Shown in pieces: positions 1 through 64,000 of a stretch of 64,000 nt of DNA (positions within the stretch are counted from its first letter, which is position 1; the number at the start of each line of letters is the position of its first letter). The DNA comes from Nanobdellota archaeon (GTDB lineage: Archaea; Nanobdellota; Nanobdellia; Parvarchaeales; Parvarchaeaceae), in the NCBI GenBank assembly GCA_021817165.1, contig JAKAVT010000001.1:4343-68342 (forward strand), read 5' to 3'. The notes below the pieces were generated by a model. The model did not search any database. It saw nothing but the letters and a program-made list of their open reading frames with translations, and was not told where the DNA came from. A program made the position numbers and the translations under genes.

Positions 1-90
1 TACTTTGTCAGATTTTGTCCTTTTCTTGATTTCATCAACCCACAAAATCAATGAATCTGGAAGAGAATTTATCTCATTGTTATTAAGCAT
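1..90 (-). CDS. 5' end of an unidentified gene running off the left edge (MLNNNEINSLPDSLILWVDEIKKRTKSDKV...)
   Basis: ATG at 90-88 (minus) with GGTGAT 7 nt upstream. The frame is open to position 1. It is too short to identify. Confidence 0.25.
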   Translation of the reverse strand, partial: MLNNNEINSLPDSLILWVDEIKKRTKSDKV

Positions 91-287
91 TGTTTCTATC
101 ACCTACAATATTTTCAAAAAACTTATCCATTTTAAACGTAAAAACACAGATTTAAAGACTTAAACACATTACTAATATTTATTTAATTGATTTATAGTTT
201 TTAATTGCTGATTCTGCTTTACAATAACATTTTTTGCTGTATTAACCGAGTAAAATTTAGCAATTAAATTAATTAAAAGCTTAAATA

Positions 288-1742
288 TTGAAAGTTTTCA
301 AAGGATTAAATATGGATTTCGGCAATAATGCAATGGATTCTTTGTATACGGCTAAGAAAGAGATAGAAGAGCTGATAAAAGGCAACAAAGAAAACAAAAA
401 ACTAAACGAGATAATGAAGAGCAAGGGGGCAAAACTCGAAGATGTGTTGCGTACTACGATGGAAATAGACTATGATAGACTTAACATAAATACTTCTTAC
501 TTAACTAGGGACTATCAAAGCAACCTAGTCAATCTTGTAGGCATATTTGAGGAGATAAAGGCATTTTCAGGAAGCATTTACAAAAAAATCAGATTTGATA
601 TTACCCACGATGAAAACAATGAAAGCTATTACATAAAGGCATTTGGTGACAAGGACGAAAGCCTATTCTCTTTCAGGTTAGCAAAGGGTTCAATTGATCT
701 GCAGGATGATTATAAACATGTCTTCTTATCCACAGAAATATACAAGAATTTCACGGAAAAACCGCCGTTTGCAAGGGAATTATTTTCAATAATGAACGAG
801 AAAGTCGTAATAAAAGACATAGAAAAAACGTATAAAGACCTGTTAATTGAAGGAGCTGATCCGGAAAACGCCGGCAGTTTAACAGACATGCTTAAAGGAT
901 TGGGATTGGAGGTCTACAACGGCGATGTAAACATGAAAGCCATAGGAGGGTACAACGACGTAAAGGACAGGATTGAAAGAGAGGTGTTCACTCCGTTTGC
1001 ACACAAAGACATACTTGATGAGATAAGAAAACTTACAAGAATAACAAAAAAGAACGAGACAAACAGCGCACTGTTCTACGGAGAACCTGGAACAGGCAAA
1101 ACCTTGATGGCCAGAGTAATATCAAATGAAAACAAACTGAATTTCATATACATGAACATCCCTCAGATATACTCGCATTGGTATGGAGATTCTTCAAGGA
1201 GAATGGAAGCCGCATTTGACCTTGTAAACAAATATTCAAAACAAAATGGAAAAACGGTATTATTCATAGACGAGATAGATTCTTTGGGAAACCGACTGTA
1301 CAACAGCAGCAATGAAAGCAATAAGGTATTAAATGTACTGCTTACAAGATTAAGCGGAATTAAATCCAACGACAATGAGAACCTGCTGTTAATAGGCTGT
1401 ACAAACTTACTGAATAATCTTGACTCTGCCTTAATATCAAGATTCAAGAGCAAAATCCAGTTTAGAAAACCAAATGAAGAAGACAGGATAGGTATAATTT
1501 CAACGTATTCGCAGAAACTATCTGAAAATGACATAAAATTATTTGCGAAAAATACCGACGGGCTTACTGGCAGGGACATAGAATCAATTGTTTCAATAGC
1601 GGAAGAAAACTTGGCTTATGACATCGCAAACAACAAAAAGGATTATAATCTACCAAAGATAGGAGATTACCTGCATGCCCTAAGCGTATTCAAACAGAAC
1701 TACGAGCAAGAAAGGCAGAAAACCAATGGCTTGTACAGTTAA
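288..1742 (+). CDS. Single-domain AAA+ ATPase (CDC48/FtsH-type AAA module) with unrecognised ~250-aa N-terminal region
   Basis: Walker A GEPGTGKT and Walker B LFIDEIDS, with an AAA lid region. The track start is TTG and the first ATG is at 312. Confidence 0.8.
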   Translation: MKVFKGLNMDFGNNAMDSLYTAKKEIEELIKGNKENKKLNEIMKSKGAKLEDVLRTTMEIDYDRLNINTSYLTRDYQSNLVNLVGIFEEIKAFSGSIYKKIRFDITHDENNESYYIKAFGDKDESLFSFRLAKGSIDLQDDYKHVFLSTEIYKNFTEKPPFARELFSIMNEKVVIKDIEKTYKDLLIEGADPENAGSLTDMLKGLGLEVYNGDVNMKAIGGYNDVKDRIEREVFTPFAHKDILDEIRKLTRITKKNETNSALFYGEPGTGKTLMARVISNENKLNFIYMNIPQIYSHWYGDSSRRMEAAFDLVNKYSKQNGKTVLFIDEIDSLGNRLYNSSNESNKVLNVLLTRLSGIKSNDNENLLLIGCTNLLNNLDSALISRFKSKIQFRKPNEEDRIGIISTYSQKLSENDIKLFAKNTDGLTGRDIESIVSIAEENLAYDIANNKKDYNLPKIGDYLHALSVFKQNYEQERQKTNGLYS

Positions 1743-2875
1743 TACCCTAGAAAAGCCATTTTGAATTTATTTATTTTTGAATCGTTATCTCTTTTCCAAA
1801 CCATAAACCTTCTGCATTCAGTGTCCTTAAAATTCGTCAGTTTGCTAAAATCCTGTTTCTGTGAAAGCCATACTTCAGTGCCGTAATAGATGACGGAGTT
1901 TTCCGCTTTTCCCAATTCTTTTATAACCGAATCCGTTTCACCATGCAGTATCCAGCTTATTCTCTGCATATCATGATTGTCGGCAAAAACAAACCCTTTC
2001 TTCCTCCTTTTCTCAAGTAAATCCAGCTTTAGCTTCCTGATTGCAAGATTAGAAGAAAAATCCAACGGCGTTTTAAACAATTTATCGAACGTTTTCATCG
2101 CAAGTTCCTCTGCTTTAGCATCGTTTATTTCATCCCAAGTTTTGCCGGCATTCGACCTAAATATTTCCAGGAAAGCGTTTTTCTTGGTTTCGCCCTCCAA
2201 AAACCACAATGTGTCTACGTAATTCGGGTCTATTCCGGACAGCCATATCTCTGGTAAAAAAACGAAATTTTTGTCTGCTTTTTTGCATGATTCCGTGAAA
2301 TGCCTCCAAAATTCCAAGGATGGACCGATTGCGTGATCCAACCTGTATCCGTCTATTCCAAAGTTATTTATCCAGAAAAGTGCGACTTCTGTCAAGTAAT
2401 TTATGACGTCATTGTTTTTCGTGTTTAATTTTGGCAAGCCTTTAAATCCAAGAAAAGACATGTAATTATTCTTACGGTCAAAAACAAACCATTTTCTGTA
2501 TGGACTTCTTTGATTGTTCAAAGCAGAAACAAAAAAAGGGTGTTTATATGATACGTGGTTCGCAACGAAATCCAGTATTACTTTTAATCCTATTGAATGC
2601 GCTTTATCAACCAGCTTCTTAAATATCTCATTTGAGCCAAAATGCCTGTCAATGGAATAAAAATCCATCGTGGAGTAACCGTGGTAATCAGAAGCCGAAA
2701 ATATGGGAGTAAGCCATACTGCATCAAAACCCATGTTTTTTATGTATCCTAGTTTGCTTATAACACCATTAAGATTTCCGCCCATCCAAGTTTTGGAGGT
2801 TTTAAGGGCAAGCCTTGCGTCCTTTTGCGCATTATCTGTTGAAAATCTGTCTACAAATATCTGATAAACTTTCAT
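1739..2875 (-). CDS. GH13 alpha-amylase-family glycoside hydrolase (cytoplasmic, compact)
   Basis: All four GH13 conserved regions are present: DFVANH, GYRLDHA, LPEIW, ADNHD. There is no signal peptide. Confidence 0.85.
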   Translation of the reverse strand: MKVYQIFVDRFSTDNAQKDARLALKTSKTWMGGNLNGVISKLGYIKNMGFDAVWLTPIFSASDYHGYSTMDFYSIDRHFGSNEIFKKLVDKAHSIGLKVILDFVANHVSYKHPFFVSALNNQRSPYRKWFVFDRKNNYMSFLGFKGLPKLNTKNNDVINYLTEVALFWINNFGIDGYRLDHAIGPSLEFWRHFTESCKKADKNFVFLPEIWLSGIDPNYVDTLWFLEGETKKNAFLEIFRSNAGKTWDEINDAKAEELAMKTFDKLFKTPLDFSSNLAIRKLKLDLLEKRRKKGFVFADNHDMQRISWILHGETDSVIKELGKAENSVIYYGTEVWLSQKQDFSKLTNFKDTECRRFMVWKRDNDSKINKFKMAFLGY

Positions 2876-2948
2876 GTTATTAAGTATTATACAATTTTTA
2901 TAAATTTAAATGCTAAAAAGATATATATCAGTAAGTGCAAGATAAAAT

Positions 2949-4025
2949 ATGGTAAGCGTATCTTTAAAGGGGATATATAAATCATTTAAGAGAAAGAAAA
3001 AAATTGTTGAAGTTTTAAAGGGAGTAGACCTAGAAATCCCCGATGGAAAGTTTACCGTCATACTTGCTCCTTCTGGAGAAGGAAAAACTACATTGATACG
3101 GATAATAGCTGGCTTGGAGAAACAGGACAAAGGAGATGTCTATATTGGAAATAAAATTGTAAATGATACTCCTCCGAAAGATAGAAACCTAGCAATGGTT
3201 TTCCAGAATTATGCTATCTACCCATTTATGGACGTATACAACAACATAGCATTTCCATTGAAAATAATGCACATGAAAAAAGATGAAATGGACAAGAAGG
3301 TAAAGGAAACCGCAAAAATGCTGCAGATAGACGAATTGCTTGACAGGAGGCCTTCCCAGCTTTCTGGTGGTCAAAGACAGAGGGTAGCGATTGCAAGGGC
3401 CCTTGTAAAGGGGGCGAACCTGCTTTTACTCGACGAACCTCTTTCAAACCTTGACGCACAGTTGAGAACGGTAGCCAGGGCAGAATTGAAGCAGCTGCAG
3501 AAAAGGCTGCATATAACGGTTGTGTACGTAACGCATGATCAAGTAGAAGCAATGGTCTTGGCAGACCAGGTGGCTGTTCTGCATAGCGGAAAAATAGAAG
3601 CTGTAGACAATCCTATGGTTCTTTATAGAAGACCTAAAGACACCTGGGTTGCAGGTTTTATAGGCAATCCTCCAATGAACCTAATTGATGGAGAACTTAT
3701 TGACGAAAAAACGTTTTCATTTGAAGGATATAAAATTAAGATACCTACGGATATTTCGAAGAGACTTAAAATAGGAAAGGGCAAAGCTACCTTAGGCATA
3801 AGGCCTGAGGACATAAAAGTAGGAGAAGGAAACGTCAAAGCCGTTGTAAACCTCATAGAACCGCTCGGCTCTCAGACGCTTTTGCGCGTTGTTATTGGAA
3901 AAACAACGCTTAATGTAATAATATTTCAAACACATACTATAGAATTGAACAAAGAGATGACATTAGACCTAGCAAGCGACAATCTAACTATATTTGATAA
4001 AAACGGGCAAAACGCAGAGAAATAA
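2949..4025 (+). CDS. Sugar ABC transporter ATP-binding protein (MalK/UgpC type)
   Basis: Walker A PSGEGKTT, signature LSGGQRQR, Walker B LLLDEP, and a C-terminal MalK-like regulatory domain. Confidence 0.9.
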   Translation: MVSVSLKGIYKSFKRKKKIVEVLKGVDLEIPDGKFTVILAPSGEGKTTLIRIIAGLEKQDKGDVYIGNKIVNDTPPKDRNLAMVFQNYAIYPFMDVYNNIAFPLKIMHMKKDEMDKKVKETAKMLQIDELLDRRPSQLSGGQRQRVAIARALVKGANLLLLDEPLSNLDAQLRTVARAELKQLQKRLHITVVYVTHDQVEAMVLADQVAVLHSGKIEAVDNPMVLYRRPKDTWVAGFIGNPPMNLIDGELIDEKTFSFEGYKIKIPTDISKRLKIGKGKATLGIRPEDIKVGEGNVKAVVNLIEPLGSQTLLRVVIGKTTLNVIIFQTHTIELNKEMTLDLASDNLTIFDKNGQNAEK

Positions 4026-4026
4026 C

Positions 4027-5805
4027 TCATTTATAGCCTAACGCCGTAATAACGTACATACCTGATGACCATGTAAGCGGAGAAGTAGTCTGCAACGGAT
4101 TACCATAATTTGGATCTATGGCTTCCGGGAGCAAAAAATTCTGAGAATGCTGTATTGACCATTTCATAAGATTAAACGCACCAGTGTAGTTTCCATCCCT
4201 TTCATCGTAATAAGCCAAAAACAACGTGGTTATAATCCATGGAGGCATAGGCCCAGAGCTGTCGCGCAATGAAAGGGTATAATGATAAGTATCTCCTGTA
4301 AACCTTGCCAGCCCTCCTTCTATATCCAATGAAGCTATCATCGCTGTTACATCATTTTTTGCCTGAACGGAATTTAATGGAATTAAACCAAAAGCTATCG
4401 GTAGGATAGAGGATGAATCTGCTATCATAGTTGGCGTAAATACCAGCTGTCCAGTTCCATTTACATAAAGTTCTGCAGGAGTAACGTACTCTCCGTAGAA
4501 ACTGCCGTTATAGAAATCGCTTTCTATAGTATTATTAAGAATATTGGCATAACTGCTAATTCCGCTGCTGTTCTTATTCAAGGAATTGAAAAGCGCAGCG
4601 GAATCATGCATTCCAATAAAATCAATTGCCTGCGTCCAGAAATTATATGCCATAACGTCTTCCCATATACTCAGGTCCTGCGGCAGAATCTTGCTTTTGT
4701 TTATGTTTGACTCTTCCCATTGCAGCGACTTGTTCATCGCAGGCAGAAACTGCATTATTGACGTAGAATTATGCGTTATGTTATAAAGAGAGGAAATGCC
4801 TATTTGGAAAAGGCCAACGCTGTCATATTCCGGTATTCCATAAGAAGTGTCTGGAGCTGAAGTCCAAAAATTATATCTCGTGTACCACGTTCCATCAGTT
4901 TGCTGCACGCTGGCCATCCAATCCCAGTATTTTTCGGCAGAGGCTATGTGCCCTGCGTCTTGCAGAGCCATTGCGGCAAACGAACCGTCTCTTACCCATG
5001 CATAAAGATATATCGGTGAAGGAGAAGCTGCAAACTCCCCTGTTATAGGATTTTGATTGTCTTTTAGAAGCAATAAAGAGGTGTAATACTCTTTAAGAAA
5101 GCTTCCTCCCATACTTATGTTGTTTGAGTTATCAAGCCATCTCTTTACGTATATGCCATTTGAAAAAAGCAAATCTGATATGTTTGTCTTGTTAATTTGT
5201 GAAAAAGAGATGTCAACATACATGTTTCCTTTGTTATCGATGCTTACATCCGTATAATTTACGTTTGCTGACACATTAAATACAGAACCAGGTGAATATA
5301 TGTAAATTTTAGGATTATTCCCGACAATGAGGGTGCCATTTACAAGCGAATATGCATTCATTCCTGTTAATTGAAAAAGAAAAGTATCTGCACTTGTTGA
5401 ATTCTGCTCTATAATTATAGAATTCGAGCCAAAGGGAGTAGAGATTAAATCCGTCGAATTGCTTCTTTTTAATATTATTTCATTGTCTAGATTAAGAGTA
5501 ACATTCTTTGTGCTGCTTCCAAAAAAATAAAGTTTATCCTTTAGAAGGCCATACTTACCAACCATGATGTCAGCTATAAATGGTTGGCCGGATAAGCCTA
5601 CTTCGCTGTTATTTATGCCGGTATAAATAAAGATAGAGTTATTTACCCAATTGCTTAAAAGCAGAGAAGATACGGAACTGTTGTAAGTGCTTACGTTGTA
5701 GTCTATTAAATTTTTAGGCTTCTGGATGAAAAAAAAGGTAAGGATAAAGATTACCGCTATCAAAATAACTAAAAAAACAACGTAAATGTATTCTTTTCTC
5801 GCCAT
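4027..5805 (-). CDS. Membrane-anchored extracellular GH15 glucoamylase-family enzyme
   Basis: N-terminal TM anchor, many N-x-S/T sequons, and a C-terminal GH15-like region including YAWVRDGSF. Confidence 0.7.
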   Translation of the reverse strand: MARKEYIYVVFLVILIAVIFILTFFFIQKPKNLIDYNVSTYNSSVSSLLLSNWVNNSIFIYTGINNSEVGLSGQPFIADIMVGKYGLLKDKLYFFGSSTKNVTLNLDNEIILKRSNSTDLISTPFGSNSIIIEQNSTSADTFLFQLTGMNAYSLVNGTLIVGNNPKIYIYSPGSVFNVSANVNYTDVSIDNKGNMYVDISFSQINKTNISDLLFSNGIYVKRWLDNSNNISMGGSFLKEYYTSLLLLKDNQNPITGEFAASPSPIYLYAWVRDGSFAAMALQDAGHIASAEKYWDWMASVQQTDGTWYTRYNFWTSAPDTSYGIPEYDSVGLFQIGISSLYNITHNSTSIMQFLPAMNKSLQWEESNINKSKILPQDLSIWEDVMAYNFWTQAIDFIGMHDSAALFNSLNKNSSGISSYANILNNTIESDFYNGSFYGEYVTPAELYVNGTGQLVFTPTMIADSSSILPIAFGLIPLNSVQAKNDVTAMIASLDIEGGLARFTGDTYHYTLSLRDSSGPMPPWIITTLFLAYYDERDGNYTGAFNLMKWSIQHSQNFLLPEAIDPNYGNPLQTTSPLTWSSGMYVITALGYK

Positions 5806-6675
5806 TTATTTAGTACCGCTCATTGTATACATCTGTGTAAGATATTTCTGGAATATTATGTAAAATGCTACAATTGGAAGACCCATAAGAAGAGAAAACG
5901 CCGAAAAAACGTTTAAGTTGACTGCCCCTACTGCGGAAGTCCCTCCCAAAGCAGAAACATGATAAAGACCCAACATCAGAGTATAAAGCGATCCCTTGCT
6001 AACAAATACGTTAATGACAGCATAATCAGTGTAAGCGCCTATGAAGGCCAAAAGAGCAATAAAGATTACGACGGGCCTTGCTATCCTAAAAAGTATGGTA
6101 AAGAATGCCTTGAATCTACTTTGACCATCGACCATGGCAGCTTCTTCGTATTCTTTTGGTATACTGTCTATAAATATTTTAGACATGTATGCGCCGAAGA
6201 TTGCGGTACCACTCGCGTATATAAGAATAAGCCCGACATAATTATTTGTAAGCCCCAATGTTGAAAAGCTTAGGAAAAGAGGAATAACTATGGATGTAAA
6301 CGGGAAAAACGTCAAGATATAAAGGAAAACAATAAGCGATTTCTTACCTGATATATTAAGTCTCGACAACGCCACTCCCGATACGAAAGCTACTGTTACG
6401 GCAACTGCTAATGTTCCTACAGCTAGCACAAGGCTGTTTCTTAGCCAAAGCATAAACTGGCTGTTAAACACATATTGGTAGGCAGAAAGGGTAAAGTTCG
6501 ATAAACTCGGTATAAGGCTGCCTATAGTCAAATTAGATATTGAAGAAAGTTTGCTAAATGAGGTCAAGACAATGTAATAAAGCGGGAAGATAGCAAATAA
6601 AACGACTAACCCGATGATTATGTATGAGATAGTCCACCTTAGTATATCAAAAACCTTGTATTTGTTTATGTTCAT
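5806..6675 (-). CDS. Sugar ABC transporter permease (MalG-like)
   Basis: Multi-TM protein with EAA-type loop EEAAMVDGQSRFKAFF, located in the ABC operon. Confidence 0.85.
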   Translation of the reverse strand: MNINKYKVFDILRWTISYIIIGLVVLFAIFPLYYIVLTSFSKLSSISNLTIGSLIPSLSNFTLSAYQYVFNSQFMLWLRNSLVLAVGTLAVAVTVAFVSGVALSRLNISGKKSLIVFLYILTFFPFTSIVIPLFLSFSTLGLTNNYVGLILIYASGTAIFGAYMSKIFIDSIPKEYEEAAMVDGQSRFKAFFTILFRIARPVVIFIALLAFIGAYTDYAVINVFVSKGSLYTLMLGLYHVSALGGTSAVGAVNLNVFSAFSLLMGLPIVAFYIIFQKYLTQMYTMSGTK

Positions 6676-6682
6676 AATTACC

Positions 6683-7591
6683 TCATGTTAGCATGTCCAA
6701 AACCTTTGTGTACTTTAACATAACTATCGCCATCACTGCAAGTATTATGATTGAAACCACTGAAAATGCGGAGCCTAAAGCATAATTGTAGAAATCAAAT
6801 GCCTGATTATATGCGTATACTGTCAGAGAATAAGTACTCGTTCCTGGACCGCCGCCAGTCAATATATATATGGGATAAAAGTTATTCCAAGTGAATATAA
6901 AACCGCTGATTGCTGCAAACGCTATCGCCCCTTTTATTGCCGGCCAAGTAACTTTACTAAACCTCTGAAACATGTTTGCTCCATCCACTTTTGCAGCTTC
7001 ATGAAACTCTTCGGGTATGCTTTGCATTGATGAAAGAAAAAAAGTAGTGTAATACGAAAAGGAAAGCCAAAGATTTGTAACTATTAATGCTATCCATGCA
7101 GGCACTGTTTTAAACAGCCAATTTATCTGATGGATGCCAAATAAGCCCAAAAATTGATTTATTATACCGAAATGCGTGTTCCACATGTCTGCCCATATTA
7201 ACAAAGAAATGAATGCGGGGAATGCCCACGGCAACAATATAAGAGTAAACAATGGTCCTTTCGCTTTGAAGCCCTTTTGATTAAGTATATTTGCAACCAG
7301 TAAGCCCAAAAGAACCATCGGAACCAAACTGCCTACAGTCCATATCAACGTTTGCAGTATTATTGGATAGATCAAACCGCTTTTAAATAAAAGCGCATAA
7401 TTAGTGAAGCCTACAACAGTTGCATTAAAAAAGTGGGTCAAACTGAAGTTGGTAAAAGAAATGTAGATACCATAAGCTATGGGATATAAAAAGACAAAAA
7501 GTATCAATGCGATTATTGGCAGGAGATAGAGATAATTTATGGATTGCAAACCAAGTTTTCTTAAAAACTTGTTTTTGATTTCTATCTGCAT
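6683..7591 (-). CDS. Sugar ABC transporter permease (MalF-like)
   Basis: Multi-TM protein with EAA-type loop EAAKVDGANMFQRF, adjacent to the second permease. Confidence 0.85.
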   Translation of the reverse strand: MQIEIKNKFLRKLGLQSINYLYLLPIIALILFVFLYPIAYGIYISFTNFSLTHFFNATVVGFTNYALLFKSGLIYPIILQTLIWTVGSLVPMVLLGLLVANILNQKGFKAKGPLFTLILLPWAFPAFISLLIWADMWNTHFGIINQFLGLFGIHQINWLFKTVPAWIALIVTNLWLSFSYYTTFFLSSMQSIPEEFHEAAKVDGANMFQRFSKVTWPAIKGAIAFAAISGFIFTWNNFYPIYILTGGGPGTSTYSLTVYAYNQAFDFYNYALGSAFSVVSIIILAVMAIVMLKYTKVLDMLT

Positions 7592-7785
7592 TTAATTAAT
7601 GAAATTTTTATAAATTTATAGCTTTTGCCCGCATTTTTTCCTTCCTTTTCATAGTTTTTCATCTTTCCCTTTAGAATCCCGATTTAATGAAGCACGCTCA
7701 AGAACCTATAAATTTATAACGATAAATTAATTCAGTAAATAAAATAATCCAAAAAAAACAAAATCATTAACGAAGTAATTAATGT

Positions 7786-9171
7786 TTAACTGCAAACACC
7801 TAAAACATTTGTAGAATTACTTGATATGAATGCTTGAAGACAAGCAGCGACATCAGGTGCTGTTATCGTCCTATTAGTATAATACAAACCCAATTCAGCA
7901 TGGGCATCCGCTACGCCACTGTACCAGTAATTCATCTGTGGAGTACTAGGAGTTGGAGAGGTATGACCGTTCTCCTGTTCAAGTATCCCTTTTTCTATAG
8001 GACTAAACTCAGTTGCAGTTAAATTCTCAGCAGCTGCGAACGCTGGATCAAGAGTATTTATATTCGCATCCGAAATCAAACTATTCAATGCGGCGCTATC
8101 TGAAGGTAAATCTCCGGTACCATTATACATCAGAAGCTCTACTTGTGGTGATGCTAAGAATTGTGCAAATATGGTTGAGGCGTTGAGTTGCGCTGCCGTT
8201 GCACCGCTTGCTGCAGTTGATGAAACAGCTATTCCCTCAGAACCTATTAAAGGTGCAAAGTATAAACCTGTCGAGGAAAGTTGTGGAAGCGGAGCCGTAC
8301 CAAGATTGCTACCTAATGCTTTAACATAAGGAACGAGATCCCAAGGACCATCAAATATAACGGCTGCTTTTCCAGACTCGAACAAGGATCCCTCTAAACC
8401 ACCTGCTCCTGCTACGCCACTGCCTGAACCTAAAGGTGCATTTATGTGATCAACGTAAGTTAAATTATACCAAAACTCTAGGGCATTTATCATTGCAGAA
8501 TTGTTAAGCGTAACTGCACCCGTTGTTTTACCCGCGAATATATAAGTACCAAAGCCAGGCAGCCAAGCAGCAAATCTATAACCATAATCTGCACCCATGC
8601 CATAAGCTATGCCCCAAACGCCTGTTTTATTTATAGCCTGTAATTGTGAAATCAACGCATTTGTATTGTTAGCTATTCCGTTAGGGAAAAACTTCTTGTT
8701 ATAGTACATTAATATGGAATTTTCATTAACCGGCAAACCAAACATTGCATTTCCAGAGCTCTCTGCTGCAACTGTACCGCTGGTAAATTGATTGAAGTAA
8801 GATGCATTCGAAATATAATTCTTAAGATTTACTATGAAACCGCCTGCGTAAAGCAATCCTTCATCATTGCTTGAATCGTAATATACATTAGGAGCCTTGT
8901 GAGATGCTGCGTCCGTTTCGAAATTAGGGGTTGAAAGACTTACATTTGTAACTTCAACCTTAATGTTAGGATATGCCCGCTCGAACATTGGTAAAATTTT
9001 ACCATAAAAGACGGCGGATTCTTCTGGACTATACGCCTGCCAATAAGTTATAGTGACTGAAGAAGGTGTAGTAACCTTTACAGAAGAAGGATGATAAGTA
9101 GCTGCTACCACTGCAATTATTATAACGATTACAACAACGGCAATTATCACGCCAATTATTGAACTCTTCAT
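7786..9171 (-). CDS. Extracellular sugar-binding protein of the ABC importer
   Basis: N-terminal hydrophobic anchor IIGVIIAVVVIVIIIAVVAA. Its size and its position upstream of the permeases fit a binding protein. Confidence 0.7.
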   Translation of the reverse strand: MKSSIIGVIIAVVVIVIIIAVVAATYHPSSVKVTTPSSVTITYWQAYSPEESAVFYGKILPMFERAYPNIKVEVTNVSLSTPNFETDAASHKAPNVYYDSSNDEGLLYAGGFIVNLKNYISNASYFNQFTSGTVAAESSGNAMFGLPVNENSILMYYNKKFFPNGIANNTNALISQLQAINKTGVWGIAYGMGADYGYRFAAWLPGFGTYIFAGKTTGAVTLNNSAMINALEFWYNLTYVDHINAPLGSGSGVAGAGGLEGSLFESGKAAVIFDGPWDLVPYVKALGSNLGTAPLPQLSSTGLYFAPLIGSEGIAVSSTAASGATAAQLNASTIFAQFLASPQVELLMYNGTGDLPSDSAALNSLISDANINTLDPAFAAAENLTATEFSPIEKGILEQENGHTSPTPSTPQMNYWYSGVADAHAELGLYYTNRTITAPDVAACLQAFISSNSTNVLGVCS

Positions 9172-9256
9172 ACTTGGTTAGAAAAATTCATAGTATTTAA
9201 AGCTTGCTATTAGTAATAAAATAACTTATATATTGTAAAAATATTTAGAATAGTAC

Positions 9257-11038
9257 ATGAAAACATTGCATTATGCTTCAAAAGTAATCCACAAAATAAA
9301 GATAAATTCCTACGAACCGGTTATAGATTTTAATTTTGACGGAAAGCAAGTAAAAGAACCTAAATCAGATAAAATAAAAATAGACGGACAAGAAATAAGA
9401 ATAAAAGAGACTGCTGATGGATTGGAGATAAGCAAAGCTCTTGACATCAATGAACACATTCTCGGCTTAGGAGAAAAGGCCTTTGAATTGGATAGAAGAA
9501 GAACTAAATTAACAATGTGGAATACTGACGCATATGCATACAGGCAGTATACTGACCCGTTATACGTGTCTATCCCATTTTTCATAGACATAGCAAAAGA
9601 CAGCAAGCTGGGCATATTTGTAAATTACACTGGAAAATTGATTTTTGACATCGGCATAGAAAAATACGACGAAATAAAGATAAAAGTGCCGAATAGCTCT
9701 GTTGAATTTTTTATAATAAGCGGTAAGAACATAAAAGAGATAATAAGAGATTTTGTTAAGCTCACAGGCATGCCGTTTAAAATACCGGAATGGGCTTTGG
9801 GCCATTCAATATCAAGGTATAGTTATTTCCCACAGGAAAAAGTGATAGAAGTATTGAAAGAATATAAAAAATACACTGAAGTAGGTGCACTGTACCTGGA
9901 CATAGACTACATGAATAAAAACAAAATATTCGAGTGGAATAAAGATTATTTCCCGAATCCGAAAAAGATGATTAATGAGATACACAAGATGGGAACGAAA
10001 GTAGTTACGATAGTTGATCCTGCAGTAATTGCGGATCAAAATGACAAAACATTCATCAGCGGGATTGGGAAATATTGCGAGACGAAGAAACATGAGCTTT
10101 ACACTGCAGACATGTGGGCTGGCAAGTCTGTATTCCCGGATTTTTTGAATGAAGAAGCCAGAAAATGGTGGACGGCCACGATAAAAAAGTGGATAAATAC
10201 CTATAATATAGACGGAATATGGCTCGACATGAACGAACCGGCGGCATTTACGCAGACGAAGACTCTGGATGACGACGTATTGCACAGGAAAAACAACAAG
10301 AAAGTCGTAAAGCACGGCGAATTTCACAATGCATACTCATATTTCGAGGCAATGGCCACGTATGCTGCGATTAAAAATGGCTTTATTCTTTCACGAGCAG
10401 GCTATGCGGGAATACAAAGATATGCGGCTATATGGAGTGGTGATTCCGTTTCATCTTGGGAAGATATGAAAATACAGATACCTTTGTTGTTAAGTTTGAG
10501 CGTTTCTGGAATACCGTATGTTGGCTGTGATATCGGTGGATTCGTAGGAAGGAGCGATCCTGAATTGCTGGCTAGGTATTATCAGATGTCGGCGTTCTTT
10601 CCCATATTCAGAAACCACAAAAATAGGGACGGGAACGATCAGGAGATATACGATATAGAAGAAGAACAAAGAGAGAGGATAAAGAAGACTATAGATACGC
10701 GTTACTTGTTCATGGATTACATAAAAGAGCTTGCAGACAATGCACATAAATACGGTGATCCAATAATAAGGCCGTTGCTATATGAATTCGAATCGGATGA
10801 AAACGCTTACAACATAAATGACGAATACATGGTTGGAGAACACATATTATACGCCCCTATACTGGAAAAAGAGAAAGATAGCAGGGAGGTTTACCTGCCC
10901 AACGACAAATGGCTGGAATTTAACAGTGGCGTTGAATTTCAGGGCCCATGCCATGTCAAGTCTACAAGCGACATGCCTATCTTCATAAGAAAGGGCACAA
11001 ATATAAAATTGGCAGACAAAAGAACAGTCAGATACTAA
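9257..11038 (+). CDS. GH31 alpha-glucosidase
   Basis: Nucleophile motif GIWLDMNEP and the WSGD motif (IWSGDS). Confidence 0.85.
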   Translation: MKTLHYASKVIHKIKINSYEPVIDFNFDGKQVKEPKSDKIKIDGQEIRIKETADGLEISKALDINEHILGLGEKAFELDRRRTKLTMWNTDAYAYRQYTDPLYVSIPFFIDIAKDSKLGIFVNYTGKLIFDIGIEKYDEIKIKVPNSSVEFFIISGKNIKEIIRDFVKLTGMPFKIPEWALGHSISRYSYFPQEKVIEVLKEYKKYTEVGALYLDIDYMNKNKIFEWNKDYFPNPKKMINEIHKMGTKVVTIVDPAVIADQNDKTFISGIGKYCETKKHELYTADMWAGKSVFPDFLNEEARKWWTATIKKWINTYNIDGIWLDMNEPAAFTQTKTLDDDVLHRKNNKKVVKHGEFHNAYSYFEAMATYAAIKNGFILSRAGYAGIQRYAAIWSGDSVSSWEDMKIQIPLLLSLSVSGIPYVGCDIGGFVGRSDPELLARYYQMSAFFPIFRNHKNRDGNDQEIYDIEEEQRERIKKTIDTRYLFMDYIKELADNAHKYGDPIIRPLLYEFESDENAYNINDEYMVGEHILYAPILEKEKDSREVYLPNDKWLEFNSGVEFQGPCHVKSTSDMPIFIRKGTNIKLADKRTVRY

Positions 11039-12792
11039 TTGCTCCTTAATAGATCAATAATTGAATTTACAAAAGTAGCATGTACAAACCCTTGCGGGAA
11101 ATTGCCTGTGAACACCTTATTATGCACATCTATGTCCTCACCGATTAGATTATTCGGTCCGACTATGCTTTTCACGTTTTTAAGCAGCTGCAAGGCTTCA
11201 TTTTTCCTTTTCAACCGCGAATAAACGGAAGCTAGCCACATTGAGCAGAGGACAAAAGCATGGTTAGCTTTTCCAAGCGAATCGAAATTGTACCTGTAAA
11301 CAAATCCTTTTACAAGCAGAGTTTTTTCAACTAACTTAAGGGTTTTGATAAAAATGGGGTCGTTAACATTGATAAAGCCATAAAGTGGAAATGACAGGAT
11401 CGTAGAATCTACTTCGCTGCCTTTTGAAAAAGTCACAAAGTAGCCGTCTTTTACGCAATTCGACATAACCCAATTATTTATTTCATTTCTTGTTTCCTTC
11501 CAGCGGTCTATCCCGCCTATCTCTGAAATCAGCTTTCCCGCGCTTTCCAAGGCCACCCATATCATGACTTTCGAATGCGTGTATTCATGGTCCTCTGGCT
11601 TTTCCCATATACCGGAATCGGCAAGCTGCCAGTTATCGGATAGCCAATCCGCTATGTATTCTATGGCCTTTGAATGATTCTGTATAAACTCCTTATCCTT
11701 TGTAGAATCAAAATAACTGTTTACGGCGTATAGGAATTCTCCTTCTATGTCAAGTTGTATCTGGTTGGTAGCACGATTCCCTATCCTTACGGGTTTTGAA
11801 TTCAGGAACCCGCTTAAAGAATCGATATATCTTTCACCGTATATTTTTGTACCATCTACTTTGTAAAGGTTATAAAGCGGCTTGCCTGAATAATCTATCA
11901 TGCTAAACAAGAATTCGAGGACCCTTCTGCCTTCTATGTCTAAGCCTGAGCTACAAAGAGCAGATGCCATTATTGCAGAGTCTCTCACCCAAACATACCT
12001 GTAATCCCAGTTTCTATTGCCACCGGGATCTTCTGGCAAAGAAGCAGTAGGTGCAGCTATTATACTGCCCGTGGGTGAATATGTAAGTCCTAGTATGGTA
12101 AAAATAGATGACCTTAAAAGTTGTTCGAATTCCTCTAATTCAGTCTTTGCTAGACTTAATTTTATTCTTTCTGTGTACGCTCCCCAGTAATTTATAGTTG
12201 AATCCAGTGCTTTTGACATGTTAGACGAAGATACGTTTTTCCCTTCCAATTCATAGATTTCTGCGGATTGATAATAAGACAGCATTACCTGGCTTAAGCC
12301 CTTCTCTATTTCCCATGTAAAATCTCCGGTTTTTTTGTATTCACCAATTATCTCTAAAACCAGTCTTCCTTTTCCGTTTTTACTATCAAACATGATTTTG
12401 CCGTCGTTCTCGGAATAATTGAAATTCATAGTATGAAAACCGAACAAAGGATTAAAGTTAAGCTGCATTTTGATCTCTGAATTTATGTCCCTTACAAGTA
12501 TAGTTTTGCCAGGTATCAAAAAATCATTTATGTCCGCATTTCCTTCCGCTGTTTTAAAATTGGTATGCAAAACGTTTGGTGCAGTGTACTTATGCAAAGA
12601 TGAAAACTGCGCTGTTGGGCTTATTCTGAAAATTCCCCCGTTATTCTCATCCAACAGACCGGCAATAAACGGATCCGAATCGAACCTCGGAAAGCAAAGC
12701 CATAGTACGTTACCATTCTTGTCTATCAAGGAACCTGTTAATTGATTGCTTATGAATCCAATGTCCTTGAAGTCTGCAAAAGTCAACGTCAT
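11035..12792 (-). CDS. Cytoplasmic GH15 family enzyme (glucoamylase/trehalase type)
   Basis: YRYVWVRDSA motif and a length typical of archaeal GH15. There is no signal peptide. Confidence 0.75.
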   Translation of the reverse strand: MTLTFADFKDIGFISNQLTGSLIDKNGNVLWLCFPRFDSDPFIAGLLDENNGGIFRISPTAQFSSLHKYTAPNVLHTNFKTAEGNADINDFLIPGKTILVRDINSEIKMQLNFNPLFGFHTMNFNYSENDGKIMFDSKNGKGRLVLEIIGEYKKTGDFTWEIEKGLSQVMLSYYQSAEIYELEGKNVSSSNMSKALDSTINYWGAYTERIKLSLAKTELEEFEQLLRSSIFTILGLTYSPTGSIIAAPTASLPEDPGGNRNWDYRYVWVRDSAIMASALCSSGLDIEGRRVLEFLFSMIDYSGKPLYNLYKVDGTKIYGERYIDSLSGFLNSKPVRIGNRATNQIQLDIEGEFLYAVNSYFDSTKDKEFIQNHSKAIEYIADWLSDNWQLADSGIWEKPEDHEYTHSKVMIWVALESAGKLISEIGGIDRWKETRNEINNWVMSNCVKDGYFVTFSKGSEVDSTILSFPLYGFINVNDPIFIKTLKLVEKTLLVKGFVYRYNFDSLGKANHAFVLCSMWLASVYSRLKRKNEALQLLKNVKSIVGPNNLIGEDIDVHNKVFTGNFPQGFVHATFVNSIIDLLRSN

Positions 12793-12871
12793 CTGTATTA
12801 ATAAAAGCTCTTAGGATATTAAACTTTTTAGAAGTAGCTGTTTATATTTTAAAAAAATTACAGTATGTTAT

Positions 12872-13891
12872 ATGAAAACAAAAGCAGCCTTTCTTGAAAA
12901 ACCTGGAAAGATAGAAAAAAATCCTTTGAAGATAACTGAATTGGAATTGCCTGAATTAAAGGAAAATGAAGTATTGATAAAAGTAAGTGCGTGCGGTGTA
13001 TGCAGAACGGATTTACATGTAATTGAAGGAGAGCTTGGAAAAGTAAATGGCATAGTTCCTGGGCATGAGGTAGTAGGCACTATTGAAAAGGCCGGCAGCG
13101 AAGTTAAGAACCAAAAAATCGGCAATAAAGTAGGGGTTGCCTGGCTGTACAGCTCATGCGGAAGCTGCGAATACTGCCTCAGCGGCAGGGAAAATCTATG
13201 CCAAAACAAACAGTTTACTGGCTTTTCTAAGAACGGAGGTTACTCCGAATACATTATAGCCGATAATAGATTTATATTTAATCTGCCTGTCGGATTAAAG
13301 GATGAAGAAATTGCTCCATTGCTCTGTTCCGGAGCAATAGGTTACCGTTCTTTCAAATTAGCAAATGCTTCCCCTGGGAGCAACATTGCACTGTTCGGAT
13401 TCGGCGGTTCGGCGCACTTAACATTACAACTTGCAAAGAAATTTGGACACAAAGTTATAATAGTAAGCAGAGATGAAAACCACCTCAAGCTTGCCAGCGA
13501 GCTTGGAGCTGATTTCACTTTTTCGCCTAAAAACGGAGATGTATACGAAAATTTAAAGGATAAAGACATAGAAGCCGCAATAATTTTTGCACCTTCAGCT
13601 ATACCTATAATGAATGCCTTAAAAATAATAAAACCGGGTGGAAGGGTAGTTGTTGCTGGAATACACGTAGACGGAGAAATAAAGATTGATTATGACCTGC
13701 AGTTGTTCCATGAAAAGACACTGCTTTCCGTTGAATCCTACACAAGAGAAGACATGTTAGAATATTTGAGACTTGCCACAAATCTAGGCATAAAACCGGT
13801 ATATACTGATATAAAGTTGGAAGAGATAAACTCCGCATTGACTGACCTCAAAAACAGCGAAGTGCTGGGCGTAAAAGTAATAAAATTTTAG
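12872..13891 (+). CDS. Zinc-dependent alcohol dehydrogenase (MDR family)
   Basis: CGVCRTDLH, GHEVVG, structural-zinc Cys cluster CGSCEYC, and the FGFGGSA nucleotide fold. Confidence 0.85.
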   Translation: MKTKAAFLEKPGKIEKNPLKITELELPELKENEVLIKVSACGVCRTDLHVIEGELGKVNGIVPGHEVVGTIEKAGSEVKNQKIGNKVGVAWLYSSCGSCEYCLSGRENLCQNKQFTGFSKNGGYSEYIIADNRFIFNLPVGLKDEEIAPLLCSGAIGYRSFKLANASPGSNIALFGFGGSAHLTLQLAKKFGHKVIIVSRDENHLKLASELGADFTFSPKNGDVYENLKDKDIEAAIIFAPSAIPIMNALKIIKPGGRVVVAGIHVDGEIKIDYDLQLFHEKTLLSVESYTREDMLEYLRLATNLGIKPVYTDIKLEEINSALTDLKNSEVLGVKVIKF

Positions 13892-13922
13892 ATATTTAAA
13901 CTGGAAAGCTTTTAATAATAAG

Positions 13923-14240
13923 ATGATGGATTCAAATAGGAAAACGTATAGATTAGATGAGATACTTGGAAAACCTATTGTAATGTCCTCTGATAAAAAA
14001 ACCCTGATTTATGGATTGAACGTTAAAGACAGAGAAGTTGCAATTTCTGCATATTCAGAAAGCGAGTCAAGAACGGGATACTTCCATAAAGTAGAAATAG
14101 AATACCTGCCTGCTTCAATGTATCTGATAAATGGAAGCTGCACGTGCGAATCCTTTCAATACTACGGTATGCCATGCAAGCACATGCTAAAGGTAAGAAA
14201 CGTATACATTAAAAACAGGAATAAATTCAGTAAAGACTAG
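13923..14240 (+). CDS. Small stand-alone SWIM zinc-finger protein
   Basis: CxC-x(n)-CxH signature CTCESFQYYGMPCKH. Confidence 0.6.
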   Translation: MMDSNRKTYRLDEILGKPIVMSSDKKTLIYGLNVKDREVAISAYSESESRTGYFHKVEIEYLPASMYLINGSCTCESFQYYGMPCKHMLKVRNVYIKNRNKFSKD

Positions 14241-14718
14241 AAAAAACTTCCTTAGGTATGAGTTCCTTTATTTCTTTCTTTTCTATGTCTTCTCTCATTA
14301 AATCCTTTGCGTTGTTCTCATTCAATTTTTCAATGGAAAGCAGTTTATCTATGAATTCTATCCCTTTAGAATGCTTATAGCTTAGATCTATGAAATTGAC
14401 GTAAAATGAAAGGTATTCTTTTCCGAAAACGTCCAAGATATTCATAACTTTTCCTTTATCCGTGGAGAAAAACTTGTTTGACAGATAGGACACTGTATCA
14501 GTATAATAATATTGACTGATGGTCTTTACAACCTTTTCGTAAAACAATTTTCTATACGGTCTTTCTAGATTTCTGCCGTAAACCGCTATATCATCTGCTA
14601 ACTTGTCGGCGGTAAGGCCGAATTTCGAAAGCTCGTTTTCCAATGCAGAAACCCTTGAATTAGTCATTCCTGATTTAGAAAGCTCATTTCTGAAAAGAGA
14701 TTTTATTTTATCTTCCAT
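14227..14718 (-). CDS. Hypothetical protein
   Basis: Long ORF with non-repetitive composition and no motif recognised. Confidence 0.5.
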   Translation of the reverse strand: MEDKIKSLFRNELSKSGMTNSRVSALENELSKFGLTADKLADDIAVYGRNLERPYRKLFYEKVVKTISQYYYTDTVSYLSNKFFSTDKGKVMNILDVFGKEYLSFYVNFIDLSYKHSKGIEFIDKLLSIEKLNENNAKDLMREDIEKKEIKELIPKEVFSSLY

Positions 14719-14845
14719 TTTTTTATATGAATAGAAGGTATATAAATACTTTTAATTGAATAAAACAGGGGACAAACTAAAAAATCTCTGCGATTACGAA
14801 AACTGTTTAGATTATTACATTAAATCAACTATATTAAATCAAAAT

Positions 14846-14914
14846 TCAATCAGAGCAGCCACAACTGCAACCACAGCCGCATCCGCATTTTTCTTCTTTT
14901 TCTTCTTCTGCCAT
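14846..14914 (-). CDS. Candidate 22-aa Cys-rich micro-protein MAEEEKEEKCGCGCGCSCGCSD
   Basis: I translated this by hand. It runs ATG to TGA, 30 nt downstream of the pyrG stop on the same strand, with a TATA-like element about 26 nt upstream of the ATG. It is not in the ORF track because it is too short. Confidence 0.35.
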   Translation of the reverse strand: MAEEEKEEKCGCGCGCSCGCSD

Positions 14915-14935
14915 AAGTTTAAAGCAATCTTTTGT

Positions 14936-14944
14936 TTTATATAA
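14936..14944 (-). promoter_or_regulatory. TATA-box-like element (TTATATAAA on minus strand) upstream of the Cys-rich micro-ORF
   Basis: It is centred about 26 nt upstream of the ATG at 14914, a spacing consistent with a leaderless archaeal transcript. AT-rich background makes this weak. Confidence 0.3.
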
Positions 14945-16549
14945 TTAACTGTTCTTCTTTGCAGCGTCAAGAAAAGACAAAAACAGCGGAGAGGGAGATT
15001 CTATTCTTGATTTTAACTCGGGATGCGCTTGCGTAGCAATACCAAAACCGCTTGGCCACTCAATTATCTCCACCAATTTGCTGTCTTTTGTTGTTGCCGT
15101 TATCCTCAACCCATTCTTTTCAAGAATTTTCCTAAATTTGTTGTTAAGCTCGTACCTGTGCCTGTGCCTTTCCGACACGATATTCTTATGATAAGAAGAA
15201 AACGCTATCGAATCCTTGTTTTTTATGACCATGTCCCACGCACCGAGTCGCATTGTTCCGCCTTTCTGCTTTACTGAAAGCTGTGAAGGCAATATATCTA
15301 TTATTTTGTATTTTGTGCCAGGATCGAATTCCGTTGAATTAGCACCATCTAAATTGCACACGTCTCTTGCAAATTCTACGGCCATGAGCTGCATGCCCAA
15401 GCACAATCCTAAGTAAGGTATGCCTTTTTCCCTAGCATACTTTATTGCGTTTATCATGCCTTCTATTCCTCTTTTCCCAAAACCACCAGGAACTACCAGA
15501 CCGTTAACTCCTTTTAATACGCTTTCAGGATCTGACTTCTCCAGTAATTCGGATTCTATCCATTTCACGTTAAGATTAACCGATAGCTTGCCGGCAGCAT
15601 GCATCAATGCTTCTCTAACGCTTACATAAGAATCCCTTAATTCGACGTATTTGCCAACAACGGCGATTGTTGTGCTCTTTCCTGTTTTGCTTACTATCTT
15701 GTCAACGTCATCTTTCCATGTACGAAGTTTCTCGCTGTTTATCTTCCTTTTTGGAACGTTAAAGGAGTCCAAAAGTATTCTGTCAAAATTCTGATTTATA
15801 AGATACTGCGGCAGTTGGTAAGGTGAGTCCATATCTGGATCGTTTATCACCCTGCTTTCGTGAAGACTTGTAAACATGGCAAGTTTCTTTTTAATGCTAT
15901 CGCTCATTTCCCCGTCTGTTCTGCATATAAGGAATTGTGGGATTATCCCCATTCCCATCAGGGTTCTAAATGCAGATTGTGTAGGTTTGCTTTTCTGCTC
16001 CCCCACCGTTTTTAATCTCGGTACGTAGGTAACATCAACGAAGACTACTTCTTCCTTAAGTGAAAGCTGTCTCATGGCCTCTATGAAATAGCCATTTTCA
16101 ATATCTCCTACAGTTCCGCCAACTTCTATTACTACAAAATCCAGATTGTTTTTGGCTGCAAATCCCTTTACTTTTTCCTGTATCTCATTTGTAAGGTGCG
16201 GTATGACCTGCACGTCCTCACCCAGATATTCTCCGCGTCTTTCTTTTTCTATTATCCCGCCGAAAAGCTTTCCCCCTGTTATGGAAGAACTACTGGTAAG
16301 ACTGCGATTAAGGAACCTTTCGTATGTACCGAAGTCCATGTCTACTTCTCCTTTATCGTCTAGTACAAAAACTTCACCATGCCTGTAGGGGTTCATTGTA
16401 CCGCAATCATAGTTTAGATAACCGTCGAATTTTATGGGAAGAACCTTGAAATCATACATGTCCAATATCTTCATTATAGAAGAGGATACGACTCCCTTAC
16501 CTAAGCCGCTCATTATCGATCCGAGCACTACTATGAACTTTGCTGGCAT
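14945..16549 (-). CDS. pyrG: CTP synthase
   Basis: N-terminal synthetase domain (GSIMSGLGKG) and a C-terminal glutamine amidotransferase domain with GLCLGMQ. Confidence 0.95.
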   Translation of the reverse strand: MPAKFIVVLGSIMSGLGKGVVSSSIMKILDMYDFKVLPIKFDGYLNYDCGTMNPYRHGEVFVLDDKGEVDMDFGTYERFLNRSLTSSSSITGGKLFGGIIEKERRGEYLGEDVQVIPHLTNEIQEKVKGFAAKNNLDFVVIEVGGTVGDIENGYFIEAMRQLSLKEEVVFVDVTYVPRLKTVGEQKSKPTQSAFRTLMGMGIIPQFLICRTDGEMSDSIKKKLAMFTSLHESRVINDPDMDSPYQLPQYLINQNFDRILLDSFNVPKRKINSEKLRTWKDDVDKIVSKTGKSTTIAVVGKYVELRDSYVSVREALMHAAGKLSVNLNVKWIESELLEKSDPESVLKGVNGLVVPGGFGKRGIEGMINAIKYAREKGIPYLGLCLGMQLMAVEFARDVCNLDGANSTEFDPGTKYKIIDILPSQLSVKQKGGTMRLGAWDMVIKNKDSIAFSSYHKNIVSERHRHRYELNNKFRKILEKNGLRITATTKDSKLVEIIEWPSGFGIATQAHPELKSRIESPSPLFLSFLDAAKKNS

Positions 16550-16613
16550 TTAATTTAACCCATTTTGAGCTTTTATATTTTTCCCTGCTAATTCTACATT
16601 TAAAGTAAAAAAA

Positions 16614-17249
16614 TCAGATGAATCCAAGCCAAAGAAGCAGTATGCCTATAAATTCAGAGTAATACAAAAACGCGGGAAAATGCGCAATATACAGTGAACC
16701 TGCTATGCTTACTATCAAAACACCTGCGATTATTGACAGCATCTTCTTGCTAGAAGTTTTCCTGTACGATAAGACTGCTACGAGTATAAGCATTGCTGCC
16801 GCAGGAAACGTCATTACTGACGAGGAAATCACCACCAACAGCGGCAATACCCCGAATACTACGTAATTTGTAAGCACATTTCCTATGTTAGATATTACTA
16901 GCGAGTATGCGATAAATATAGCTGACAAAATAAAGAATATGCTGTAATAATTAAAAATGCTTTTGTTCTTAAGCAATGCCGTGGAACCAAGAGCGAGAAA
17001 GCTTACCAAGAAGGCTACTGCAGCAAGATAAGACTTTATCAAAAAGGCGTTGTATATGTCAAAGGAGAAAAGAACTTCTAATAAAACGCCGATTCCAAAC
17101 AGCCAAAGCCCTATTGACCAATAAAGCTGGCTTTTTCCCTTCTTTTTCAGAAACTTATACGTCATTAATGCCGCCAAAGGCACTGTTAAGAGGAATATCA
17201 AAATGGTTGAGAACTCAATGAAAAGCTCACTTGAAAATATGTTTGACAT
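16614..17249 (-). CDS. Integral membrane protein, unknown function
   Basis: About 6 hydrophobic segments. Confidence 0.6.
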   Translation of the reverse strand: MSNIFSSELFIEFSTILIFLLTVPLAALMTYKFLKKKGKSQLYWSIGLWLFGIGVLLEVLFSFDIYNAFLIKSYLAAVAFLVSFLALGSTALLKNKSIFNYYSIFFILSAIFIAYSLVISNIGNVLTNYVVFGVLPLLVVISSSVMTFPAAAMLILVAVLSYRKTSSKKMLSIIAGVLIVSIAGSLYIAHFPAFLYYSEFIGILLLWLGFI

Positions 17250-17278
17250 TTCCTTTTATCGTTTTTATCGTATTTAAA

Positions 17279-18109
17279 TTATATGAAAAAAACAAGCGAT
17301 AAAACGACTGCTACAATGGCAATGAAGAGGTTATCATCAATTGGGCTGAATCTCTCTGCTAAGGAAAGGATAAACGCAAAAATAACGCCGAATAATCCGA
17401 AAAACACCAATCCTGGAATCAAAGAAGAGATAAAAAAGGCAGCGCTGCCGATAACTGATTTTCTGCCAGGCCTTTTAATTATTTTCAAGCCTGCTACAGT
17501 AGCTAGCGGATCGGAAATCAACAAAGAAAAAAGACTGAAAAAAAGAAAATCAAAGCGGTTTACGAATCCAAGCAATAAAACAGCAGCAGCTGCCATTGAT
17601 ATGGCCCCTGAACCGAATATCACACCGTCTCTTTCAAGCATGTTTACTAACTTCTTCATTTTCCTGCCGTATACGAATATGATGTGCGCCACTAGAATAC
17701 CAAGAAAAACCAATGCCAGCAGAACCTGTTTGTAAGAAAAGACAAGGATTGAAAGGAATACCCCTCCTATAACAATCTGAACCAAGTCCCTTCTTACTTC
17801 CAGTTTACTGCTTAAATTAACGGTTTTTATTGCTAACTTTTTTATAAGCAGTGATTGAATAATCATGCTTACAGAAATAATCTCAAAAGAGAATTTAATT
17901 GGGAATACGCCTGAAAACACCCCTATCAAAAGACCTGCAAGCACGAAGTAAAAATAATGCCTGCGGGAAGTATAAGTCAGCAGAAGCAGGGAAGAAAGCG
18001 CTGCAATGGGCAGAGCATAATAATATAGATGGATGTTATGGAACAAAAAGTAAACTAAATATGAGAACAAAAAAGAAAATGTAAACGTAAGTGTGTTGTT
18101 GGTTTTCAT
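17279..18109 (-). CDS. Integral membrane protein, possibly polyprenol/dolichol kinase or cytidylyltransferase family
   Basis: Multi-TM with GRKSVIGSAAFFISS, which resembles the K-[ST]-x-E/x-G-S motif of that family. The start is moved to the ATG at 18109 to avoid overlapping the ATPase gene. Confidence 0.4.
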   Translation of the reverse strand: MKTNNTLTFTFSFLFSYLVYFLFHNIHLYYYALPIAALSSLLLLTYTSRRHYFYFVLAGLLIGVFSGVFPIKFSFEIISVSMIIQSLLIKKLAIKTVNLSSKLEVRRDLVQIVIGGVFLSILVFSYKQVLLALVFLGILVAHIIFVYGRKMKKLVNMLERDGVIFGSGAISMAAAAVLLLGFVNRFDFLFFSLFSLLISDPLATVAGLKIIKRPGRKSVIGSAAFFISSLIPGLVFFGLFGVIFAFILSLAERFSPIDDNLFIAIVAVVLSLVFFI

Positions 18110-18113
18110 GGCA

Positions 18114-20531
18114 TTAAAGAAGGGAGAACTCCTTGTCTTTTTTGTAAGCGAATACCTTGACAACATCCGTTATTAAAAGGAAAACGACAGCAACAGCTCC
18201 TATTAGTAGTATATAGTATGCGCTTATGCTTGACATAAGTATTCCAAAATTTGCTATTATGAACGTTATTGCAATGGCCAGAACTATCTGCAGTATGACG
18301 GGTATGCTTGGCCTGGAATGGAAGAATCTTCTTCTGGATCTTATTGACAAAAGAAGCGCTTCTATCGAGAAGATAAACGCAACGAACATGAACGTTTCAA
18401 AGGAGATATGGCTTAGATGGAAATAAAACAGACCAAGATAGGCAAGCACAGAAACCTCTAGTATTGCCATTACTCCGAAAATGATAGACGCAAAGAATAT
18501 TGCTTTTATGTCCCATGCATCCGGTTTCTTTGAATAGCTTTCCTTGTCCGTAGACAGGGCTATGCTTCCTATGTCATTTATGAATATCATGAGGATAAGC
18601 TGTATTGCCCTTATCGGCAGGAATCTCAGTATTATAAATGCAATTGACAGGAAAAACGCTATCTGGAATATTCTTGTTACTTTGTTTAAGGTATAGCTTA
18701 TCATCCTTTCAAATATAGACCGGCTTTCCTTTACCGCATTCACTATCGGTTCTATCCCTGGAGAGGTTAAAACTATCGTTGCCGCGCTTTTTGCAACATC
18801 CGTAGCATTTGAAACCGCTATGCCCACTTCTGCTTGTTTCAAAGCAGGCGCATCGTTTACGCCGTCGCCTGTCATACCGACATGATAGCCCGAGTCTTGC
18901 AATGCCTTTACTATGGTGTATTTGTCCTTTGGAAACACTCCTGCGAAACCGTCATGCTCTATAACCAACCTTGAAAGTGTCTTTTCATCTAATCCTTCCA
19001 AAACCTTAACATCAAGTATTTTTTCTCCTATCCCAACCTCCTTAGCGATCTCCTTTGCAGTATCTATATTGTCCCCAGTCAGCATCTTTGTCCTTATCCC
19101 TAGCGCTTTAAGCTCCCCTATCAAAGTTTTACTGTCTTCCCTAGGTTTGTCGTTTAGCGGGATTATGCCAACAAATGACCATTCTTTCTTATCCGTTAAT
19201 TTTGCAGCAACGGCTATTGTACGATAGCCCTTTAACGACATTTCTTTTATCTTCGCATTTAATTTTTTAGTTTCCAAAGGATCTAAGGAGCATCTCTTCA
19301 TTACAATTGACGGGAAACCTTTTATGGCAGACATCTTCTTTCCGTTGAGTATGACGTCTGCCTGCGATATTTTCGTAGACGGGCTAAACGGAATAAATTT
19401 TACCAGCTTGTAATTTAACTCAAGGCTTTTTGTATCGTACTTTTTAAATCCATCTATGATCGCATTGTCTATTTCATCGTTGTCTTCTCTTCTTGAGGCA
19501 AGGGATCCGTAAAAAAGGACTTCCTGCGCGGAGAATTTGCCATAGCCAAACGGCTCTGAAGCTGAAAGCTGGTTGCTTGTTATTGTCCCTGTTTTATCAA
19601 GGCAGACTACGTTCATTGTGGATGCCTCTTCAATCGCTTCGAGTTTTGTAACAAGAATGTTCTTTGATGAAAGCCTTTCGGTTCCGTAGGCCATTGCAAC
19701 GGTAAATGCCGCCGGCAGCGCTACTGGAACGGATGCTAGAAGGATAAGCAGGGCAAATGGAACTATAGTAAGCAGATTTATACGGAAAAGAAACGAAGCC
19801 ATAAAAACCGCAGCAATTAGTGCAACGTCTACGTAGATAAGCAATTTAAGCAGCTTTAAAATGTCATTTTCTAAATGCATCTTGCCTCCTGCTATCTTTA
19901 CAAGCTCTGCGGTTTTTCCGAAAGAAGTGTTATTTCCGGTCTTTAAAACAATGGCGGTCGCTTCTCCTTCTCTTACGGTTGAGGATGAAAAGATAGTGTC
20001 TCCCTCCTCTCTGTCAACGGGCAGTGACTCTCCGGTTAGCATTGACTGATCAACTGAAAGATAGTCTCCCTCTATTATAAGGCAGTCTGCAGGCACTATG
20101 TCTCCGAGTCTTATTCTGATTACATCTCCCGGCACGAGCATTTTAGCCGGCATCTTCTTCCATTGATTGTCTCGTTGTACGTTAACATTTACTGAAAGTT
20201 TGTTCTTCAACAGTTCTAGGGTATTGTCTGCCTTGAATTCCTCGAGAAAACCTGCTATTCCATTAAATAAAAGAAGACCTATCACTATGTATGCGTCTAC
20301 GTCTTTTCCAAGAAAGAATGATATTGCTATTACAATTAAAAGCATGAGCGGTATTGGGCCCCAGAATTTTGAAAGAAATTTTCTTATCGGGCTGACTTTT
20401 TTGCCGGTTATTTCGTTGTAGCCATACTTTTCAAGCCGCTCGGAGGCTTCCTTTTCGGAAAGACCGTTTTTGCTAGAGGATAATTTTCTAAATTCTTCTT
20501 CCTTGTTTATTTTTTCCGATGTTCTGGCCAT
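18114..20531 (-). CDS. P-type ATPase, plasma-membrane H+-ATPase-like (P3A-like)
   Basis: TGES, phosphorylation site CLDKTGTIT, and hinge MTGDGVNDAPALKQAEVGIAV. The subtype is assigned by overall resemblance only. Confidence 0.9.
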   Translation of the reverse strand: MARTSEKINKEEEFRKLSSSKNGLSEKEASERLEKYGYNEITGKKVSPIRKFLSKFWGPIPLMLLIVIAISFFLGKDVDAYIVIGLLLFNGIAGFLEEFKADNTLELLKNKLSVNVNVQRDNQWKKMPAKMLVPGDVIRIRLGDIVPADCLIIEGDYLSVDQSMLTGESLPVDREEGDTIFSSSTVREGEATAIVLKTGNNTSFGKTAELVKIAGGKMHLENDILKLLKLLIYVDVALIAAVFMASFLFRINLLTIVPFALLILLASVPVALPAAFTVAMAYGTERLSSKNILVTKLEAIEEASTMNVVCLDKTGTITSNQLSASEPFGYGKFSAQEVLFYGSLASRREDNDEIDNAIIDGFKKYDTKSLELNYKLVKFIPFSPSTKISQADVILNGKKMSAIKGFPSIVMKRCSLDPLETKKLNAKIKEMSLKGYRTIAVAAKLTDKKEWSFVGIIPLNDKPREDSKTLIGELKALGIRTKMLTGDNIDTAKEIAKEVGIGEKILDVKVLEGLDEKTLSRLVIEHDGFAGVFPKDKYTIVKALQDSGYHVGMTGDGVNDAPALKQAEVGIAVSNATDVAKSAATIVLTSPGIEPIVNAVKESRSIFERMISYTLNKVTRIFQIAFFLSIAFIILRFLPIRAIQLILMIFINDIGSIALSTDKESYSKKPDAWDIKAIFFASIIFGVMAILEVSVLAYLGLFYFHLSHISFETFMFVAFIFSIEALLLSIRSRRRFFHSRPSIPVILQIVLAIAITFIIANFGILMSSISAYYILLIGAVAVVFLLITDVVKVFAYKKDKEFSLL

Positions 20532-20532
20532 A

Positions 20533-21153
20533 TCAATCGCTTATGAGCCCTATAAAAAGCTTGTCGTCGCCCTTGAATTTCCTCTCTCCTGGCAATCTCA
20601 AAAAAAGATATAAAGTCTTTCCATTGAAGACAAAACGCAGCGGAGGAGAATACGGGTAAAGTTCTTTTTTGAAAAGCTTGTCGTATCCTACGCTTATTTC
20701 GGAGATTGACCTTTTTTCTACTCTTATGAGCAACGTGTCAAGATTCTTATTGTAGAATTCTATGCTTTCCTGGGTTATCTCTACGAAACCGGAGTGCTTA
20801 TGCAATGGCTTTATGGAGCTTCTTCCGACCCTTGCAAGCACCTTTCTGTGAAGGCTTAATTCTAACAGCTCTTTTTTAAATATCCAGACTGCCTCAAACA
20901 ATCCCAGCCCTCTTTTTAGAGAGTCGTTTATAAATTTAATCCGCGGCGTTTCACCCCTGAATAAATCGACTATGTTTAATAGGTTCTTATCAACGGAAAC
21001 GCTGGCATTTTCTTTTGCTATGTCTCCGCTGTAAACATTTCTGGATCCTGCAGCTGTTTGCGGCCTATGCTGTGACAATGCATTCTTTCCAACGATTGTG
21101 TTGTGCCCAGATTTAAAAGTTGTCGGCATATCATTATCTTGACTTCCATTCAT
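20533..21153 (-). CDS. Hypothetical protein tightly coupled upstream of the P-type ATPase
   Basis: Its stop lies 1 nt from the ATPase ATG. No motif recognised. Confidence 0.55.
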   Translation of the reverse strand: MNGSQDNDMPTTFKSGHNTIVGKNALSQHRPQTAAGSRNVYSGDIAKENASVSVDKNLLNIVDLFRGETPRIKFINDSLKRGLGLFEAVWIFKKELLELSLHRKVLARVGRSSIKPLHKHSGFVEITQESIEFYNKNLDTLLIRVEKRSISEISVGYDKLFKKELYPYSPPLRFVFNGKTLYLFLRLPGERKFKGDDKLFIGLISD

Positions 21154-21254
21154 TTATAGTTTCTTATTTGTTTAACAAGTCCGCCGAGAATTCCTATCCC
21201 ATAAAATAAAGAATGGAGGGAGGTAAAATATAAAACACGGAGGGTAAATAAAAT

Positions 21255-21363
21255 ATGCGTGATTACAAATTTAGATTGCATCCAAACAAAGTGCAGAAGC
21301 AGAGCTGGATAGACTACTGGCTTTGAAGCAAGAAGCCTCGTGCAATATTTTTGAGTAGTTCAC
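21255..21363 (+). mobile_element. Internally deleted TnpB (IS200/IS605-family) relic
   Basis: It encodes MRDYKFRLHPNKVQKQ, the typical TnpB N-terminus (compare KRAFKYRIYPTKEQ at 48300). This is joined directly to a GAAGCAAGAAGCC...GTAGTTCAC tail that resembles TnpB 3' ends. Confidence 0.55.
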
Positions 21364-21409
21364 TTTACTGAACGACAAAAGAAATAATTTTACAGTTTAT
21401 CGATAAGAT

Positions 21410-21889
21410 TCAGATAACCTGGATTATCATCTGTATTATAAATCCAAGTATTCCAATTATAAATGTGCCTATAATAACCATTATGGAAAGTTCCTTGAAC
21501 TCCTGTCTTGTAGGCTTTCTTGCAAGGTGGAGTATTCTGCTGTATTCAAACCTATAATGCTCAAGCTTTGCCTTTATGTTCATCGGATGAACTTTTTTTA
21601 TCGCATTTTTTATATGGTATAAGTGGAACCTTCTTTTCTTTACCTTTGATTTTTCTTCTTTACGGCTGTTATTTACATTGCTTTGGACAACAGTTTCTGC
21701 AGGTTTTTTCTGATCTGCATTCTGAGCTGTATTTTGGGCATTGCTTTTAGCCGTATTAGAATTCGCTTGCTCTACAGTCTTTTCTGTGTGCTCAACGTTC
21801 TCTGCGGGTTTTGCATCGCTTTTTACCGCTTCTTGCTGCTTGTCTGAATTGCTTAGATTAGCGTCTGCAAGGCTCCTGTTTTCATCCAT
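21410..21889 (-). CDS. secE: Protein translocase subunit SecE/Sec61-gamma with ~100-aa low-complexity N-terminal extension
   Basis: The C-terminal 57 aa (ARKPTRQEFKELSIMVIIGTFIIGILGFIIQ) match archaeal SecE, and the gene lies directly downstream of ftsZ as in many archaea. An alternative short start (MNIK) lies near 21583. Confidence 0.8.
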   Translation of the reverse strand: MDENRSLADANLSNSDKQQEAVKSDAKPAENVEHTEKTVEQANSNTAKSNAQNTAQNADQKKPAETVVQSNVNNSRKEEKSKVKKRRFHLYHIKNAIKKVHPMNIKAKLEHYRFEYSRILHLARKPTRQEFKELSIMVIIGTFIIGILGFIIQMIIQVI

Positions 21890-21891
21890 AA

Positions 21892-23019
21892 TTAGCTTAG
21901 GAAGGTTATGCCCAATTCGTCTTCAACTTCCCTTTTCTCCTTGGACTGCTGATCTTCTGCTATTGACTTGCCGCTTATCTGTTTGGAAGTAACTCCTGTT
22001 ATTATAGCTAAAACCTTTACAGTGTTTTTTAAATCCGGGAATATGTGCGCGCCCCATATTATGTTTATGTCTTCGGGTAATTTCTGGCCTATTAAATCGA
22101 CCAGCTTGTTCGCTTCCTCTAATGTAAGTGAAGGTCCACCGGTAACGTCTATAAGCATTCCTCTCGCGGTTGAAACATCGACGTCTATCAACGGGTTGTT
22201 AAGTACTTTCTCTACGACGGTCTCTAATTTCTTGTCTTTTGCATCGCTTTCCCCAGTTCCTATAAGGGCCACCCCTCCGTTTGACATTATCCTTTTTACG
22301 TCCGCAAAGTCCACGTTTATAAGCCCTGGCTTGGTTATCAGCTCTGTTATCCCTTTAACTGCATTTGTAAGAACGTCGTCTGCTATCTTTAATGCTATTG
22401 GAAGCGGCAAACCCGGAGCTATAGCCATTAGTTTTTCATTCGGAACGGTTATCAATGTATCCACCGTATTTTTCAGCTTTTCCACTCCGTTCAATGCTGC
22501 ATTCATCCTCCTTCTGCCTTCTGCTTTAAATGGCAGGGTAACTACTGCTATGGTAAGCGCGTTTATCTTTTTTGAAACTGATGCCACCACTGGTGCTGCA
22601 CCCGTACCGGTTCCTCCGCCCATTCCGCAACATATAAAAACGAGATCCGCGCCCTGCAGCGCCTCTTTAATTTCCTGTTCCTGTTCTTTTGCAGCAGCTT
22701 CTCCTACTGCAGGATCCGCACCTGCACCCAACCCGTTAGTCAGTTCCTTTCCGATGAGTATCTTTTTGTCTGATGGGGTGCATAAAAGATCAGCCGCGTC
22801 AGTGTTGACTGCTATGAATTCAGCGCCCTTTATGCCTACTTCGAACATTCTATTGAGGGTATTGTTTCCAGAACCGCCTACTCCCACCACTTTTATATTT
22901 GCTCTTCTAGAAGCTATTAATTCCTCCAAAGACTTGTCAAATTCCTTTGTTTTGCTAGCATCGTACTTCATTCCCTTTATTCCTTGACTAAGAGAATTGT
23001 TCATTTGTATATCATCCAT
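21892..23019 (-). CDS. ftsZ: Cell division GTPase FtsZ (paralogue 1)
   Basis: Tubulin signature GGGTGTGAAPV, plus the VGVGGSGNN and NTDA motifs. Confidence 0.95.
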   Translation of the reverse strand: MDDIQMNNSLSQGIKGMKYDASKTKEFDKSLEELIASRRANIKVVGVGGSGNNTLNRMFEVGIKGAEFIAVNTDAADLLCTPSDKKILIGKELTNGLGAGADPAVGEAAAKEQEQEIKEALQGADLVFICCGMGGGTGTGAAPVVASVSKKINALTIAVVTLPFKAEGRRRMNAALNGVEKLKNTVDTLITVPNEKLMAIAPGLPLPIALKIADDVLTNAVKGITELITKPGLINVDFADVKRIMSNGGVALIGTGESDAKDKKLETVVEKVLNNPLIDVDVSTARGMLIDVTGGPSLTLEEANKLVDLIGQKLPEDINIIWGAHIFPDLKNTVKVLAIITGVTSKQISGKSIAEDQQSKEKREVEDELGITFLS

Positions 23020-23067
23020 AGATTTACCTCAATAGATTAATCATTTTTGATTATATATAAATATCTA

Positions 23068-23715
23068 CTAATCTTTTACTATCTGCGTTTTAAGGTTCTT
23101 GTTTATGTACTTTTCCACATCCATGACTATGCTGTCTTTTACGTAGGATTTTACGTCTTCCTTCGTGAATATCTTCACGTTTTCGCCGTCAACATCAACA
23201 TTCTCAGGCCCTTTGCCGGTGTAGTGCTCGAATATTGCAGAATATTTATCCTTGTCGTTTTCGATTATGGAAACGATTTCTATGTCATACTTTAATTCCT
23301 TTCCTGCAAGAGGATGGTTATAGCTTACAAGCACCCTTCCGCTGTTTATTGCCAGAACGGTGGCCATCTTGTCATCCAGCAGCACCATGTCTCCAACTGA
23401 GGGATTGATATTGTTGTTTCTAAAAACAGATATGCCGTACGTTTTTATAAGCTTCTTGTCAAACTCTCCAAACCCGTCTTTTGGAGAAACAATAAGCTGG
23501 TATTTATCCCCTGGATTCTTGCCTACAACCGAATCTGATATAACCTTCAATACGTAATTGCCGCCGGGTATAACCAGTACGGGAGAGAAGTTGTATTCTC
23601 CCTTTATGTTTTCCTTTTCAGCCACATTTTTATCTGTTAAATCGAATATCTGGCCGGTAGATGACAGCCTCCCAACAAAATTTATCATTACAAAATCGTT
23701 TTCCTTTATCATCAC
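23068..23715 (-). CDS. FKBP-type peptidyl-prolyl isomerase (long archaeal/SlyD-like)
   Basis: The NHPLAGKELKYDIEIV motif and an FKBP-plus-insert-flap layout. Confidence 0.8.
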   Translation of the reverse strand: MMIKENDFVMINFVGRLSSTGQIFDLTDKNVAEKENIKGEYNFSPVLVIPGGNYVLKVISDSVVGKNPGDKYQLIVSPKDGFGEFDKKLIKTYGISVFRNNNINPSVGDMVLLDDKMATVLAINSGRVLVSYNHPLAGKELKYDIEIVSIIENDKDKYSAIFEHYTGKGPENVDVDGENVKIFTKEDVKSYVKDSIVMDVEKYINKNLKTQIVKD

Positions 23716-23984
23716 TGCCTCTTCATCTCAATTGATATAAATGACACGTTTCTTTTCTTTCCTTCTTTGTCGGAAAGCTCTTCCGTACCTATCTCAATGC
23801 CAGTAACTTTGAGATCCTTCATGAATTTATGCATGGTAACCTGTGAAATATCTACAGCCGTTGAAATCGAAGATCCTCTTGCCTTCAGCATGACCTGATT
23901 GTTCCCTGAATTCAAATGAGTAAGTATGGCCATTACGTATGACATTATCGGTTTTTTGCCCACAAATATTACATCATTTTCCAT
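23712..23984 (-). CDS. albA: Alba DNA/RNA-binding protein
   Basis: VIFVGKKPIMSYVMAIL...VMLKARGSSISTAVDISQV matches the Alba consensus. Confidence 0.85.
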   Translation of the reverse strand: MENDVIFVGKKPIMSYVMAILTHLNSGNNQVMLKARGSSISTAVDISQVTMHKFMKDLKVTGIEIGTEELSDKEGKKRNVSFISIEMKRQ

Positions 23985-24041
23985 AATTCTACTTTTTACA
24001 GTTACAAATATATAAGCATTTGTATTCTTTCGCCCTGAACG

Positions 24042-24401
24042 TCATAATTTGCCCATCTTTACGGTCCTTCCGTCAAAACCCAGTGTTTTTACTCCCAGCT
24101 TTTTTGCCTTTGACCTCAAGTCCTTGTCTTCCGTGAACAACATGTAGTTTTTGTCAAGGCAAAAATCCAACAATGTATCGTCCGTGTTTTTATTTGCGTT
24201 AAATTCTACTACGTTGATTGCATACGCAAGAAAAAACCTCTGAACGTCGGGCCTTTTTATCGACAGCAACTCGTCCATGCATTTTTTAATGGTAAAAATG
24301 GAAAAGCCGCTCTGAAAAAAATCATCAAGTAAATTCCTTAGATCTAATTTGTTGTCAAAACAGTAAACCATGACGTTTGTGTCTATAACGACATCATTCA
24401 T
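24042..24401 (-). CDS. PIN-domain protein
   Basis: Acidic residues in IDTNV and TEDKDL, about 120 aa, immediately downstream of aIF2-gamma. Confidence 0.7.
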   Translation of the reverse strand: MNDVVIDTNVMVYCFDNKLDLRNLLDDFFQSGFSIFTIKKCMDELLSIKRPDVQRFFLAYAINVVEFNANKNTDDTLLDFCLDKNYMLFTEDKDLRSKAKKLGVKTLGFDGRTVKMGKL

Positions 24402-25611
24402 AGATATTTCCTGAGCCTGCTAGGGTCCACACGTTGTTAATCTTTCTTGATAGAATGGCCCTTTCGCCGATGAAATAAGGCAGCGCGGAATTTCCTAAAT
24501 TTAAAACGACGCCGCTGCCTGAATAGGATACGACTGTACCAAGCACTTTTGATGACAGAACATTTAAAAGCACGGTTTCGTTTTTCTGCAGCGGCTTTTC
24601 GAATTTGTTCTGGATTGCCTCATATTTCATCGCTATTCTATTTTTAAACAAGGGTACTGTATCGCTCTTAACGATCAATGAACCCGCCAGGTTGTCCCTT
24701 CTCGCCAATGATGGATCAAGGTCGGTTTCTACGCCTATCATCAAGCCTCTGTGCGCAGTCTTTTCGGCTTCGAATTCGCTTTGCATGCTTACTACCTTGG
24801 TCTTTAGCGGCTTCCATGAATTTTTAACGTAAACTCCAGGATACACGGTTATATCGTCATTAACCGTCAACGAACCAGATTTAAGTCCGCCCCCTAGCAC
24901 GCCTCCCTTAAGTTCGCTTATGTCGGCACCGGGTCTGTTTATATCAAAACTTCTGACAACTACCATTTCAGCCCTTTCTTCGTTTGAACTGTCAGGTATA
25001 TCAAACTTGCCTATCTCCTGTATCAGCTGAGTCAGGTTCACATTCTGCGCCGCAAATACAGGTATAATGTTTGCGTCTGGGTAGCCGTTCTTTGACATGA
25101 ACCCTTTTATCTCATTGTAGCTTTCCTTTGCACGCTCCTTGCCGACAACGTCGATTTTAGTCTGCGCAACCACTATGTTCTTGACTCCTATTATGCGGAG
25201 AGCTTCAATATGCTCCTGAGTCTGCGGCTGCGGGCATTTTTGATTGGCAGCTATGACTAGTACTGCACCATCCACCAGCGTCGCGCCGCTCAGCATTATC
25301 GTCATCAAGGTTTTATGCCCTGGTGAGTCTATTATGGAAACTCTATAATAAAGACTTGCCTTGGAATTGCATACTTCGCATTTTTCGTACCTGCTGAAAG
25401 CGCCGCATGAATCGCACTTGTAAATCAGAAAATGTGCGTAGCCGAGTCTTATTGTTATCCCCCTCTTTTTCTCCTCACTATGCCTTAAAGTAGACTCGCT
25501 AGTAAGCGCTTTTACCAACGTGGTCTTGCCATCAGCGAAGTTACCAACTATGTCTATTGTTATGTCCTTAACCATTAGAAGGCGTGAATAACTGATCCAA
25601 AGGTTTATCAC
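24394..25611 (-). CDS. eif2g: Translation initiation factor aIF-2 gamma subunit
   Basis: P-loop GNFADGKT, RGITI, DSPGH, zinc knuckle CDSCG...CEVC, and QTKID. The likely true start is MVKD near 25575. Confidence 0.9.
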   Translation of the reverse strand: MINLWISYSRLLMVKDITIDIVGNFADGKTTLVKALTSESTLRHSEEKKRGITIRLGYAHFLIYKCDSCGAFSRYEKCEVCNSKASLYYRVSIIDSPGHKTLMTIMLSGATLVDGAVLVIAANQKCPQPQTQEHIEALRIIGVKNIVVAQTKIDVVGKERAKESYNEIKGFMSKNGYPDANIIPVFAAQNVNLTQLIQEIGKFDIPDSSNEERAEMVVVRSFDINRPGADISELKGGVLGGGLKSGSLTVNDDITVYPGVYVKNSWKPLKTKVVSMQSEFEAEKTAHRGLMIGVETDLDPSLARRDNLAGSLIVKSDTVPLFKNRIAMKYEAIQNKFEKPLQKNETVLLNVLSSKVLGTVVSYSGSGVVLNLGNSALPYFIGERAILSRKINNVWTLAGSGNIYE

Positions 25612-25945
25612 CGTACTTTGATATTTTTATGTTGATTTGAGAAGTAAATTGTCCAACCGTGTTACCTGCAATGCTCTTTCTTCTGCGTATGTCCTGTTTG
25701 TTGCCAAGCCCTTTACCTATAAGCACCTTTCTGATGCCGGATCCGTCTAAATCCTTTGACATCGGCATTCCAGTCATGTAACTGCCCCCGGTTATCATTC
25801 CAGAGTAACCGTCTAGGCCTATAAAGGAAAGATCAAATTCTTCTCCAAGCTTTTTACCAAATAGCTGGTCTGCCTTGTCGCTTTCTAAAGTCTTGTTAAA
25901 GGACTTACCAGTTTTCGAATCATTTATTACTATCTTTATCTCCAT
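25568..25945 (-). CDS. rps6e: Ribosomal protein S6e
   Basis: MEIKIVINDSKTGKSF... and the RRRKS region are typical of archaeal eS6. Confidence 0.85.
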   Translation of the reverse strand: MEIKIVINDSKTGKSFNKTLESDKADQLFGKKLGEEFDLSFIGLDGYSGMITGGSYMTGMPMSKDLDGSGIRKVLIGKGLGNKQDIRRRKSIAGNTVGQFTSQINIKISKYGDKPLDQLFTPSNG

Positions 25946-26030
25946 AGACTTTATTAGATACGACTGTTATTTATAAATAGCTTTGCATGAACATAAATAA
26001 CTTATTAAATGAAAAAACGAAGATGATAGC

Positions 26031-26723
26031 ATGGAAATGATTTTTGTTGAATCTAGATTCAGGGGTAAGTTAAGCGATGAATTCGTAAAAAGGATATACG
26101 ACGAGATAAAAGCGTACAAGAAAATAAACCTTGTGGCGGCCATACAGTTTATAGACCAGATGAACGATTTTAAAAACAGGGTAAAGGACAAGGAATTCGT
26201 GGTAAAACAGTCGCTTTACAGGGCTATGTATCCTGGCCAGATTCTTGGCTGCGACGTTTATGCCGCAGACTGCAAGGACTGCGATGCAACTTTGGCCTTT
26301 GAACAGGGCATGTTCCACGTGCTTGGAATACCGCTTAAATACGGAAAGGCGGTGATAACAGCGGATCCTGAAACTGAAAACATAGAGGTAATAAACGCAG
26401 AAGTGGCGGAAAAATACAGGAAAAGGATAATGCAGGGCATAGGGGCAGTACTGACTGCCAAAAAAGTAATGTTTGTTGAATCTACAAAGGCGGGACAAAC
26501 GTATGGCTCAAAAATGCTTAAGGAAAAGCTAAGAAAGGACGGCAAACAGGTTTATTCCGTTGTGGCGGATGAAATAAATTTTGACAGGCTAAACGAATTC
26601 AGGGAAATAGACGTTTTTGTAAGCACTGCCTGCCAGAGAATAGCCATAGATGACATGAACAAGGTTAAAAAACCAATGATAAACGCAGAAGACTTGGAAA
26701 GTTACCTCAGCGAAAACAAATGA
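26031..26723 (+). CDS. Compact Dph2-like protein (diphthamide synthesis radical-SAM-type enzyme)
   Basis: PGQILGC and STACQRIAIDD resemble the Cys-containing motifs of archaeal Dph2. At 230 aa it is shorter than typical. Confidence 0.5.
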   Translation: MEMIFVESRFRGKLSDEFVKRIYDEIKAYKKINLVAAIQFIDQMNDFKNRVKDKEFVVKQSLYRAMYPGQILGCDVYAADCKDCDATLAFEQGMFHVLGIPLKYGKAVITADPETENIEVINAEVAEKYRKRIMQGIGAVLTAKKVMFVESTKAGQTYGSKMLKEKLRKDGKQVYSVVADEINFDRLNEFREIDVFVSTACQRIAIDDMNKVKKPMINAEDLESYLSENK

Positions 26724-26756
26724 AACGCATTTAAATCGCATAATCCATATCTTTTT

Positions 26757-27683
26757 ATGAATGCAATAGTCACGGGCGGCGCCGGTTTTATAGGCTCGCA
26801 TATCACCGAGAGGCTTGTAAAGGAAGGTTATTCCGTTTCTGTAATAGACGCATTAAACACCGGCGATAAAAAAAACCTTAACTCCATCGCAAATAAAATA
26901 AAGTTCCTAAAAGGAAATTCTTCTTCTATATCAAAACTTGGAAAGGCTGATGTAGTATTCCACGAAGGGATATACTCTTCAAGTCCGATGTACAGGAATA
27001 ACAATGCGCTGGTTGGCAAAGCCATATTCGAATTCATATCCGTTTTGAATTACTGTGTAAAGAACAAATGCAAACTTGTTTTTGCTTCCAGCTCTTCTAT
27101 ATACAATGGGTATCCCCCTCCGCACAATGAAGAGATGGTGCCAAAAATAAAGGATTTCTATACCGAGGCCAGATACTCAATGGAAAGGCTTGCCGAGCTT
27201 TTCAGCCAGATGTATGGCTTAGAATACTGCGGTTTGAGGTACTTCAGCGTGTACGGCGACAGGGAAGAAAGCAAAAAGGAGTTTGCAAACATGGTATCAC
27301 AGATCATATGGAAAGGACTGTTAGACAAGGAATTGGTAATATACGGAGATGGTACTCAGCGTAGAGACTTAGTAAACGTTGCAGACGTGGTAGCCGCTAA
27401 TCTGCTTGCTTCTAAAAGCAAGGAAAACGGAATATTCAACGTGGGAACGGGAGTGTCGTATTCATTCAATGATACGATAGAAAAGGTAGTAAACGTCATG
27501 GGAAAGAAAATAAAGACTAAGAACATAGAAAACCCACTAAAAAATTACGTAGACGTAGTGCATGCGGATACTAAAAAAAGCCTGGACAAGCTTGGCTTTT
27601 CTGCAAAGATAAACATTGATGACGGGATAAAGGAAGCTTTGGATTACTATAAGGGCCTGAAAAAAGTCCCTGATATCTTTTGA
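26757..27683 (+). CDS. NAD-dependent nucleotide-sugar epimerase/dehydratase
   Basis: VTGGAGFIGSH Rossmann motif and the YxxxK region (YTEARYSMER). Confidence 0.85.
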   Translation: MNAIVTGGAGFIGSHITERLVKEGYSVSVIDALNTGDKKNLNSIANKIKFLKGNSSSISKLGKADVVFHEGIYSSSPMYRNNNALVGKAIFEFISVLNYCVKNKCKLVFASSSSIYNGYPPPHNEEMVPKIKDFYTEARYSMERLAELFSQMYGLEYCGLRYFSVYGDREESKKEFANMVSQIIWKGLLDKELVIYGDGTQRRDLVNVADVVAANLLASKSKENGIFNVGTGVSYSFNDTIEKVVNVMGKKIKTKNIENPLKNYVDVVHADTKKSLDKLGFSAKINIDDGIKEALDYYKGLKKVPDIF

Positions 27684-27686
27684 TTT

Positions 27687-28595
27687 TTATATTATCTCGA
27701 TTTTACCTACTACCCTGTTCCTGCCTACCGAAAGACTTGAATCCGCTAGAAGATAAGCTCCTTTTATTTCGGGTATCTTTTTGTTAAAATGCACCCGTAT
27801 TTTATCCCCTTCTTTTAAAACGCTAAGGCTTAATGGCTCTCCAAAAAATGAACACGAAAGCTGCTTCGAAAACGCGTCTTCCTTATAAAATGGAGAAAGA
27901 GTTAACTTAACATCCAACACATCATTTACGCTGCCGATTGAGGACAGCGCATAATTGTTTGATAAATCCGATTCAGATACGTTATTCAACGCGAGCCCTA
28001 CGTGCGATCCCGCATCTGCTGAATCATTGTCCACGTCCATTATCTGTATGCTTTTTATGCTGCACTGTTTCAACGAAGGCAAAAGAAGCAGTTTTTCCCC
28101 TTTTTTAACAGATTGGCCCATGACAAAGCCTATTATTACTGAGCCTATCCCCTTGACTATAAAATGCTTGTCTATTGAAACGTACTTGAAATCCCTCTCT
28201 TTTTGCCTTGCGTTTTCTACCGGTATTGAATTTAAATCGGATTTTTTAAACTTGCCTAATTTGTATTTTTCAAAGAACTTGTCGAAAGAGCCAACGTCGG
28301 AATAATCTGCTTTCAGTATTAAACCCCGTTCTATGCTTGAATTTTCAATGCAAAGCGCAAGCTCTGCATCCAAGGCGGTTATCTCTCTGCCTGCAAAAAA
28401 ATACGCGTAATCTGCCACGGAAAGAATGTAAAGCGTAGAGAGTATGGATTTTGGAAAATCAATGGAATAAAGGACTAGGTTGCCACTTTTATCCAAGGCT
28501 ATCTGCACGTTGTTTATGAGATCCAATTTTTTGGATATTATGCTCTTTAGATCCTCTTCTTCAACGGGTTTGGCAGACAGCAATGCGATTATCAT
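27687..28595 (-). CDS. SelB/EF-Tu-like protein with degenerate G domain (pseudo-GTPase)
   Basis: The domain II beta-barrel is clear (KGIGSVIIGFVMGQSVKKGEKLLLLP...IQIMDVDNDSADAGSHVGLAL). The N-terminus has no P-loop, and the G3/G4 positions read DFPKS and LKAD. Confidence 0.55.
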   Translation of the reverse strand: MIIALLSAKPVEEEDLKSIISKKLDLINNVQIALDKSGNLVLYSIDFPKSILSTLYILSVADYAYFFAGREITALDAELALCIENSSIERGLILKADYSDVGSFDKFFEKYKLGKFKKSDLNSIPVENARQKERDFKYVSIDKHFIVKGIGSVIIGFVMGQSVKKGEKLLLLPSLKQCSIKSIQIMDVDNDSADAGSHVGLALNNVSESDLSNNYALSSIGSVNDVLDVKLTLSPFYKEDAFSKQLSCSFFGEPLSLSVLKEGDKIRVHFNKKIPEIKGAYLLADSSLSVGRNRVVGKIEII

Positions 28596-28645
28596 CAGTA
28601 GTTTAACATTTCTTGTATTTTAAAATATTATACTTTTGGCTTGTT

Positions 28646-29473
28646 TCACTCTGGCTTTTTCGCAACTATGACCATCCTGGATTTGTTGAAATATCCGGCT
28701 TCTGCATCGTATCCGAAAACGTCTTTGAAATAGTCAACGTTATCATTAAGTATCTTCTTTGCTTTTCTGCCTTCTGGGCTATTTTCGCTTACCGGCGAAA
28801 GCCATGATTGAAACGTTTCTTTCATTTCAAACGTCTTAAAATTGTCAATCTCAAATGCGTTTTCCTTCAGCATTTTAAACCATGAATCAAGCGATTCCGA
28901 GCTTATATAAGTCTTGTCCCTTGCCTTCTCGAATTTATTAAATATGTCCCTTTTGTCTTCCATCGGCTTTAACAGGTCGGTTATGCCGAACTTTCCCCCT
29001 TTTTTAAGCACCCTCCATGCTTCTTCTATGAACTTCTTCTTGTCTTTTATGTGGTGAGCTACCCTTCTGCATGTTACTACGTCAAAGACATTGTCTGGAA
29101 ACGGCATTGACAAGGCATCTCCTTTTACGAACGCTACGTTGCTAGCGCCGTCATCTTCGGCCTTTCTAACTGCTATGTCCAACATGTGCTCGTTCATGTC
29201 TAAACCAATGGAAATTGCTACTTTGCTTGACATTTCGAACGCCACAAATCCAGGGCCTGTGCCTATATCCAACGCTTTGTAGCTTTTCTTCAAATCAAGC
29301 ATTGAAATAAGTAAATCTAAGTCTTTTCCATGCATATGGCTTTCGCTGCTTGCATATTCCTTTGCGTGCCTGCTAAAAAATCCTTGAAAAGACTGCATAA
29401 TATTAGATATAACCTCAAGAATTAATATCTTTATGCCAAAATGCTCAAGGGCAGCATTGCCGGGTTCCGGCAT
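28646..29473 (-). CDS. Class I SAM-dependent methyltransferase
   Basis: Motif I ALDIGTGPGFVA with type-11-like layout. An alternative start (MQSF) lies near 29398. Confidence 0.8.
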   Translation of the reverse strand: MPEPGNAALEHFGIKILILEVISNIMQSFQGFFSRHAKEYASSESHMHGKDLDLLISMLDLKKSYKALDIGTGPGFVAFEMSSKVAISIGLDMNEHMLDIAVRKAEDDGASNVAFVKGDALSMPFPDNVFDVVTCRRVAHHIKDKKKFIEEAWRVLKKGGKFGITDLLKPMEDKRDIFNKFEKARDKTYISSESLDSWFKMLKENAFEIDNFKTFEMKETFQSWLSPVSENSPEGRKAKKILNDNVDYFKDVFGYDAEAGYFNKSRMVIVAKKPE

Positions 29474-29490
29474 TTAAAACCAATTAAGCA

Positions 29491-29564
29491 TGGGCTCGAC
29501 GGGATTTGAACCCGCAACAATCCGGTTAAGAGCCGGATGCTCTACCGAGTTAAGCTACGAGCCC
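29491..29564 (-). tRNA. tRNA-Lys (anticodon CUU)
   Basis: Hand-folded cloverleaf: acceptor GGGCTCG/CGAGCCC, anticodon arm TCCGG-CTCTTAA-CCGGA, T arm GCGGG-TTCAAAT-CCCGT. CCA is not encoded. Confidence 0.9.
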
Positions 29565-29614
29565 ATTTAACAAACCATTTAATTGTGCAGACAATAAAAA
29601 TGTTTATTTTATAT

Positions 29615-30196
29615 TTAATGAGTAATGTATGTCAGAATAGAATGATCTACAAGGTAAAATTCAACGTTTCCCGGCTTTAAATTATGTATAATGTGACGTA
29701 TATTTTCTTCCTTATCTTCAAACAAAACAATGTGGTTATATATCTCACTTAATTTTTTTACCTCCAGCATTTTCCAGTCTTCATCATTTAATTCATGATT
29801 TGCAGGCAGTATTATCTTGCTGTAATTCAAACCGTATTTATTCAGGATCTCTTCTGTCTGTTCCCTAAATTCCTCTCCACGGGCACTTAATATTACAAGA
29901 TCATTTCCCTGTTTAACACTTTCTTTCAAATAATTAATAAAAGGTAAATTCGGTGAAAGTTTGCTTTTGTATTTAACATATGCAAGTGTATAAAGCTCGC
30001 TTTTCCATTTTTTATTGAAGCCTTTAGGAACCCTGCCTTCTCCTATGGTAATTTCAAGATCTTTGAATGTTTTATAATCTTCTTCCTTTCCTTTAAGCAG
30101 GGTTTCATACAGATCCTTTGCTGCTGAAATCAAAGCTGACTTATTGAAAAAAAGCGTGTCATCGAAATCAGAAACAAGCGCAGATAATTTTTCCAT
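29615..30196 (-). CDS. HAD-superfamily hydrolase-like protein
   Basis: DxDxT motif (SDFDDTLF) near the N-terminus and VILSARG motif II. Confidence 0.55.
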   Translation of the reverse strand: MEKLSALVSDFDDTLFFNKSALISAAKDLYETLLKGKEEDYKTFKDLEITIGEGRVPKGFNKKWKSELYTLAYVKYKSKLSPNLPFINYLKESVKQGNDLVILSARGEEFREQTEEILNKYGLNYSKIILPANHELNDEDWKMLEVKKLSEIYNHIVLFEDKEENIRHIIHNLKPGNVEFYLVDHSILTYITH

Positions 30197-30250
30197 TTTA
30201 GTATAAGAAGATGATAATTTAAATAATAAACGTTACGTTAAAAGTTGTAA

Positions 30251-30323
30251 GGGCCTATGGTCTAGTGGTTATGACGTCTGCCTTACACGCAGAAGGCCGG
30301 GAGTTCGAATCTCCCTGGGCCCA
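30251..30323 (+). tRNA. tRNA-Val (anticodon UAC)
   Basis: Hand-folded cloverleaf: anticodon arm TCTGC-CTTACAC-GCAGA, T arm GGGAG-TTCGAAT-CTCCC, acceptor GGGCCTA/TGGGCCC. Confidence 0.9.
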
Positions 30324-30330
30324 TTGAATT

Positions 30331-30606
30331 ATGGTAGAAAAAATAAGATGCGCGCATATTTTGGTGGAAAAGGAATCGACTGCAAAGGAGATTCTGGAAA
30401 AGCTGAAAAGAGGTGAAAGCTTCTCAAAGCTTGCGGAGCAGTATTCTATAGACGGATCCAGAAGAAGAGGCGGAGACCTGGGTTACTTTGGAAGAGGCAT
30501 AATGGTGAAAGAATTCGAAAAGGCGGCTTTCGCGCTGCAGAAAGGGCAGGTGTCTGACCTTGTGAAAACGAAGTTTGGCTACCACATAATAAAAAGACTC
30601 GATTAG
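30331..30606 (+). CDS. Parvulin-type peptidyl-prolyl isomerase (single domain)
   Basis: CAHILV...[17 protein letters not shown]...FGYHIIK matches the PpiC/parvulin consensus. Confidence 0.85.
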
Positions 30607-31070
30607 CCGATAGACAGTCTTTCTCCGAATAAGGCGTTCAACATTTCTTTATACTCGTAGAAAAGTTCTCTATCAATGTAATCCGTAACGAAAAGGAAGG
30701 AATTGTATGAAGTTTGTACATCTATGTTTATTAGCTCGTTATAACGCAAACTTACACTTATGTTTTTTATGTCAGTATATTCTATGACGAAAGAAGATAA
30801 TTTGCGGATGTAAGATTCATTAATACCCATCAAGCTGTCTTTTTTGAGAGTCTTATCCTTAAAACTGCTCAGCGAAACTGATGGAGAGGGTGTGTCTATA
30901 ACTGCGCCGCTGGCGGGCCACATGCCGACGGGGGATTCTGATAGTAATTTGTCAACATTTGCGTCAATGACCCCAAAAATGGAGGCTTGACCAAAAAACA
31001 AATAAAACGTTTTGTCTTTTTCGGACGACAAAACCGCGTTTGGTATAACGCCGAATATGAAATTTGACAT
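30603..31070 (-). CDS. Hypothetical protein
   Basis: ORF only. No motif recognised. Confidence 0.45.
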
Positions 31071-31200
31071 ACGCTATTAAAACATGCAACGAATAATAAC
31101 CTGCTGCGTTTGTTTATACCTTCTTTTTACAGCACTTCCTCTGCTGCATGAATCTTACAAAATGCCTTTGCAGAGCCTTAGGCCCTGCTTGTTTTATTGA

Positions 31201-31265
31201 GATTACAAATTTATCAAAAGTGAGCGGGAAAACCCACGCTCTTTAGAGGTGGGATGAAAGCGAAC
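31201..31265 (+). mobile_element. Miniature TnpB-derived relic (DYKF codons fused to 3'-end hairpin)
   Basis: GATTACAAATTTA is shared with the relic at 21261, followed by hairpin CCCACGCTCTTTAGAGGTGGG. Confidence 0.45.
31233..31253 (+). repeat. Hairpin repeat copy 1 (CCCACGCTCTTTAGAGGTGGG)
   Basis: 20 of 21 nt are identical to 31531-31551. Internal CCCAC/GTGGG and CTCT/AGAG pairing. Confidence 0.8.
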
Positions 31266-31430
31266 TAAAAAATGGAAAACTATAAATGAATGGAAGGCGT
31301 ATAAACAACATCAATAATGAAGTCTATCCTGAAAAAGAATAGACCGATGCTTAAGATAAAAGGTTGTTGACTAAACGTAAAATCTTAAAAAGGTTAGTCG
31401 AAATATCAATCAAATACTTCTTAAAAAGAA

Positions 31431-31561
31431 GTTACCCTCGGACAGAGGGGAATTTAAGCCTGTAGAGAATCCGACCTATACACTGCGGGAAACTGCATGC
31501 AAGTCGTGTCTGTGAAGCAGGAACCGGAAGCCCACACTCTTTAGAGGTGGGAGGATGTCAC
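31431..31561 (+). pseudogene. TnpB C-terminal fragment with its 3'-end hairpin
   Basis: It translates with one frame shift to ...DRGEFKPVENPT... and VSVKQEPEAHTL*. The string GAAGCAGGAA..CGGAAG is shared with the 3' end of the intact tnpB (49491-49510). Confidence 0.5.
31531..31551 (+). repeat. Hairpin repeat copy 2 (CCCACACTCTTTAGAGGTGGG)
   Basis: See copy 1. Confidence 0.8.
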
Positions 31562-31585
31562 AAAGATTAAACCCGTTTTAAAGAT

Positions 31586-31894
31586 ATGATAAACGTAGGG
31601 ATGTACTATAACGTTAAGAAGGGGCACGAAAAGGAATTCGAGGATACCTTCAGCAAAGTAGTTGATTACCTCAAAGGCAACGTAAATGGTTTCGAAAAGG
31701 CAAGCATATACAAAAAGGTTGGAAATGAAAGCAATACCACTGAGTACATGATATATAGCGAATGGAAGGACGCGGATTCATTCCGAGAATTTACAACTGC
31801 TAAAGCATTCCATGAAACTACTGAATATGGAAAAAGCATAATAGAAGGCAGACCCTACCACAGGATATTCAATGAAGTAAAGCAAGAAAATTAA
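31586..31894 (+). CDS. Antibiotic-biosynthesis-monooxygenase (ABM) domain protein
   Basis: About 100 aa with a ferredoxin-like ABM pattern: YYNVKKGHEKEFEDTF...YSEWKDADSFREF. Confidence 0.65.
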   Translation: MINVGMYYNVKKGHEKEFEDTFSKVVDYLKGNVNGFEKASIYKKVGNESNTTEYMIYSEWKDADSFREFTTAKAFHETTEYGKSIIEGRPYHRIFNEVKQEN

Positions 31895-32514
31895 ACAGTT
31901 TCTGCTTTTCTGCCTACAAATACGGGGCTCTCGACTATTATCCACTTTCTTGCTTCCGCTTTTCTTAAATTTCTTGCTACCTTCATCCATTTTGCAAGCG
32001 ATTCAACTTCGTATAGGACTAGGAATTCAAAATCGTCGATTGCAAACGAGTATGTTGTATAAGACCGTATGTTTTCATTGTTTGGATCGCTTACTGCCAG
32101 GTTTACATGCTCTTTTGTTATCCTGTTCTGCTCTTTCTCTTCCAACAAATACCATTTCGGATCTTTTTTCACGGGATAAGCAACCAGATACTTTAACTTA
32201 TTGTCTTCCTTTAGATAACTGGCATTCGGATGCTCATAGACAGATAGATAACTGTAGGTCTCATTCAGTATTTTGCCGAAACCCTGCAGCAACGCTTCTT
32301 TAAATGAAAGAAGGAGCTCATAAGAATCTGCCAGGTTAAAAAGCATTAAATCCGCATTGTGCTTTATTGAAAGATACTGCCTGCAAATGAACGTCCCGTT
32401 CTTTGCTGCCCTCTTGGCTATTTCTTCTATCCCGCAGACCAATTCTTTTTTGTTCATTTTCTTAGCAGTTAAATCAAGCTTGAAGCAGTGCAATGAAACG
32501 AACAATTCTTCCAT
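31891..32514 (-). CDS. Chlorite dismutase-family / HemQ-like protein
   Basis: YLVAYPVKKDPKWYLL...KEH...FEFLVLYEVESL...LRKAEARKWI resembles the Cld/HemQ C-terminal domain. Confidence 0.55.
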   Translation of the reverse strand: MEELFVSLHCFKLDLTAKKMNKKELVCGIEEIAKRAAKNGTFICRQYLSIKHNADLMLFNLADSYELLLSFKEALLQGFGKILNETYSYLSVYEHPNASYLKEDNKLKYLVAYPVKKDPKWYLLEEKEQNRITKEHVNLAVSDPNNENIRSYTTYSFAIDDFEFLVLYEVESLAKWMKVARNLRKAEARKWIIVESPVFVGRKAETV

Positions 32515-32515
32515 A

Positions 32516-33046
32516 TTAAGGCCCTAGACCATTAATTTTGCCGGAATTGCTATAAAAAAGCAACGCAAGCATAGTTTTTGTATCCTTGATTTTGCCTTCG
32601 TATGCCTTTTTCATTGCATCTTTTAATTTTATTTTTACCGGCGTTATTATCTCATTTTCATCGAGGTTTCTTTCATTCTTAACAAGATCATAAGCAATGT
32701 AATGATATTCAAAATAATCCATCAATGCCGGGTTATTCCATGTTTTAAACATGAACTTGACCTTTTTTGGGTAATAACCGGTTTCTTCAGCGAGCTCCCT
32801 TCTTACTGCATTTTCCCTGCTTTCGCCTTTGTCTATCGAACCGGCAGGCAGCTCCAGTATTTTTTTGTTTACTGCGAAACGAAACTGCTTTTCCATGATT
32901 ATCGTGTCTTTATCCAGAAAAGGAAGGATTACAACCGCATCGTTTTTAAGTATCCTGAAGTTTTTCAGTTTTTTTCCCCTCACGTTCAGATAGCCTTCCT
33001 CGATTCTAAGGGTATCAAACGGGGATTTGTAGACTACCTTTCCCAT
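32516..33046 (-). CDS. NUDIX hydrolase (ADP-ribose pyrophosphatase-like)
   Basis: Nudix box GSIDKGESRENAVRRELAEETG. Confidence 0.85.
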   Translation of the reverse strand: MGKVVYKSPFDTLRIEEGYLNVRGKKLKNFRILKNDAVVILPFLDKDTIIMEKQFRFAVNKKILELPAGSIDKGESRENAVRRELAEETGYYPKKVKFMFKTWNNPALMDYFEYHYIAYDLVKNERNLDENEIITPVKIKLKDAMKKAYEGKIKDTKTMLALLFYSNSGKINGLGP

Positions 33047-33064
33047 TTATAGGTTAAGCAACTG

Positions 33065-33532
33065 TTATATTATAATCTTTAGAACCGGAAGATATGTTTG
33101 GTTTACCGTTTCACTGTAATTTGACATGAAGCTTTCCAGCATGTAATTAAATTCTGCTTCGGCCAGACAAGCCGATTCAACCGAATTTCCGTTTTTCAGG
33201 GCTTTAATGAAATCCGCTGCTATGCCGTGATAAAGCCTGTTTATGTAATTAATAGAATCTAGATACGCGGATTCTATGTGCCTTTGGTTATGGTATTTGT
33301 ATTCTATCTTTAACTTGGAAAGCATTTCGTCATTTTCATCTATGTCAAGCAGTTTTTCGGCTAGTTTTGTGACTATCCCATAGTTTTTAATGCATACGTT
33401 TAGATTTGATTCCAAAAAACTTTTATCCTCTAAGGTTTTGTCTTTAAGGATTTTTTCAAGTTCTTTTCTCGAAACGGAAACGAAAGAATTGTAAAAATCA
33501 TGCAGCTTTGAAGAATTCTTATCATTCCGCAT
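33065..33532 (-). CDS. Hypothetical helical protein
   Basis: ORF only. Confidence 0.45.
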   Translation of the reverse strand: MRNDKNSSKLHDFYNSFVSVSRKELEKILKDKTLEDKSFLESNLNVCIKNYGIVTKLAEKLLDIDENDEMLSKLKIEYKYHNQRHIESAYLDSINYINRLYHGIAADFIKALKNGNSVESACLAEAEFNYMLESFMSNYSETVNQTYLPVLKIII

Positions 33533-33581
33533 ATTTTAATAAGCCATCAAGTATATAAAAATAGTAATTTCATAATAAATC

Positions 33582-33875
33582 ATGGCAAGAACTGGTTGCG
33601 ACATGCGCGGTATGCTTTCCTTTCAGATACTGAACATGCTCAAGAAAAACAATCTCTGTGGGGAAGATATAGCTAGAAACATAGAAAAATACAGGGGCAA
33701 AAAGCCCGTAGCCAGCACCATTTACCCAGCGCTTAAAAGACTAGCAAGCAGTGGATTTATAACAGGCAAAAAACAAGGAAAAAGAAAGATTTATTCAATT
33801 ACTAAAAAAGGTCTTTTAGAGGAGAAAAAGGCCCTTGCCTATTTTGAAAGGCTATATTCAGAAATTCAAAAATAG
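33582..33875 (+). CDS. PadR-family winged-helix transcriptional regulator
   Basis: LSFQILNML...CGEDIARNIE...STIYPALKRLASSGFI...KRKIYSITKKG. Confidence 0.75.
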   Translation: MARTGCDMRGMLSFQILNMLKKNNLCGEDIARNIEKYRGKKPVASTIYPALKRLASSGFITGKKQGKRKIYSITKKGLLEEKKALAYFERLYSEIQK

Positions 33876-33879
33876 GGGG

Positions 33880-33901
33880 ACGGGGGTTTTAAAACCCCCG
33901 T
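33880..33901. terminator. Perfect GC-rich hairpin ACGGGGG-TTTTAAAA-CCCCCGT followed by a T-run
   Basis: It lies between the convergent PadR and ftsZ2 genes, starting 5 nt after the PadR stop. Confidence 0.6.
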
Positions 33902-33931
33902 TGATTTTTGAGGAAATTTTGATAAACATGA

Positions 33932-33948
33932 TGGCCCAAAATGGGCCA
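33932..33948. terminator. Hairpin TGGCCCA-AAA-TGGGCCA just downstream of the ftsZ2 stop
   Basis: 7-bp perfect inverted repeat 8 nt from the ftsZ2 stop codon. Confidence 0.45.
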
Positions 33949-33955
33949 AAACTAA

Positions 33956-35056
33956 TTACTTAAGTATCTCTATTCCAAGTTCCTGGTTTATAGCACCAGT
34001 AGTTTTGGAAAGGGTGTTTATCTCTTCTGGTCCCAATAAATAAGGAGAGCTTACTCCCGTTATTATTGTCATGACCCTTAATTTTCCGGAAAGAGACTCA
34101 TCCACCTTTGCACCCCATATGACTACTGCATCTGGGTCCAAAGACTGAGTTGCCATTTCACCTATCTGGTTTACCTCTGCAAGAGTTAAATCAGGTCCTC
34201 CTGAGATGTGTATTAAGGCTCCCTTTGCGCCCTTGTAGCTTACATCCAAAAGAGGGTTGTTAAGTGCCCTTCTAACTACCTCGGTTACCCTGGAATCCGA
34301 AGCGTCGGTTTCTCCTATCCCTATCACGGAAACGCCGCCCTTATTCATTATAGCTTTTATATCCGCGAAATCAAGGTGTACCAATGCGCTTGCATCTGAG
34401 ATAGTCTCAACTATTCCCTTTATCATAGTTGCAACTACTTCATTCGCTACATTGAACGCCTGGTCTATAGGCAGATTGCCAGCCATGCTTACCAGCCTGT
34501 TATTGTCTATAACTATGACAGTATCAGAGCTGTTTCGCAGTTCTTCCAGACCGGATTCTGCAGATTCTACCCTCTTCCTTTCAGTTTTAAACGGCATTGT
34601 TACAGTGCTTATTACGATAGCACCCATGTCTTTTGCAAGTTTTGCAATTACTGGAGCTGCACCCGTACCGGTTCCTCCGCCAAGACCTGCACATACAAAA
34701 ACCAGGTCTGCTCCTCTTAAAGAGTCTTTAAGTTCCCTAGAAGATTCCTCTGCGGCCATTTTTCCCTTTTCAGGAAAACCGCCGGCCCCTAGGCCTTTTG
34801 TCAGTTCCTTTCCGATGAGTATTTTTTTATCCCCATTCCTTGCGTTTAACTGCACTTGATCCGTGTTAGCGAGAATGACTTCTGCGCCTTTGACTCCTTT
34901 TTTGAAGAGCCAATTGCCCATATTATTTCCGCCGCCGCCGACTCCTACAACTTTTATTAAAGCCTGGTTGAATAAAGGTTCGTTCATACCTTCTTCCCTG
35001 CTGGCTTTTAATGCGCTTTCAACAAGCAAATCCATTACCATTTTCCCCTCCATCAT
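33956..35056 (-). CDS. ftsZ: Cell division GTPase FtsZ (paralogue 2)
   Basis: GGGTGTGAAPV, VGVGGGGNN and NTDQ motifs. Confidence 0.95.
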   Translation of the reverse strand: MMEGKMVMDLLVESALKASREEGMNEPLFNQALIKVVGVGGGGNNMGNWLFKKGVKGAEVILANTDQVQLNARNGDKKILIGKELTKGLGAGGFPEKGKMAAEESSRELKDSLRGADLVFVCAGLGGGTGTGAAPVIAKLAKDMGAIVISTVTMPFKTERKRVESAESGLEELRNSSDTVIVIDNNRLVSMAGNLPIDQAFNVANEVVATMIKGIVETISDASALVHLDFADIKAIMNKGGVSVIGIGETDASDSRVTEVVRRALNNPLLDVSYKGAKGALIHISGGPDLTLAEVNQIGEMATQSLDPDAVVIWGAKVDESLSGKLRVMTIITGVSSPYLLGPEEINTLSKTTGAINQELGIEILK

Positions 35057-35340
35057 ATTGGAAACAAAAGCGAAAGCTTTATATTCCCAACACGTCTTTA
35101 TTTTATTAAGAAAAACAAGTAAGTGATCCCAAAACTTACAATGTTACGATTAAAATTTGAATGTTCCCCAACATTCAAATTTATTCTATTTATTTAAATA
35201 ACTATAATAACCTCTGTTCATTTAAAAAGGTTATTGTCATAAAGTATATATGCCTTTTAATACCGAATAAAAACAACACTATCATTAAACTGCAAATTAG
35301 CAATGAAAAGAGTTAAAACATTGCACATGTAAATATTATA

Positions 35341-36639
35341 ATGAATAGTAAACGTATTGAAACAAAGAATCTATCGTTTGGAGACGTAATAGAAATAAAA
35401 ATAGACAATCAAACTTTTAACGGAGAATTCATAAAGGGAGAGGAAAATCTCACAGTAATAAAACTGAAATCAGGCTACGACATTGCGGTCCCGAATGATT
35501 CCATTGAAAACATAACGATAATAGAGAAGGGAAGAAAACCTGAAGAGAAAGAACAAAAAGAAGAAAGAAAAAATGACAAAAATCCCGACATAACAATAAT
35601 AACGACGGGCGGAACGATATCGTCAAAAATAGACTATAAGACCGGAGGAGTATCTCCATCTGTAGACAGCGATTATTACTTCCAGATTTCTCCTGACCTA
35701 GAAAAACAGGGAAAGATAGCAGTAGTAAATCTGATGAGAAAGCTATCCGAGAACATGTTACCGTCAGACTGGATAAAAATAGCCAAGGAAGCATATTCCA
35801 GCATAAAAAACGGCAGCAAAGGGATAATAGTAACCAGCGGCACCGACACGATGCATTTCGCTTCATCTGCACTATCTTTCTTATTGAACCCTCTTTCGGT
35901 TCCAGTGGTTTTCACGGGATCGCAAAGAAGCACTGACAGAGGGTCTACCGATGCATCGACAAACCTGCTTCTCTCAGCATTTACTGCGAAGAACTTTCCT
36001 GGGGGCGAATCGGTGATTTGCATGCATGCAAACCTAAACGACGAATATAATTACGTATTAAGGGGAAACAAAGCAAGAAAGATGCATACTGAAAGAAGGG
36101 ACGCATTCAGGCCAATAAACATTAAGCCTCTTGCCAAGGTTTATACTGACGGAAAAATCAATGAACTTTCTTCTTATATAATAACGAAAAAAGAAAATAC
36201 AAGATTAAATGACAGAATTGATGAAAATGTAAAATTAATATACGGTTACCCTTCAATGGGGGGAGACATAATAAACTATTATATCGATAACAAAGTGCAT
36301 GGTATGGTGATATCTGCTACAGGCTTCGGCAACCTCCCTTTGGAGGATAAAACGGTTGTAAGCGCATTAAAGAAAGCCGAAAAAGAAGGGGTGCCCATAG
36401 TGATAACCTCTCAGACCATCTATGGAGCGACAAACAAGTTTGTGTACAGCACTCTGAGAGAAATTTCTGGATTCGACAACATCGTATATGTAGGAGATAT
36501 GACAACTGAAACGGCATTCGTAAAACTTATGTTCGCCCTTGGAAACAGTAAAAAATTAGAGGAAGTGAAAGAGATAATGTCAAGGAACTTGGCAGGCGAG
36601 ATAAAAGAAAGAAGGGAAATAGACGAATTTTTGATATGA
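35341..36639 (+). CDS. gatD: Glu-tRNA(Gln) amidotransferase subunit D
   Basis: Asparaginase-like motifs TTGGTISS and GTDTM, with gatE immediately downstream. Confidence 0.9.
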   Translation: MNSKRIETKNLSFGDVIEIKIDNQTFNGEFIKGEENLTVIKLKSGYDIAVPNDSIENITIIEKGRKPEEKEQKEERKNDKNPDITIITTGGTISSKIDYKTGGVSPSVDSDYYFQISPDLEKQGKIAVVNLMRKLSENMLPSDWIKIAKEAYSSIKNGSKGIIVTSGTDTMHFASSALSFLLNPLSVPVVFTGSQRSTDRGSTDASTNLLLSAFTAKNFPGGESVICMHANLNDEYNYVLRGNKARKMHTERRDAFRPINIKPLAKVYTDGKINELSSYIITKKENTRLNDRIDENVKLIYGYPSMGGDIINYYIDNKVHGMVISATGFGNLPLEDKTVVSALKKAEKEGVPIVITSQTIYGATNKFVYSTLREISGFDNIVYVGDMTTETAFVKLMFALGNSKKLEEVKEIMSRNLAGEIKERREIDEFLI

Positions 36640-38459
36640 AAATAAGATGCGGTTTTGAATGGCACATACAAGTAGATTCGGGCAAGCTGTTCTGCCGCTG
36701 CAAATCGGAAATAAAGGAAAATAAGGATTACTTTGAGATAAGAAGGTTGATAAGACCTTCTTTTGGTGAAAGCGGCAAAATAGACATAAGCGCGGAATTT
36801 GAGGGCAAAAAAACAAAAAAGATAGTATACAAGGTTTTTAACGATGCGGATTGCTTGGTAGACATAGACGAGGAGCCGCCGCATGACATAGACAAGGATG
36901 CACTTTCTACGGGGGTTAACCTGGCTTATGCATTGGATGCATACCTGCTGAACAACCTGATATTCATGAGAAAGACGATAGTTGACGGGTCAAATACGAC
37001 TGGCTTTCAAAGAACAGCAATTTTAGCAGTAAACGGCGAATTCCCGTTTAAGGAGAAAAAGATAAAGATTGACACGATTTCCATAGAGGAAGACTCTGCC
37101 AGGAAGGAAACAGAGAACAGGGAAGAAACGGTCTATTTTCTAGACCGGATAGGCATACCTCTGATAGAAATTGCAACTGGAATAATAGAAACGGATGAAA
37201 ATGAAGCAAAGGACATAGCAATGCAGTTCGGGAAGTTTACAAGGTTGTTCAACGTTAAAAGGGGGATAGGGACAATAAGACAGGATGTAAATCTTTCCAT
37301 CGAAGGGGGAAAAAGGGTAGAACTGAAGGGATTCCAGAACATCAGAGAAATGGACAAAGTTATATTGAATGAAGCCAAAAGACAGGAAAACCTCATAAAA
37401 ATAAAAAATGACTGGAGTTACATTGCAGACGAAATTAAAAAGTGGCAGTTCGAAGACATAAAAGAGATGTTTGACGGCACGGAATCAAACATGGTAAAGA
37501 CTGCCTTAAAAAACGGAAAAAGCATAATCGGCATGAAATTGACAGGTTTAAATGGTCTGTTGGGAACGTACGTCTGCGAGAACAAGAGGTTCGGAAGCGA
37601 AATAAGCGATTATCTAAGGGTTAAACTGGGCTACGGGATAATGCATTCTGATGAACTCCCGGCATACGGGATAAGCGAGAATGAAAAACGCAGGATATTA
37701 GAAAGACTGCATTGCAGCGAAAAGGACTCTTTTCTGTTTTCGATTTGCGATAAAGAATATGAAAACACTGCAATAGCCGTAATTAAAGAAAGGATTATTT
37801 CTCTGCTTAAGGAGGTGCCGTCGGAGGTAAGGCTTGTGCAGGAAGACAATACCACTAGATTTTTAAGACCAATGGGTGGAAAGGACAGAATGTACGTTGA
37901 AACAGACCTGCCGATAATAAAAATAGATAAAGAAATTTTAAAAGAAGGAAAGGAATACATAGGCAGGAATGTAGATTCATTGAAAGCCTCACTCAACATA
38001 TCGGACGAGTTTCTAGATCAGCTCATATCATCTAGAAAACTTAGTGAAGCTGTATACTTAAACAAGAAAACTGGGCTGGACTTTAGCGTTATAATACAAG
38101 TTGCAATAGAAGACTGGAAGTACATTAAAAGAAGGTTTGGAAAGGAAATAGACAAAGAAGACATAGAAGAGATATTGGAGCAGATAAAAAAGAACGGAAT
38201 AGCCAGGGACTCGGCAAGAATAATAATGGAAGGAATTGCATTGACTGACAAGAGCGTTGAGGACATAATCAAAGAAAAGGGGCTTAAAAAGAAAACCAAT
38301 GAAGAACTGAAAAAGGAAATAGAAAAGCTCATAAAAGACAAAAAGCTTGATAAGGTCGATTCTCTTATAATAAATCTGAAGGACAGAATAGGGACTACTT
38401 TTGAGGCTAAAGAAGCCTACAGGATAGCGCTAGAAATGATAAAAGATGAAAAAAATTGA
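36636..38459 (+). CDS. gatE: Glu-tRNA(Gln) amidotransferase subunit E
   Basis: N-terminus [13 protein letters not shown]...KLFC, about 600 aa, 4-nt overlap with gatD. Confidence 0.9.
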
Positions 38460-39042
38460 TTTTTACAGAGAGATATCGAAACTGGACAAAATAGAAAAAA
38501 ACAGTATCAGATTAGAGCAGTACAGCACTGACATTGATACGGCTTACCAATTTATACAGTTCATAGATTACAACGCCGGCATGAAAGGAAAAACGGTTGC
38601 GGATCTGGGTTGCGGAAATGGCATACTTGGGATATCTGCTGCATTGCTTGGTGCGGAGAAAGTTGACCTGTATGATATAGATGAAAAGGCAGTATACGCT
38701 GCGAAACAGAACATTGAAACATTGAAGGTTAAAAACGCAAACGCTATTTGCATTGACTTGTTTGACATAAAGAAAAAATACGACATAGTGGTTTCCAACC
38801 CCCCTTTTGGCTTCCAAAGCAGCTTTAATTTAAACGCATTCATTAAAAAGACAACTTCCATATCCGATAACGTATTTTTTATCTATAAAGACAATCAGGA
38901 AATAAGAAAAATCACTGAGAACACCGGTTTTTCAATATACAAAATAAGAGACATAAAATTGGAAAAAACACTGCCTTTTCACAAAAAAAGTTATTATAGT
39001 TTACCTGTTGTTATAGTCTATAAGACGACAAAAAATATATGA
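38446..39042 (+). CDS. SAM-dependent methyltransferase with NPPF motif (METTL5/N6-adenine-type)
   Basis: Motif [11 protein letters not shown] and motif IV SNPPFG. Confidence 0.75.
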
Positions 39043-39482
39043 AAGGCCAAATAAATTTGGGAACGTGGGTCCTTATAACTGCGATAGTAGCAATACTTAT
39101 CCTGCTGATATTTGATTCGACGATAAGAAGCTACATCTTAACAAATCTAAGCGGTCTTATAACAGGAATAAAATCCACCAGCCCCGGCCAGCTTTCCGAG
39201 GTCATAACGAACTTTACCGCGTATAACTGCAGTTCTGCATGCTCTACCTTTTCGAGTTCCATTTATTACTGGACGATAAATTTCAACGGCCAGAATTACA
39301 CATATTATTTAAATGACAGCATAGGGGTTAGTTCGTCTGCCGGTAATTACTCATTGGAGCTGTACCCTGTATTAACTTCTTCCGGTGAACTATGCTCTAA
39401 TGCGACGACATCTACACAGAAAACCAAAATACTTAAAGTCGCTGCGGACAAAAACTACAACATCTATTATTTTAGTTGCTAG
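39039..39482 (+). CDS. Secreted/surface protein with class III (type IV pilin-like) signal peptide
   Basis: MKGQ followed by hydrophobic [19 protein letters not shown]. The mature part is rich in sequons and Cys. Confidence 0.5.
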
Positions 39483-39535
39483 CTTTGAACAATGCTATTT
39501 TAACTTACATTCAATTGAATAAAAATTCTGTTGGA

Positions 39536-39727
39536 CTATGGAAGACTGTTATTTATTGAAGTAGTATTTGGAGAGGAGTGGATAAGATTGGTTAACGGCG
39601 AGAATATGCCGGTTTTAAGGAGAAAAATCAGTATCACCAGCAGCGCGAGCGCTATTATTATGATGATTATTATGGTTATACCCAACTCCATCCCTTTTTT
39701 GTCGATACGCATAGATTTTGATGTCAT
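39536..39727 (-). CDS. Small class III signal peptide (pilin-like) protein
   Basis: KKGMELGITIIIIIIIALALLVILIF. It is preferred over the mirror ORF at 39531-39731 (+). Confidence 0.4.
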   Translation of the reverse strand: MTSKSMRIDKKGMELGITIIIIIIIALALLVILIFLLKTGIFSPLTNLIHSSPNTTSINNSLP

Positions 39728-39827
39728 TTAATACATTAATATTTTAGTTATGCATTATAAACTAATCGGGCACAAACAAAGCCTTTGAAATGAAAAGCCA
39801 ATACAAACTTAATGGCAATTGACATGC

Positions 39828-40370
39828 TTATCTTACCCTGAATTCGCTGGCTTTGCTAAGAATTCCTGCTTTCTGCATTATGTACCTCGCTGCAACAAGT
39901 ATAAAAATTCCGGCTATAAGAGTCAATATCCCGTATATCGGGATTTTAAAGATCATAAACGCTACCGCTATCCCTATTGCAGGCGGATGCTCGCTGTCGG
40001 TTTCAAACAATAAAAGAGAAACCACAAATATTATTATCCCTGCCATTATGTAAAAATTTACAAAACGGGAAAGAAAAAAGCCTGTATAGCCGAAAACGCC
40101 GGCAATAATGTAGCTTTTTACGAATCTTGTCCTCTTTGCCGCCTTTGAATATGGCATGAGAAAAAGAATGAACGCACTGCTTGCGAACGACGTGAATATC
40201 AATGCCGAAGCTCCGCTTATCTCCCTTATGTCGAAATTTACCCGGTTGAGGATGAAAATGAGGAGTACAATGACAAACGAAGTAATTAACAATGGTATTA
40301 ATATGTTGTTTCTGTTGACTTTGTGTTTTAATTTTTTGTATTCTCTGTGGCTGAACTCATTTTTCTTCAT
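39828..40370 (-). CDS. HPP-family integral membrane protein
   Basis: 4-5 TM segments and the literal HPP motif (TDSEHPPAIG). Confidence 0.5.
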   Translation of the reverse strand: MKKNEFSHREYKKLKHKVNRNNILIPLLITSFVIVLLIFILNRVNFDIREISGASALIFTSFASSAFILFLMPYSKAAKRTRFVKSYIIAGVFGYTGFFLSRFVNFYIMAGIIIFVVSLLLFETDSEHPPAIGIAVAFMIFKIPIYGILTLIAGIFILVAARYIMQKAGILSKASEFRVR

Positions 40371-42264
40371 AGTCTGACCTATTCACTATATCATTTAAAC
40401 GGTCCTTTATAAATGCAGCTATTTCGACATTATACTTTGTGTTTCCTTTTCTGTTTCTTACTGCAATTGTTTTCTTTTCCTCTTCTTTATCTCCTATGAC
40501 TACAACGAAAGGTATCTTTTCAAGCTGCGCTTTCCTTATTTTGTAGTCTAACGTGCCGTTTTCAGTGTCGCTTTCCACCCTCATGCCATTCTCCTTCAGT
40601 TTTTTGACAACTTCCTCTGCGTATTTGTTGTTTCTTTCGGTTATAGTCATAACTTTAACCTGCACCGGTGACAGCCACAAAGGCAGTTCCCCCTTTGAGT
40701 TTTCAAGTATTATTCCCATGAACCTTCCTATGGTGCCCATTATTGAACGGTGTATAACTATCGGAAAGTGCTCTTTATTGTCTTTGCCAACGTACTTCGC
40801 TTCGAACCTTACAGCAAGGTTGAAGTCCAGCTGTATGGTAGATACGGCATAAGCATCCTCTACTCTTCCACTGAAATCAAGGACGTAAATGTCGATTTTA
40901 GGCCCGTAAAACGCGCCATCTCCTTCTTTAATCTCATACTTGTAGCCTCTCTTTTCCAGAGTGTCCTTAAGTATGCTTTCTGCTTTGTCCCAGAGCGCAT
41001 CCTCTCCTATCCTTTTTTCAGGCCTAGTGGCAAGCTTCATAATCGGCTTAAAGTTAAACGGCTTGTAAGTTTCATCCATTATATCAAACATCCTTAGTAT
41101 CTCCCCTTCTATCTGTTCTTCCGTAACGTAGACATGCGAATCGTTTTGCTCCATTAACCTTGTCCTTAAAAGCCCGTCAAGCGTGCCTTCAAGCTCGTAC
41201 CTGTGAAGAAATCCGTAATCTGCAAGCCGCATCGGCAAATCCCTGTAACTGCGTGTTTTTGATTTGAAAAGCAATGCGGAGAATGGGCAGTTCATCGGTT
41301 TAAGCCCGTATTCCTCATCGGATTCAAATGGGGTAACTTTAAACATGTTTTCTCTGTATTTGTCGAAATGACCGCTTATCTTCCAAAGGTCTATTTTTGC
41401 GATGATTGGCGTTATTATCTCAGAATATTCGTATTTTTTGTCCAGTTCCCTGGCGAATTTTAAAAGCTCGTTGTAAATTATGGTGCCTTTGGCCGTAAAG
41501 AATGGAGAACCGGGAGAAAGCTCTGAAAACTCGAAAAGATCCAAGTCCTTTCCGATCTTTTTGTGGTCATGCTCTTTCCTTTCTTCCATTAACTTTAGAT
41601 AAGACTCTAATTCCTTCTTTGACGGAAAGCTAATCCCGTAAATCCTCGTCATTACTTCTCTTTTGCTGTCTCCTTTCCAGTAAGCCCCTGAAACCTTCAA
41701 AAGTTTTACTGCGCCCACGTAGCCTGTAGATGGTATGTGCGGGCCCCTGCATAAATCATAAAACTCACCGTTTTTGTATATGCTCAAGTTGCCATTTACT
41801 CCTTCTATTATCTCAAGTTTGAATTTGTTGTCTTTTAGCAGCTCTTTTGCCTCCTCTTTTGATATCTCCTTCCTTTCAAAGGCAAGGTTCTCTTTTATTA
41901 TTTTTTCCATTTCTTTTTCTATGCTTTCCAGGTCGTTATCTCCTGCCTTGAGATTGTAGATGTCATAGTAGAAGCCTTCAGCTATTGCCGGCCCTATGCC
42001 AAGCACTGCATCGGGATAAAGCCTTTTTACTGCAGTAGCAAGTATGTGCGCAGAAGAATGCCAGAAAACCTTTTTGCCGGCATTATCGTTGAAAGTAAAG
42101 AATTTTATCTCGCCGTCCTCCTTCACTTCAGCTGATAAATCTATTAATCTGCCGTTTATCTCTGCCACGATTGTGCCTTTTTTGGCATTTAATTCCTTCG
42201 CTATATCTATTGCTTTCTCCCCGGTTTTAAACTCCCTTTCCTTACCGTTGTATACAATTTTCAT
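40357..42264 (-). CDS. thrS: Threonyl-tRNA synthetase (TGS + bacterial-type editing domain + class II core)
   Basis: N-terminal TGS-like domain, HSSAHILA editing-site motif, class II motifs and a C-terminal anticodon-binding domain. Confidence 0.92.
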   Translation of the reverse strand: MKIVYNGKEREFKTGEKAIDIAKELNAKKGTIVAEINGRLIDLSAEVKEDGEIKFFTFNDNAGKKVFWHSSAHILATAVKRLYPDAVLGIGPAIAEGFYYDIYNLKAGDNDLESIEKEMEKIIKENLAFERKEISKEEAKELLKDNKFKLEIIEGVNGNLSIYKNGEFYDLCRGPHIPSTGYVGAVKLLKVSGAYWKGDSKREVMTRIYGISFPSKKELESYLKLMEERKEHDHKKIGKDLDLFEFSELSPGSPFFTAKGTIIYNELLKFARELDKKYEYSEIITPIIAKIDLWKISGHFDKYRENMFKVTPFESDEEYGLKPMNCPFSALLFKSKTRSYRDLPMRLADYGFLHRYELEGTLDGLLRTRLMEQNDSHVYVTEEQIEGEILRMFDIMDETYKPFNFKPIMKLATRPEKRIGEDALWDKAESILKDTLEKRGYKYEIKEGDGAFYGPKIDIYVLDFSGRVEDAYAVSTIQLDFNLAVRFEAKYVGKDNKEHFPIVIHRSIMGTIGRFMGIILENSKGELPLWLSPVQVKVMTITERNNKYAEEVVKKLKENGMRVESDTENGTLDYKIRKAQLEKIPFVVVIGDKEEEKKTIAVRNRKGNTKYNVEIAAFIKDRLNDIVNRSDYEEK

Positions 42265-42450
42265 TTAATCTTTTTAGTTTTTAGTATATTAATATTTATT
42301 CGAAATTGCTTATTTTGCTGCATTGTGAAAAAGCGAATTCTTCGCTGACGCTGTGATTGACTATCCTGAAAAGCCGTTCCTTGTTCTAACGGATTTATTC
42401 TGGCACGGTTTTCATCCCGTTTTCTGAAATGGTAAATCTAGTAGGACTTA

Positions 42451-42678
42451 TCAAAGCCTTGTAAACAGGATGTAAGGCGGTTTTAAATTGATATTAAACT
42501 CCGCCGAAAAACCGTTGCTCTTTGCGGCTATCCTTATCGCCTCCGTTAAAGACTCGTCAAAACCATTAAAAACCATCTTCACTGCATCGTTGCTTTTCAA
42601 TTCGCCAGAAAAAAGTGGCAACATCGTAAGTATAAAATAATAAGAAGAGCCTACTGCAAGCACAGTCTTTACTGTCAT
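42451..42678 (-). CDS. Small hypothetical protein coupled to the DsrE-like gene
   Basis: 4-nt overlap with the upstream ORF. No motif recognised. Confidence 0.4.
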   Translation of the reverse strand: MTVKTVLAVGSSYYFILTMLPLFSGELKSNDAVKMVFNGFDESLTEAIRIAAKSNGFSAEFNINLKPPYILFTRL

Positions 42679-43112
42679 ACTGTAAGAAATGTATAATCCT
42701 TTTCTTGTTTTAAGGCAGTAAACAACTCAACTCCGTTGAGCTTCTTGTCGACTATGTCGAAAAAATCCAGCTTACCGAATTTCTTTTCGAATACTTCTAC
42801 GCACGGCTGGCATAGGTAAACCTTTAATTTGTTTGCTTTCTTCGCCTTTTCCAATATACTCAATACGTCTGGAAACTCTCCGGCTTGCCACATTTCTATG
42901 ATATTTTTTGAGTATTCATTCTCAATATCCGATTTTTGGAACTTGCCGTAAAACTGCTTAGTCATTGCTAAAACTGACGTGCCGTTGAATATTACTTCTG
43001 CATTTACATTAGTATTCATTGCTCCAGTCACAAGAGCCTCTAAGCTATACAACGAATCCACCGAATAGCCTGTTACAAAAATTATTACTTTTTCCATACT
43101 TACTTTAAACAA
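42675..43112 (-). CDS. DsrE/DsrF-like (peroxiredoxin-like) family protein, tentative
   Basis: VIIFVTG... Rossmann-like start and a CQPC pair. The assignment is by resemblance only. Confidence 0.35.
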   Translation of the reverse strand: MFKVSMEKVIIFVTGYSVDSLYSLEALVTGAMNTNVNAEVIFNGTSVLAMTKQFYGKFQKSDIENEYSKNIIEMWQAGEFPDVLSILEKAKKANKLKVYLCQPCVEVFEKKFGKLDFFDIVDKKLNGVELFTALKQEKDYTFLTV

Positions 43113-43198
43113 TTTACGCTTAAAATAGTTAACTTAAATCTGCAACGCTGGTTTTACTTTAATTACGTAAGCAGCTTAGCGGTCTGCAAGAATATAAG

Positions 43199-43282
43199 CG
43201 CTCAGGGAGGGATTCGGACCCTCAAGGGATTGCTCCCATAAGCTCTCCAGGCTTACGCGATGCCAGGTTACGCAACCTGAGC
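43199..43282 (-). tRNA. tRNA-Ser (anticodon GGA)
   Basis: Hand-folded: acceptor GCTCAGG/CCTGAGC, anticodon arm TAAGC-CTGGAGA-GCTTA, long variable arm GGGA-GCAA-TCCC, T arm GAGGG-TCCGAAT-CCCTC. Confidence 0.88.
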
Positions 43283-43361
43283 TTACAGCATTATATATAA
43301 TTTAAAATAACTTATAAATACCTATCATAAAATATTTAATCTATAAAATCATACAATAATC

Positions 43362-43634
43362 ATGGAAGAATGGTATAAACATCATAAAGGCAAAGCGGTA
43401 AAGGAAATAAAATTCAACGGCTACGAAGTCAAATACGTAAAAAAAGAGGAGCATGAAGACTTCCAGCCTAAAAACGACAAAACACCAATAAACATCGACA
43501 AAGAGCAGTTAAAAATAACCAAAAACGGAGAAAAGATAAAGGTAAGAAAAAAGGATAAATTAGCGATAATAGAGGCATTGAAGCAGGACAACGTCGATAA
43601 AGTGGATGAAATACTTAAGGCTCTGAAGAGCTGA
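43362..43634 (+). CDS. Small Lys-rich hypothetical protein
   Basis: ORF only. Confidence 0.4.
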   Translation: MEEWYKHHKGKAVKEIKFNGYEVKYVKKEEHEDFQPKNDKTPINIDKEQLKITKNGEKIKVRKKDKLAIIEALKQDNVDKVDEILKALKS

Positions 43635-43644
43635 TGATTTTGTT

Positions 43645-44055
43645 TTACTGATTTTCATCTAAACTTGAAATTAGCCCTTTCACCTTTGCGTAGATAATTT
43701 GGATTATCTTAATCTTTTCTTCGGCCGGAAGGCCTTCCAATGAAGGAACATACCAGTGTTCTGCCTTCTGTATATAACTTTCAGGTATAAGTATGCAATC
43801 TTTTGGATCGCAGACTATTATTATTTTATCTGCGCTTTTTAACAGATTAGAGGTTGGAGGCTTAGGAAACTGTTTGCTCATGTCTACACTGAACTTTTCC
43901 TTCATCAATTTTATGTCTAAGGGATCCAACCCATTTCCAACGGAACCACCGGCAGCGCTGACTGCTTTGTGCTTTTTAGTAAGCTTATTAAACACTGCCT
44001 CTGCTATCTGGCTCCTGCTATTGTTGTATTTGCAGATAAAAAGAACGAGCGCCAT
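43645..44055 (-). CDS. Low-molecular-weight phosphotyrosine phosphatase / ArsC-family protein
   Basis: Active-site loop CKYNNSRS (C-x5-R-S) at the N-terminus, plus VCDPKDC downstream. Confidence 0.8.
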   Translation of the reverse strand: MALVLFICKYNNSRSQIAEAVFNKLTKKHKAVSAAGGSVGNGLDPLDIKLMKEKFSVDMSKQFPKPPTSNLLKSADKIIIVCDPKDCILIPESYIQKAEHWYVPSLEGLPAEEKIKIIQIIYAKVKGLISSLDENQ

Positions 44056-44070
44056 TAAGATTTATTTAAA

Positions 44071-44445
44071 TTACTGTTTCATTATTCCGGCAATCTCATC
44101 CGAAGCTTTCTTTGACTCCAAAAGAATCAAACCGTAATTTGTATTAGGATCTATCATTATTGTAAGAATTGCATCTACTCCTGCCTGCACTGCCACTACT
44201 CTTATGTCCTTTGACTCGGCAACTACCCTTTCTAGCGTATTTTTTGCCCCTAAAGATTTAATGGCAGTCTCTGCCGAGCCGACCATCGAGGCAAGCATCG
44301 CCGCAAAAGTATTAGGATCTACGTCTTCCGGCATCAATGAAACCATCGGTAAACCATTAGCAGATATAACTGCCGATGCTTTGATTCCGCCTACGGTACT
44401 TAGTCTCTGTAAAACGCTTTTTAATTGCTCTGATTTTGTAGCCAT
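44071..44445 (-). CDS. Roadblock/LC7 (MglB-like) domain protein
   Basis: GIKASAVISANGLPMVS...AAMLASMVGSAE...RVVAVQAG..AILTIM matches the Robl/LC7 pattern. Confidence 0.8.
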   Translation of the reverse strand: MATKSEQLKSVLQRLSTVGGIKASAVISANGLPMVSLMPEDVDPNTFAAMLASMVGSAETAIKSLGAKNTLERVVAESKDIRVVAVQAGVDAILTIMIDPNTNYGLILLESKKASDEIAGIMKQ

Positions 44446-44475
44446 ATTTAATTTACAAATTCCTCATTTAAATAA

Positions 44476-45717
44476 TTATGTCAGCTGCTTAAAAAGAGAC
44501 GACAAGGCTTCTGTTATACCATTCTCTTTTAATTTAGTCGGCTGGTTTGGGTCTACTTTTGATAAGTCTTCTGCTACCGTTTGCACTAATGCTATCGCAG
44601 AATCAAGGTGCAGCTTTTCCCGTATCTCTTCCTTTTTCAGTGCTCCCTTAAGATCTGCTTTATTCGCTATCACTACAACCGGCAGGCCGTAAGTTTCCGT
44701 TTTTCTGAGCATTTCGACCGCTCTCGGAAACTGCTCCGGCTTAGTTGAGTCTACCACAAGGAATACCCCTATTGCCTCTCCTCCAAGCATTTTAAGCAGT
44801 GGATCGAACCTTTCCTGTCCGGGAGTACCGAACAGATCTGCACGATAACCCTGAAAATCGACACTCCCATGATCTAATGCTATCGTTCCGCCTAGCTTGT
44901 CTACACTCACGGCGTTCCTAGAAGCGCTGTGTATGAATGAGCTTTTACCCGCATCCGTAGGGCCTGTGACTAAAATCTTCGGGAAATAGACCTTTATTCC
45001 TCCCGGCTTAATAGCCTTAAACAGGACAGAGGAAAACGCTTGCTTCTCTCCTACCCAATCGCAGTTTAAAACCGCAAAGTACTGACCAAAAATCACGCGT
45101 TTCTCGATTCCCTTGACTTCTATTGTAGAATTGACGTTTGAAAGGAGTTTGTCAACGTTTTCCTTTTCGTAGCCCCAATCGGTAAATAGTAACACCGCTG
45201 CGGAATCTTTTCCGATTACTGCCTTTTTTATATCGTTCATAAACGATATTGCGAATGAAAAATCGAAGAAATCTGCAAGCAGTGAAAGCGAGTCTACAAC
45301 AAGAAGCCCGTATCCATTGTCAAGCTCTTTCAGAACCTTTGTCTTTACTTCTTCTTTGTCATAAGGATTACTTATCACTTTTATGTGGTCGGTTTCATCG
45401 GATTTTATTCCTGTTATACCGCTATAAGCATCTATTATGCACATATTGTCGTTAGCTGGGAAATCATACTCTTTCATCTCTGTCAAATAAGACTGAGGAG
45501 AGGTTCTGTTCAGAAGTATGAGTACTTTTACCCCTGAGGTTATGTTCTTGTGTATTATCTGGTAGCCAAACACTTCATTGCCTACAGATGGAGAAGCGGA
45601 GATTAGTACAAGTTTTTTTGACGGTATTCCCTTCAGCTGTTCGTCCAATTTAGCTATGCCAAAATAAGGGTCTACATCGTTTTCTTGTATACCGTCTAAT
45701 CCTTTATATTCGACCAT
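44476..45717 (-). CDS. Fusion protein: degenerate KaiC/RecA-like domain + MglA-like small GTPase
   Basis: The N-terminal ~245 aa have a KaiC-like layout (GIAKLDEQLKGIPSKKLVLISASPSVGNE, LLVVDSLS) but no GxxxxGK[ST]. The C-terminal ~165 aa carry G1 GPTDAGKS, G3 GTPGQERF and G4 NKAD. Confidence 0.7.
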   Translation of the reverse strand: MVEYKGLDGIQENDVDPYFGIAKLDEQLKGIPSKKLVLISASPSVGNEVFGYQIIHKNITSGVKVLILLNRTSPQSYLTEMKEYDFPANDNMCIIDAYSGITGIKSDETDHIKVISNPYDKEEVKTKVLKELDNGYGLLVVDSLSLLADFFDFSFAISFMNDIKKAVIGKDSAAVLLFTDWGYEKENVDKLLSNVNSTIEVKGIEKRVIFGQYFAVLNCDWVGEKQAFSSVLFKAIKPGGIKVYFPKILVTGPTDAGKSSFIHSASRNAVSVDKLGGTIALDHGSVDFQGYRADLFGTPGQERFDPLLKMLGGEAIGVFLVVDSTKPEQFPRAVEMLRKTETYGLPVVVIANKADLKGALKKEEIREKLHLDSAIALVQTVAEDLSKVDPNQPTKLKENGITEALSSLFKQLT

Positions 45718-45750
45718 ACAATAATATAGAAATAATTACTTTTAAATATA

Positions 45751-46419
45751 TCATTCAAGCTGCTTAAATTGAAGCACCTCCTTGCTGGTTCCAGATAGTC
45801 TGAAATATCTTTTTCCATCTTCAAGCTTTAAATCTATTATGGCGTCGGAGAGATTCTTTATGGTCTCTATAACGTCTTGCTTGTGCATACCAGTGTCTAC
45901 TGAAAACAAGGTCGTAATGCCTGCAAGCTTGGCTTTGCCGCATATGAATTGAAGGAATCTGTACACTGTCAAGGGATTATTGTATATTAGCAGATTAGAC
46001 AGATTGTCAAATATGTTTATAACTGGCTTTGCATCCTTTACAAAATCGCTGTTCGTGCTGGACAACGAAACGGATAAACCAGTTAAATCTAATGGGCCGT
46101 TGAGTATCTTTGCATATGAATTATCAGTAGCACTTGGAGAATTGGTCCTGCTGAAATCGTCCAATATTTTGAAATCTGCACCAAGATACTGATTTATGTT
46201 TATGCCCCTTGAATTGAATTCATTTATCAAATCGGAATATGATTTTGAAGTCAAAACGTAAACAATTGCATTTTTGGATGCAAGGGCAGATCGGACAAGA
46301 TTATATATAAACTGCTCTTTTCCGGACTCCTTGTCCCCAAACAAAGCATACACTTTTCTGTAATCCAAACCGCCGGTAAGCTCGTCAAATGATTTAAATC
46401 CGGTTTTTATCCCTTCCAT
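45751..46419 (-). CDS. KaiC/RecA-superfamily (ArlH-sized) ATPase-like protein with atypical Walker A
   Basis: GFKSFDELTGGLDYRKVYALFGDKESGKEQF. The Walker A ends in GKE instead of GK[ST]. Length is 222 aa. Confidence 0.65.
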   Translation of the reverse strand: MEGIKTGFKSFDELTGGLDYRKVYALFGDKESGKEQFIYNLVRSALASKNAIVYVLTSKSYSDLINEFNSRGININQYLGADFKILDDFSRTNSPSATDNSYAKILNGPLDLTGLSVSLSSTNSDFVKDAKPVINIFDNLSNLLIYNNPLTVYRFLQFICGKAKLAGITTLFSVDTGMHKQDVIETIKNLSDAIIDLKLEDGKRYFRLSGTSKEVLQFKQLE

Positions 46420-46422
46420 TTA

Positions 46423-47034
46423 TTATACTAACCTTACTTTTTTCGATTTTATGCCCATTGGTGAGCCGTCAACCTTCATTAAAATGTCTACAGTCAACTG
46501 ATCTTCCTGCCTTGAAAAGTTTATTTCCTCCGTTAACGATTCGTTTGCTGGCATGTTTATGAACGGGAACAGATAGTTTGATAGGCTTTTGAAAAGCTCC
46601 TTTTTTCCACTCTTTTTGAGCATTATAGCTATATTGTCGCTCATGTCCTGAGTTTCGACTAATTTAAAGTAATCCGTGTCTACTATTATGTCGGTTATGC
46701 TGTCATGCGGTAAACCTTTAAGATCTTCTATGATTGGGTCTATGTTCTCATCCGAGCCGAACTGCTTTGACACTGATTTCTGCTGGTTATTCTCCATGAA
46801 ATCAACGGTAAGCTTCACGGTTTTTATAAGGAAAAGACGTATTAATATATTGTATATTTTATAAAGCTTGATTGTCAGAGGATGCTGTGACTTGATTCTT
46901 ATAACTCCTTCTTTGTATTCAAGGCTTATTGACACCTTTTTATAACTTATCAAGCCGCTTATCTTCGAAAGTGAAGCGTTTTCATCATAAAAGCTTTTTA
47001 ATTCGTTTACTGCATCAAAAACATCGATTTCCAT
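46423..47034 (-). CDS. Hypothetical protein (cluster member)
   Basis: 3-nt gap to the KaiC-like gene. No motif recognised. Confidence 0.5.
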   Translation of the reverse strand: MEIDVFDAVNELKSFYDENASLSKISGLISYKKVSISLEYKEGVIRIKSQHPLTIKLYKIYNILIRLFLIKTVKLTVDFMENNQQKSVSKQFGSDENIDPIIEDLKGLPHDSITDIIVDTDYFKLVETQDMSDNIAIMLKKSGKKELFKSLSNYLFPFINMPANESLTEEINFSRQEDQLTVDILMKVDGSPMGIKSKKVRLV

Positions 47035-47073
47035 ATCATATAATATAACATTAAAGGATTTAAAATTGACCTT

Positions 47074-47709
47074 TCAACCAGCACATGCCCCCGTCGGAGA
47101 ACTTGCAGGGTCGTAGAGTATTTTCTCATCTGGAGATATCGTTATCTGGCCTCCCGAAACCGATTCTATCACCGCCACGTAACCTGCGCACCCCGTGCTT
47201 TCATTAAACCACAACGATATGTTTTTTCCGGTTTCAATGGCCACGTAATTATTCTGCAGGTTTTTGGTGTTTACCCAATTGACGTATTGCTGGTTAGTCA
47301 TAACGATAAAATTGGTAACTGCAGATGCATTATACAGCATATGCATTTTAAAAGTATCCGGTATCGTTAAAAACGAATACGAATCCGCAGCTAGGGAAGT
47401 CGGCTCGTTCCATATGGTTATTAGAGCGTTGCTGCCTAAAAATGAGAACGGCAGAGCAGAAACGTTTTGATTGTGTATTGCCAATGTAGAATTCGGGTAA
47501 TATGACAAAATAGACCTGTTTATTATTATGTTAACTCCATTATTAGGCAGACAGAATGGCCCTGAACCGTTCACTGCCAAAGTTGAATTTGAAAAATAGC
47601 ACGAATTGAAAACGACTATGTGCATTTTAAATGCATAGAATATCGCTGCTAGGATTACTATCAAAAGGACGGCCATCAATACATTCGTTAGAATACTTCT
47701 TTTCTTCAT
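47074..47709 (-). CDS. N-terminally anchored, sequon-rich extracellular protein
   Basis: MKKRSILTNVLMAVLLIVILAAIFYAF anchor, many N-x-S/T sequons and several Cys. Confidence 0.55.
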   Translation of the reverse strand: MKKRSILTNVLMAVLLIVILAAIFYAFKMHIVVFNSCYFSNSTLAVNGSGPFCLPNNGVNIIINRSILSYYPNSTLAIHNQNVSALPFSFLGSNALITIWNEPTSLAADSYSFLTIPDTFKMHMLYNASAVTNFIVMTNQQYVNWVNTKNLQNNYVAIETGKNISLWFNESTGCAGYVAVIESVSGGQITISPDEKILYDPASSPTGACAG

Positions 47710-47752
47710 TTACTAAGAACAAAACGATTGAATAAAAACCTTTAGTTAAACC

Positions 47753-48121
47753 CTAAGAATAACCGGCGGACAGACAATTATTATAACCCATAGTAGTCCC
47801 ATTCGACAAAACTATAGAAGAAGTATTAGTTCCCGGCGACACGGCTAGATTGGAATAGCAGTGGTAAACTCCAGAACCGGAGGGATTAGGTATACTATCA
47901 GAACACCACTCTTGAAAACCGAGGCTTGACGGTGTAGTAGAAGAATATGTTGAACATGTTGCTGAGAACGCAGATAATGTAGAGCTTGAAGGAGAAGCCG
48001 CTCCTAATCCTTTAAATCCTCCTAACACAAAAGTAATCAAAAGGACAAGTATAAGCAAACCTATTGCTATAAGTATAATAGTATTTATAGGCAAACCCTG
48101 TGCCTTTCTATTTAAAGCCAT
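47753..48121 (-). CDS. Type IV pilin-like protein (class III signal peptide)
   Basis: RKAQG followed by LPINTIILIAIGLLILVLLITFVL. The mature part is Ser/Thr-rich. Confidence 0.55.
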   Translation of the reverse strand: MALNRKAQGLPINTIILIAIGLLILVLLITFVLGGFKGLGAASPSSSTLSAFSATCSTYSSTTPSSLGFQEWCSDSIPNPSGSGVYHCYSNLAVSPGTNTSSIVLSNGTTMGYNNCLSAGYS

Positions 48122-48254
48122 ATTTACATACTAAAATTGATACTATTTAAATATTTCCGTTTTTAAAGTAAAATTGCAGCCAAAAATCAAGCATTTCCGC
48201 ATGCAAATTAAAGATTTATTAATGTTAAAGGAAATAGAATACACATTGTATGTA

Positions 48255-48271
48255 CAGTAGTTCCGAAAGTA
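48255..48271 (+). repeat. Left terminal inverted repeat
   Basis: See the mobile element entry. Confidence 0.85.
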
Positions 48272-48299
48272 ATATAATTGGCAAACTGGTAAAACAGGT

Positions 48300-49535
48300 A
48301 TGAAAAGAGCATTTAAGTACAGAATATATCCAACGAAAGAGCAGGAAGAGAGCTTAAAAAAGCAGATAGAAGAAGCAAGAATACTTTATAACCTTCTTTT
48401 AGAAGCAAGTATCAAAGCATACAAGGAAGAGAAGAAGAGTATCTTAGGATATGATTTAAATGAATTAGCACTAAAGATAAGAAAGGAAAAGAGCCTTACG
48501 CATGTTTCAGCTCAGTCTGCCCAGGATGTAGCAGTAAGAATTTCTAAAGCATTCAAACAGTTTTTCAGGAAAGTTAAAGAAGGAAAGCATGGAAAAGCCG
48601 TCGGCTACCCGAGATTCAAATCATTTAATAGATATGACAGCATAACATTCCCTCAATACAATAATGGATTCAGGTTGCTTGATGACGATTTACTGTCTGT
48701 ATACGATGCAGGCATTCTGAAGATAAAATACTTGAAAGACATTGCAGGCAAGATAAAAGCTCTCACAATAAAAAAAGAACCTACAGGCAACTGGTATGCA
48801 ATAATCATAGCGGACGGACAATTCAAGAATGAAAACCATGTATGCAAAAGCGATAAAGTGGTTGGTATGGATGTCGGTCTTGCTTCCTTTATAGCTACTT
48901 CATATGGGGAACTGATAGAGAATCCAAAGATACTTAAGAACTCTGAAAAAATCCTTAAGATTAGGCACAGGCAGTTATATAAAAAGAAGAAAGGCTCAAA
49001 GAACAGAAATAAAGCAAGGATAAGACTGGCTAAGGCATACAATAAAGTGAAAAAGCAGAGAGAAACATTCCTGCACGGTCTGACTAATAAGATGATTAAG
49101 AATTACAAAATAATTGTTATTGAAAAATTGAACATAAAAGGAATGACAAAGAATCACTATCTCGCTAAATCCATTTTGGATGCATCGTGGAATGAGCTTG
49201 CAAGACAGTTAAACTACAAAGCGGAAGAAGCTGGTAGTGTGATTCTGCAAGTAGACCCGAGAAACACATCTAAAGCATGCAGCAATTGCGGATGGATAAA
49301 CAATGACTTAACACTTGCAGATAGGACATTTAAATGTCAAGAATGCGGCATTGAGCTCAACAGAGATGTAAATGCAGCAAGGAACATATTAAGGTTAGGT
49401 CTAGGTACTCTTGGCAGGAGAGGAACCGAATCAAACGCCTGTGGAGATGAAGCCACTACTATGGGGAAACCTATAGCAAGCATTGTCACAGAAGCAGGAA
49501 AGTCGGGAAGTGACTTATACTTTCGGAACTACTGA
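48300..49535 (+). CDS. tnpB: TnpB (IS200/IS605-family OrfB, RNA-guided-nuclease type), apparently intact
   Basis: KYRIYPTKEQ N-terminus, RuvC-like residues in GMDVGL, VIEKLN and NRDVNAARNI, and zinc finger CSNCG...CQECG. There is no tnpA nearby. Confidence 0.9.
   Translation: MKRAFKYRIYPTKEQEESLKKQIEEARILYNLLLEASIKAYKEEKKSILGYDLNELALKIRKEKSLTHVSAQSAQDVAVRISKAFKQFFRKVKEGKHGKAVGYPRFKSFNRYDSITFPQYNNGFRLLDDDLLSVYDAGILKIKYLKDIAGKIKALTIKKEPTGNWYAIIIADGQFKNENHVCKSDKVVGMDVGLASFIATSYGELIENPKILKNSEKILKIRHRQLYKKKKGSKNRNKARIRLAKAYNKVKKQRETFLHGLTNKMIKNYKIIVIEKLNIKGMTKNHYLAKSILDASWNELARQLNYKAEEAGSVILQVDPRNTSKACSNCGWINNDLTLADRTFKCQECGIELNRDVNAARNILRLGLGTLGRRGTESNACGDEATTMGKPIASIVTEAGKSGSDLYFRNY
49518..49534 (+). 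repeat. Right terminal inverted repeat (overlaps tnpB stop codon)
   Basis: See the mobile element entry. Confidence 0.85.
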
Positions 49536-49807
49536 TGTATTTGAGCAGACTTGTTATAGACGCAGTAAAGCCTATCGGTGAGTACAGTATAATAGACCTT
49601 GCAAATGATATTGCAAAACACGTAAGAAACGGAGATGTTTTCATAAAGGTTGTAGAAGTGGACATACACACTGAAGGCCTAAAGATAGTTGTCGAAGGCT
49701 CAAAAATAAGCTTTGAAGGCATACAGAAGGCCTTGAAGGATAGGGGGGCAGTAATAAACAGTTTAGATGAAGCCACAGTAAGTTCTAATGGAAAAAGCAA
49801 AAAGTAG
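49535..49807 (+). CDS. DUF211-family protein
   Basis: SRLVIDAVKP...VVEVDIHTEGLKIVVEGSKISFEGIQKALKDRGAVINSLDE matches the DUF211 pattern. Its ATG overlaps the tnpB TGA (TGATG). Confidence 0.7.
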   Translation: MYLSRLVIDAVKPIGEYSIIDLANDIAKHVRNGDVFIKVVEVDIHTEGLKIVVEGSKISFEGIQKALKDRGAVINSLDEATVSSNGKSKK

Positions 49808-50339
49808 ATACATAATACTTGGCTTAAGCGATGGACTGTTCCTGGGATTGGGTATATCTCTTGGTATTTCCGTCTTCCACAGCTACCAGCTTACCTTTGC
49901 TTCTATTCTTTTAGTAGGCGTAAGCGGCTCACTTTCCAATTTCTTTTCTGCTTATAACGCTGAAAATTTTGTATTAGGCCAGCAGATGAAGGAATACAGA
50001 AAGATACTTTTTGCAAAGGAGTACAACCCCAGGAAAATCACCAAACTCAAAAGGGCGAAAAACCTAAGATACGCAGAAATCGGCTTTATTTCTACATTAT
50101 TAGGCAGTGTCATAGTCCTCCTGCCTTATTTGGCTTACTATGCGGCAAACGCGGGGCAAAGCATCGACACAAGCATTATTTCCCTTATCTTAAGCCTTAT
50201 AATACTTGCAGTGATAGGAAGTTACTCACAGGAAAATAAGGCGCAGAAGATAAAGGAAGGGCTAAAAACCGCGGGGATAGGTCTGCTTATCGCTGCCATA
50301 AGCGCCTTTTTGGGCGTACTGATAAATTTGTTTATTTAG
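49788..50339 (+). CDS. VIT1/CCC1-like membrane protein (short form), tentative
   Basis: ILGLSDGLFLGLGISLG resembles the VIT-family GxNDGL helix. 4-5 TM segments. Confidence 0.45.
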   Translation: MEKAKSRYIILGLSDGLFLGLGISLGISVFHSYQLTFASILLVGVSGSLSNFFSAYNAENFVLGQQMKEYRKILFAKEYNPRKITKLKRAKNLRYAEIGFISTLLGSVIVLLPYLAYYAANAGQSIDTSIISLILSLIILAVIGSYSQENKAQKIKEGLKTAGIGLLIAAISAFLGVLINLFI

Positions 50340-51117
50340 ATTTTGCAATATCCGTCATCTTTGAATTGAACTCTATCCCTTTTACTATTATTTCCTGGGC
50401 CTTTTCTCCGTTTATGTCTATCTTTTCGCCGTGAAAGAGCCTTTTTCCAAGTGTGAATATCTCATTGAAATCGTCAATCTGCTTCTTTTTTACCAATCCT
50501 CTTTCCCCAAGTTTCAAAAGCATTTCCGGTATTACTTCCGGAGAAGGCGGGATTTCCCCCTGCCGCATTATAGCGGATTGCGCAGAATTTACGACGGCCC
50601 AGTACATGTCCGTTGCGACGGAAGCAAGCTTAAGCCTTGCAGAATTAGCGTATAACTCGCTTCTTGTCAAAGAAGCATATATTGATTCCTCCGTAGGCTT
50701 TATCTCGCCCATGTTAAGCAGGGCCTGCAACGGCTCAAAATACCCAGTGTCTATCAAAGGAACGCCGTATTTTAGAACGTTCACGGAAACGGGATCTGCA
50801 GCTATCACGCCACGCCAAAATGCTGTTAACGTTACGAAATTTATGTGCAATTTTGCCTGGCTTTCCTTTACAAGCTTATCGACGTCTGAGAATATTAACG
50901 ACTGGACGTTTTCGTCAAGCTTATTCAAAACGTCGTCCATCACCACCATTATGTCTACATCGCTGTCCTCTGTTTCCTTGCCTTTGCTGTAAGAGCCGAA
51001 CAAAACTATCGTTTTCATCACTTTTGGATATCTTTCAAATATTCCCTTTGCAAACTTGTAAGCAGCATCGTACCCTTTCAATTCCAAGTGTCCTTTTTCA
51101 TTGTTTTCTTCCATCAT
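50332..51117 (-). CDS. Minimal nucleotidyltransferase domain protein with C-terminal helical (HEPN-like/substrate-binding) domain
   Basis: GSYSKGKETEDSDVDIMVV (GS-x10-DxD), followed by a ~130-aa helical region. Confidence 0.7.
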   Translation of the reverse strand: MMEENNEKGHLELKGYDAAYKFAKGIFERYPKVMKTIVLFGSYSKGKETEDSDVDIMVVMDDVLNKLDENVQSLIFSDVDKLVKESQAKLHINFVTLTAFWRGVIAADPVSVNVLKYGVPLIDTGYFEPLQALLNMGEIKPTEESIYASLTRSELYANSARLKLASVATDMYWAVVNSAQSAIMRQGEIPPSPEVIPEMLLKLGERGLVKKKQIDDFNEIFTLGKRLFHGEKIDINGEKAQEIIVKGIEFNSKMTDIAKSK

Positions 51118-52877
51118 GCTGTCGGTGCCCCCGAGAATCCCGAATTCCCCTTGTTTTCCATATAACCTCCGCCTACAGCAGGGAATATGCTTGAAAAACC
51201 GCCGTACGAAAACATATCTTGTTTCAACCCAAGATTTGAATAAGCTGAATAGTCTCCCACTATGGAGGAATACGGCTGACCAAGATATGCGGGCAGCGAT
51301 ACGTATGGCAGGTTACCGTACAGTGGCGCGCCCATGTACTGAAGCGATTGTATGGTTCCTCCCTCTAACCCGCCGAGGCCGCCAAAAACCTCCATTATGG
51401 CCGGAACGTCAAGCCCTTTTTCCATCATTGCGTCATAAACTTCTTTTATCGGTGCATTTCCCTGACCAAGTGGAAGGTGGCTGTCTTTATTACCCATATT
51501 ATCATTTAAGTGATACCTTTTTAAATAATCTCCTGCAGACTTGGCCATCTCTACTATGTCTTTGTCTGAATAAGGCTGTCCTGTTTTTGGATTTATGTAC
51601 GATTTAAAGATATTTATGTGTCCTATATCGAGATTTATGCCTATAAGATTGCTGCTTATGCGTTCTGCTTCTCTAAGAGACAAATGCTGTTTTTCCTGAA
51701 GCTCTTTTGCAAATTGCTCTCTTGCTATTCTTACTGCCTCCGCAGTGTCCTTTGGATTGCTCAATGACATCTCTGGCGACATTGGATTTTCAACCAGTAT
51801 CATCGGCTTTGACTCTGTGTTGTTGTATGAAAACATTGCAGCTTTTACTATCCCCTGTGCTGCTAGCTCTGGTGCTTTTTTGTCATAGGGTATAAACTGG
51901 TTTGGTAGGTTTTTTTCCGCTATTTCAAGCTCTGCATATTTTTGATTGAGGGTGTTAGACATTTCCTTTACATTTTCAATCTCTCTTTCAACCTTCTGAA
52001 ATTCTTTTTGGTATTTGTTAGAGTCATCGGCACTTATTTTTGGATCGCTTAGTTTTGTCTTTAAAGATCCCATTCTAGTACTAAGATCTGTCTGCTGGTA
52101 TTCAAGATTCCTTAAACTTATGTTAAGGCTTGCTCTTTCCTGGTTGAGCTGCTGCGACTTACTTTTCTTATAAAATTCAAGCGCACCTTCAGGATTCAAT
52201 ATTACCTTGCCGTCATCAGAAACGAATCCGAGTTTTTTATTATTCTTGTTTTCAAACACTTCTTGATAGAAACTGTCTCCGTATATGTCCTTAAACTTTT
52301 GCATTGCCAGTCTTTTTCTTTCTTCTGGATTACTTACGCTATTTTTGTCAATACCCAAGTCAATTTCCTGCTGGGTAACTTGAATTATCTTAGCTTCATT
52401 CTGATCATAAAACGAATAAATTAGGTTTTTATCTGGATCCGAAAATTGGTCTGAAGAGGCGTGGAAGATGACTGGCATATTCTCCCTCCCAGTCTTTTTG
52501 CTTATGTCATCTGCAAACTCCAAAGCAGTGCCTATCTCTCTTTCAACGAAGTGCTCATATACATCTTCTTTCTTTCCCGTCTGTGGATTTATTCCAGAAA
52601 AATTTATCGCCCAGGGTCCATGAACGCTCAAATCAACGTCATTTGTCTTCGCAAGATTTGCTATCGCTTCTCTTTCCGTCTTTCCTATCGTGTCGGCGGC
52701 ATTGCCCTGCTCTCCTCCAAGACCATAGACGCTTGCTACGTCTATCTCTACCATCTTCGCGCCGCTCCTAAGGACTTTGGCAAACTCCTCTAACTGATTT
52801 CTTTCACTTATCGAAACGCCGAAATGCACCTTGTTAAAAGGGTCATTAAACTTGCTATTCACCGTATAGTTAGTCAT
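51114..52877 (-). CDS. Endonuclease IV / xylose-isomerase-like TIM-barrel protein with large coiled-coil insertion and Gly/Tyr/Ser-rich tail
   Basis: Barrel motifs LSVHGPWAINF, VIFHAS, ILVENP, LDIGH and YHLNDNMGNKDSHLPLGQG. About 230 aa rich in K/E/Q lie between the FHAS and LVEN strands. The last ~90 aa are G/Y/S/L/P-rich. Confidence 0.5.
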   Translation of the reverse strand: MTNYTVNSKFNDPFNKVHFGVSISERNQLEEFAKVLRSGAKMVEIDVASVYGLGGEQGNAADTIGKTEREAIANLAKTNDVDLSVHGPWAINFSGINPQTGKKEDVYEHFVEREIGTALEFADDISKKTGRENMPVIFHASSDQFSDPDKNLIYSFYDQNEAKIIQVTQQEIDLGIDKNSVSNPEERKRLAMQKFKDIYGDSFYQEVFENKNNKKLGFVSDDGKVILNPEGALEFYKKSKSQQLNQERASLNISLRNLEYQQTDLSTRMGSLKTKLSDPKISADDSNKYQKEFQKVEREIENVKEMSNTLNQKYAELEIAEKNLPNQFIPYDKKAPELAAQGIVKAAMFSYNNTESKPMILVENPMSPEMSLSNPKDTAEAVRIAREQFAKELQEKQHLSLREAERISSNLIGINLDIGHINIFKSYINPKTGQPYSDKDIVEMAKSAGDYLKRYHLNDNMGNKDSHLPLGQGNAPIKEVYDAMMEKGLDVPAIMEVFGGLGGLEGGTIQSLQYMGAPLYGNLPYVSLPAYLGQPYSSIVGDYSAYSNLGLKQDMFSYGGFSSIFPAVGGGYMENKGNSGFSGAPTA

Positions 52878-53035
52878 AGATTAGTATTGATGGTTATAAG
52901 ATAAATGCTTTTTTATTGTTGTTACAAAGAAAGTGGCTTACATTGCAAACGTACTTCAAAATCATACGTGGCACGCTTAAGTACCATGTTTTTCAAATAT
53001 TTTAGGTTAATGCAAAAGAAAACATCGCGTTTTCA

Positions 53036-53509
53036 TTACTCCCCAAACAATCTAACGTGCTCTTTCATCATGCATCTGTTGAATATTACGGTTATACCCT
53101 TGCTCTCTGCAAGTTTTCTCGCCTCTTCGTTTGAAATCCCCTCCTGCATCCATATTACCTTTGGATTTTTGCTTATTGCCGCTTGAACGACGGGCAAAAC
53201 CTTGTCGGAAGGCCTGAAGATATCGACTATTTCAACTGGCCCTGGAACGGATGAAATTGAAGCATAGGCTTTTTTATTCAGTATCGAATCCGCATTCGGG
53301 TTTACAGGAGTTACGTCATACCCTTTACCTATTAGATAAAGCGGTATTTCATGGCTGTCTTTTCCTTCCTCCCTTGACATACCTACTACTGCCACTTTTT
53401 TATATTTCAAAAGGATGTCCTTTATTTCCTGGTCTGTGTGCTTGTCCTTCGGCATTTTCAGTATCTTTTCATGCTCTTCAATAGAACACTCCGGATCATT
53501 GCTTTCCAT
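53036..53509 (-). CDS. CoA-binding domain protein (YccU-like)
   Basis: KKVAVVGMSREEGKDSH...DVTPVNP...IVDIFRPS...VIWMQEG. Confidence 0.75.
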   Translation of the reverse strand: MESNDPECSIEEHEKILKMPKDKHTDQEIKDILLKYKKVAVVGMSREEGKDSHEIPLYLIGKGYDVTPVNPNADSILNKKAYASISSVPGPVEIVDIFRPSDKVLPVVQAAISKNPKVIWMQEGISNEEARKLAESKGITVIFNRCMMKEHVRLFGE

Positions 53510-53569
53510 TCAAATTAGAAGCGTTACAAATATAAAAAGTATTTATAGCGCTCGCATTCATATTAAGGA

Positions 53570-54223
53570 ATGAAAAATAATCGCAGCTCTGAAAAAGCCG
53601 CCGAAAACACAAATAAGCTAGAAAATATCATAGAAAGTTTTGGTGAAAACATAGAGGGGTATAAATTTGTACTAGATTCCTATTCGTATTACATGAATAT
53701 TAACGACGAAAAAGTGATAGGAATAGATGAAAACATGCTGTCAGAGGTAAAAAATCTTATTAAATATGATAAAAAGTATCTGTCAGCGATAAAGATGACA
53801 GTTTATCATGAAATAGGGCATAGCCTTTTTGATAGATTTTCTCATGAACATGCGGCCAAGGAAGCAATCGCAGAGCTTTACGCCATAAATAGAGGAAGCA
53901 TTGATGATTACATAATTGAAATAGCAGTAATATCCAACCTTACAAAGGATAAATTAAATTCTGGATTTAATCAAACACTGAAAGAACCAAAAGACATAGT
54001 AGAGTACCTTCTAAAACATGACAATGCAGACAAATGGGAAAACAGAAGGTTCGCTTTTTACGTGTATGAATCCACGGAAAAGGTCATAAAAGATGCACTT
54101 GATAAGATAAAATTGCCGTATACAGAGATATTTGAAAGGGTATTGATGGAGAGAGAAAACATAAATAGTTTAAAAAGAAAGAACAACCTATTTATTGATA
54201 AAGATATGATATCAAGAAAATGA
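53570..54223 (+). CDS. Hypothetical protein with HExxH motif (possible metallopeptidase)
   Basis: VYHEIGHSLFD. Nothing else is recognised. Confidence 0.35.
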   Translation: MKNNRSSEKAAENTNKLENIIESFGENIEGYKFVLDSYSYYMNINDEKVIGIDENMLSEVKNLIKYDKKYLSAIKMTVYHEIGHSLFDRFSHEHAAKEAIAELYAINRGSIDDYIIEIAVISNLTKDKLNSGFNQTLKEPKDIVEYLLKHDNADKWENRRFAFYVYESTEKVIKDALDKIKLPYTEIFERVLMERENINSLKRKNNLFIDKDMISRK

Positions 54224-55938
54224 GAGTTGCCGTAATAAAGGAATCGGAATGTGAAGCTCCGGACAATTGCAATTACATCTGTGCAGAGGTTTGTCCAAGA
54301 GTAAGACAAGGGGCAAAAGAAACGGTTTATGCGCGGGAAAATGGGAAGGCAGCCATAACGGAAAGCCTGTGCATATCCTGCGGGATATGCGTAAAACGAT
54401 GCCCGTTTGACGCAATACGGATAATCAATTTGCCGGATGAAATGGCAAAGGACATTACGTTCCAATACGGCATTAATACCTTTAGAACCTTTAACATAGC
54501 AACCCCTATAGAAAACAAGGTAGTGGGTCTGATAGGCAGGAATGGGATAGGAAAAACTACAAATATAAAACTCATTTCAAATGAATTGGTCCCGAATTTC
54601 GGTGATTTCAAAAGGGAATACTCATACGAAGAGGTAATAAAGTCATTCAGGGGAAAAGACATACAGCCATACCTTACAAAGCTTTACAGCAACAATCTAA
54701 AGATAGCAAAGAAAACGCAATCCTTTACACAAACCGGAAAAGTCAGAGACTTGGTAAAAACCAACCGGTTTAAGCTAGTAACAGAGGATATTTTGGACAG
54801 GGATGCTGAAACGCTGTCCGGTGGAGAAGCCCAGATCGTTGAAATAGCAAAAACCCTTGATGAATCTGCAGACGTTTACATATTCGACGAGCCAATGAAT
54901 TACCTTGATATAAACGCAAGAATAAACGTTGCTACGAAGATAAAAGAAGCACTTGACAACAAGACTGTTGTAGTCGTAGAACATGACTTAGTAATGCTTG
55001 ATTATCTTACAGAGTTCATACAAGTTTTATACGGCTCAGAGTCGAATTATGGCATTGCCTCACATATTATGCCGTCAAGAAACGGCATAAACACATATCT
55101 TGACGGCTATCTCCCAACTGAAAACGTGAGATTCAGGGACTACAGTATAAAAATCAAGAAAACGCTGCCGCCAGTTACGAATGAACCGTTTATTTCCTGG
55201 CCGGAGTTTATAGTTAAACTTAACGATTTCAGCTTGGATACCAAAGGCGGAAAACTTTACAAAGGAGATATTATAGGGATTATAGGAGAAAACGGTATTG
55301 GAAAAAGCACCTTTATAAAGGCACTTGCCGGACTTGTCGAAACTAACATTGGCAAATTGGATCTTGGCATTAAGATTTCATATAAACCACAGGTGTTGAA
55401 GCCGTTTGACATGCTTGTAAGCAGTGCATTGTTGAGCACAAATCCGCAGTATCAAGGCGATCTCGGGATTCTATCCGCCATAAATAAACTCGGCATAAAC
55501 AGGCTAATGAACAAGAATGTAAGCAATCTTTCCGGCGGTGAATTGCAAAAATTGGCCATAATAACAACACTTATGAAGCCAGCGGATATTTATCTGATAG
55601 ACGAACCATCTGCAAACTTGGACATAGAAGACAGGTTAGAATGCATGAACATAATCTCTTCTTTCATTTCATCGAGAAATAAATGCGCGATAATAGTTGA
55701 TCATGACCTAGCCTTTCTTGATTCAACATGTCCAAAAAGCATATTGTTCAGCGGGAAAAAAGGAGTAAAGGGCATGACTGATCAGATAGAAAGCACAGGC
55801 AGGGCCATAAACAATTTCCTTAAAAACATAGATGTAACGATAAGACGGGACAAAGACAGCGGACGGCCCAGAATCAACCAGAAAGGCAGCAGACTGGATA
55901 CAGAACAAAAAGCGGCTAACACATATTTCGCAGAATAA
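54220..55938 (+). CDS. ABCE1 / RNase L inhibitor-type ribosome recycling ATPase
   Basis: N-terminal FeS domain (CNYICAEVCP, CISCGICVKRCP) and two ABC cassettes (GRNGIGKTT, LSGGE; GENGIGKST, LSGGELQK). Confidence 0.92.
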   Translation: MRVAVIKESECEAPDNCNYICAEVCPRVRQGAKETVYARENGKAAITESLCISCGICVKRCPFDAIRIINLPDEMAKDITFQYGINTFRTFNIATPIENKVVGLIGRNGIGKTTNIKLISNELVPNFGDFKREYSYEEVIKSFRGKDIQPYLTKLYSNNLKIAKKTQSFTQTGKVRDLVKTNRFKLVTEDILDRDAETLSGGEAQIVEIAKTLDESADVYIFDEPMNYLDINARINVATKIKEALDNKTVVVVEHDLVMLDYLTEFIQVLYGSESNYGIASHIMPSRNGINTYLDGYLPTENVRFRDYSIKIKKTLPPVTNEPFISWPEFIVKLNDFSLDTKGGKLYKGDIIGIIGENGIGKSTFIKALAGLVETNIGKLDLGIKISYKPQVLKPFDMLVSSALLSTNPQYQGDLGILSAINKLGINRLMNKNVSNLSGGELQKLAIITTLMKPADIYLIDEPSANLDIEDRLECMNIISSFISSRNKCAIIVDHDLAFLDSTCPKSILFSGKKGVKGMTDQIESTGRAINNFLKNIDVTIRRDKDSGRPRINQKGSRLDTEQKAANTYFAE

Positions 55939-56042
55939 CCACTATTTAGTGAATAATAAATTAATTTTAATAATATACAAGTAATACAAAGCGGCTCTTT
56001 TTATTTATAATCAATCTAAAATCAGTATGAGGGGGGATAAAA

Positions 56043-56285
56043 ATGGAAATGATGGAGGAAACGGGAAGTTTGTATGAAAAATTACTGGAGCAGATAACTT
56101 TATACAATCAGTACAAAAATAACGTGGATTTCGAAAAAGCAGAGAAGGTAAGCAGACTTTTAATGGATATAAACAACCTTGCCGTAAAACTTGGTGTTTA
56201 TAGGGGGGATGTCGAATCGGAATTAACGGACATGAAAGTTAAATTAAAACATAAAGATAGGAGCAAGTCTATAACATTTGTATAG
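56043..56285 (+). CDS. Small hypothetical protein
   Basis: ORF only. Confidence 0.4.
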   Translation: MEMMEETGSLYEKLLEQITLYNQYKNNVDFEKAEKVSRLLMDINNLAVKLGVYRGDVESELTDMKVKLKHKDRSKSITFV

Positions 56286-56286
56286 A

Positions 56287-57003
56287 TTATTTCTGGACCT
56301 CAAATTTCAACAGGTCTATAACGATAACGTGCAGCGTAGCTGCACCCGTTGACGCTCCGCTTGCGGAGGATGTTACAACATCGTAGCTGTTTGGATCCGC
56401 AGAGAATGGTACCTCTATGGTGCAGTATCCTGAAGGAGTATTGTCCAATATTGTCCAGCCTGTTACCGCACCATTTCCATAAAGCACGTTGCAATTCGGC
56501 GCATTTATGGTGTCATTATAGGACGGGAAAACGCTTTTTATCGACAAAGACGAATTGCATGAAGCTCCGCATGCGCTGCTGTAGTTCGTTATAAGTATCG
56601 GTTCGTAGAAGGTAGAATAAGAAGTGGATGGGGAAAAACCTGAATTATAAGAAAATATCAAGTCGCTTGGCGTGCTGTTTGAAGAATAATTCGTCTTCGT
56701 AAATACCTGAAAAAGAAATGGGCTGGTTATCTCAGACCCCATAACTGACGAAACGTAAGAAGTTAATGCTGAAGCAGATCCACCGTTCTGAAATGAAAGA
56801 ATTGAATTAACCGTTGATGAAACCGTTGAAAAAGAGGAAACGGCAGAATAAATTTGTGAAATGAAATCATTGTCGGTCGTTATTGAACTATTCAGGTTAA
56901 GATAATAACTAGTTATCGCATATGCAGACGTTATAACGCTGAGTATTATTATGCTCCCAATAACCAAGTCAATCGTAAAAACCTGTCCTTTTTTCATGAC
57001 CAC
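56287..57003 (-). CDS. Type IV pilin-like protein (class III signal peptide)
   Basis: MVMKKGQVFTIDLVIGSIIILSVI. The mature region is Ser/Thr/Asn-rich with Cys pairs. Confidence 0.55.
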   Translation of the reverse strand: MVMKKGQVFTIDLVIGSIIILSVITSAYAITSYYLNLNSSITTDNDFISQIYSAVSSFSTVSSTVNSILSFQNGGSASALTSYVSSVMGSEITSPFLFQVFTKTNYSSNSTPSDLIFSYNSGFSPSTSYSTFYEPILITNYSSACGASCNSSLSIKSVFPSYNDTINAPNCNVLYGNGAVTGWTILDNTPSGYCTIEVPFSADPNSYDVVTSSASGASTGAATLHVIVIDLLKFEVQK

Positions 57004-57521
57004 TCCGTATAAGAAAGCCTCACTATTTCATCCCCTGGATATAACACGGTAAATCTCTGAATGGATGCAACGTAGCTTGACGCATAGTTTATTGGGAAAC
57101 CTGCAGTTATGCCTTTGCCATTCAGCTTCAATATCGAACCGTTAAGGTAGTAAAACGAGATATTGAACGAGTTTCCAGCCTTAAGCAGCGAGGAAAGGCA
57201 GGGCACTGGCAAAATTGTAAGGTTGTAAAGTTTGACTGGAGATACTTCGAGGTTATTGTACATCAATCCCATCTGCTTTATTTGGCTACATGAAAAAGAA
57301 TACCAATTGGAAGGATAGCCCTCCGAACCTAACAAAGAATTTGCACCCTGAACTGCCAAATTGTTTATGTAATTTGAGGCTATCTGCGAATAGTAAGAAG
57401 AATATGAATTGTTTATGTCAGCATTGGAATAAAGAAAAAGCAGAACTGTAGTGAATAAAAGCAGGAATATGAACAAAGAAATAAGCAAATCGATCGTAAA
57501 TATCTGCCCTTTTTTATCCAT
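56994..57521 (-). CDS. Type IV pilin-like protein (class III signal peptide)
   Basis: MDKKGQIFTIDLLISLFIFLLLF. It overlaps the downstream paralogue by 10 nt. Confidence 0.55.
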   Translation of the reverse strand: MDKKGQIFTIDLLISLFIFLLLFTTVLLFLYSNADINNSYSSYYSQIASNYINNLAVQGANSLLGSEGYPSNWYSFSCSQIKQMGLMYNNLEVSPVKLYNLTILPVPCLSSLLKAGNSFNISFYYLNGSILKLNGKGITAGFPINYASSYVASIQRFTVLYPGDEIVRLSYTEWS

Positions 57522-57702
57522 AAATTTATAAACCTGTCATGGTATTAATCCGTAAAGGAGCAGCTTGAGGGTAACGGTTAGCCCACATATGGCGCAAAAC
57601 GCGCTTATGCTCCTTTATATATTTTATAACGTCGTAACACTGACATTGTTATTTAATATTAAAATTTACAAGATATAAATAATATATGATGAAAGGCTAT
57701 TG

Positions 57703-58494
57703 ATGGAAGACATAAACGAGATATATGACAAGATAATGGAGAAACTAAGAGAAGGGCCTTCGCTTATACTTGAAATAGCAGAAAGGATAGAAAAGGACAC
57801 GTTGCAGACACAGACCATAGTTGATTATTTTGCAGCAAAAGGCGAGATAAAAAAAACCGCCAGAAAATTCGGGTCTTCCCCCGTTTACTTTCTTGAAAAA
57901 GACAGAGAAAGGGCATTAAATCTGCTTATGCAGACGTTTAACAGTCAGGAAAAGGCCCTGATAGCCAAGATAAGGGAAAGAAAGGTAGTTAACGTAGAAT
58001 CACTTTCATCGGCAGAGAGATACATATCGCAGAACCTTGCAGACTTCATGAAAAAAGTCTCGGCACAGGACAATCAAACGGGCCAAAAAGCAGATTACCT
58101 GTATGAGCAAGGGCTAAGCCTTGACGTTGTAAAGTCTGTTATAAATTCAAAGGACGAAAAACAAAAGCAAATCCCGCATGAGACAAGTGTTAAAAGAACG
58201 AAAGAAAGCAAGGAGCTGGCAGATCAAAAGTTTTATGAAGTGCTGATAAAAAATGGGTTTCAGGACCCAAAAGAAGTCGAAAGGGGTGTTTTTTTATGCT
58301 CATACGGTCAATACAAAATAAAATCGATAGTACAGGTACTAAACAAAAAAGCGATTACAAAAAGGGATTTTATAAATGCAATGGGGTACAGTACAATGTA
58401 TAAAACAATAACGTTTATACTTACAAATGCTGACAAAATCTCTGGAAACAAAAGTTTTGGCAACATGGTGAACGTGATAAAAACTAGCATATGA
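57703..58494 (+). CDS. Hypothetical protein with probable N-terminal winged-helix domain
   Basis: ORF, using the ATG at 57703 (the track start at 57700 is TTG). The N-terminal ~70 aa look wHTH-like. No firm family. Confidence 0.5.
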   Translation: MEDINEIYDKIMEKLREGPSLILEIAERIEKDTLQTQTIVDYFAAKGEIKKTARKFGSSPVYFLEKDRERALNLLMQTFNSQEKALIAKIRERKVVNVESLSSAERYISQNLADFMKKVSAQDNQTGQKADYLYEQGLSLDVVKSVINSKDEKQKQIPHETSVKRTKESKELADQKFYEVLIKNGFQDPKEVERGVFLCSYGQYKIKSIVQVLNKKAITKRDFINAMGYSTMYKTITFILTNADKISGNKSFGNMVNVIKTSI

Positions 58495-59237
58495 AAAAAG
58501 ACAAAGTGTTTTTACTGAACGAAAATCATTCTATATTCGTAGACAGTAAAAAGGAAAGTAATACTCAGTTCGGTATATTCAAACCCAGTAAAATAGCCAA
58601 CAAAAAACCTGGCTCAAGGGTTAAAACGCACAATGGAAACGTATTTTATGTCGTAGAGCCCGGCACTCCTGATTTAATTAAAAAAATCATAAGGTTGCCA
58701 CAGATAGTGACATTAAAAGACGTTGGAAGCATAGTTATGTATCTTGGAGTGAAAAGTGACAGTAAAGTCTTTGACGCCGGAACTGGTTCCGGAGTCATCG
58801 CATGTTCAATCGCAAACCTTTCAAAGGAAATAAAGGTATTCTCATATGAAGTAAGGAAGGAATTCATGAAAGTGGCGAAGAAAAACGCGGAACTGTTCGC
58901 GCTTGACAACATAAAATTCACCAATCAGGATGTTAAACAAGGAATAAAGGAAAAGAATTTCGACTGCGGAGTGCTTGACCTTCCAGATCCATGGGAGGTA
59001 TTGCCAGTTATAACTAAGAACTTCAAAGTAGGTGCAAGGATTGTTACATATTCTCCGTCAATCATACAGGTAGAGAAGACCATAAGATCGCTTCCTAAAA
59101 ATCTGAAAGTAGAAAGACTCGTACAAAACAATGAGATAAACTGGAAGGTAGAAATAGAAAGGGACATACTAAGACCGGAAAGCAATGGAATATTGCATAC
59201 GGGCTTTCTTCTTTTCGTACGGAAAGTGACGGTTTAA
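58491..59237 (+). CDS. trmI: tRNA (adenine-N1)-methyltransferase TrmI/GCD14 family
   Basis: FDAGTGSGVIA motif I and the VLDLPDPWEV motif. Confidence 0.8.
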   Translation: MKKDKVFLLNENHSIFVDSKKESNTQFGIFKPSKIANKKPGSRVKTHNGNVFYVVEPGTPDLIKKIIRLPQIVTLKDVGSIVMYLGVKSDSKVFDAGTGSGVIACSIANLSKEIKVFSYEVRKEFMKVAKKNAELFALDNIKFTNQDVKQGIKEKNFDCGVLDLPDPWEVLPVITKNFKVGARIVTYSPSIIQVEKTIRSLPKNLKVERLVQNNEINWKVEIERDILRPESNGILHTGFLLFVRKVTV

Positions 59238-59265
59238 ATACGCTATAACTAAGAAACTTAGGAAT

Positions 59266-59895
59266 TTATCTGCTTGATGCAGCCTGTCTTTCCGTGTCTA
59301 TTCTTTTTGAGATTGGAAACGCAATGTCCTGGTTATTCGCAGACTGTATAAGTATCTCATACAGCGCTCTGTCAGCTTTTTTGCCTGTAGCCGACATCTG
59401 ATACGTTCCTTCAGCTATCCATCTTAACGCCAAATCAACCCTTCTAATCGGCGCAGTGTCTACCTGCTTGGCAAGCCTTTGCCCTCCTATCAACAAGGTC
59501 ATAACCTCTTCTCTAGGCGCGGAATTCTCTATAGCTTTTACGAGAACTTGGATTGGATTAAGCCCGTCCTTGCTTATCATGTCAAACGCACTTTCAACCA
59601 GATTGGATGTAGTGCTGAACCTTCCTGACATCAATTTACTTGTCCTTAAATGCTTCTTTCCCCTGTGACCTGGGACCATGAGATGGCTTATAAGCCTTTC
59701 AACTATGCTCATTCTTGCTCTTGCAAGCCTCTGTTGAGATAACCTGCCCGAAGTCTTTGGCACTATTACAGGTTTAAGAGAAATTATGTTCTTAAGCCCA
59801 AGGTCATTTACCGTTACCCCATCGAAACTGTACTTTCCAAAAAGCTTTATCTCCTTCTCTTTTTTAACGCTTTCTAACGACTTTTCTTCTTCCAT
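59266..59895 (-). CDS. rps7: Ribosomal protein uS7
   Basis: LFGKYSF...IVERLISHLM...NPIQVLVKAIENSAPRE...ERQAASSR. Confidence 0.92.
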   Translation of the reverse strand: MEEEKSLESVKKEKEIKLFGKYSFDGVTVNDLGLKNIISLKPVIVPKTSGRLSQQRLARARMSIVERLISHLMVPGHRGKKHLRTSKLMSGRFSTTSNLVESAFDMISKDGLNPIQVLVKAIENSAPREEVMTLLIGGQRLAKQVDTAPIRRVDLALRWIAEGTYQMSATGKKADRALYEILIQSANNQDIAFPISKRIDTERQAASSR

Positions 59896-59896
59896 T

Positions 59897-60334
59897 TTAT
59901 CTTACTGGTTTTTGCTTTCTTCCTTTAACTAATTCTTTCAATGATATTCCATTGACTTTTGTTACCTTAAACTTTACGCCCGGCAGGTCGCCGCGCGCAC
60001 CCTTCTGGGCCCCGCCTATTCTTTCAATTATAACATCATTATGCTCATCTACAAAAGAAACTCCCTTGCTCCAGGGTATATATGCAGTTATAATCTTTCC
60101 ATTCTTTGTAAGCTGAACCTTACATGATTTCCTCTTTCCAGAAGAAGGTTTTTTAGGCGTTATCTCAACCTTCTCTAAAACTATGCCTCTCGCCTGCGGT
60201 GCACCGGCAAGAGGGTCGTTCTTTTTCCAGCTGCCGCTGAAATAAGACCTGCTTTTGTTCTTGCTGAATCTCACTCTCTCCTTTCTTCTAAGCAACATCT
60301 TGCCGTTAAATAGCCCACGTGTTTTGTTTCCCAT
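59897..60334 (-). CDS. rps12: Ribosomal protein uS12
   Basis: KVQLTKNGKIITAYIP...GDLPGVKFKVTKVNGISL. Confidence 0.92.
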   Translation of the reverse strand: MGNKTRGLFNGKMLLRRKERVRFSKNKSRSYFSGSWKKNDPLAGAPQARGIVLEKVEITPKKPSSGKRKSCKVQLTKNGKIITAYIPWSKGVSFVDEHNDVIIERIGGAQKGARGDLPGVKFKVTKVNGISLKELVKGRKQKPVR

Positions 60335-60339
60335 ATTTT

Positions 60340-60750
60340 TTACTTAATATTTATACTAACTATATTAAAATACCTTTGCATTAGCATCTTAATAAGCTTT
60401 ATTTTGTTACTGCTTATTTTTCCGTCCACCGAAGCCTCCACTTTTTTAGCTTCATCCTCTTTTCCATTTATGGTTATATAACCGGAAATGAGCTTGTTAG
60501 GCCTTATTACATTTTCAAAAAGTTTTACAGGATCATCGGAGTATTCTATAACAACTACTTCCTTCTTTAGCATTTCCTGCAGCATTTTTATCTTCATTCC
60601 GTTTTTGCCTATAGCCAGTCCGGCCTGGCCTTGATTTACGACAAATATTACTTTATCCTCGAAATTTATGCAGTCCCTTGGTATTACGCTGGTTACGTCA
60701 GAAAATAAATTCATTGAGAGGATTACATCACTGTCAAATTTTATGTTCAT
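60340..60750 (-). CDS. nusA: Archaeal NusA-like KH-domain protein
   Basis: GLAIGKNGMKIK KH motif and the conserved position between L30e and S12. Confidence 0.8.
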   Translation of the reverse strand: MNIKFDSDVILSMNLFSDVTSVIPRDCINFEDKVIFVVNQGQAGLAIGKNGMKIKMLQEMLKKEVVVIEYSDDPVKLFENVIRPNKLISGYITINGKEDEAKKVEASVDGKISSNKIKLIKMLMQRYFNIVSINIK

Positions 60751-60753
60751 ATC

Positions 60754-61011
60754 TTATTTCTTAATCCCCAAAACGGTTATGCCAAAGGATTTACCACAGG
60801 CAATCGAAAGTGCATCGCTGTCTCCATCGTATTTGTATTTCTCCGTTTCCAGCACATTCAATTTCTCTAGAATCTTATCGCTGGCATTGCTAGCATACAC
60901 TACAAAAGAAACGTCGCCGTTCTTGTAGGCCCTTAAAGTAGAATTCAACCCTATAAAGACCTTATTGCTCTTTATCTTTTCCTGGATTTTCTTCGCTATT
61001 TCCTTTTCCAT
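60754..61011 (-). CDS. rpl30e: Ribosomal protein L30e
   Basis: Conserved position after rpoA2, and L7Ae/L30e-like [24 protein letters not shown]. Confidence 0.75.
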
Positions 61012-62092
61012 TTTCCTTCACCACTAATTCAACTCCGCCAGTCCCTATAGGTATTACTTGATTTGACATTATATTGTTTGCAACGTATTTAAAAGGATCC
61101 GATTCGTGATACAGCCCTGCTTCGATAAGATGTTTTAACGGCACCTCAAATGAAGCCCTTGCAAGGACTGAATCGGCTTCTCCGCTAAGACCATATCTGC
61201 CTATCCCTCTTATTGTACCGTCAAGACACATTGCATCTGCTATTAAGAAGATGTGCCTTAAATCAACGGTCAATCCTACGTTTTGCAGAGTTCCATTGAC
61301 TTCTTCTATTATAAGGTTCCTAGCGGCCTCTATGCCTAATACCTTTGAAACTTCAATTATGTCGTTTGAAATCGTATTTGTCTGATCAATTTCATCCATT
61401 TTAAGTACTTCTGCGAGATTTGTACCTATCGTCTTTATCCAGTAATTGCCCTGCGCATCCTGATTTAATATTGCCCGCGATACACCTGTTAACCCTGAAA
61501 GATTTATCTCCACTATCTTATTCCTTAATCGTATAAGTTTTTTAACGCTGTCTGCGGATTTGTCTATAACTGAAAGATTGTCCCCGTCTATAGATGCGGA
61601 CACTTTCATATTTGAAAACTTTCCCATAACGTCTTTCATCGTAAATCCATACTCCTTCAGCATTTCCTTATCGAGCACGAATTCTATGGATTTTTTCCGC
61701 AACGAAACTGTGTAAGAGGACGTAATATCTCCTATCTTTATCTCTATTATCTTGTTTGCAACTTCACTTGCTTTCTGTTTTGATTTGGAATATTCTTGTT
61801 TTAAGTATATATCCATAAATGGGGTTGAAATGTCTTTTTTGGCGTCAAATATTTCAACTAGCCTTGGCAAACCGGTAGTAGTGTTAATTACCGAAAGCCC
61901 TGCTGCGTGTTTTGTCCTAAGCGTAAGCTGTGTACTTGCTTCTCCGATACTTTGGGCAGCAATAACTCCCACTGCCTCACCTGGCGTGACAAGCGACCTT
62001 ACGTATATTTTTTCAAGTTCAGACAAATCTGCATCTTCTCCGTATTTGTTTTTAAACGCTACAATGTACTTTTCTGGTATTTCTATTTTCAT
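60962..62092 (-). CDS. rpoA2: DNA-directed RNA polymerase subunit A''
   Basis: [28 protein letters not shown] and the C-terminal trigger-loop/cleft regions. 4-nt overlap with rpoA1. Confidence 0.93.
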
Positions 62093-64000
62093 AACTTAAG
62101 ATCACCTTTGTCGCTGGCGGATACGTCCAACCCGTCTTCCCCGTACTTAAACTGCACTATTGAATTGCCCAATCTTACTGAAAGATCCTCTGTTACTTTA
62201 AGATCCTGCAGAGCCGATGACAGTCTTCTCTGCATGTAACCTGAGATAGGGGTACGTATTACATTGTCCATTAACCCCTCCCTGCTACTTGCAGCGTGAA
62301 GGAAGTACTCTACGGGATTTAGCCCATCTCTGTAGTTTGAAACTATAAAACCACGGGCGATAAGACCGTTGTCCTTTTTCTTGAAATGAGATGTAAGTCT
62401 ATCAGAAAACCCATTGCTTATCCTTACGTCCCTCAACATTTGCTGGCCTACAAGTCCGATTGTTGGGATAAGGTTTGTTATGCTTCCCTTTGCACCCGTT
62501 GTTATCATTGATTCTACGTTGTTGTTCTTCTTGTCTATGTAAGCATCTATTATGTTTCTAACCTTTATCCTTATCCTATTCGCGATGCTAAGTATCTTAG
62601 CTTCCGCAATGTCGTCATAATCCTTCAAAAGCTCGGCTACGCTTTTTTCTCCGTCATTTACAACTTTTTCTATTTCAGTATACGCAGCTTTTGGAATATC
62701 AAAGTCTCTGATATTAACGCTCATACCCATGCTGAAAAGCGACATCAATCCGAGTTTATTTGCCTGGTCTATGAACTTGGCAGTGACTTCTGAACCATAC
62801 CTTACAAACAAGAATTGAAGAAGGCTTCCACTTTCCCTTCCAATGGTTGCCGCATCTATTACTCCGGAAATCAATTTTCCATTTTTAATCCTAACAATCG
62901 AATCATCGTCTTTGGTTATTTTGTAAGTGTTACTTTGACTTTCGAAGTTCAAATCTTCCGGCAGGATCATGCTAAATATCTCCCTCCCGGAATATTTCTT
63001 TTTCTTTAGGTCTGTTACCATACCTATGTTAGAGAGTAAAAATTCCGCACTTTCTTTTTCGAACTCTGTGTCTTTAGAAGTAAGCAGTGCACAGCCTGAA
63101 ACGTAATCCTGCGCCGCTCCAATCAATGGCAGACCGTGTCTTGGGGATACTATGTTGTTCTTTATGTTTATTATCATGTCGGCTTCCGCAAGAGCTTCCT
63201 CGTTCTGTAAAACATGTATGTTCATTTCGTCTCCGTCAAAATCTGCATTGTAAGGAAGGGTCGATGCTGGGTTTATACCTAATGTCTTGTAAGGCAGTAC
63301 TTTTACCCTGTGGCCCATTATTGACAGTCTGTGCAAGGAAGGCTGTCTGTTAAATAGTATTATATCACCGTCTTTTATGTGTCTCTCGACAATGTAACCC
63401 GTCTTAATTTCATCTAGAATGTTGTTTACAGTTGTTTCGGTTATTTTCCTTTTAATATTGTCTGGGGTTATAACGTAATTCGCTCCAGGATAAGAATTAA
63501 AGTTTTTAACCAATACTTTCAACCTGTCAATGTTTAAGTCTGTAACGTATTCCGGATATGTTACCTCCTTTGCAATCTTTATAGGCACGCCGACTTCGTC
63601 GAATCTTAAGAAAGAATCCGGCGAGATAACAGACCTCGCGCTGTAATTTACGCGTTTACCCAATGCAGATCCCCTAAACCTTCCCTCTTTTCCTTTTATC
63701 CTGTCCTCAAGTGTTTTAAGTTTTTTATTTGACTTGTGTCTTGCGACTGGGACTTGGGCCGAACCATTGGATATAAAGGTGGTAATATGGTATTGCAGCA
63801 GATCCCATAGTTCATCTATTATGATTTCAGGAGCTCCAGATCTTATATTCTCAGCGAGCCTTTGATTGGTCCTGACTATATCGGTAAGTTTGTGCGTAAG
63901 ATCATCTTCGCTTCTTTGGCCGTTTTCGAGTGTGATTGAAGGTCTTATAGTTATAGGAGGAACGGCTAAAATGGAGATTACAAGCCATTCCGGTCTTGAA
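62089..64000 (-). CDS. rpoA1: DNA-directed RNA polymerase subunit A' (partial; continues past right edge)
   Basis: [10 protein letters not shown] active site. I hand-translated 63664-64000 and the frame stays open, giving ...[37 protein letters not shown]...[22 protein letters not shown]. The track start at 63663 is therefore an artefact. Confidence 0.95.

Follow-up and report, generated by a model that had tools for sequence, protein, structure and literature searches.

A genome of Candidatus Parvarchaeum carries, downstream of the CTP synthase gene pyrG, an unannotated 22-codon micro-ORF that is very probably a real gene. Comparison of orthologs showed that it is under purifying selection in the frame of the peptide. 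The predicted product, a short Cys-rich peptide, may be a metallothionein-like thiolate peptide for soft metals, a reading whose probability we place at about 0.5.

A Cys-rich micro-ORF downstream of pyrG

The micro-ORF is located on the minus strand of the window (the whole 64,000-nt stretch of DNA that was analyzed) at positions 14846..14914, with its ATG at 14914-14912 and its TGA at 14848-14846. It encodes MAEEEKEEKCGCGCGCSCGCSD, a peptide of 2258 Da that contains little besides Glu, Cys and Gly and in which an acidic nine-residue N-terminal part precedes a six-Cys (C-x)5-C block and a Ser-Asp C terminus. The six Cys are contained in an 11-residue run, CGCGCGCSCGC. This Cys-rich minus-strand ORF had first been picked out by a reading of the DNA letters without database searches (the sequence-only reading), and the analysis recovered it at exactly the same coordinates. 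Several details of that reading also proved correct. The ATG (14914) follows the pyrG stop codon (14945-14947) by 30 nt, the Cys codons (TGC/TGT) and the Gly codons (GGA/GGC/GGT) vary, and an ORF on the plus strand at 14756-14944 is the mirror frame of the micro-ORF.

Cys accounts for 27% of the peptide, versus 0.72% of the residues in the long ORFs of the genome, whose assembly comprises 762 kb in 15 contigs and is approximately 90% complete. The assignment to Candidatus Parvarchaeum is independently supported by pyrG proteins that share 90% clusters with those of the genus relatives and that NCBI names Candidatus Parvarchaeota archaeon or Candidatus Parvarchaeum sp. We determined how often such Cys density occurs in this 762-kb genome. 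Three of its 34,122 stop-to-stop frames have at least six Cys in 12 residues, a density that no frame of three shuffled genomes reaches. The other two such frames were both rejected: one, on contig C7 at approximately 11 to 12.8 kb, results from reading a Thr/Ser/Ala-rich gene on its antisense strand, and the other is an off-frame stretch, a verdict for which only its hydrophobic sequence was considered.

Purifying selection in the peptide frame

A profile made from 15 aligned orthologs and searched in six frames identified orthologs, each in a single copy, in 20 of the 33 genomes of Candidatus Parvarchaeum. It gave no match in about 268 genomes of the class outside the genus (7 genomes from other genera of the family and 262 further ones), nor in approximately 395 further genomes across the phylum; these searches outside the genus double as a specificity control for the profile. 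The orthologs are 21 to 27 residues long, mostly 21 or 22, with 5 or 6 Cys, and their lengths differ by whole codons only. Among the 15 that were aligned, Met1, five Cys and one Gly are invariant, and the x positions between the Cys residues vary among G, S, N, D, A and E. The start codon, the stop codon, the frame and the promoter spacing are all kept in the 19 other genomes.

The distribution of the substitutions is that of a protein-coding gene. In ten orthologs of equal length, the variable columns fall 4/4/17 on the first, second and third codon positions, and the mean pS and pN values are 0.69 and 0.064, respectively, giving a pN/pS ratio of approximately 0.09. Mean pairwise identity is higher in the ORF (0.86) than in the last 66 nt of pyrG (0.79) or in the downstream flank (0.70). 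Selection at the peptide level, for which the variable codon usage had been taken as a weak argument, is thus borne out by the column counts and the pN/pS ratio. The sequence-only reading had also proposed a search for conserved micro-ORFs downstream of pyrG in related genomes, holding that a frame not kept among relatives, with substitutions that ignore codons, would speak against the gene; we found the same ORF in genome after genome, with the changes sitting at third positions. In contrast, the mirror ORF of the plus strand has a pN/pS ratio of 2.2 and is interrupted by a stop in one ortholog, and it was rejected as a gene.

The micro-ORF was also found, with an identical sequence, in contigs of three further studies. 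A fourth sequencing run contained variants from co-occurring relatives, one synonymous and one K6N, which mirror the pattern seen among the orthologs.

Conservation does not extend to the entire genus. There was no HMM match to the micro-ORF in 13 of the 33 genomes, and at least three genomes of the genus have no ORF at the syntenic site, indicating that the micro-gene is dispensable. The genomes of the deepest subclade have approximately 33 nt between pyrG and the gene that follows it, and no micro-ORF is present there.

Two pattern scans covered a wider range of DNA. In all species genomes, the motif CGCGCxCxC yielded, among the matches listed, mostly GC-rich simple repeats, and none had the short-ORF architecture with an acidic leader after frame filtering. 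A scan of metagenome contigs with the family pattern, which also allowed TGG at the position of the stop codon, returned 19 matches, none of which is a family member. A contig of Streptomyces sp. NPDC004647 carries a 20-codon ORF, MAKGCGCGCGCGCDCGCDWG, in DNA with a GC content of 70%; it may have arisen by chance from a GC-rich repeat.

We considered whether the locus might yield no functional peptide at all. The ORF could instead be a read-through tail of pyrG, a leader whose Cys codons regulate the gene downstream, or part of a structured RNA. In this genome the ORF is indeed in frame with pyrG, across the 30-nt gap, and it is situated just upstream of another gene, as such readings would have it. 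However, the substitution pattern is that of coding sequence, and conservation extends to residues other than Cys, which argues against a Cys-codon leader. A structured RNA found no support: the fold z-score was -0.05 relative to shuffled sequences, and all Rfam matches were far below their gathering scores. The two other forms of this explanation, a read-through tail and an attenuator, depend on the neighboring genes and are taken up below.

Transcription unit and gene neighborhood

A TATA box, TTATATAA, is present on the minus strand at 14937..14944, 22 nt before the ATG and directly after the pyrG stop codon. In all orthologs, including three that do not adjoin pyrG, a TATA-like 8-mer ends 21 to 22 nt before the ATG. 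For the 659 long ORFs of the genome, the TATA-to-ATG spacing peaks at 19 to 23 nt, with a mode of 21, arguing that leaderless mRNAs are the norm in this genome and that the promoter of the micro-ORF is therefore normal. The prediction of a leaderless promoter with an element centered approximately 26 nt upstream of the ATG was thus confirmed by TTATATAA and its spacing. Between this TATA box and the ATG lies a spacer (14915..14936, minus strand) with a motif, (A)GTTTGCTTTAA, which is written GATTGCTTTAA in this genome. The motif is kept in 11 close orthologs although their synonymous sites are saturated, and it could represent an operator or a promoter-proximal element.

The 3′ flank of the micro-ORF (14779..14845, minus strand) is the least conserved segment of the locus (mean pairwise identity, 0.70). 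It contains oligo-T runs, as the sequence-only reading had noted, namely T4 at 14841-14844, T4 at 14799-14802 and T6 at 14779-14784, and in close relatives a run of T5 to T7 is found 15 to 35 nt past the stop codon. These runs are probably archaeal termination signals. Having its own TATA box and T-runs past its stop codon, and being followed by a gene that also has its own TATA box, the micro-ORF has the layout of a short monocistronic gene. Its arrangement supports independent transcription of the micro-gene as a leaderless mRNA.

The gene upstream, pyrG (14945..16549, minus strand; TIGR00337, 657 bits), is linked to the micro-ORF only by conserved gene order, and on this point the sequence-only reading has to be corrected. 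The gap between the pyrG stop codon and the micro-ORF is 30, 31, 18 or 19 nt depending on the genome, so that neither the spacing nor the frame relation is conserved, and in three orthologs another gene intervenes. The varying frame relation excludes a read-through tail of pyrG.

On the downstream side, the micro-ORF is followed in this genome by a conserved gene for a 163-residue protein without a family match (14227..14718, minus strand). The leaderless promoter of this gene (14719-14760), AAAAGTATTTATAT...TTCTATTCATATAAAAAAATG, is near-invariant in the close subclade, its conservation being far above that of the surrounding intergenic DNA. The 163-residue protein is characteristic of the subclade of this genome, whereas in seven deeper orthologs the downstream gene codes for a DUF1059 protein; each of the two has its own TATA box. 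An attenuator would require a fixed downstream gene devoid of a promoter, and this variation between lineages argues against it, as do the T-runs that separate the ORF from the downstream gene. We thus regard the absence of a functional free peptide, in any of the forms considered, as very improbable.

The DUF1059 genes of the seven deeper members of the genus code for proteins of 69 to 77 residues and directly follow the micro-ORF (e.g., L032:1640-1873, L044:1678-1899 and L045:1654-1884, all on the plus strand). This genome also has a DUF1059 gene, which is found on another contig than the micro-ORF (C7:77282-77446). The DUF1059 family is essentially uncharacterized, having no relative in the PDB and scarcely any mention in the literature searched; it bears the label of a predicted small metal-binding protein. 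A gene for a 105-residue SWIM zinc-finger protein (13923-14240, plus strand) is convergent with that of the 163-residue protein and overlaps its 3′ end by 14 nt. The SWIM gene is syntenic across the genus, and in the deepest subclade a relative of 180 residues is encoded directly after pyrG on the same strand. The window also contains a gene for an 805-residue plasma-membrane proton-efflux P-type ATPase (18114-20531, minus strand; TIGR01647, 753 bits), an enzyme that an acidophile would be expected to have.

Candidate functions of the peptide

We found no Pfam or NCBIfam match for the peptide at E values up to 10, including to the metallothionein families (PF00131, PF02069, PF11403 and others), and the profile of the micro-ORF family retrieved no solved structure from the PDB sequences. 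Its function must thus be inferred. Operational criteria used to recognize metallothioneins from their sequences are a molecular mass of less than about 10 kDa, a high content of Cys in conserved C-x-C, C-C or C-x-x-C motifs, and almost no aromatic residues or His. At 2258 Da, with orthologs of 21 to 27 residues, the peptide is well within the size range; 27% of its residues are Cys, the five Cys columns that are invariant in the 15 orthologs all belong to C-x-C motifs, and no aromatic residue or His is present in any of the 20 orthologs. The peptide displays every one of these sequence-level features and is predicted to bind metal. Near-identical DNA to the locus was detected in metagenomes of mine drainage, mine tailings and sediment. 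These come from seven studies, among which three are possible sources of the assembly, and none of the sequencing runs found to contain the locus is an RNA run. The Cys content in consecutive C-x-C motifs, the lack of aromatic residues and His, and the metal-rich mine drainage habitat make the metallothionein-like reading the best one.

According to this proposal, the TATA promoter of the gene would give rise, in Candidatus Parvarchaeum, to a leaderless mRNA of approximately 70 to 140 nt, and the gene product would be a cytosolic peptide of approximately 2.3 kDa, probably kept soluble by its acidic N-terminal part. Its five or six Cys, arranged in successive C-x-C motifs, would serve as ligands of soft metal ions such as Cu(I), Zn/Cd(II) or As(III) in a small metal-thiolate cluster, such as Cu4S6 or M2S6, and one cluster might be shared by two peptides. 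Both Cu4S6 and the binuclear M2S6 clusters have six thiolate ligands, the number that the peptide offers. Such a miniature metallothionein would buffer or sequester metals in an organism of acid mine drainage.

Several observations count against a metallothionein. No metal-responsive regulator or metal transporter adjoins the micro-gene, and no metal operator was identified. The micro-gene is also dispensable within the genus, and its product is unlike any metallothionein family or solved structure in sequence. Among the genomes of the genus, CopA is present in 8 of the 20 that have the micro-gene and in 4 of the 13 that do not, showing no association between the two. The strictly alternating C-x-C-x-C arrangement differs from the Cys patterns of known metallothioneins, and six thiolates are the lower limit for a cluster held by a single peptide.

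Elsewhere in the genome, one Cu/heavy-metal P1B-ATPase, of 677 residues, is encoded on contig C5 (locus L051:982-3015, plus strand), and this ATPase is found in only 12 of the 33 genomes of the genus. A gene for a 50-residue YHS-domain protein (L051:830-979, plus strand) overlaps its start (TAATG), forming a copM-copA-like pair. Neither an HMA domain or HMA-type chaperone nor ArsB was found in the approximately 90%-complete genome. The missing HMA-type chaperone, the missing glutamate-cysteine ligase (see below) and the DUF1059 gene next to the micro-gene in seven deeper orthologs form a genomic context in favor of the metallothionein-like reading.

Alternatively, the thiolates might serve as ligands of iron-sulfur clusters. 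As a mini-ferredoxin, a cluster carrier or a storage form, the peptide would use four of its six thiolates to ligate a [2Fe-2S] or [4Fe-4S] cluster, which two peptides might share. Biological Fe-S ligands typically follow a CxxCxxC...C pattern rather than C-x-C, which counts against this role. In vitro, redox-active Fe-S clusters are bound by short peptides of the Glu-Cys-Gly type and by duplicated forms of these (PMC11339926), which makes the role chemically plausible for a peptide made almost wholly of the same three residues. The iron-rich habitat would also suit such a role. However, the micro-gene is unlinked to the SUF operons of the genome and is dispensable within the genus. An Fe-S function thus finds no support in the genome, and we consider it rather improbable.

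A redox role had been put forward by the sequence-only reading, and the peptide might indeed be a gene-encoded thiol buffer or oxidant scavenger, standing in for a low-molecular-weight thiol of the glutathione type. Neither of the two families of glutamate-cysteine ligase was found in the approximately 90%-complete genome, and the peptide, with its six thiols in 22 residues, has a composition that echoes glutathione. On the other hand, many archaea do without glutathione, and thioredoxin is present in this genome. The exact conservation of the Cys positions is also better suited to a defined cluster geometry than to a bulk supply of thiols. This role overlaps with known roles of metallothioneins, which makes it hard to separate from the metallothionein-like reading by sequence; taken on its own, it appears quite improbable.

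The peptide might also be a structural zinc micro-protein that modulates a partner protein instead of buffering metal. Archaea are known to contain small, Cys-rich micro-proteins that have regulatory partners, and the conserved acidic N terminus and Ser-Asp C terminus might provide an interaction surface. Nevertheless, the peptide has neither CxxC knuckles nor hydrophobic core residues, and no co-varying partner gene was identified, the neighbors differing by lineage. The chances of such a regulatory function seem slim.

Finally, a Cys-rich peptide of this kind might be the precursor of a modified product, as the sequence-only reading had also envisaged. Azole-type and radical-SAM RiPPs typically have cores rich in Cys, Gly and Ser, like that of the micro-ORF, and maturation might yield a thiazole-rich or thioether-bridged product, for example. 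However, no YcaO protein was found in the approximately 90%-complete genome, and Elp3 is its sole radical-SAM protein. RiPP leaders typically need at least 20 residues for recognition, whereas that of the peptide would have 9, and 8 to 15 residues precede the first Cys in the orthologs. The conserved neighborhood, consisting of pyrG, DUF1059, the 163-residue protein and the SWIM protein, is also devoid of a maturase, protease or exporter. The missing YcaO, the single radical-SAM protein and the short leader thus disfavor a RiPP precursor, which we hold to be extremely improbable.

To return to the metallothionein-like reading, the closest parallels are the fungal Cu-metallothioneins of family 8, found in Neurospora crassa and Agaricus bisporus. 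Like the archaeal peptide, they consist of a single domain of approximately 25 residues, have a Cys content of approximately 27% in C-x-C motifs with intervening Gly, Ser, Asn or Asp residues, and contain no aromatic residues or His. With 26 residues and seven Cys, these fungal Cu-thioneins are the shortest metallothioneins reported (PMC4755600), and they demonstrate that a peptide as small as this can be a metallothionein. Their pattern, X2-CXC-X5-CXC-X3-CXC-X2-C-X3, is interrupted (PMC4755600), in contrast with the uninterrupted (C-x)5-C block described here. The archaeal peptide also differs from the fungal ones in having five or six rather than seven Cys, a charged nine-residue N-terminal part and mostly 21 or 22 residues, and there is no detectable homology between them.

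Among prokaryotic proteins, the mycobacterial Cu(I) metallothionein MymT, whose thiolate core is predicted to accommodate several Cu(I) ions, was similarly discovered as a non-annotated small ORF (PMC7558416). Both MymT and the archaeal peptide are Cys-rich products of small unannotated ORFs. However, MymT (4.9 kDa) is approximately twice as long and unrelated in sequence, and it is induced by copper and needed for Cu resistance. Phytochelatins, (gamma-Glu-Cys)n-Gly, which sequester Cd, Cu and As, share with the peptide a makeup of Glu, Cys and Gly and several thiols per molecule. They are synthesized enzymatically from glutathione and have gamma-linkages, whereas the archaeal peptide would be gene encoded, with normal peptide bonds.

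Metallothioneins are well known in eukaryotes and have been called rare in bacteria (PMC7558416). The reviews of bacterial metallothioneins that we examined describe prokaryotic ones as rare and do not mention Archaea, and nowhere in the literature searched is the term "archaeal metallothionein" used. Nor do the open papers that we examined state explicitly that Archaea lack metallothioneins. By its sequence features, the micro-ORF appears to define a new genus-restricted family with the makeup of a metallothionein and a length below that of any characterized member. A more far-reaching proposal is that the peptide is the smallest gene-encoded metallothionein known (21 or 22 residues, 5 or 6 Cys) and among the first archaeal ones, that it arose recently, perhaps de novo, from the intergenic DNA after pyrG in Parvarchaeum, and that it acts as the principal thiolate buffer of the cytosol for Cu, As or Fe in a nano-archaeon whose genome yielded neither glutathione synthesis nor a CopZ-type chaperone. 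We consider this extended version unlikely.

Restricted to one genus, the micro-gene offers a tractable example of recent gene birth, and the peptide is short enough to be synthesized and tested directly. If it is a metallothionein, the class would be extended to a new domain of life and its known size limit would be lowered. The finding also points to a gap in annotation. The usual minimum gene length of gene callers is 90 nt, and a gene of 69 bases, falling below it, would go unannotated in uncultured archaea, where a layer of metal biology would thus be missed.

Follow-up and report, generated by a model that had tools for sequence, protein, structure and literature searches.

Do seven closely spaced genes in a nano-archaeon form a single signalling device that controls a type IV pilus-like filament, as a preliminary description had proposed? 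The ORF listing of the 64-kb stretch of DNA that was analysed (the window) places seven ORFs, W1 to W7, on the minus strand, with gaps from W1 to W7 of 43, 39, 3, 33, 30 and 15 nt (Table 1). The host belongs to Candidatus Parvarchaeota (ARMAN-like DPANN) and is an acid-mine nano-archaeon. The ORFs, coordinates and 3-43 nt gaps given previously are all real, and the quoted motifs were found in the translations: GDKESGKE in W4, GPTDAGKS, GTPGQ and NKAD in W5, and CKYNNSRS in W7. Profile HMM searches upheld the KaiC, small GTPase, Robl_LC7 and LMWPc domain calls. The interpretation built on these genes was only partly supported, as set out below.

Table 1. Features of the cluster and the evidence for each.
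Feature	Position	Strand	Basis
W1 putative promoter, TATA-like box ATATTTAAATA, ~30 nt 5' of ATG	48140..48160	-	sequence; function inferred
W1 type IV pilin-like, 122 aa, class III signal	47753..48121	-	ORF and N-terminal conservation
W2 exoprotein, 211 aa, N-terminal membrane helix anchor	47074..47709	-	ORF, alignment, AF2, Foldseek
W3 cytoplasmic protein, 203 aa, no known fold matched	46423..47034	-	word and profile searches, AF2
W4 single-domain KaiC/RecA-like (DUF7504 type), 222 aa	45751..46419	-	PF06745, DUF7504
W5 inactivated KaiC-like domain and MglA-group small GTPase, 413 aa	44476..45717	-	profiles, motifs
W6 Roadblock/LC7 (MglB-like), 124 aa, predicted regulator of W5 GTPase	44071..44445	-	Robl_LC7
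W7 LMWP-fold, 136 aa, arsenate-reductase-like	43645..44055	-	LMWPc, ArsC, PDB matches

Gene neighbourhoods were compared across 81 archaeal loci. Equivalents of W4, W5 and W6 keep their order and strand, abutting or overlapping one another, in ~65 of them. A W4-type gene adjoins the W5-type fusion in most loci and a Roadblock gene does so in 78/81, which bears out the GTPase-Roadblock pairing. Core loci come from Parvarchaeota, Methanosarcinales/ANME/Methanoperedens, Archaeoglobaceae, Altiarchaeota, Woesearchaeota, Thermoplasmatota and Methanobacterium, among others. The fusion itself has >1000 full-length homologues across archaea, and in genomes of GTDB species 565 stretches were confirmed. 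Wide conservation is limited to these three genes: no W1 or W2 was found outside Parvarchaeota, and W7 is present in four loci alone, so that co-occurrence holds for W4-W6 and fails for all seven, and the notion of a self-contained seven-gene module is not supported. The cluster is made of layers of differing age, a core (44071-46419) and lineage-specific additions. We consider it somewhat probable that this core is an ancient archaeal three-gene nucleotide-switch module round which lineage-specific genes were added.

W5 consists of a KaiC-like domain (residues ~20-244) followed by a small GTPase (residues ~246-413). Its N-terminal region matched the FlaH subfamily (E 3e-11) and, just under the gathering score, PF06745 (E 4.7e-5), and its C-terminal region matched Arf (E 2e-11) and TIGR00231 (E 1e-16, above cut-off). 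The GTPase has intact G1-G4 motifs (G1 GPTDAGKS, G2 T278, G3 GTPGQ, G4 NKAD) and the catalytic Gln, and these motifs are invariant among 84 orthologues. GTPGQ marks MglA Groups 2-5, whose members co-evolve with MglB (PMC4316618); because G3 reads GTPGQ in 84/84 orthologues, the W5 GTPase is assigned by its motifs to the MglA branch. W6 matched Robl_LC7 (E 3e-14). In the RDGL motif of its family the Asp position is D in 78 sequences, N in 5 and E in 3, and the Gly is found in 86/86; the window copy reads ANGL. W4 matched KaiC PF06745 (E 2e-10, above gathering score) and DUF7504 (E 3e-9). Its P-loop is deviant, with GK followed by E in place of GK[ST]. Across the family (64 orthologues) the P-loop Lys never varies and is followed by E in 38, D in 16 and S in 7, and the window copy has K at the position of the catalytic Glu. 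W4 probably binds nucleotide but hydrolyses it poorly. It is detectably paralogous to the W5 N-domain, and both are degenerate family-wide, the latter lacking a P-loop in 84/84 orthologues.

These sequences bear on the phospho-switch that had been proposed, in which KaiC-like autophosphorylation, its reversal by an LMW phosphatase and the GTPase-Roadblock switch would together control the pilus from one seven-gene module. Its family assignments are correct at the level of fold, and the KaiC-like protein ArlH autophosphorylates and regulates the archaellum motor (PMC4858521). However, the GK-E of W4 with no catalytic Glu and the P-loop-less W5 N-domain argue against an autokinase, and a KaiC-type autophosphorylating switch of W4/W5 is not supported, given the deviant P-loop of the one and the missing P-loop of the other. 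The supposed phosphatase fares similarly. W7 matched LMWPc (E 1e-11), and its fold and P-loop are those of a C-x5-R-S protein as described, but its role appears different. The best NCBIfam matches were ArsC families (45 bits vs an ArsC cut-off of 174), 14/16 PDB matches, including all of the closest, were arsenate reductases and none was a bona fide LMW-PTP. Cys8/82/87 are conserved in 5/5 sequences, and the DP motif with its acid is absent. These features speak against an LMW phosphatase; W7 looks like a thioredoxin-coupled arsenate reductase, judging from the CX5R P-loop together with Cys82 and Cys87. Like ArsC of the pI258/B. subtilis type, W7, alone in the cluster, combines the LMWP fold and a CX5R(S) P-loop with two downstream Cys (82 and 87 in W7; 82 and 89 in ArsC). 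Unlike ArsC, it falls below the NCBIfam ArsC cut-offs, lacks the Asp of the DDP/DP motif and has no arsR, arsB or ACR3 gene adjacent to it. W7 does start 2-15 nt after W6 in the window and in L003-L006, as a single module would have it, but these four closest relatives are the only ones of the 81 loci to carry it, and it is missing from Parvarchaeota relatives at <=73% identity and from all other lineages. W7 is a recent addition to the cluster in one subclade and probably lies outside the switch, and we regard the seven-gene phospho-switch as very improbable.

None of W1, W2 and W3 matched a family in Pfam or NCBIfam. In the window, W1 carries the class III signal NRKA/QGLPINTIILIAIGLLILVLL, and its N-terminus conforms to [RK][KA][AG]/QGLPINTIILIA in 8/8 orthologues. 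Among these 8 Parvarchaeota orthologues the first 40 residues are conserved and the C-terminal part varies; in W1 it forms a Ser/Thr-rich head with 4 Cys. The gene was found in Parvarchaeota loci L003-L010 and L082 alone. W2 has 8 N-glycosylation sequons and 4 invariant Cys. Its ectodomain was modelled as a beta-sandwich/jelly-roll (AF2 pLDDT 76), for which Foldseek gave no matches other than generic beta-sandwiches of GOLD, CBM and lectin-like kinds. The description of both as pilin-like surface proteins is thus borne out for W1, with its conserved class III signal; W2 is a membrane-anchored glycoprotein whose N-terminus shows no conserved cleavage motif, and it is not a conserved class III pilin. 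A word search found W3 in Parvarchaeota alone, and a profile search found 10 relatives among 1.8e9 representatives. L083 encodes a W3 homologue at the matching position 5' of the KaiC-like gene (hhalign 98%), and only Parvarchaeota and one sister lineage have W3 directly beside the core. Its model (AF2 pLDDT 91.5) had no fold match in PDB or BFVD.

Since a solute-binding protein in the window also bears a class III signal, such a signal is no proof of a pilus, and the Parvarchaeota module might instead run another envelope process (secretion, glycoprotein display or a host-contact site), with W2 as partner and W1 as a non-filament surface protein. The predicted W2 ectodomain, conserved, glycosylated, disulfide-bonded and of CBM/lectin type, would suit such a process, as would the extracellular binding proteins (SBP, Cache) encoded within the module in L087 and L090 and the Sec-signal surface proteins that flank it in L059. 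We nevertheless consider this alternative quite unlikely: in W1 a conserved hydrophobic helix at the N-terminus is followed by a small variable head, as in pilins; in L087 and L019 the module lies next to complete T4P operons; and W2 has almost no cytoplasmic portion for signalling.

How the genes are transcribed bears on whether W1 belongs functionally with the core. By sequence inspection, TATA-like boxes lie at -27 to -30 before W1, W3, W5 and W6, within the -24 to -32 placement of TTTAAA/TTTATA genome-wide that served as yardstick, and a T5 run follows W1. These features suggest separate transcription units and make the single seven-gene transcript that had been envisaged doubtful. Same-strand genes with ~30-nt spacers, TATA boxes included, are common elsewhere in the window, and the genome is compact, so the arrangement alone is no proof of an operon. 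In addition, wider synteny round the Parvarchaeota locus is also kept (ThrRS, AP endonuclease, nucleotidyltransferase), and the adjacency of W1 and W2 there could therefore reflect inherited gene order, not selection. All of this, with the limitation of W1 and W2 to one clade and of W7 to 4 loci, would fit a core that serves GTPase signalling in a general-purpose or housekeeping role without functional tie to the pilin-like genes, W1, W2 and W7 being its neighbours only through genome compactness and inherited order. The euryarchaeal neighbourhoods point the same way. In Methanosarcinales, Methanoperedens and Thermoplasmata the core has YhbY, ribosomal protein S19e and further housekeeping genes as neighbours, a setting typical of the Euryarchaeota. 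A signalling context, which favours the switch reading, is seen in Woesearchaeota-like genomes, where the core lies among sensor genes, and PAS, HAMP, Cache, FIST, MASE3 and SBP genes and a second Roadblock occur inside the module in L059, L021, L022 and L087-L091.

Against a housekeeping role stand the pilus genes found beside the core. In L087, four class III pilins, T2SSE, two T2SSF, the fusion and the Roadblock gene form an uninterrupted same-strand array. In L019 the fusion is the last gene of a pilin operon divergent from T2SSE/T2SSF, in L069/L073 four class III pilin-like genes lie in a divergent cluster beside it, and in L007 a second, different pilin directly follows the Roadblock gene. 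Pilin/T4P genes thus lie next to the fusion on four separate DPANN-type branches of its tree (L019, L087, L069/L073 and Parvarchaeota; <=53% mutual identity), a tally of cases and not an enrichment value. Archaeal T4P loci, moreover, frequently include genes for KaiC-family ATPases and for Roadblock proteins of arCOG02603 (PMC4858521), and flaHIJ and pilins are encoded in Parvarchaeales genomes (PMC10134863). The proposed link to a filament gains independent support from these four branches, although most loci have no pilus genes within 10 kb of the core. In the window itself, searches for T2SSE/T2SSF homologues, an assembly ATPase, a platform protein and a prepilin peptidase found none, as previously noted. 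Weighing these points, we regard the housekeeping reading as possible but rather doubtful, and lean towards an ancient W4-W6 switch core that has a pilus-like filament as its output in Parvarchaeota and several other DPANN lineages.

Gene content, motifs, conservation and neighbourhoods were observed; from them we infer how such a switch might operate, including all protein interactions, a GAP or GEF function for Roadblock and a pilus as the output. W4 and the W5 KaiC-like domain would form a RecA-type scaffold of weak catalytic activity, probably as a hetero-oligomer, while the W5 GTPase alternates between GTP and GDP states. MglB regulates the GTP cycle of MglA, and Ragulator does likewise for Rag GTPases; a Roadblock dimer may set the W5 cycle in the same manner, as GAP or GEF. 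Inputs, where present, would come from membrane sensors (Cache, HAMP, PAS, FIST), which are in-module in Woesearchaeota-like genomes and absent here. The output would be assembly or placement of a filament built from W1. Just as ArlH docks on ArlI, a KaiC-like domain could dock on a pilus/archaellum-type ATPase encoded outside the window, elsewhere in the genome. W3 would be a cytoplasmic protein, specific to DPANN, that assists the core, and W2 a surface glycoprotein co-located with the pilin. The recurring pilin neighbourhood in tiny symbiotic archaea means that the switch may control attachment filaments.

Several known systems share parts of this design. ArlH (FlaH) has, like W4, a single-domain KaiC/RecA fold, and of the named NCBIfam families FlaH/ArlH come closest to W4 and the W5 N-domain (24 and 18 bits, far below the ArlH cut-off of 215). 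The L087 fusion follows T2SSE/T2SSF much as arlH accompanies arlI and arlJ. However, ArlH autophosphorylates and its Walker A is functional, whereas W4 has GK-E and the W5 N-domain no Walker A, and arlI and arlJ are absent from the window. Makarova, Galperin and Koonin reportedly described KaiC-centred archaeal signalling hubs with inactivated 'iKaiC' domains (mBio, 2017), a concept cited in PMC5847659. The present locus likewise joins KaiC-like and inactivated KaiC domains to diverse signalling domains. In the literature searched, which did not include that 2017 mBio paper, iKaiC-GTPase, Roadblock and pilus terms were combined only in the 2016 T4P census, and with the same exception this widely conserved archaeal three-gene switch is apparently unstudied.

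Roadblock-fold dimers also serve as small-GTPase platforms or regulators in eukaryotic Rag-Ragulator/LAMTOR and in Asgard Roadblock-GTPase pairs; here, in contrast, longin and Rag C-terminal roadblock domains are missing, the GTPase is of the MglA-like GTPGQ branch and the scaffold is KaiC-like. Closer are the actinobacterial conservons (CvnA-D) and Group 2-5 MglA systems, in which a GTPGQ GTPase and an MglB-type Roadblock share a conserved signalling operon with sensors, the GTPase being regarded as the output (PMC4316618). The archaeal locus differs in lacking the histidine-kinase-like CvnA and the DUF742 CvnC, in having KaiC-like domains in the scaffold position, and in that DPANN sensors are Cache, HAMP, PAS or FIST proteins, not CvnA. 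Overall, the locus is a variant of the MglA/MglB-type switch known from Myxococcus xanthus and Thermus thermophilus. It departs from that system in its G3 (GTPGQ of Groups 2-5 vs TVPGQ of Group 1), in a G2 region with Thr (TT; GT in the window) and no intrinsic Arg finger, in the fusion of the GTPase to an inactivated KaiC domain with a second KaiC-like partner, in the absence of RomR/RomX and Frz homologues, and in its host, a tiny coccoid archaeon. It shares with it a Ras-superfamily GTPase gene beside a Roadblock/LC7 gene and a G3 motif without the canonical Asp, and in Myxococcus the output of MglA/MglB includes type IV pilus placement.

The seven minus-strand ORFs of the cluster lie exactly where the preliminary description had placed them. 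They are numbered W1 to W7 from the upstream to the downstream end: a pilin-like protein (W1), an anchored exoprotein (W2), a 203-aa protein (W3), a solo KaiC-like protein (W4), a KaiC-like domain fused to a GTPase (W5, "the fusion"), a Roadblock protein (W6) and a protein of the LMWP fold (W7). The gaps between them are 43, 39, 3, 33, 30 and 15 nt. All motifs claimed for them were found in the translations (GDKESGKE; GPTDAGKS, GTPGQ and NKAD; CKYNNSRS). Profile HMM searches of Pfam and NCBIfam upheld the family assignments of W4-W7 and gave no family match for W1-W3 (at E <= 0.1 for W1 and W2). For W5 (413 aa), a 100% identical protein is known from Candidatus Parvarchaeota, which are ARMAN-like archaea of the DPANN group. 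A reading of the cluster as a defence system was dropped after a PADLOC search without a meaningful match.

Cluster ends, flanking genes and outlying class III-signal candidates (window positions)
Feature	Position	Strand	Remark
W1	47753-48121	-	cluster ORF at upstream end
W7	43645-44055	-	cluster ORF at downstream end
TnpB/IS605-OrfB gene	48300-49535	+	Cas12f1-like TNB, OrfB_IS605 and HTH domains
90-aa ORF	43362-43634	+	lysine-rich, convergent on cluster 3' end
tRNA-Ser (GGA)	43198-43282	-	called by ARAGORN
Class III-signal ORF	39039-39482	+	N-terminus MKG/ followed by 14 residues not shown
Class III-signal ORF	39536-39727	-	N-terminus KKG/MELGITIIIII
ABC solute-binding protein	7786-9171	-	SBP_bac_1/8; N-terminus MKSS/IIGVIIAVVV

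On one side the cluster is flanked by a TnpB gene, which lies in the upstream spacer of W1, 178 nt from the W1 start. Among the compared archaeal loci (labelled L plus a number), TnpB is missing from this spot in L003, L004, L006 and L008, and L005 has a truncated remnant; the gene is therefore a recent insertion. The other flank consists of the convergent 90-aa ORF, a tRNA-Ser and ThrRS. The 90-aa ORF had no family match, and its position is kept in L003, L004 and L006-L009. Rfam matches in the window were tRNAs only, and the scan at gathering thresholds gave only the two tRNAs other than tRNA-Ser.

The fusion has more than 1000 homologues, and at least 565 stretches encoding it were confirmed in GTDB species genomes. 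We fetched 79 of these loci and searched W1-W7 against the six-frame ORFs of 81 loci. W4 was found in 78 of the 81, as was W6, and the order W4-W5-W6 was nearly always kept, on one strand and with abutting or overlapping genes. Lineages that carry this trio include Methanosarcinales, ANME-2, Methanoperedens, Archaeoglobaceae, Altiarchaeota, Woesearchaeota, Hydrothermarchaeales, Methanocellales, Thermoplasmatota and Methanobacterium. In this search, W1, W2 and W3 turned up solely in the eight Parvarchaeota loci, and W7 solely in the four closest of them (fusion identity at least 86%). The proposal of a self-contained seven-gene module is thus not supported by the synteny comparison; only W4-W5-W6 is widespread. 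The Parvarchaeota locus L082 (66% identity) carries W1 to W6, after which comes an unrelated peptidase gene on the opposite strand. It also keeps ThrRS, AP endonuclease and nucleotidyltransferase genes nearby, which indicates that gene order in this clade is broadly inherited. Euryarchaeal loci have the core surrounded by housekeeping genes, for example those for YhbY, S19e and CysRS. In L002, L024, L025 and others (Methanoperedens/Methanosarcinales) and in L067 and L077 (Thermoplasmata), genes for CRS1_YhbY, ribosomal protein S19e and a dsDNA-binding (PDCD5-like) protein come after the trio, a case of conserved housekeeping synteny. Two Halobacteriota MAG loci (L012 and L018) carry two fusion copies and three or four Roadblock genes within ~10 kb, the module being locally duplicated.

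The preliminary description had noted the tight spacing of the seven genes and suggested a test for a single transcript. Transcription was analysed by a survey of TATA-like positions; a sigma-70 promoter/terminator scanner was left aside, as it does not cover archaeal promoters. In the upstream regions of ~70 window genes, TTTAAA/TTTATA boxes stood at -24 to -32 from the start codon wherever a real spacer exists, a placement that implies mostly leaderless mRNAs. Many same-strand spacers of ~30 nt have a box of their own, as do those preceding the genes that start at 13923, 16614, 26757 and 27687. Within the cluster, such boxes precede W1, W3, W5 and W6 at -30, -30, -29 and -27, respectively; none precedes W2 or W4, the only box before W7 is at -15, and a T5 run lies 3' of the W1 stop codon. 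The likely transcription units are thus predicted to be W1(-W2), W3-W4, W5 and W6-W7. Since the box positions predict separate units, tight same-strand spacing is no longer evidence for one operon.

W4 matched the KaiC family (PF06745, 40.8 bits against a gathering cut-off of 26.6, E 2e-10) and also DUF7504. The N-terminal region of W5 matched PF06745 just under gathering (23.3 bits, E 4.7e-5), as well as DUF7090 and the FlaH subfamily (E 3e-11). The PF06745 match of W4 shows membership of the fold family only. Its P-loop reads GDKESGKE rather than GxxxxGK[ST]; among 64 orthologues the P-loop Lys is invariant and the next residue is E in 38, D in 16 and S in 7, never T. The Walker B Asp position holds D or N, and the putative catalytic Glu is E in 41/64 relatives and K in the window (TSKS). 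The N-domain of W5 lacks GK[ST] in 84/84 orthologues, with P-G-V-E at the P-loop position, and is an inactivated KaiC domain. The two domains are weakly but detectably paralogous, and each protein carries one KaiC-like domain, not a duplicated CI-CII. Two closer identifications of W4 and W5 were rejected. Bona fide clock or autokinase-type KaiC does not fit proteins without a Walker A GK[ST], with Lys at the catalytic-Glu position in the window and with single domains. Nor are they ArlH/FlaH equivalogs, scoring 24.4 bits (W4) and 17.8 bits (W5) against a cut-off of 215 for NCBIfam ArlH, and no arlI/arlJ (T2SSE/T2SSF-type) partners lie beside them in the window. A sequence search of the PDB gave no solved relative of W4.

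The C-terminal half of W5 is a small GTPase (Arf, E 2e-11; TIGR00231, E 1e-16), nearest to Arf and Rab structures by plain sequence search. Across 84 fusion orthologues, G1 GxxxxGK[ST] and the G2 Thr (T278 in the window) are present in all, the G3 residues G-T-P-G-Q in 84, 82, 84, 84 and 84 (FGTPGQERFD in the window), and G4 NKxD in 83. The G2 Thr is preceded by T in 75/84 and by G in Parvarchaeota, the window included; R never occurs there. MglA proteins of Groups 2-5 are marked by GTPGQ in place of DxxGQ and by a Thr at the site of the intrinsic Arg finger, and co-evolve with MglB (Wuichet & Sogaard-Andersen 2014, PMC4316618). The W5 GTPase has the GTPGQ G3, Thr rather than an Arg finger, and an adjoining Roadblock ORF in 78/81 loci, which bears out the proposed GTPase-Roadblock pairing. 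On these sequence features, the name "MglA-like" is justified at the level of the Groups 2-5 branch. It does not extend to the Group 1 MglA of Myxococcus and Thermus, since W5 has GTPGQ rather than TVPGQ and no Arg at the finger position. No NCBIfam MglA model matched, and W5 departs from the usual MglA size of a single-domain small GTPase of ~160-200 aa: unlike single-domain MglA, the GTPase is the C-terminal half of the fusion in all relatives. Group 4 of MglA, which is archaeal, was at that point without reported conserved neighbours (PMC4316618). W6 is a clear Roadblock protein (Robl_LC7, 52.8 bits against a cut-off of 23, E 3e-14) that scored 16.6 bits against a cut-off of 200 for the NCBIfam MglB equivalog. 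Its family has a conserved motif RDGL, with D in 78/86 and G in 86/86, which corresponds to an Asp-Gly pair described for the MglBs that go with MglA Groups 2-5; the window and close relatives read ANGL, N replacing D.

W7 matched LMWPc (45.5 bits against a gathering cut-off of 23.2, E 1e-11), with the CX5R(S/T) P-loop C8KYNNSR14S. Fourteen of its 16 PDB matches are arsenate reductases, among them Corynebacterium 3rh0 and 3t38, A. fulgidus 1y1l and B. subtilis and S. aureus ArsC; the only phosphatase-named match was at E 5e-3, and no bona fide LMW-PTP was among the 16. The best NCBIfam families were ArsC, far under cut-off (45.4 bits against 174.3). Thioredoxin-coupled ArsC (pI258) has Cys10, Cys82 and Cys89. 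W7 resembles it in having a P-loop Cys and two downstream Cys: it has exactly three (8, 82 and 87), kept in 5/5 orthologues, and the downstream pair aligns with that of A. fulgidus 1y1l. A DP general-acid motif is missing from W7, the aligned region reading HWYVPSLEG. An LMW protein tyrosine phosphatase was therefore rejected, given the missing DP motif and the arsenate reductases as closest structures. No ars genes adjoin W7. In relatives without W7, the Roadblock gene is followed directly by the convergent 90-aa ORF (L008 and L009) or by another pilin-like gene (L007), which marks W7 as a recent add-on. In an acid-mine organism such as this one, an arsenate-reductase-like role for W7 is more plausible than a partnership with the KaiC-like proteins.

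The preliminary description had coupled W7 to the KaiC-like proteins as a phospho-switch within a seven-gene module for pilus control. The fold-level matches of W4, W5 and W7 agree with that model as far as families go. The "KaiC plus phosphatase" pair is, however, a degenerate ATPase fold beside an arsenate-reductase-like enzyme, and such a phospho-switch is very improbable. The analysis thereby corrects a tempting over-reading.

Upstream of the core, W1 carries a canonical class III signal, NRKA/QGLPINTIILIAIGLLILVLL (the slash marks the cleavage site), kept in 8/8 orthologues, in agreement with its description as pilin-like. Archaeal pilins are recognised by a [KR][GA] cleavage motif, a hydrophobic helix of ~20 residues, a conserved N-terminus and a variable head. 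The first 40 residues of W1, with [RK][KA][AG]/QGLPINTIILIA[IV]GLLILVL, are conserved in all orthologues, and its Ser/Thr-rich C-terminal head is variable and retains Cys residues. This combination of conserved N-terminus and variable head is typical of type IV pilins. Curated pilin families (Class_IIIsignal, Pilin_N and similar) gave no match for W1 or W2 in Pfam/NCBIfam at E <= 0.1. W2 is restricted to Parvarchaeota, with eight sequons and four invariant Cys, and its AF2 model (pLDDT 76) has a transmembrane helix and a generic beta-sandwich of GOLD/CBM/lectin type. We read it as an anchored surface glycoprotein; a second pilin was rejected, its N-terminus not being conserved as a cleavage site and its fold being a generic beta-sandwich.

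W3 (46423-47034, minus strand) is cytoplasmic and lies 3 nt from W4. Its AF2 model is confident (pLDDT 91.5) and had no PDB or BFVD match, nor did the protein have a match in Pfam, NCBIfam or PADLOC. A Roadblock/LAMTOR-like fold was considered and set aside, the partial resemblance being weak (probability ~0.3, TM < 0.3). Among 1.8 billion representatives, a profile search brought up just 10 relatives. One of them, in L083, where the fusion is ~50% identical, holds the same position and overlaps the KaiC-like gene, with no pilin gene upstream; more distant homologues lie away from KaiC/GTPase genes. These few relatives and their placement point to W3 as a DPANN-specific accessory, apparently joined to the core in Parvarchaeales-related lineages. 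The distant homologues are at 6001-6645 in L084, 1698-2345 in L085 and 2808-3455 in L086, with a Sec61-beta gene near the L084 and L086 copies.

Two published findings agree with a link to pili: type IV pilus loci of archaea often contain genes for KaiC-family ATPases and Roadblock proteins of arCOG02603 (PMC4858521), and Parvarchaeales are reported to encode flaHIJ and pilins (PMC10134863). The window itself has no prepilin peptidase or assembly ATPase, and, as had been described, no T2SSE/T2SSF: phmmer with the L019 proteins found none among all window ORFs. Over the window and 81 loci the same search returned only L001/L019 itself; the L087 case came from Pfam context. T2SSE/T2SSF genes adjoin the module only in L019 and L087. 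In L087 (Nanoarchaeota), a single strand carries four class III pilin genes together with those for T2SSE, two T2SSF proteins, the fusion, a small membrane protein and Roadblock. In L019 (Nanoarchaeia), the fusion is the last gene of a KaiC-pilin operon, from which the T2SSE and T2SSF genes and one more pilin gene diverge. A divergent set of four class III pilin-like genes, one encoding 1592 aa, lies ~1 kb upstream of the fusion in L069 and L073. In Parvarchaeota W1 lies upstream, and L007 has its extra pilin-like gene after Roadblock. These pilin calls rest on inspected N-termini and not on the class III regex, whose density was 0.15 matches/kb near the core against 0.07/kb farther off, with many false matches and the L069 pilins missed.

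In a neighbour-joining tree of fusion proteins the four pilus-adjoining groups fall on separate branches, and identity between them does not exceed 53%. Lineages without pilus neighbours are interleaved among these four branches. The enrichment of pilus genes beside the fusion in DPANN-type genomes is suggestive. Alternatively, the pilin genes may be unrelated neighbours of the core, a view favoured by the housekeeping surroundings in Euryarchaeota and opposed by the recurrence on four separate branches; we regard this explanation as possible, if doubtful.

Away from the cluster, two further ORFs of the window have canonical class III N-termini. They lie ~4 kb downstream of it, have no Pfam match and, judged by these N-termini, may encode additional pilin-like proteins. 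The N-terminus of an ABC solute-binding protein weakly matches Pilin_N, which is reminiscent of the Sulfolobus bindosome, whose sugar-binding proteins carry class III signals.

We slightly favour a mechanism in which the trio acts as a GTPase switch with a pilus output in several DPANN lineages. W4 and the N-domain of W5, both degenerate KaiC-like domains, would form a RecA-type scaffold, and the tethered MglA-type GTPase of W5 would be switched by a Roadblock dimer (W6). An effector would then read the switch state, in several DPANN lineages probably the type IV pilus machinery, and docking of a KaiC-fold subunit on an assembly ATPase, as in ArlH-ArlI, would be an attractive route. A more specific proposal, which we hold to be rather unlikely, is that the fusion is an ArlH-like accessory under a pilus- or archaellum-type ATPase, placing the motor under an MglA/MglB-style GTP switch that decides when or where host-dependent DPANN archaea build an attachment pilus. 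If true, archaea would have their own counterpart of the pilus polarity control known from bacteria, independently evolved on a KaiC scaffold.

To our knowledge, archaeal type IV pilus regulation is poorly understood, and we know of nothing established on how DPANN archaea control filaments thought to contact hosts. MglA/MglB-type pairs, KaiC/ArlH-like accessories and class III pilins are all known kinds. In the accessible literature on KaiC with Roadblock, GTPase or MglA/MglB we found no account of the fusion together with its KaiC-like and Roadblock partners, nor of its recurrent pilus context in DPANN; a 2017 paper on KaiC hubs (Makarova et al., mBio 8:e01959-17) may catalogue this architecture. 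The trio is a concrete candidate for an archaeal small-GTPase signalling pathway whose more than 1000 homologues are annotated only as 'GTP-binding protein', and its repeated placement beside pilus operons in reduced genomes suggests a possible output. The MglA/MglB and Roadblock-GTPase theme bears on how GTPase regulation in eukaryotes arose, and the trio extends it to a new scaffold.

The actinobacterial conservon (CvnA-D) comprises four genes, for a histidine kinase-like CvnA, Roadblock CvnB, DUF742 CvnC and GTPase CvnD. In the window, by contrast, only the Roadblock and GTPGQ-GTPase have equivalents, with no match to a histidine kinase or DUF742 in Pfam or NCBIfam. In Woesearchaeota-like loci, the module is interleaved with PAS, HAMP, Cache, FIST and MASE3 sensor genes, together with solute-binding protein genes, a second Roadblock gene and a TrmB regulator gene upstream (L088-L091). 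In L087-L091, the fusion and Roadblock genes form part of long same-strand arrays that also encode sensors of these types, solute-binding proteins, another Roadblock protein and a KaiC-like protein of DUF7504. By bringing sensor, Roadblock and GTPGQ GTPase together, the Woesearchaeota-like loci resemble the logic of the conservon.
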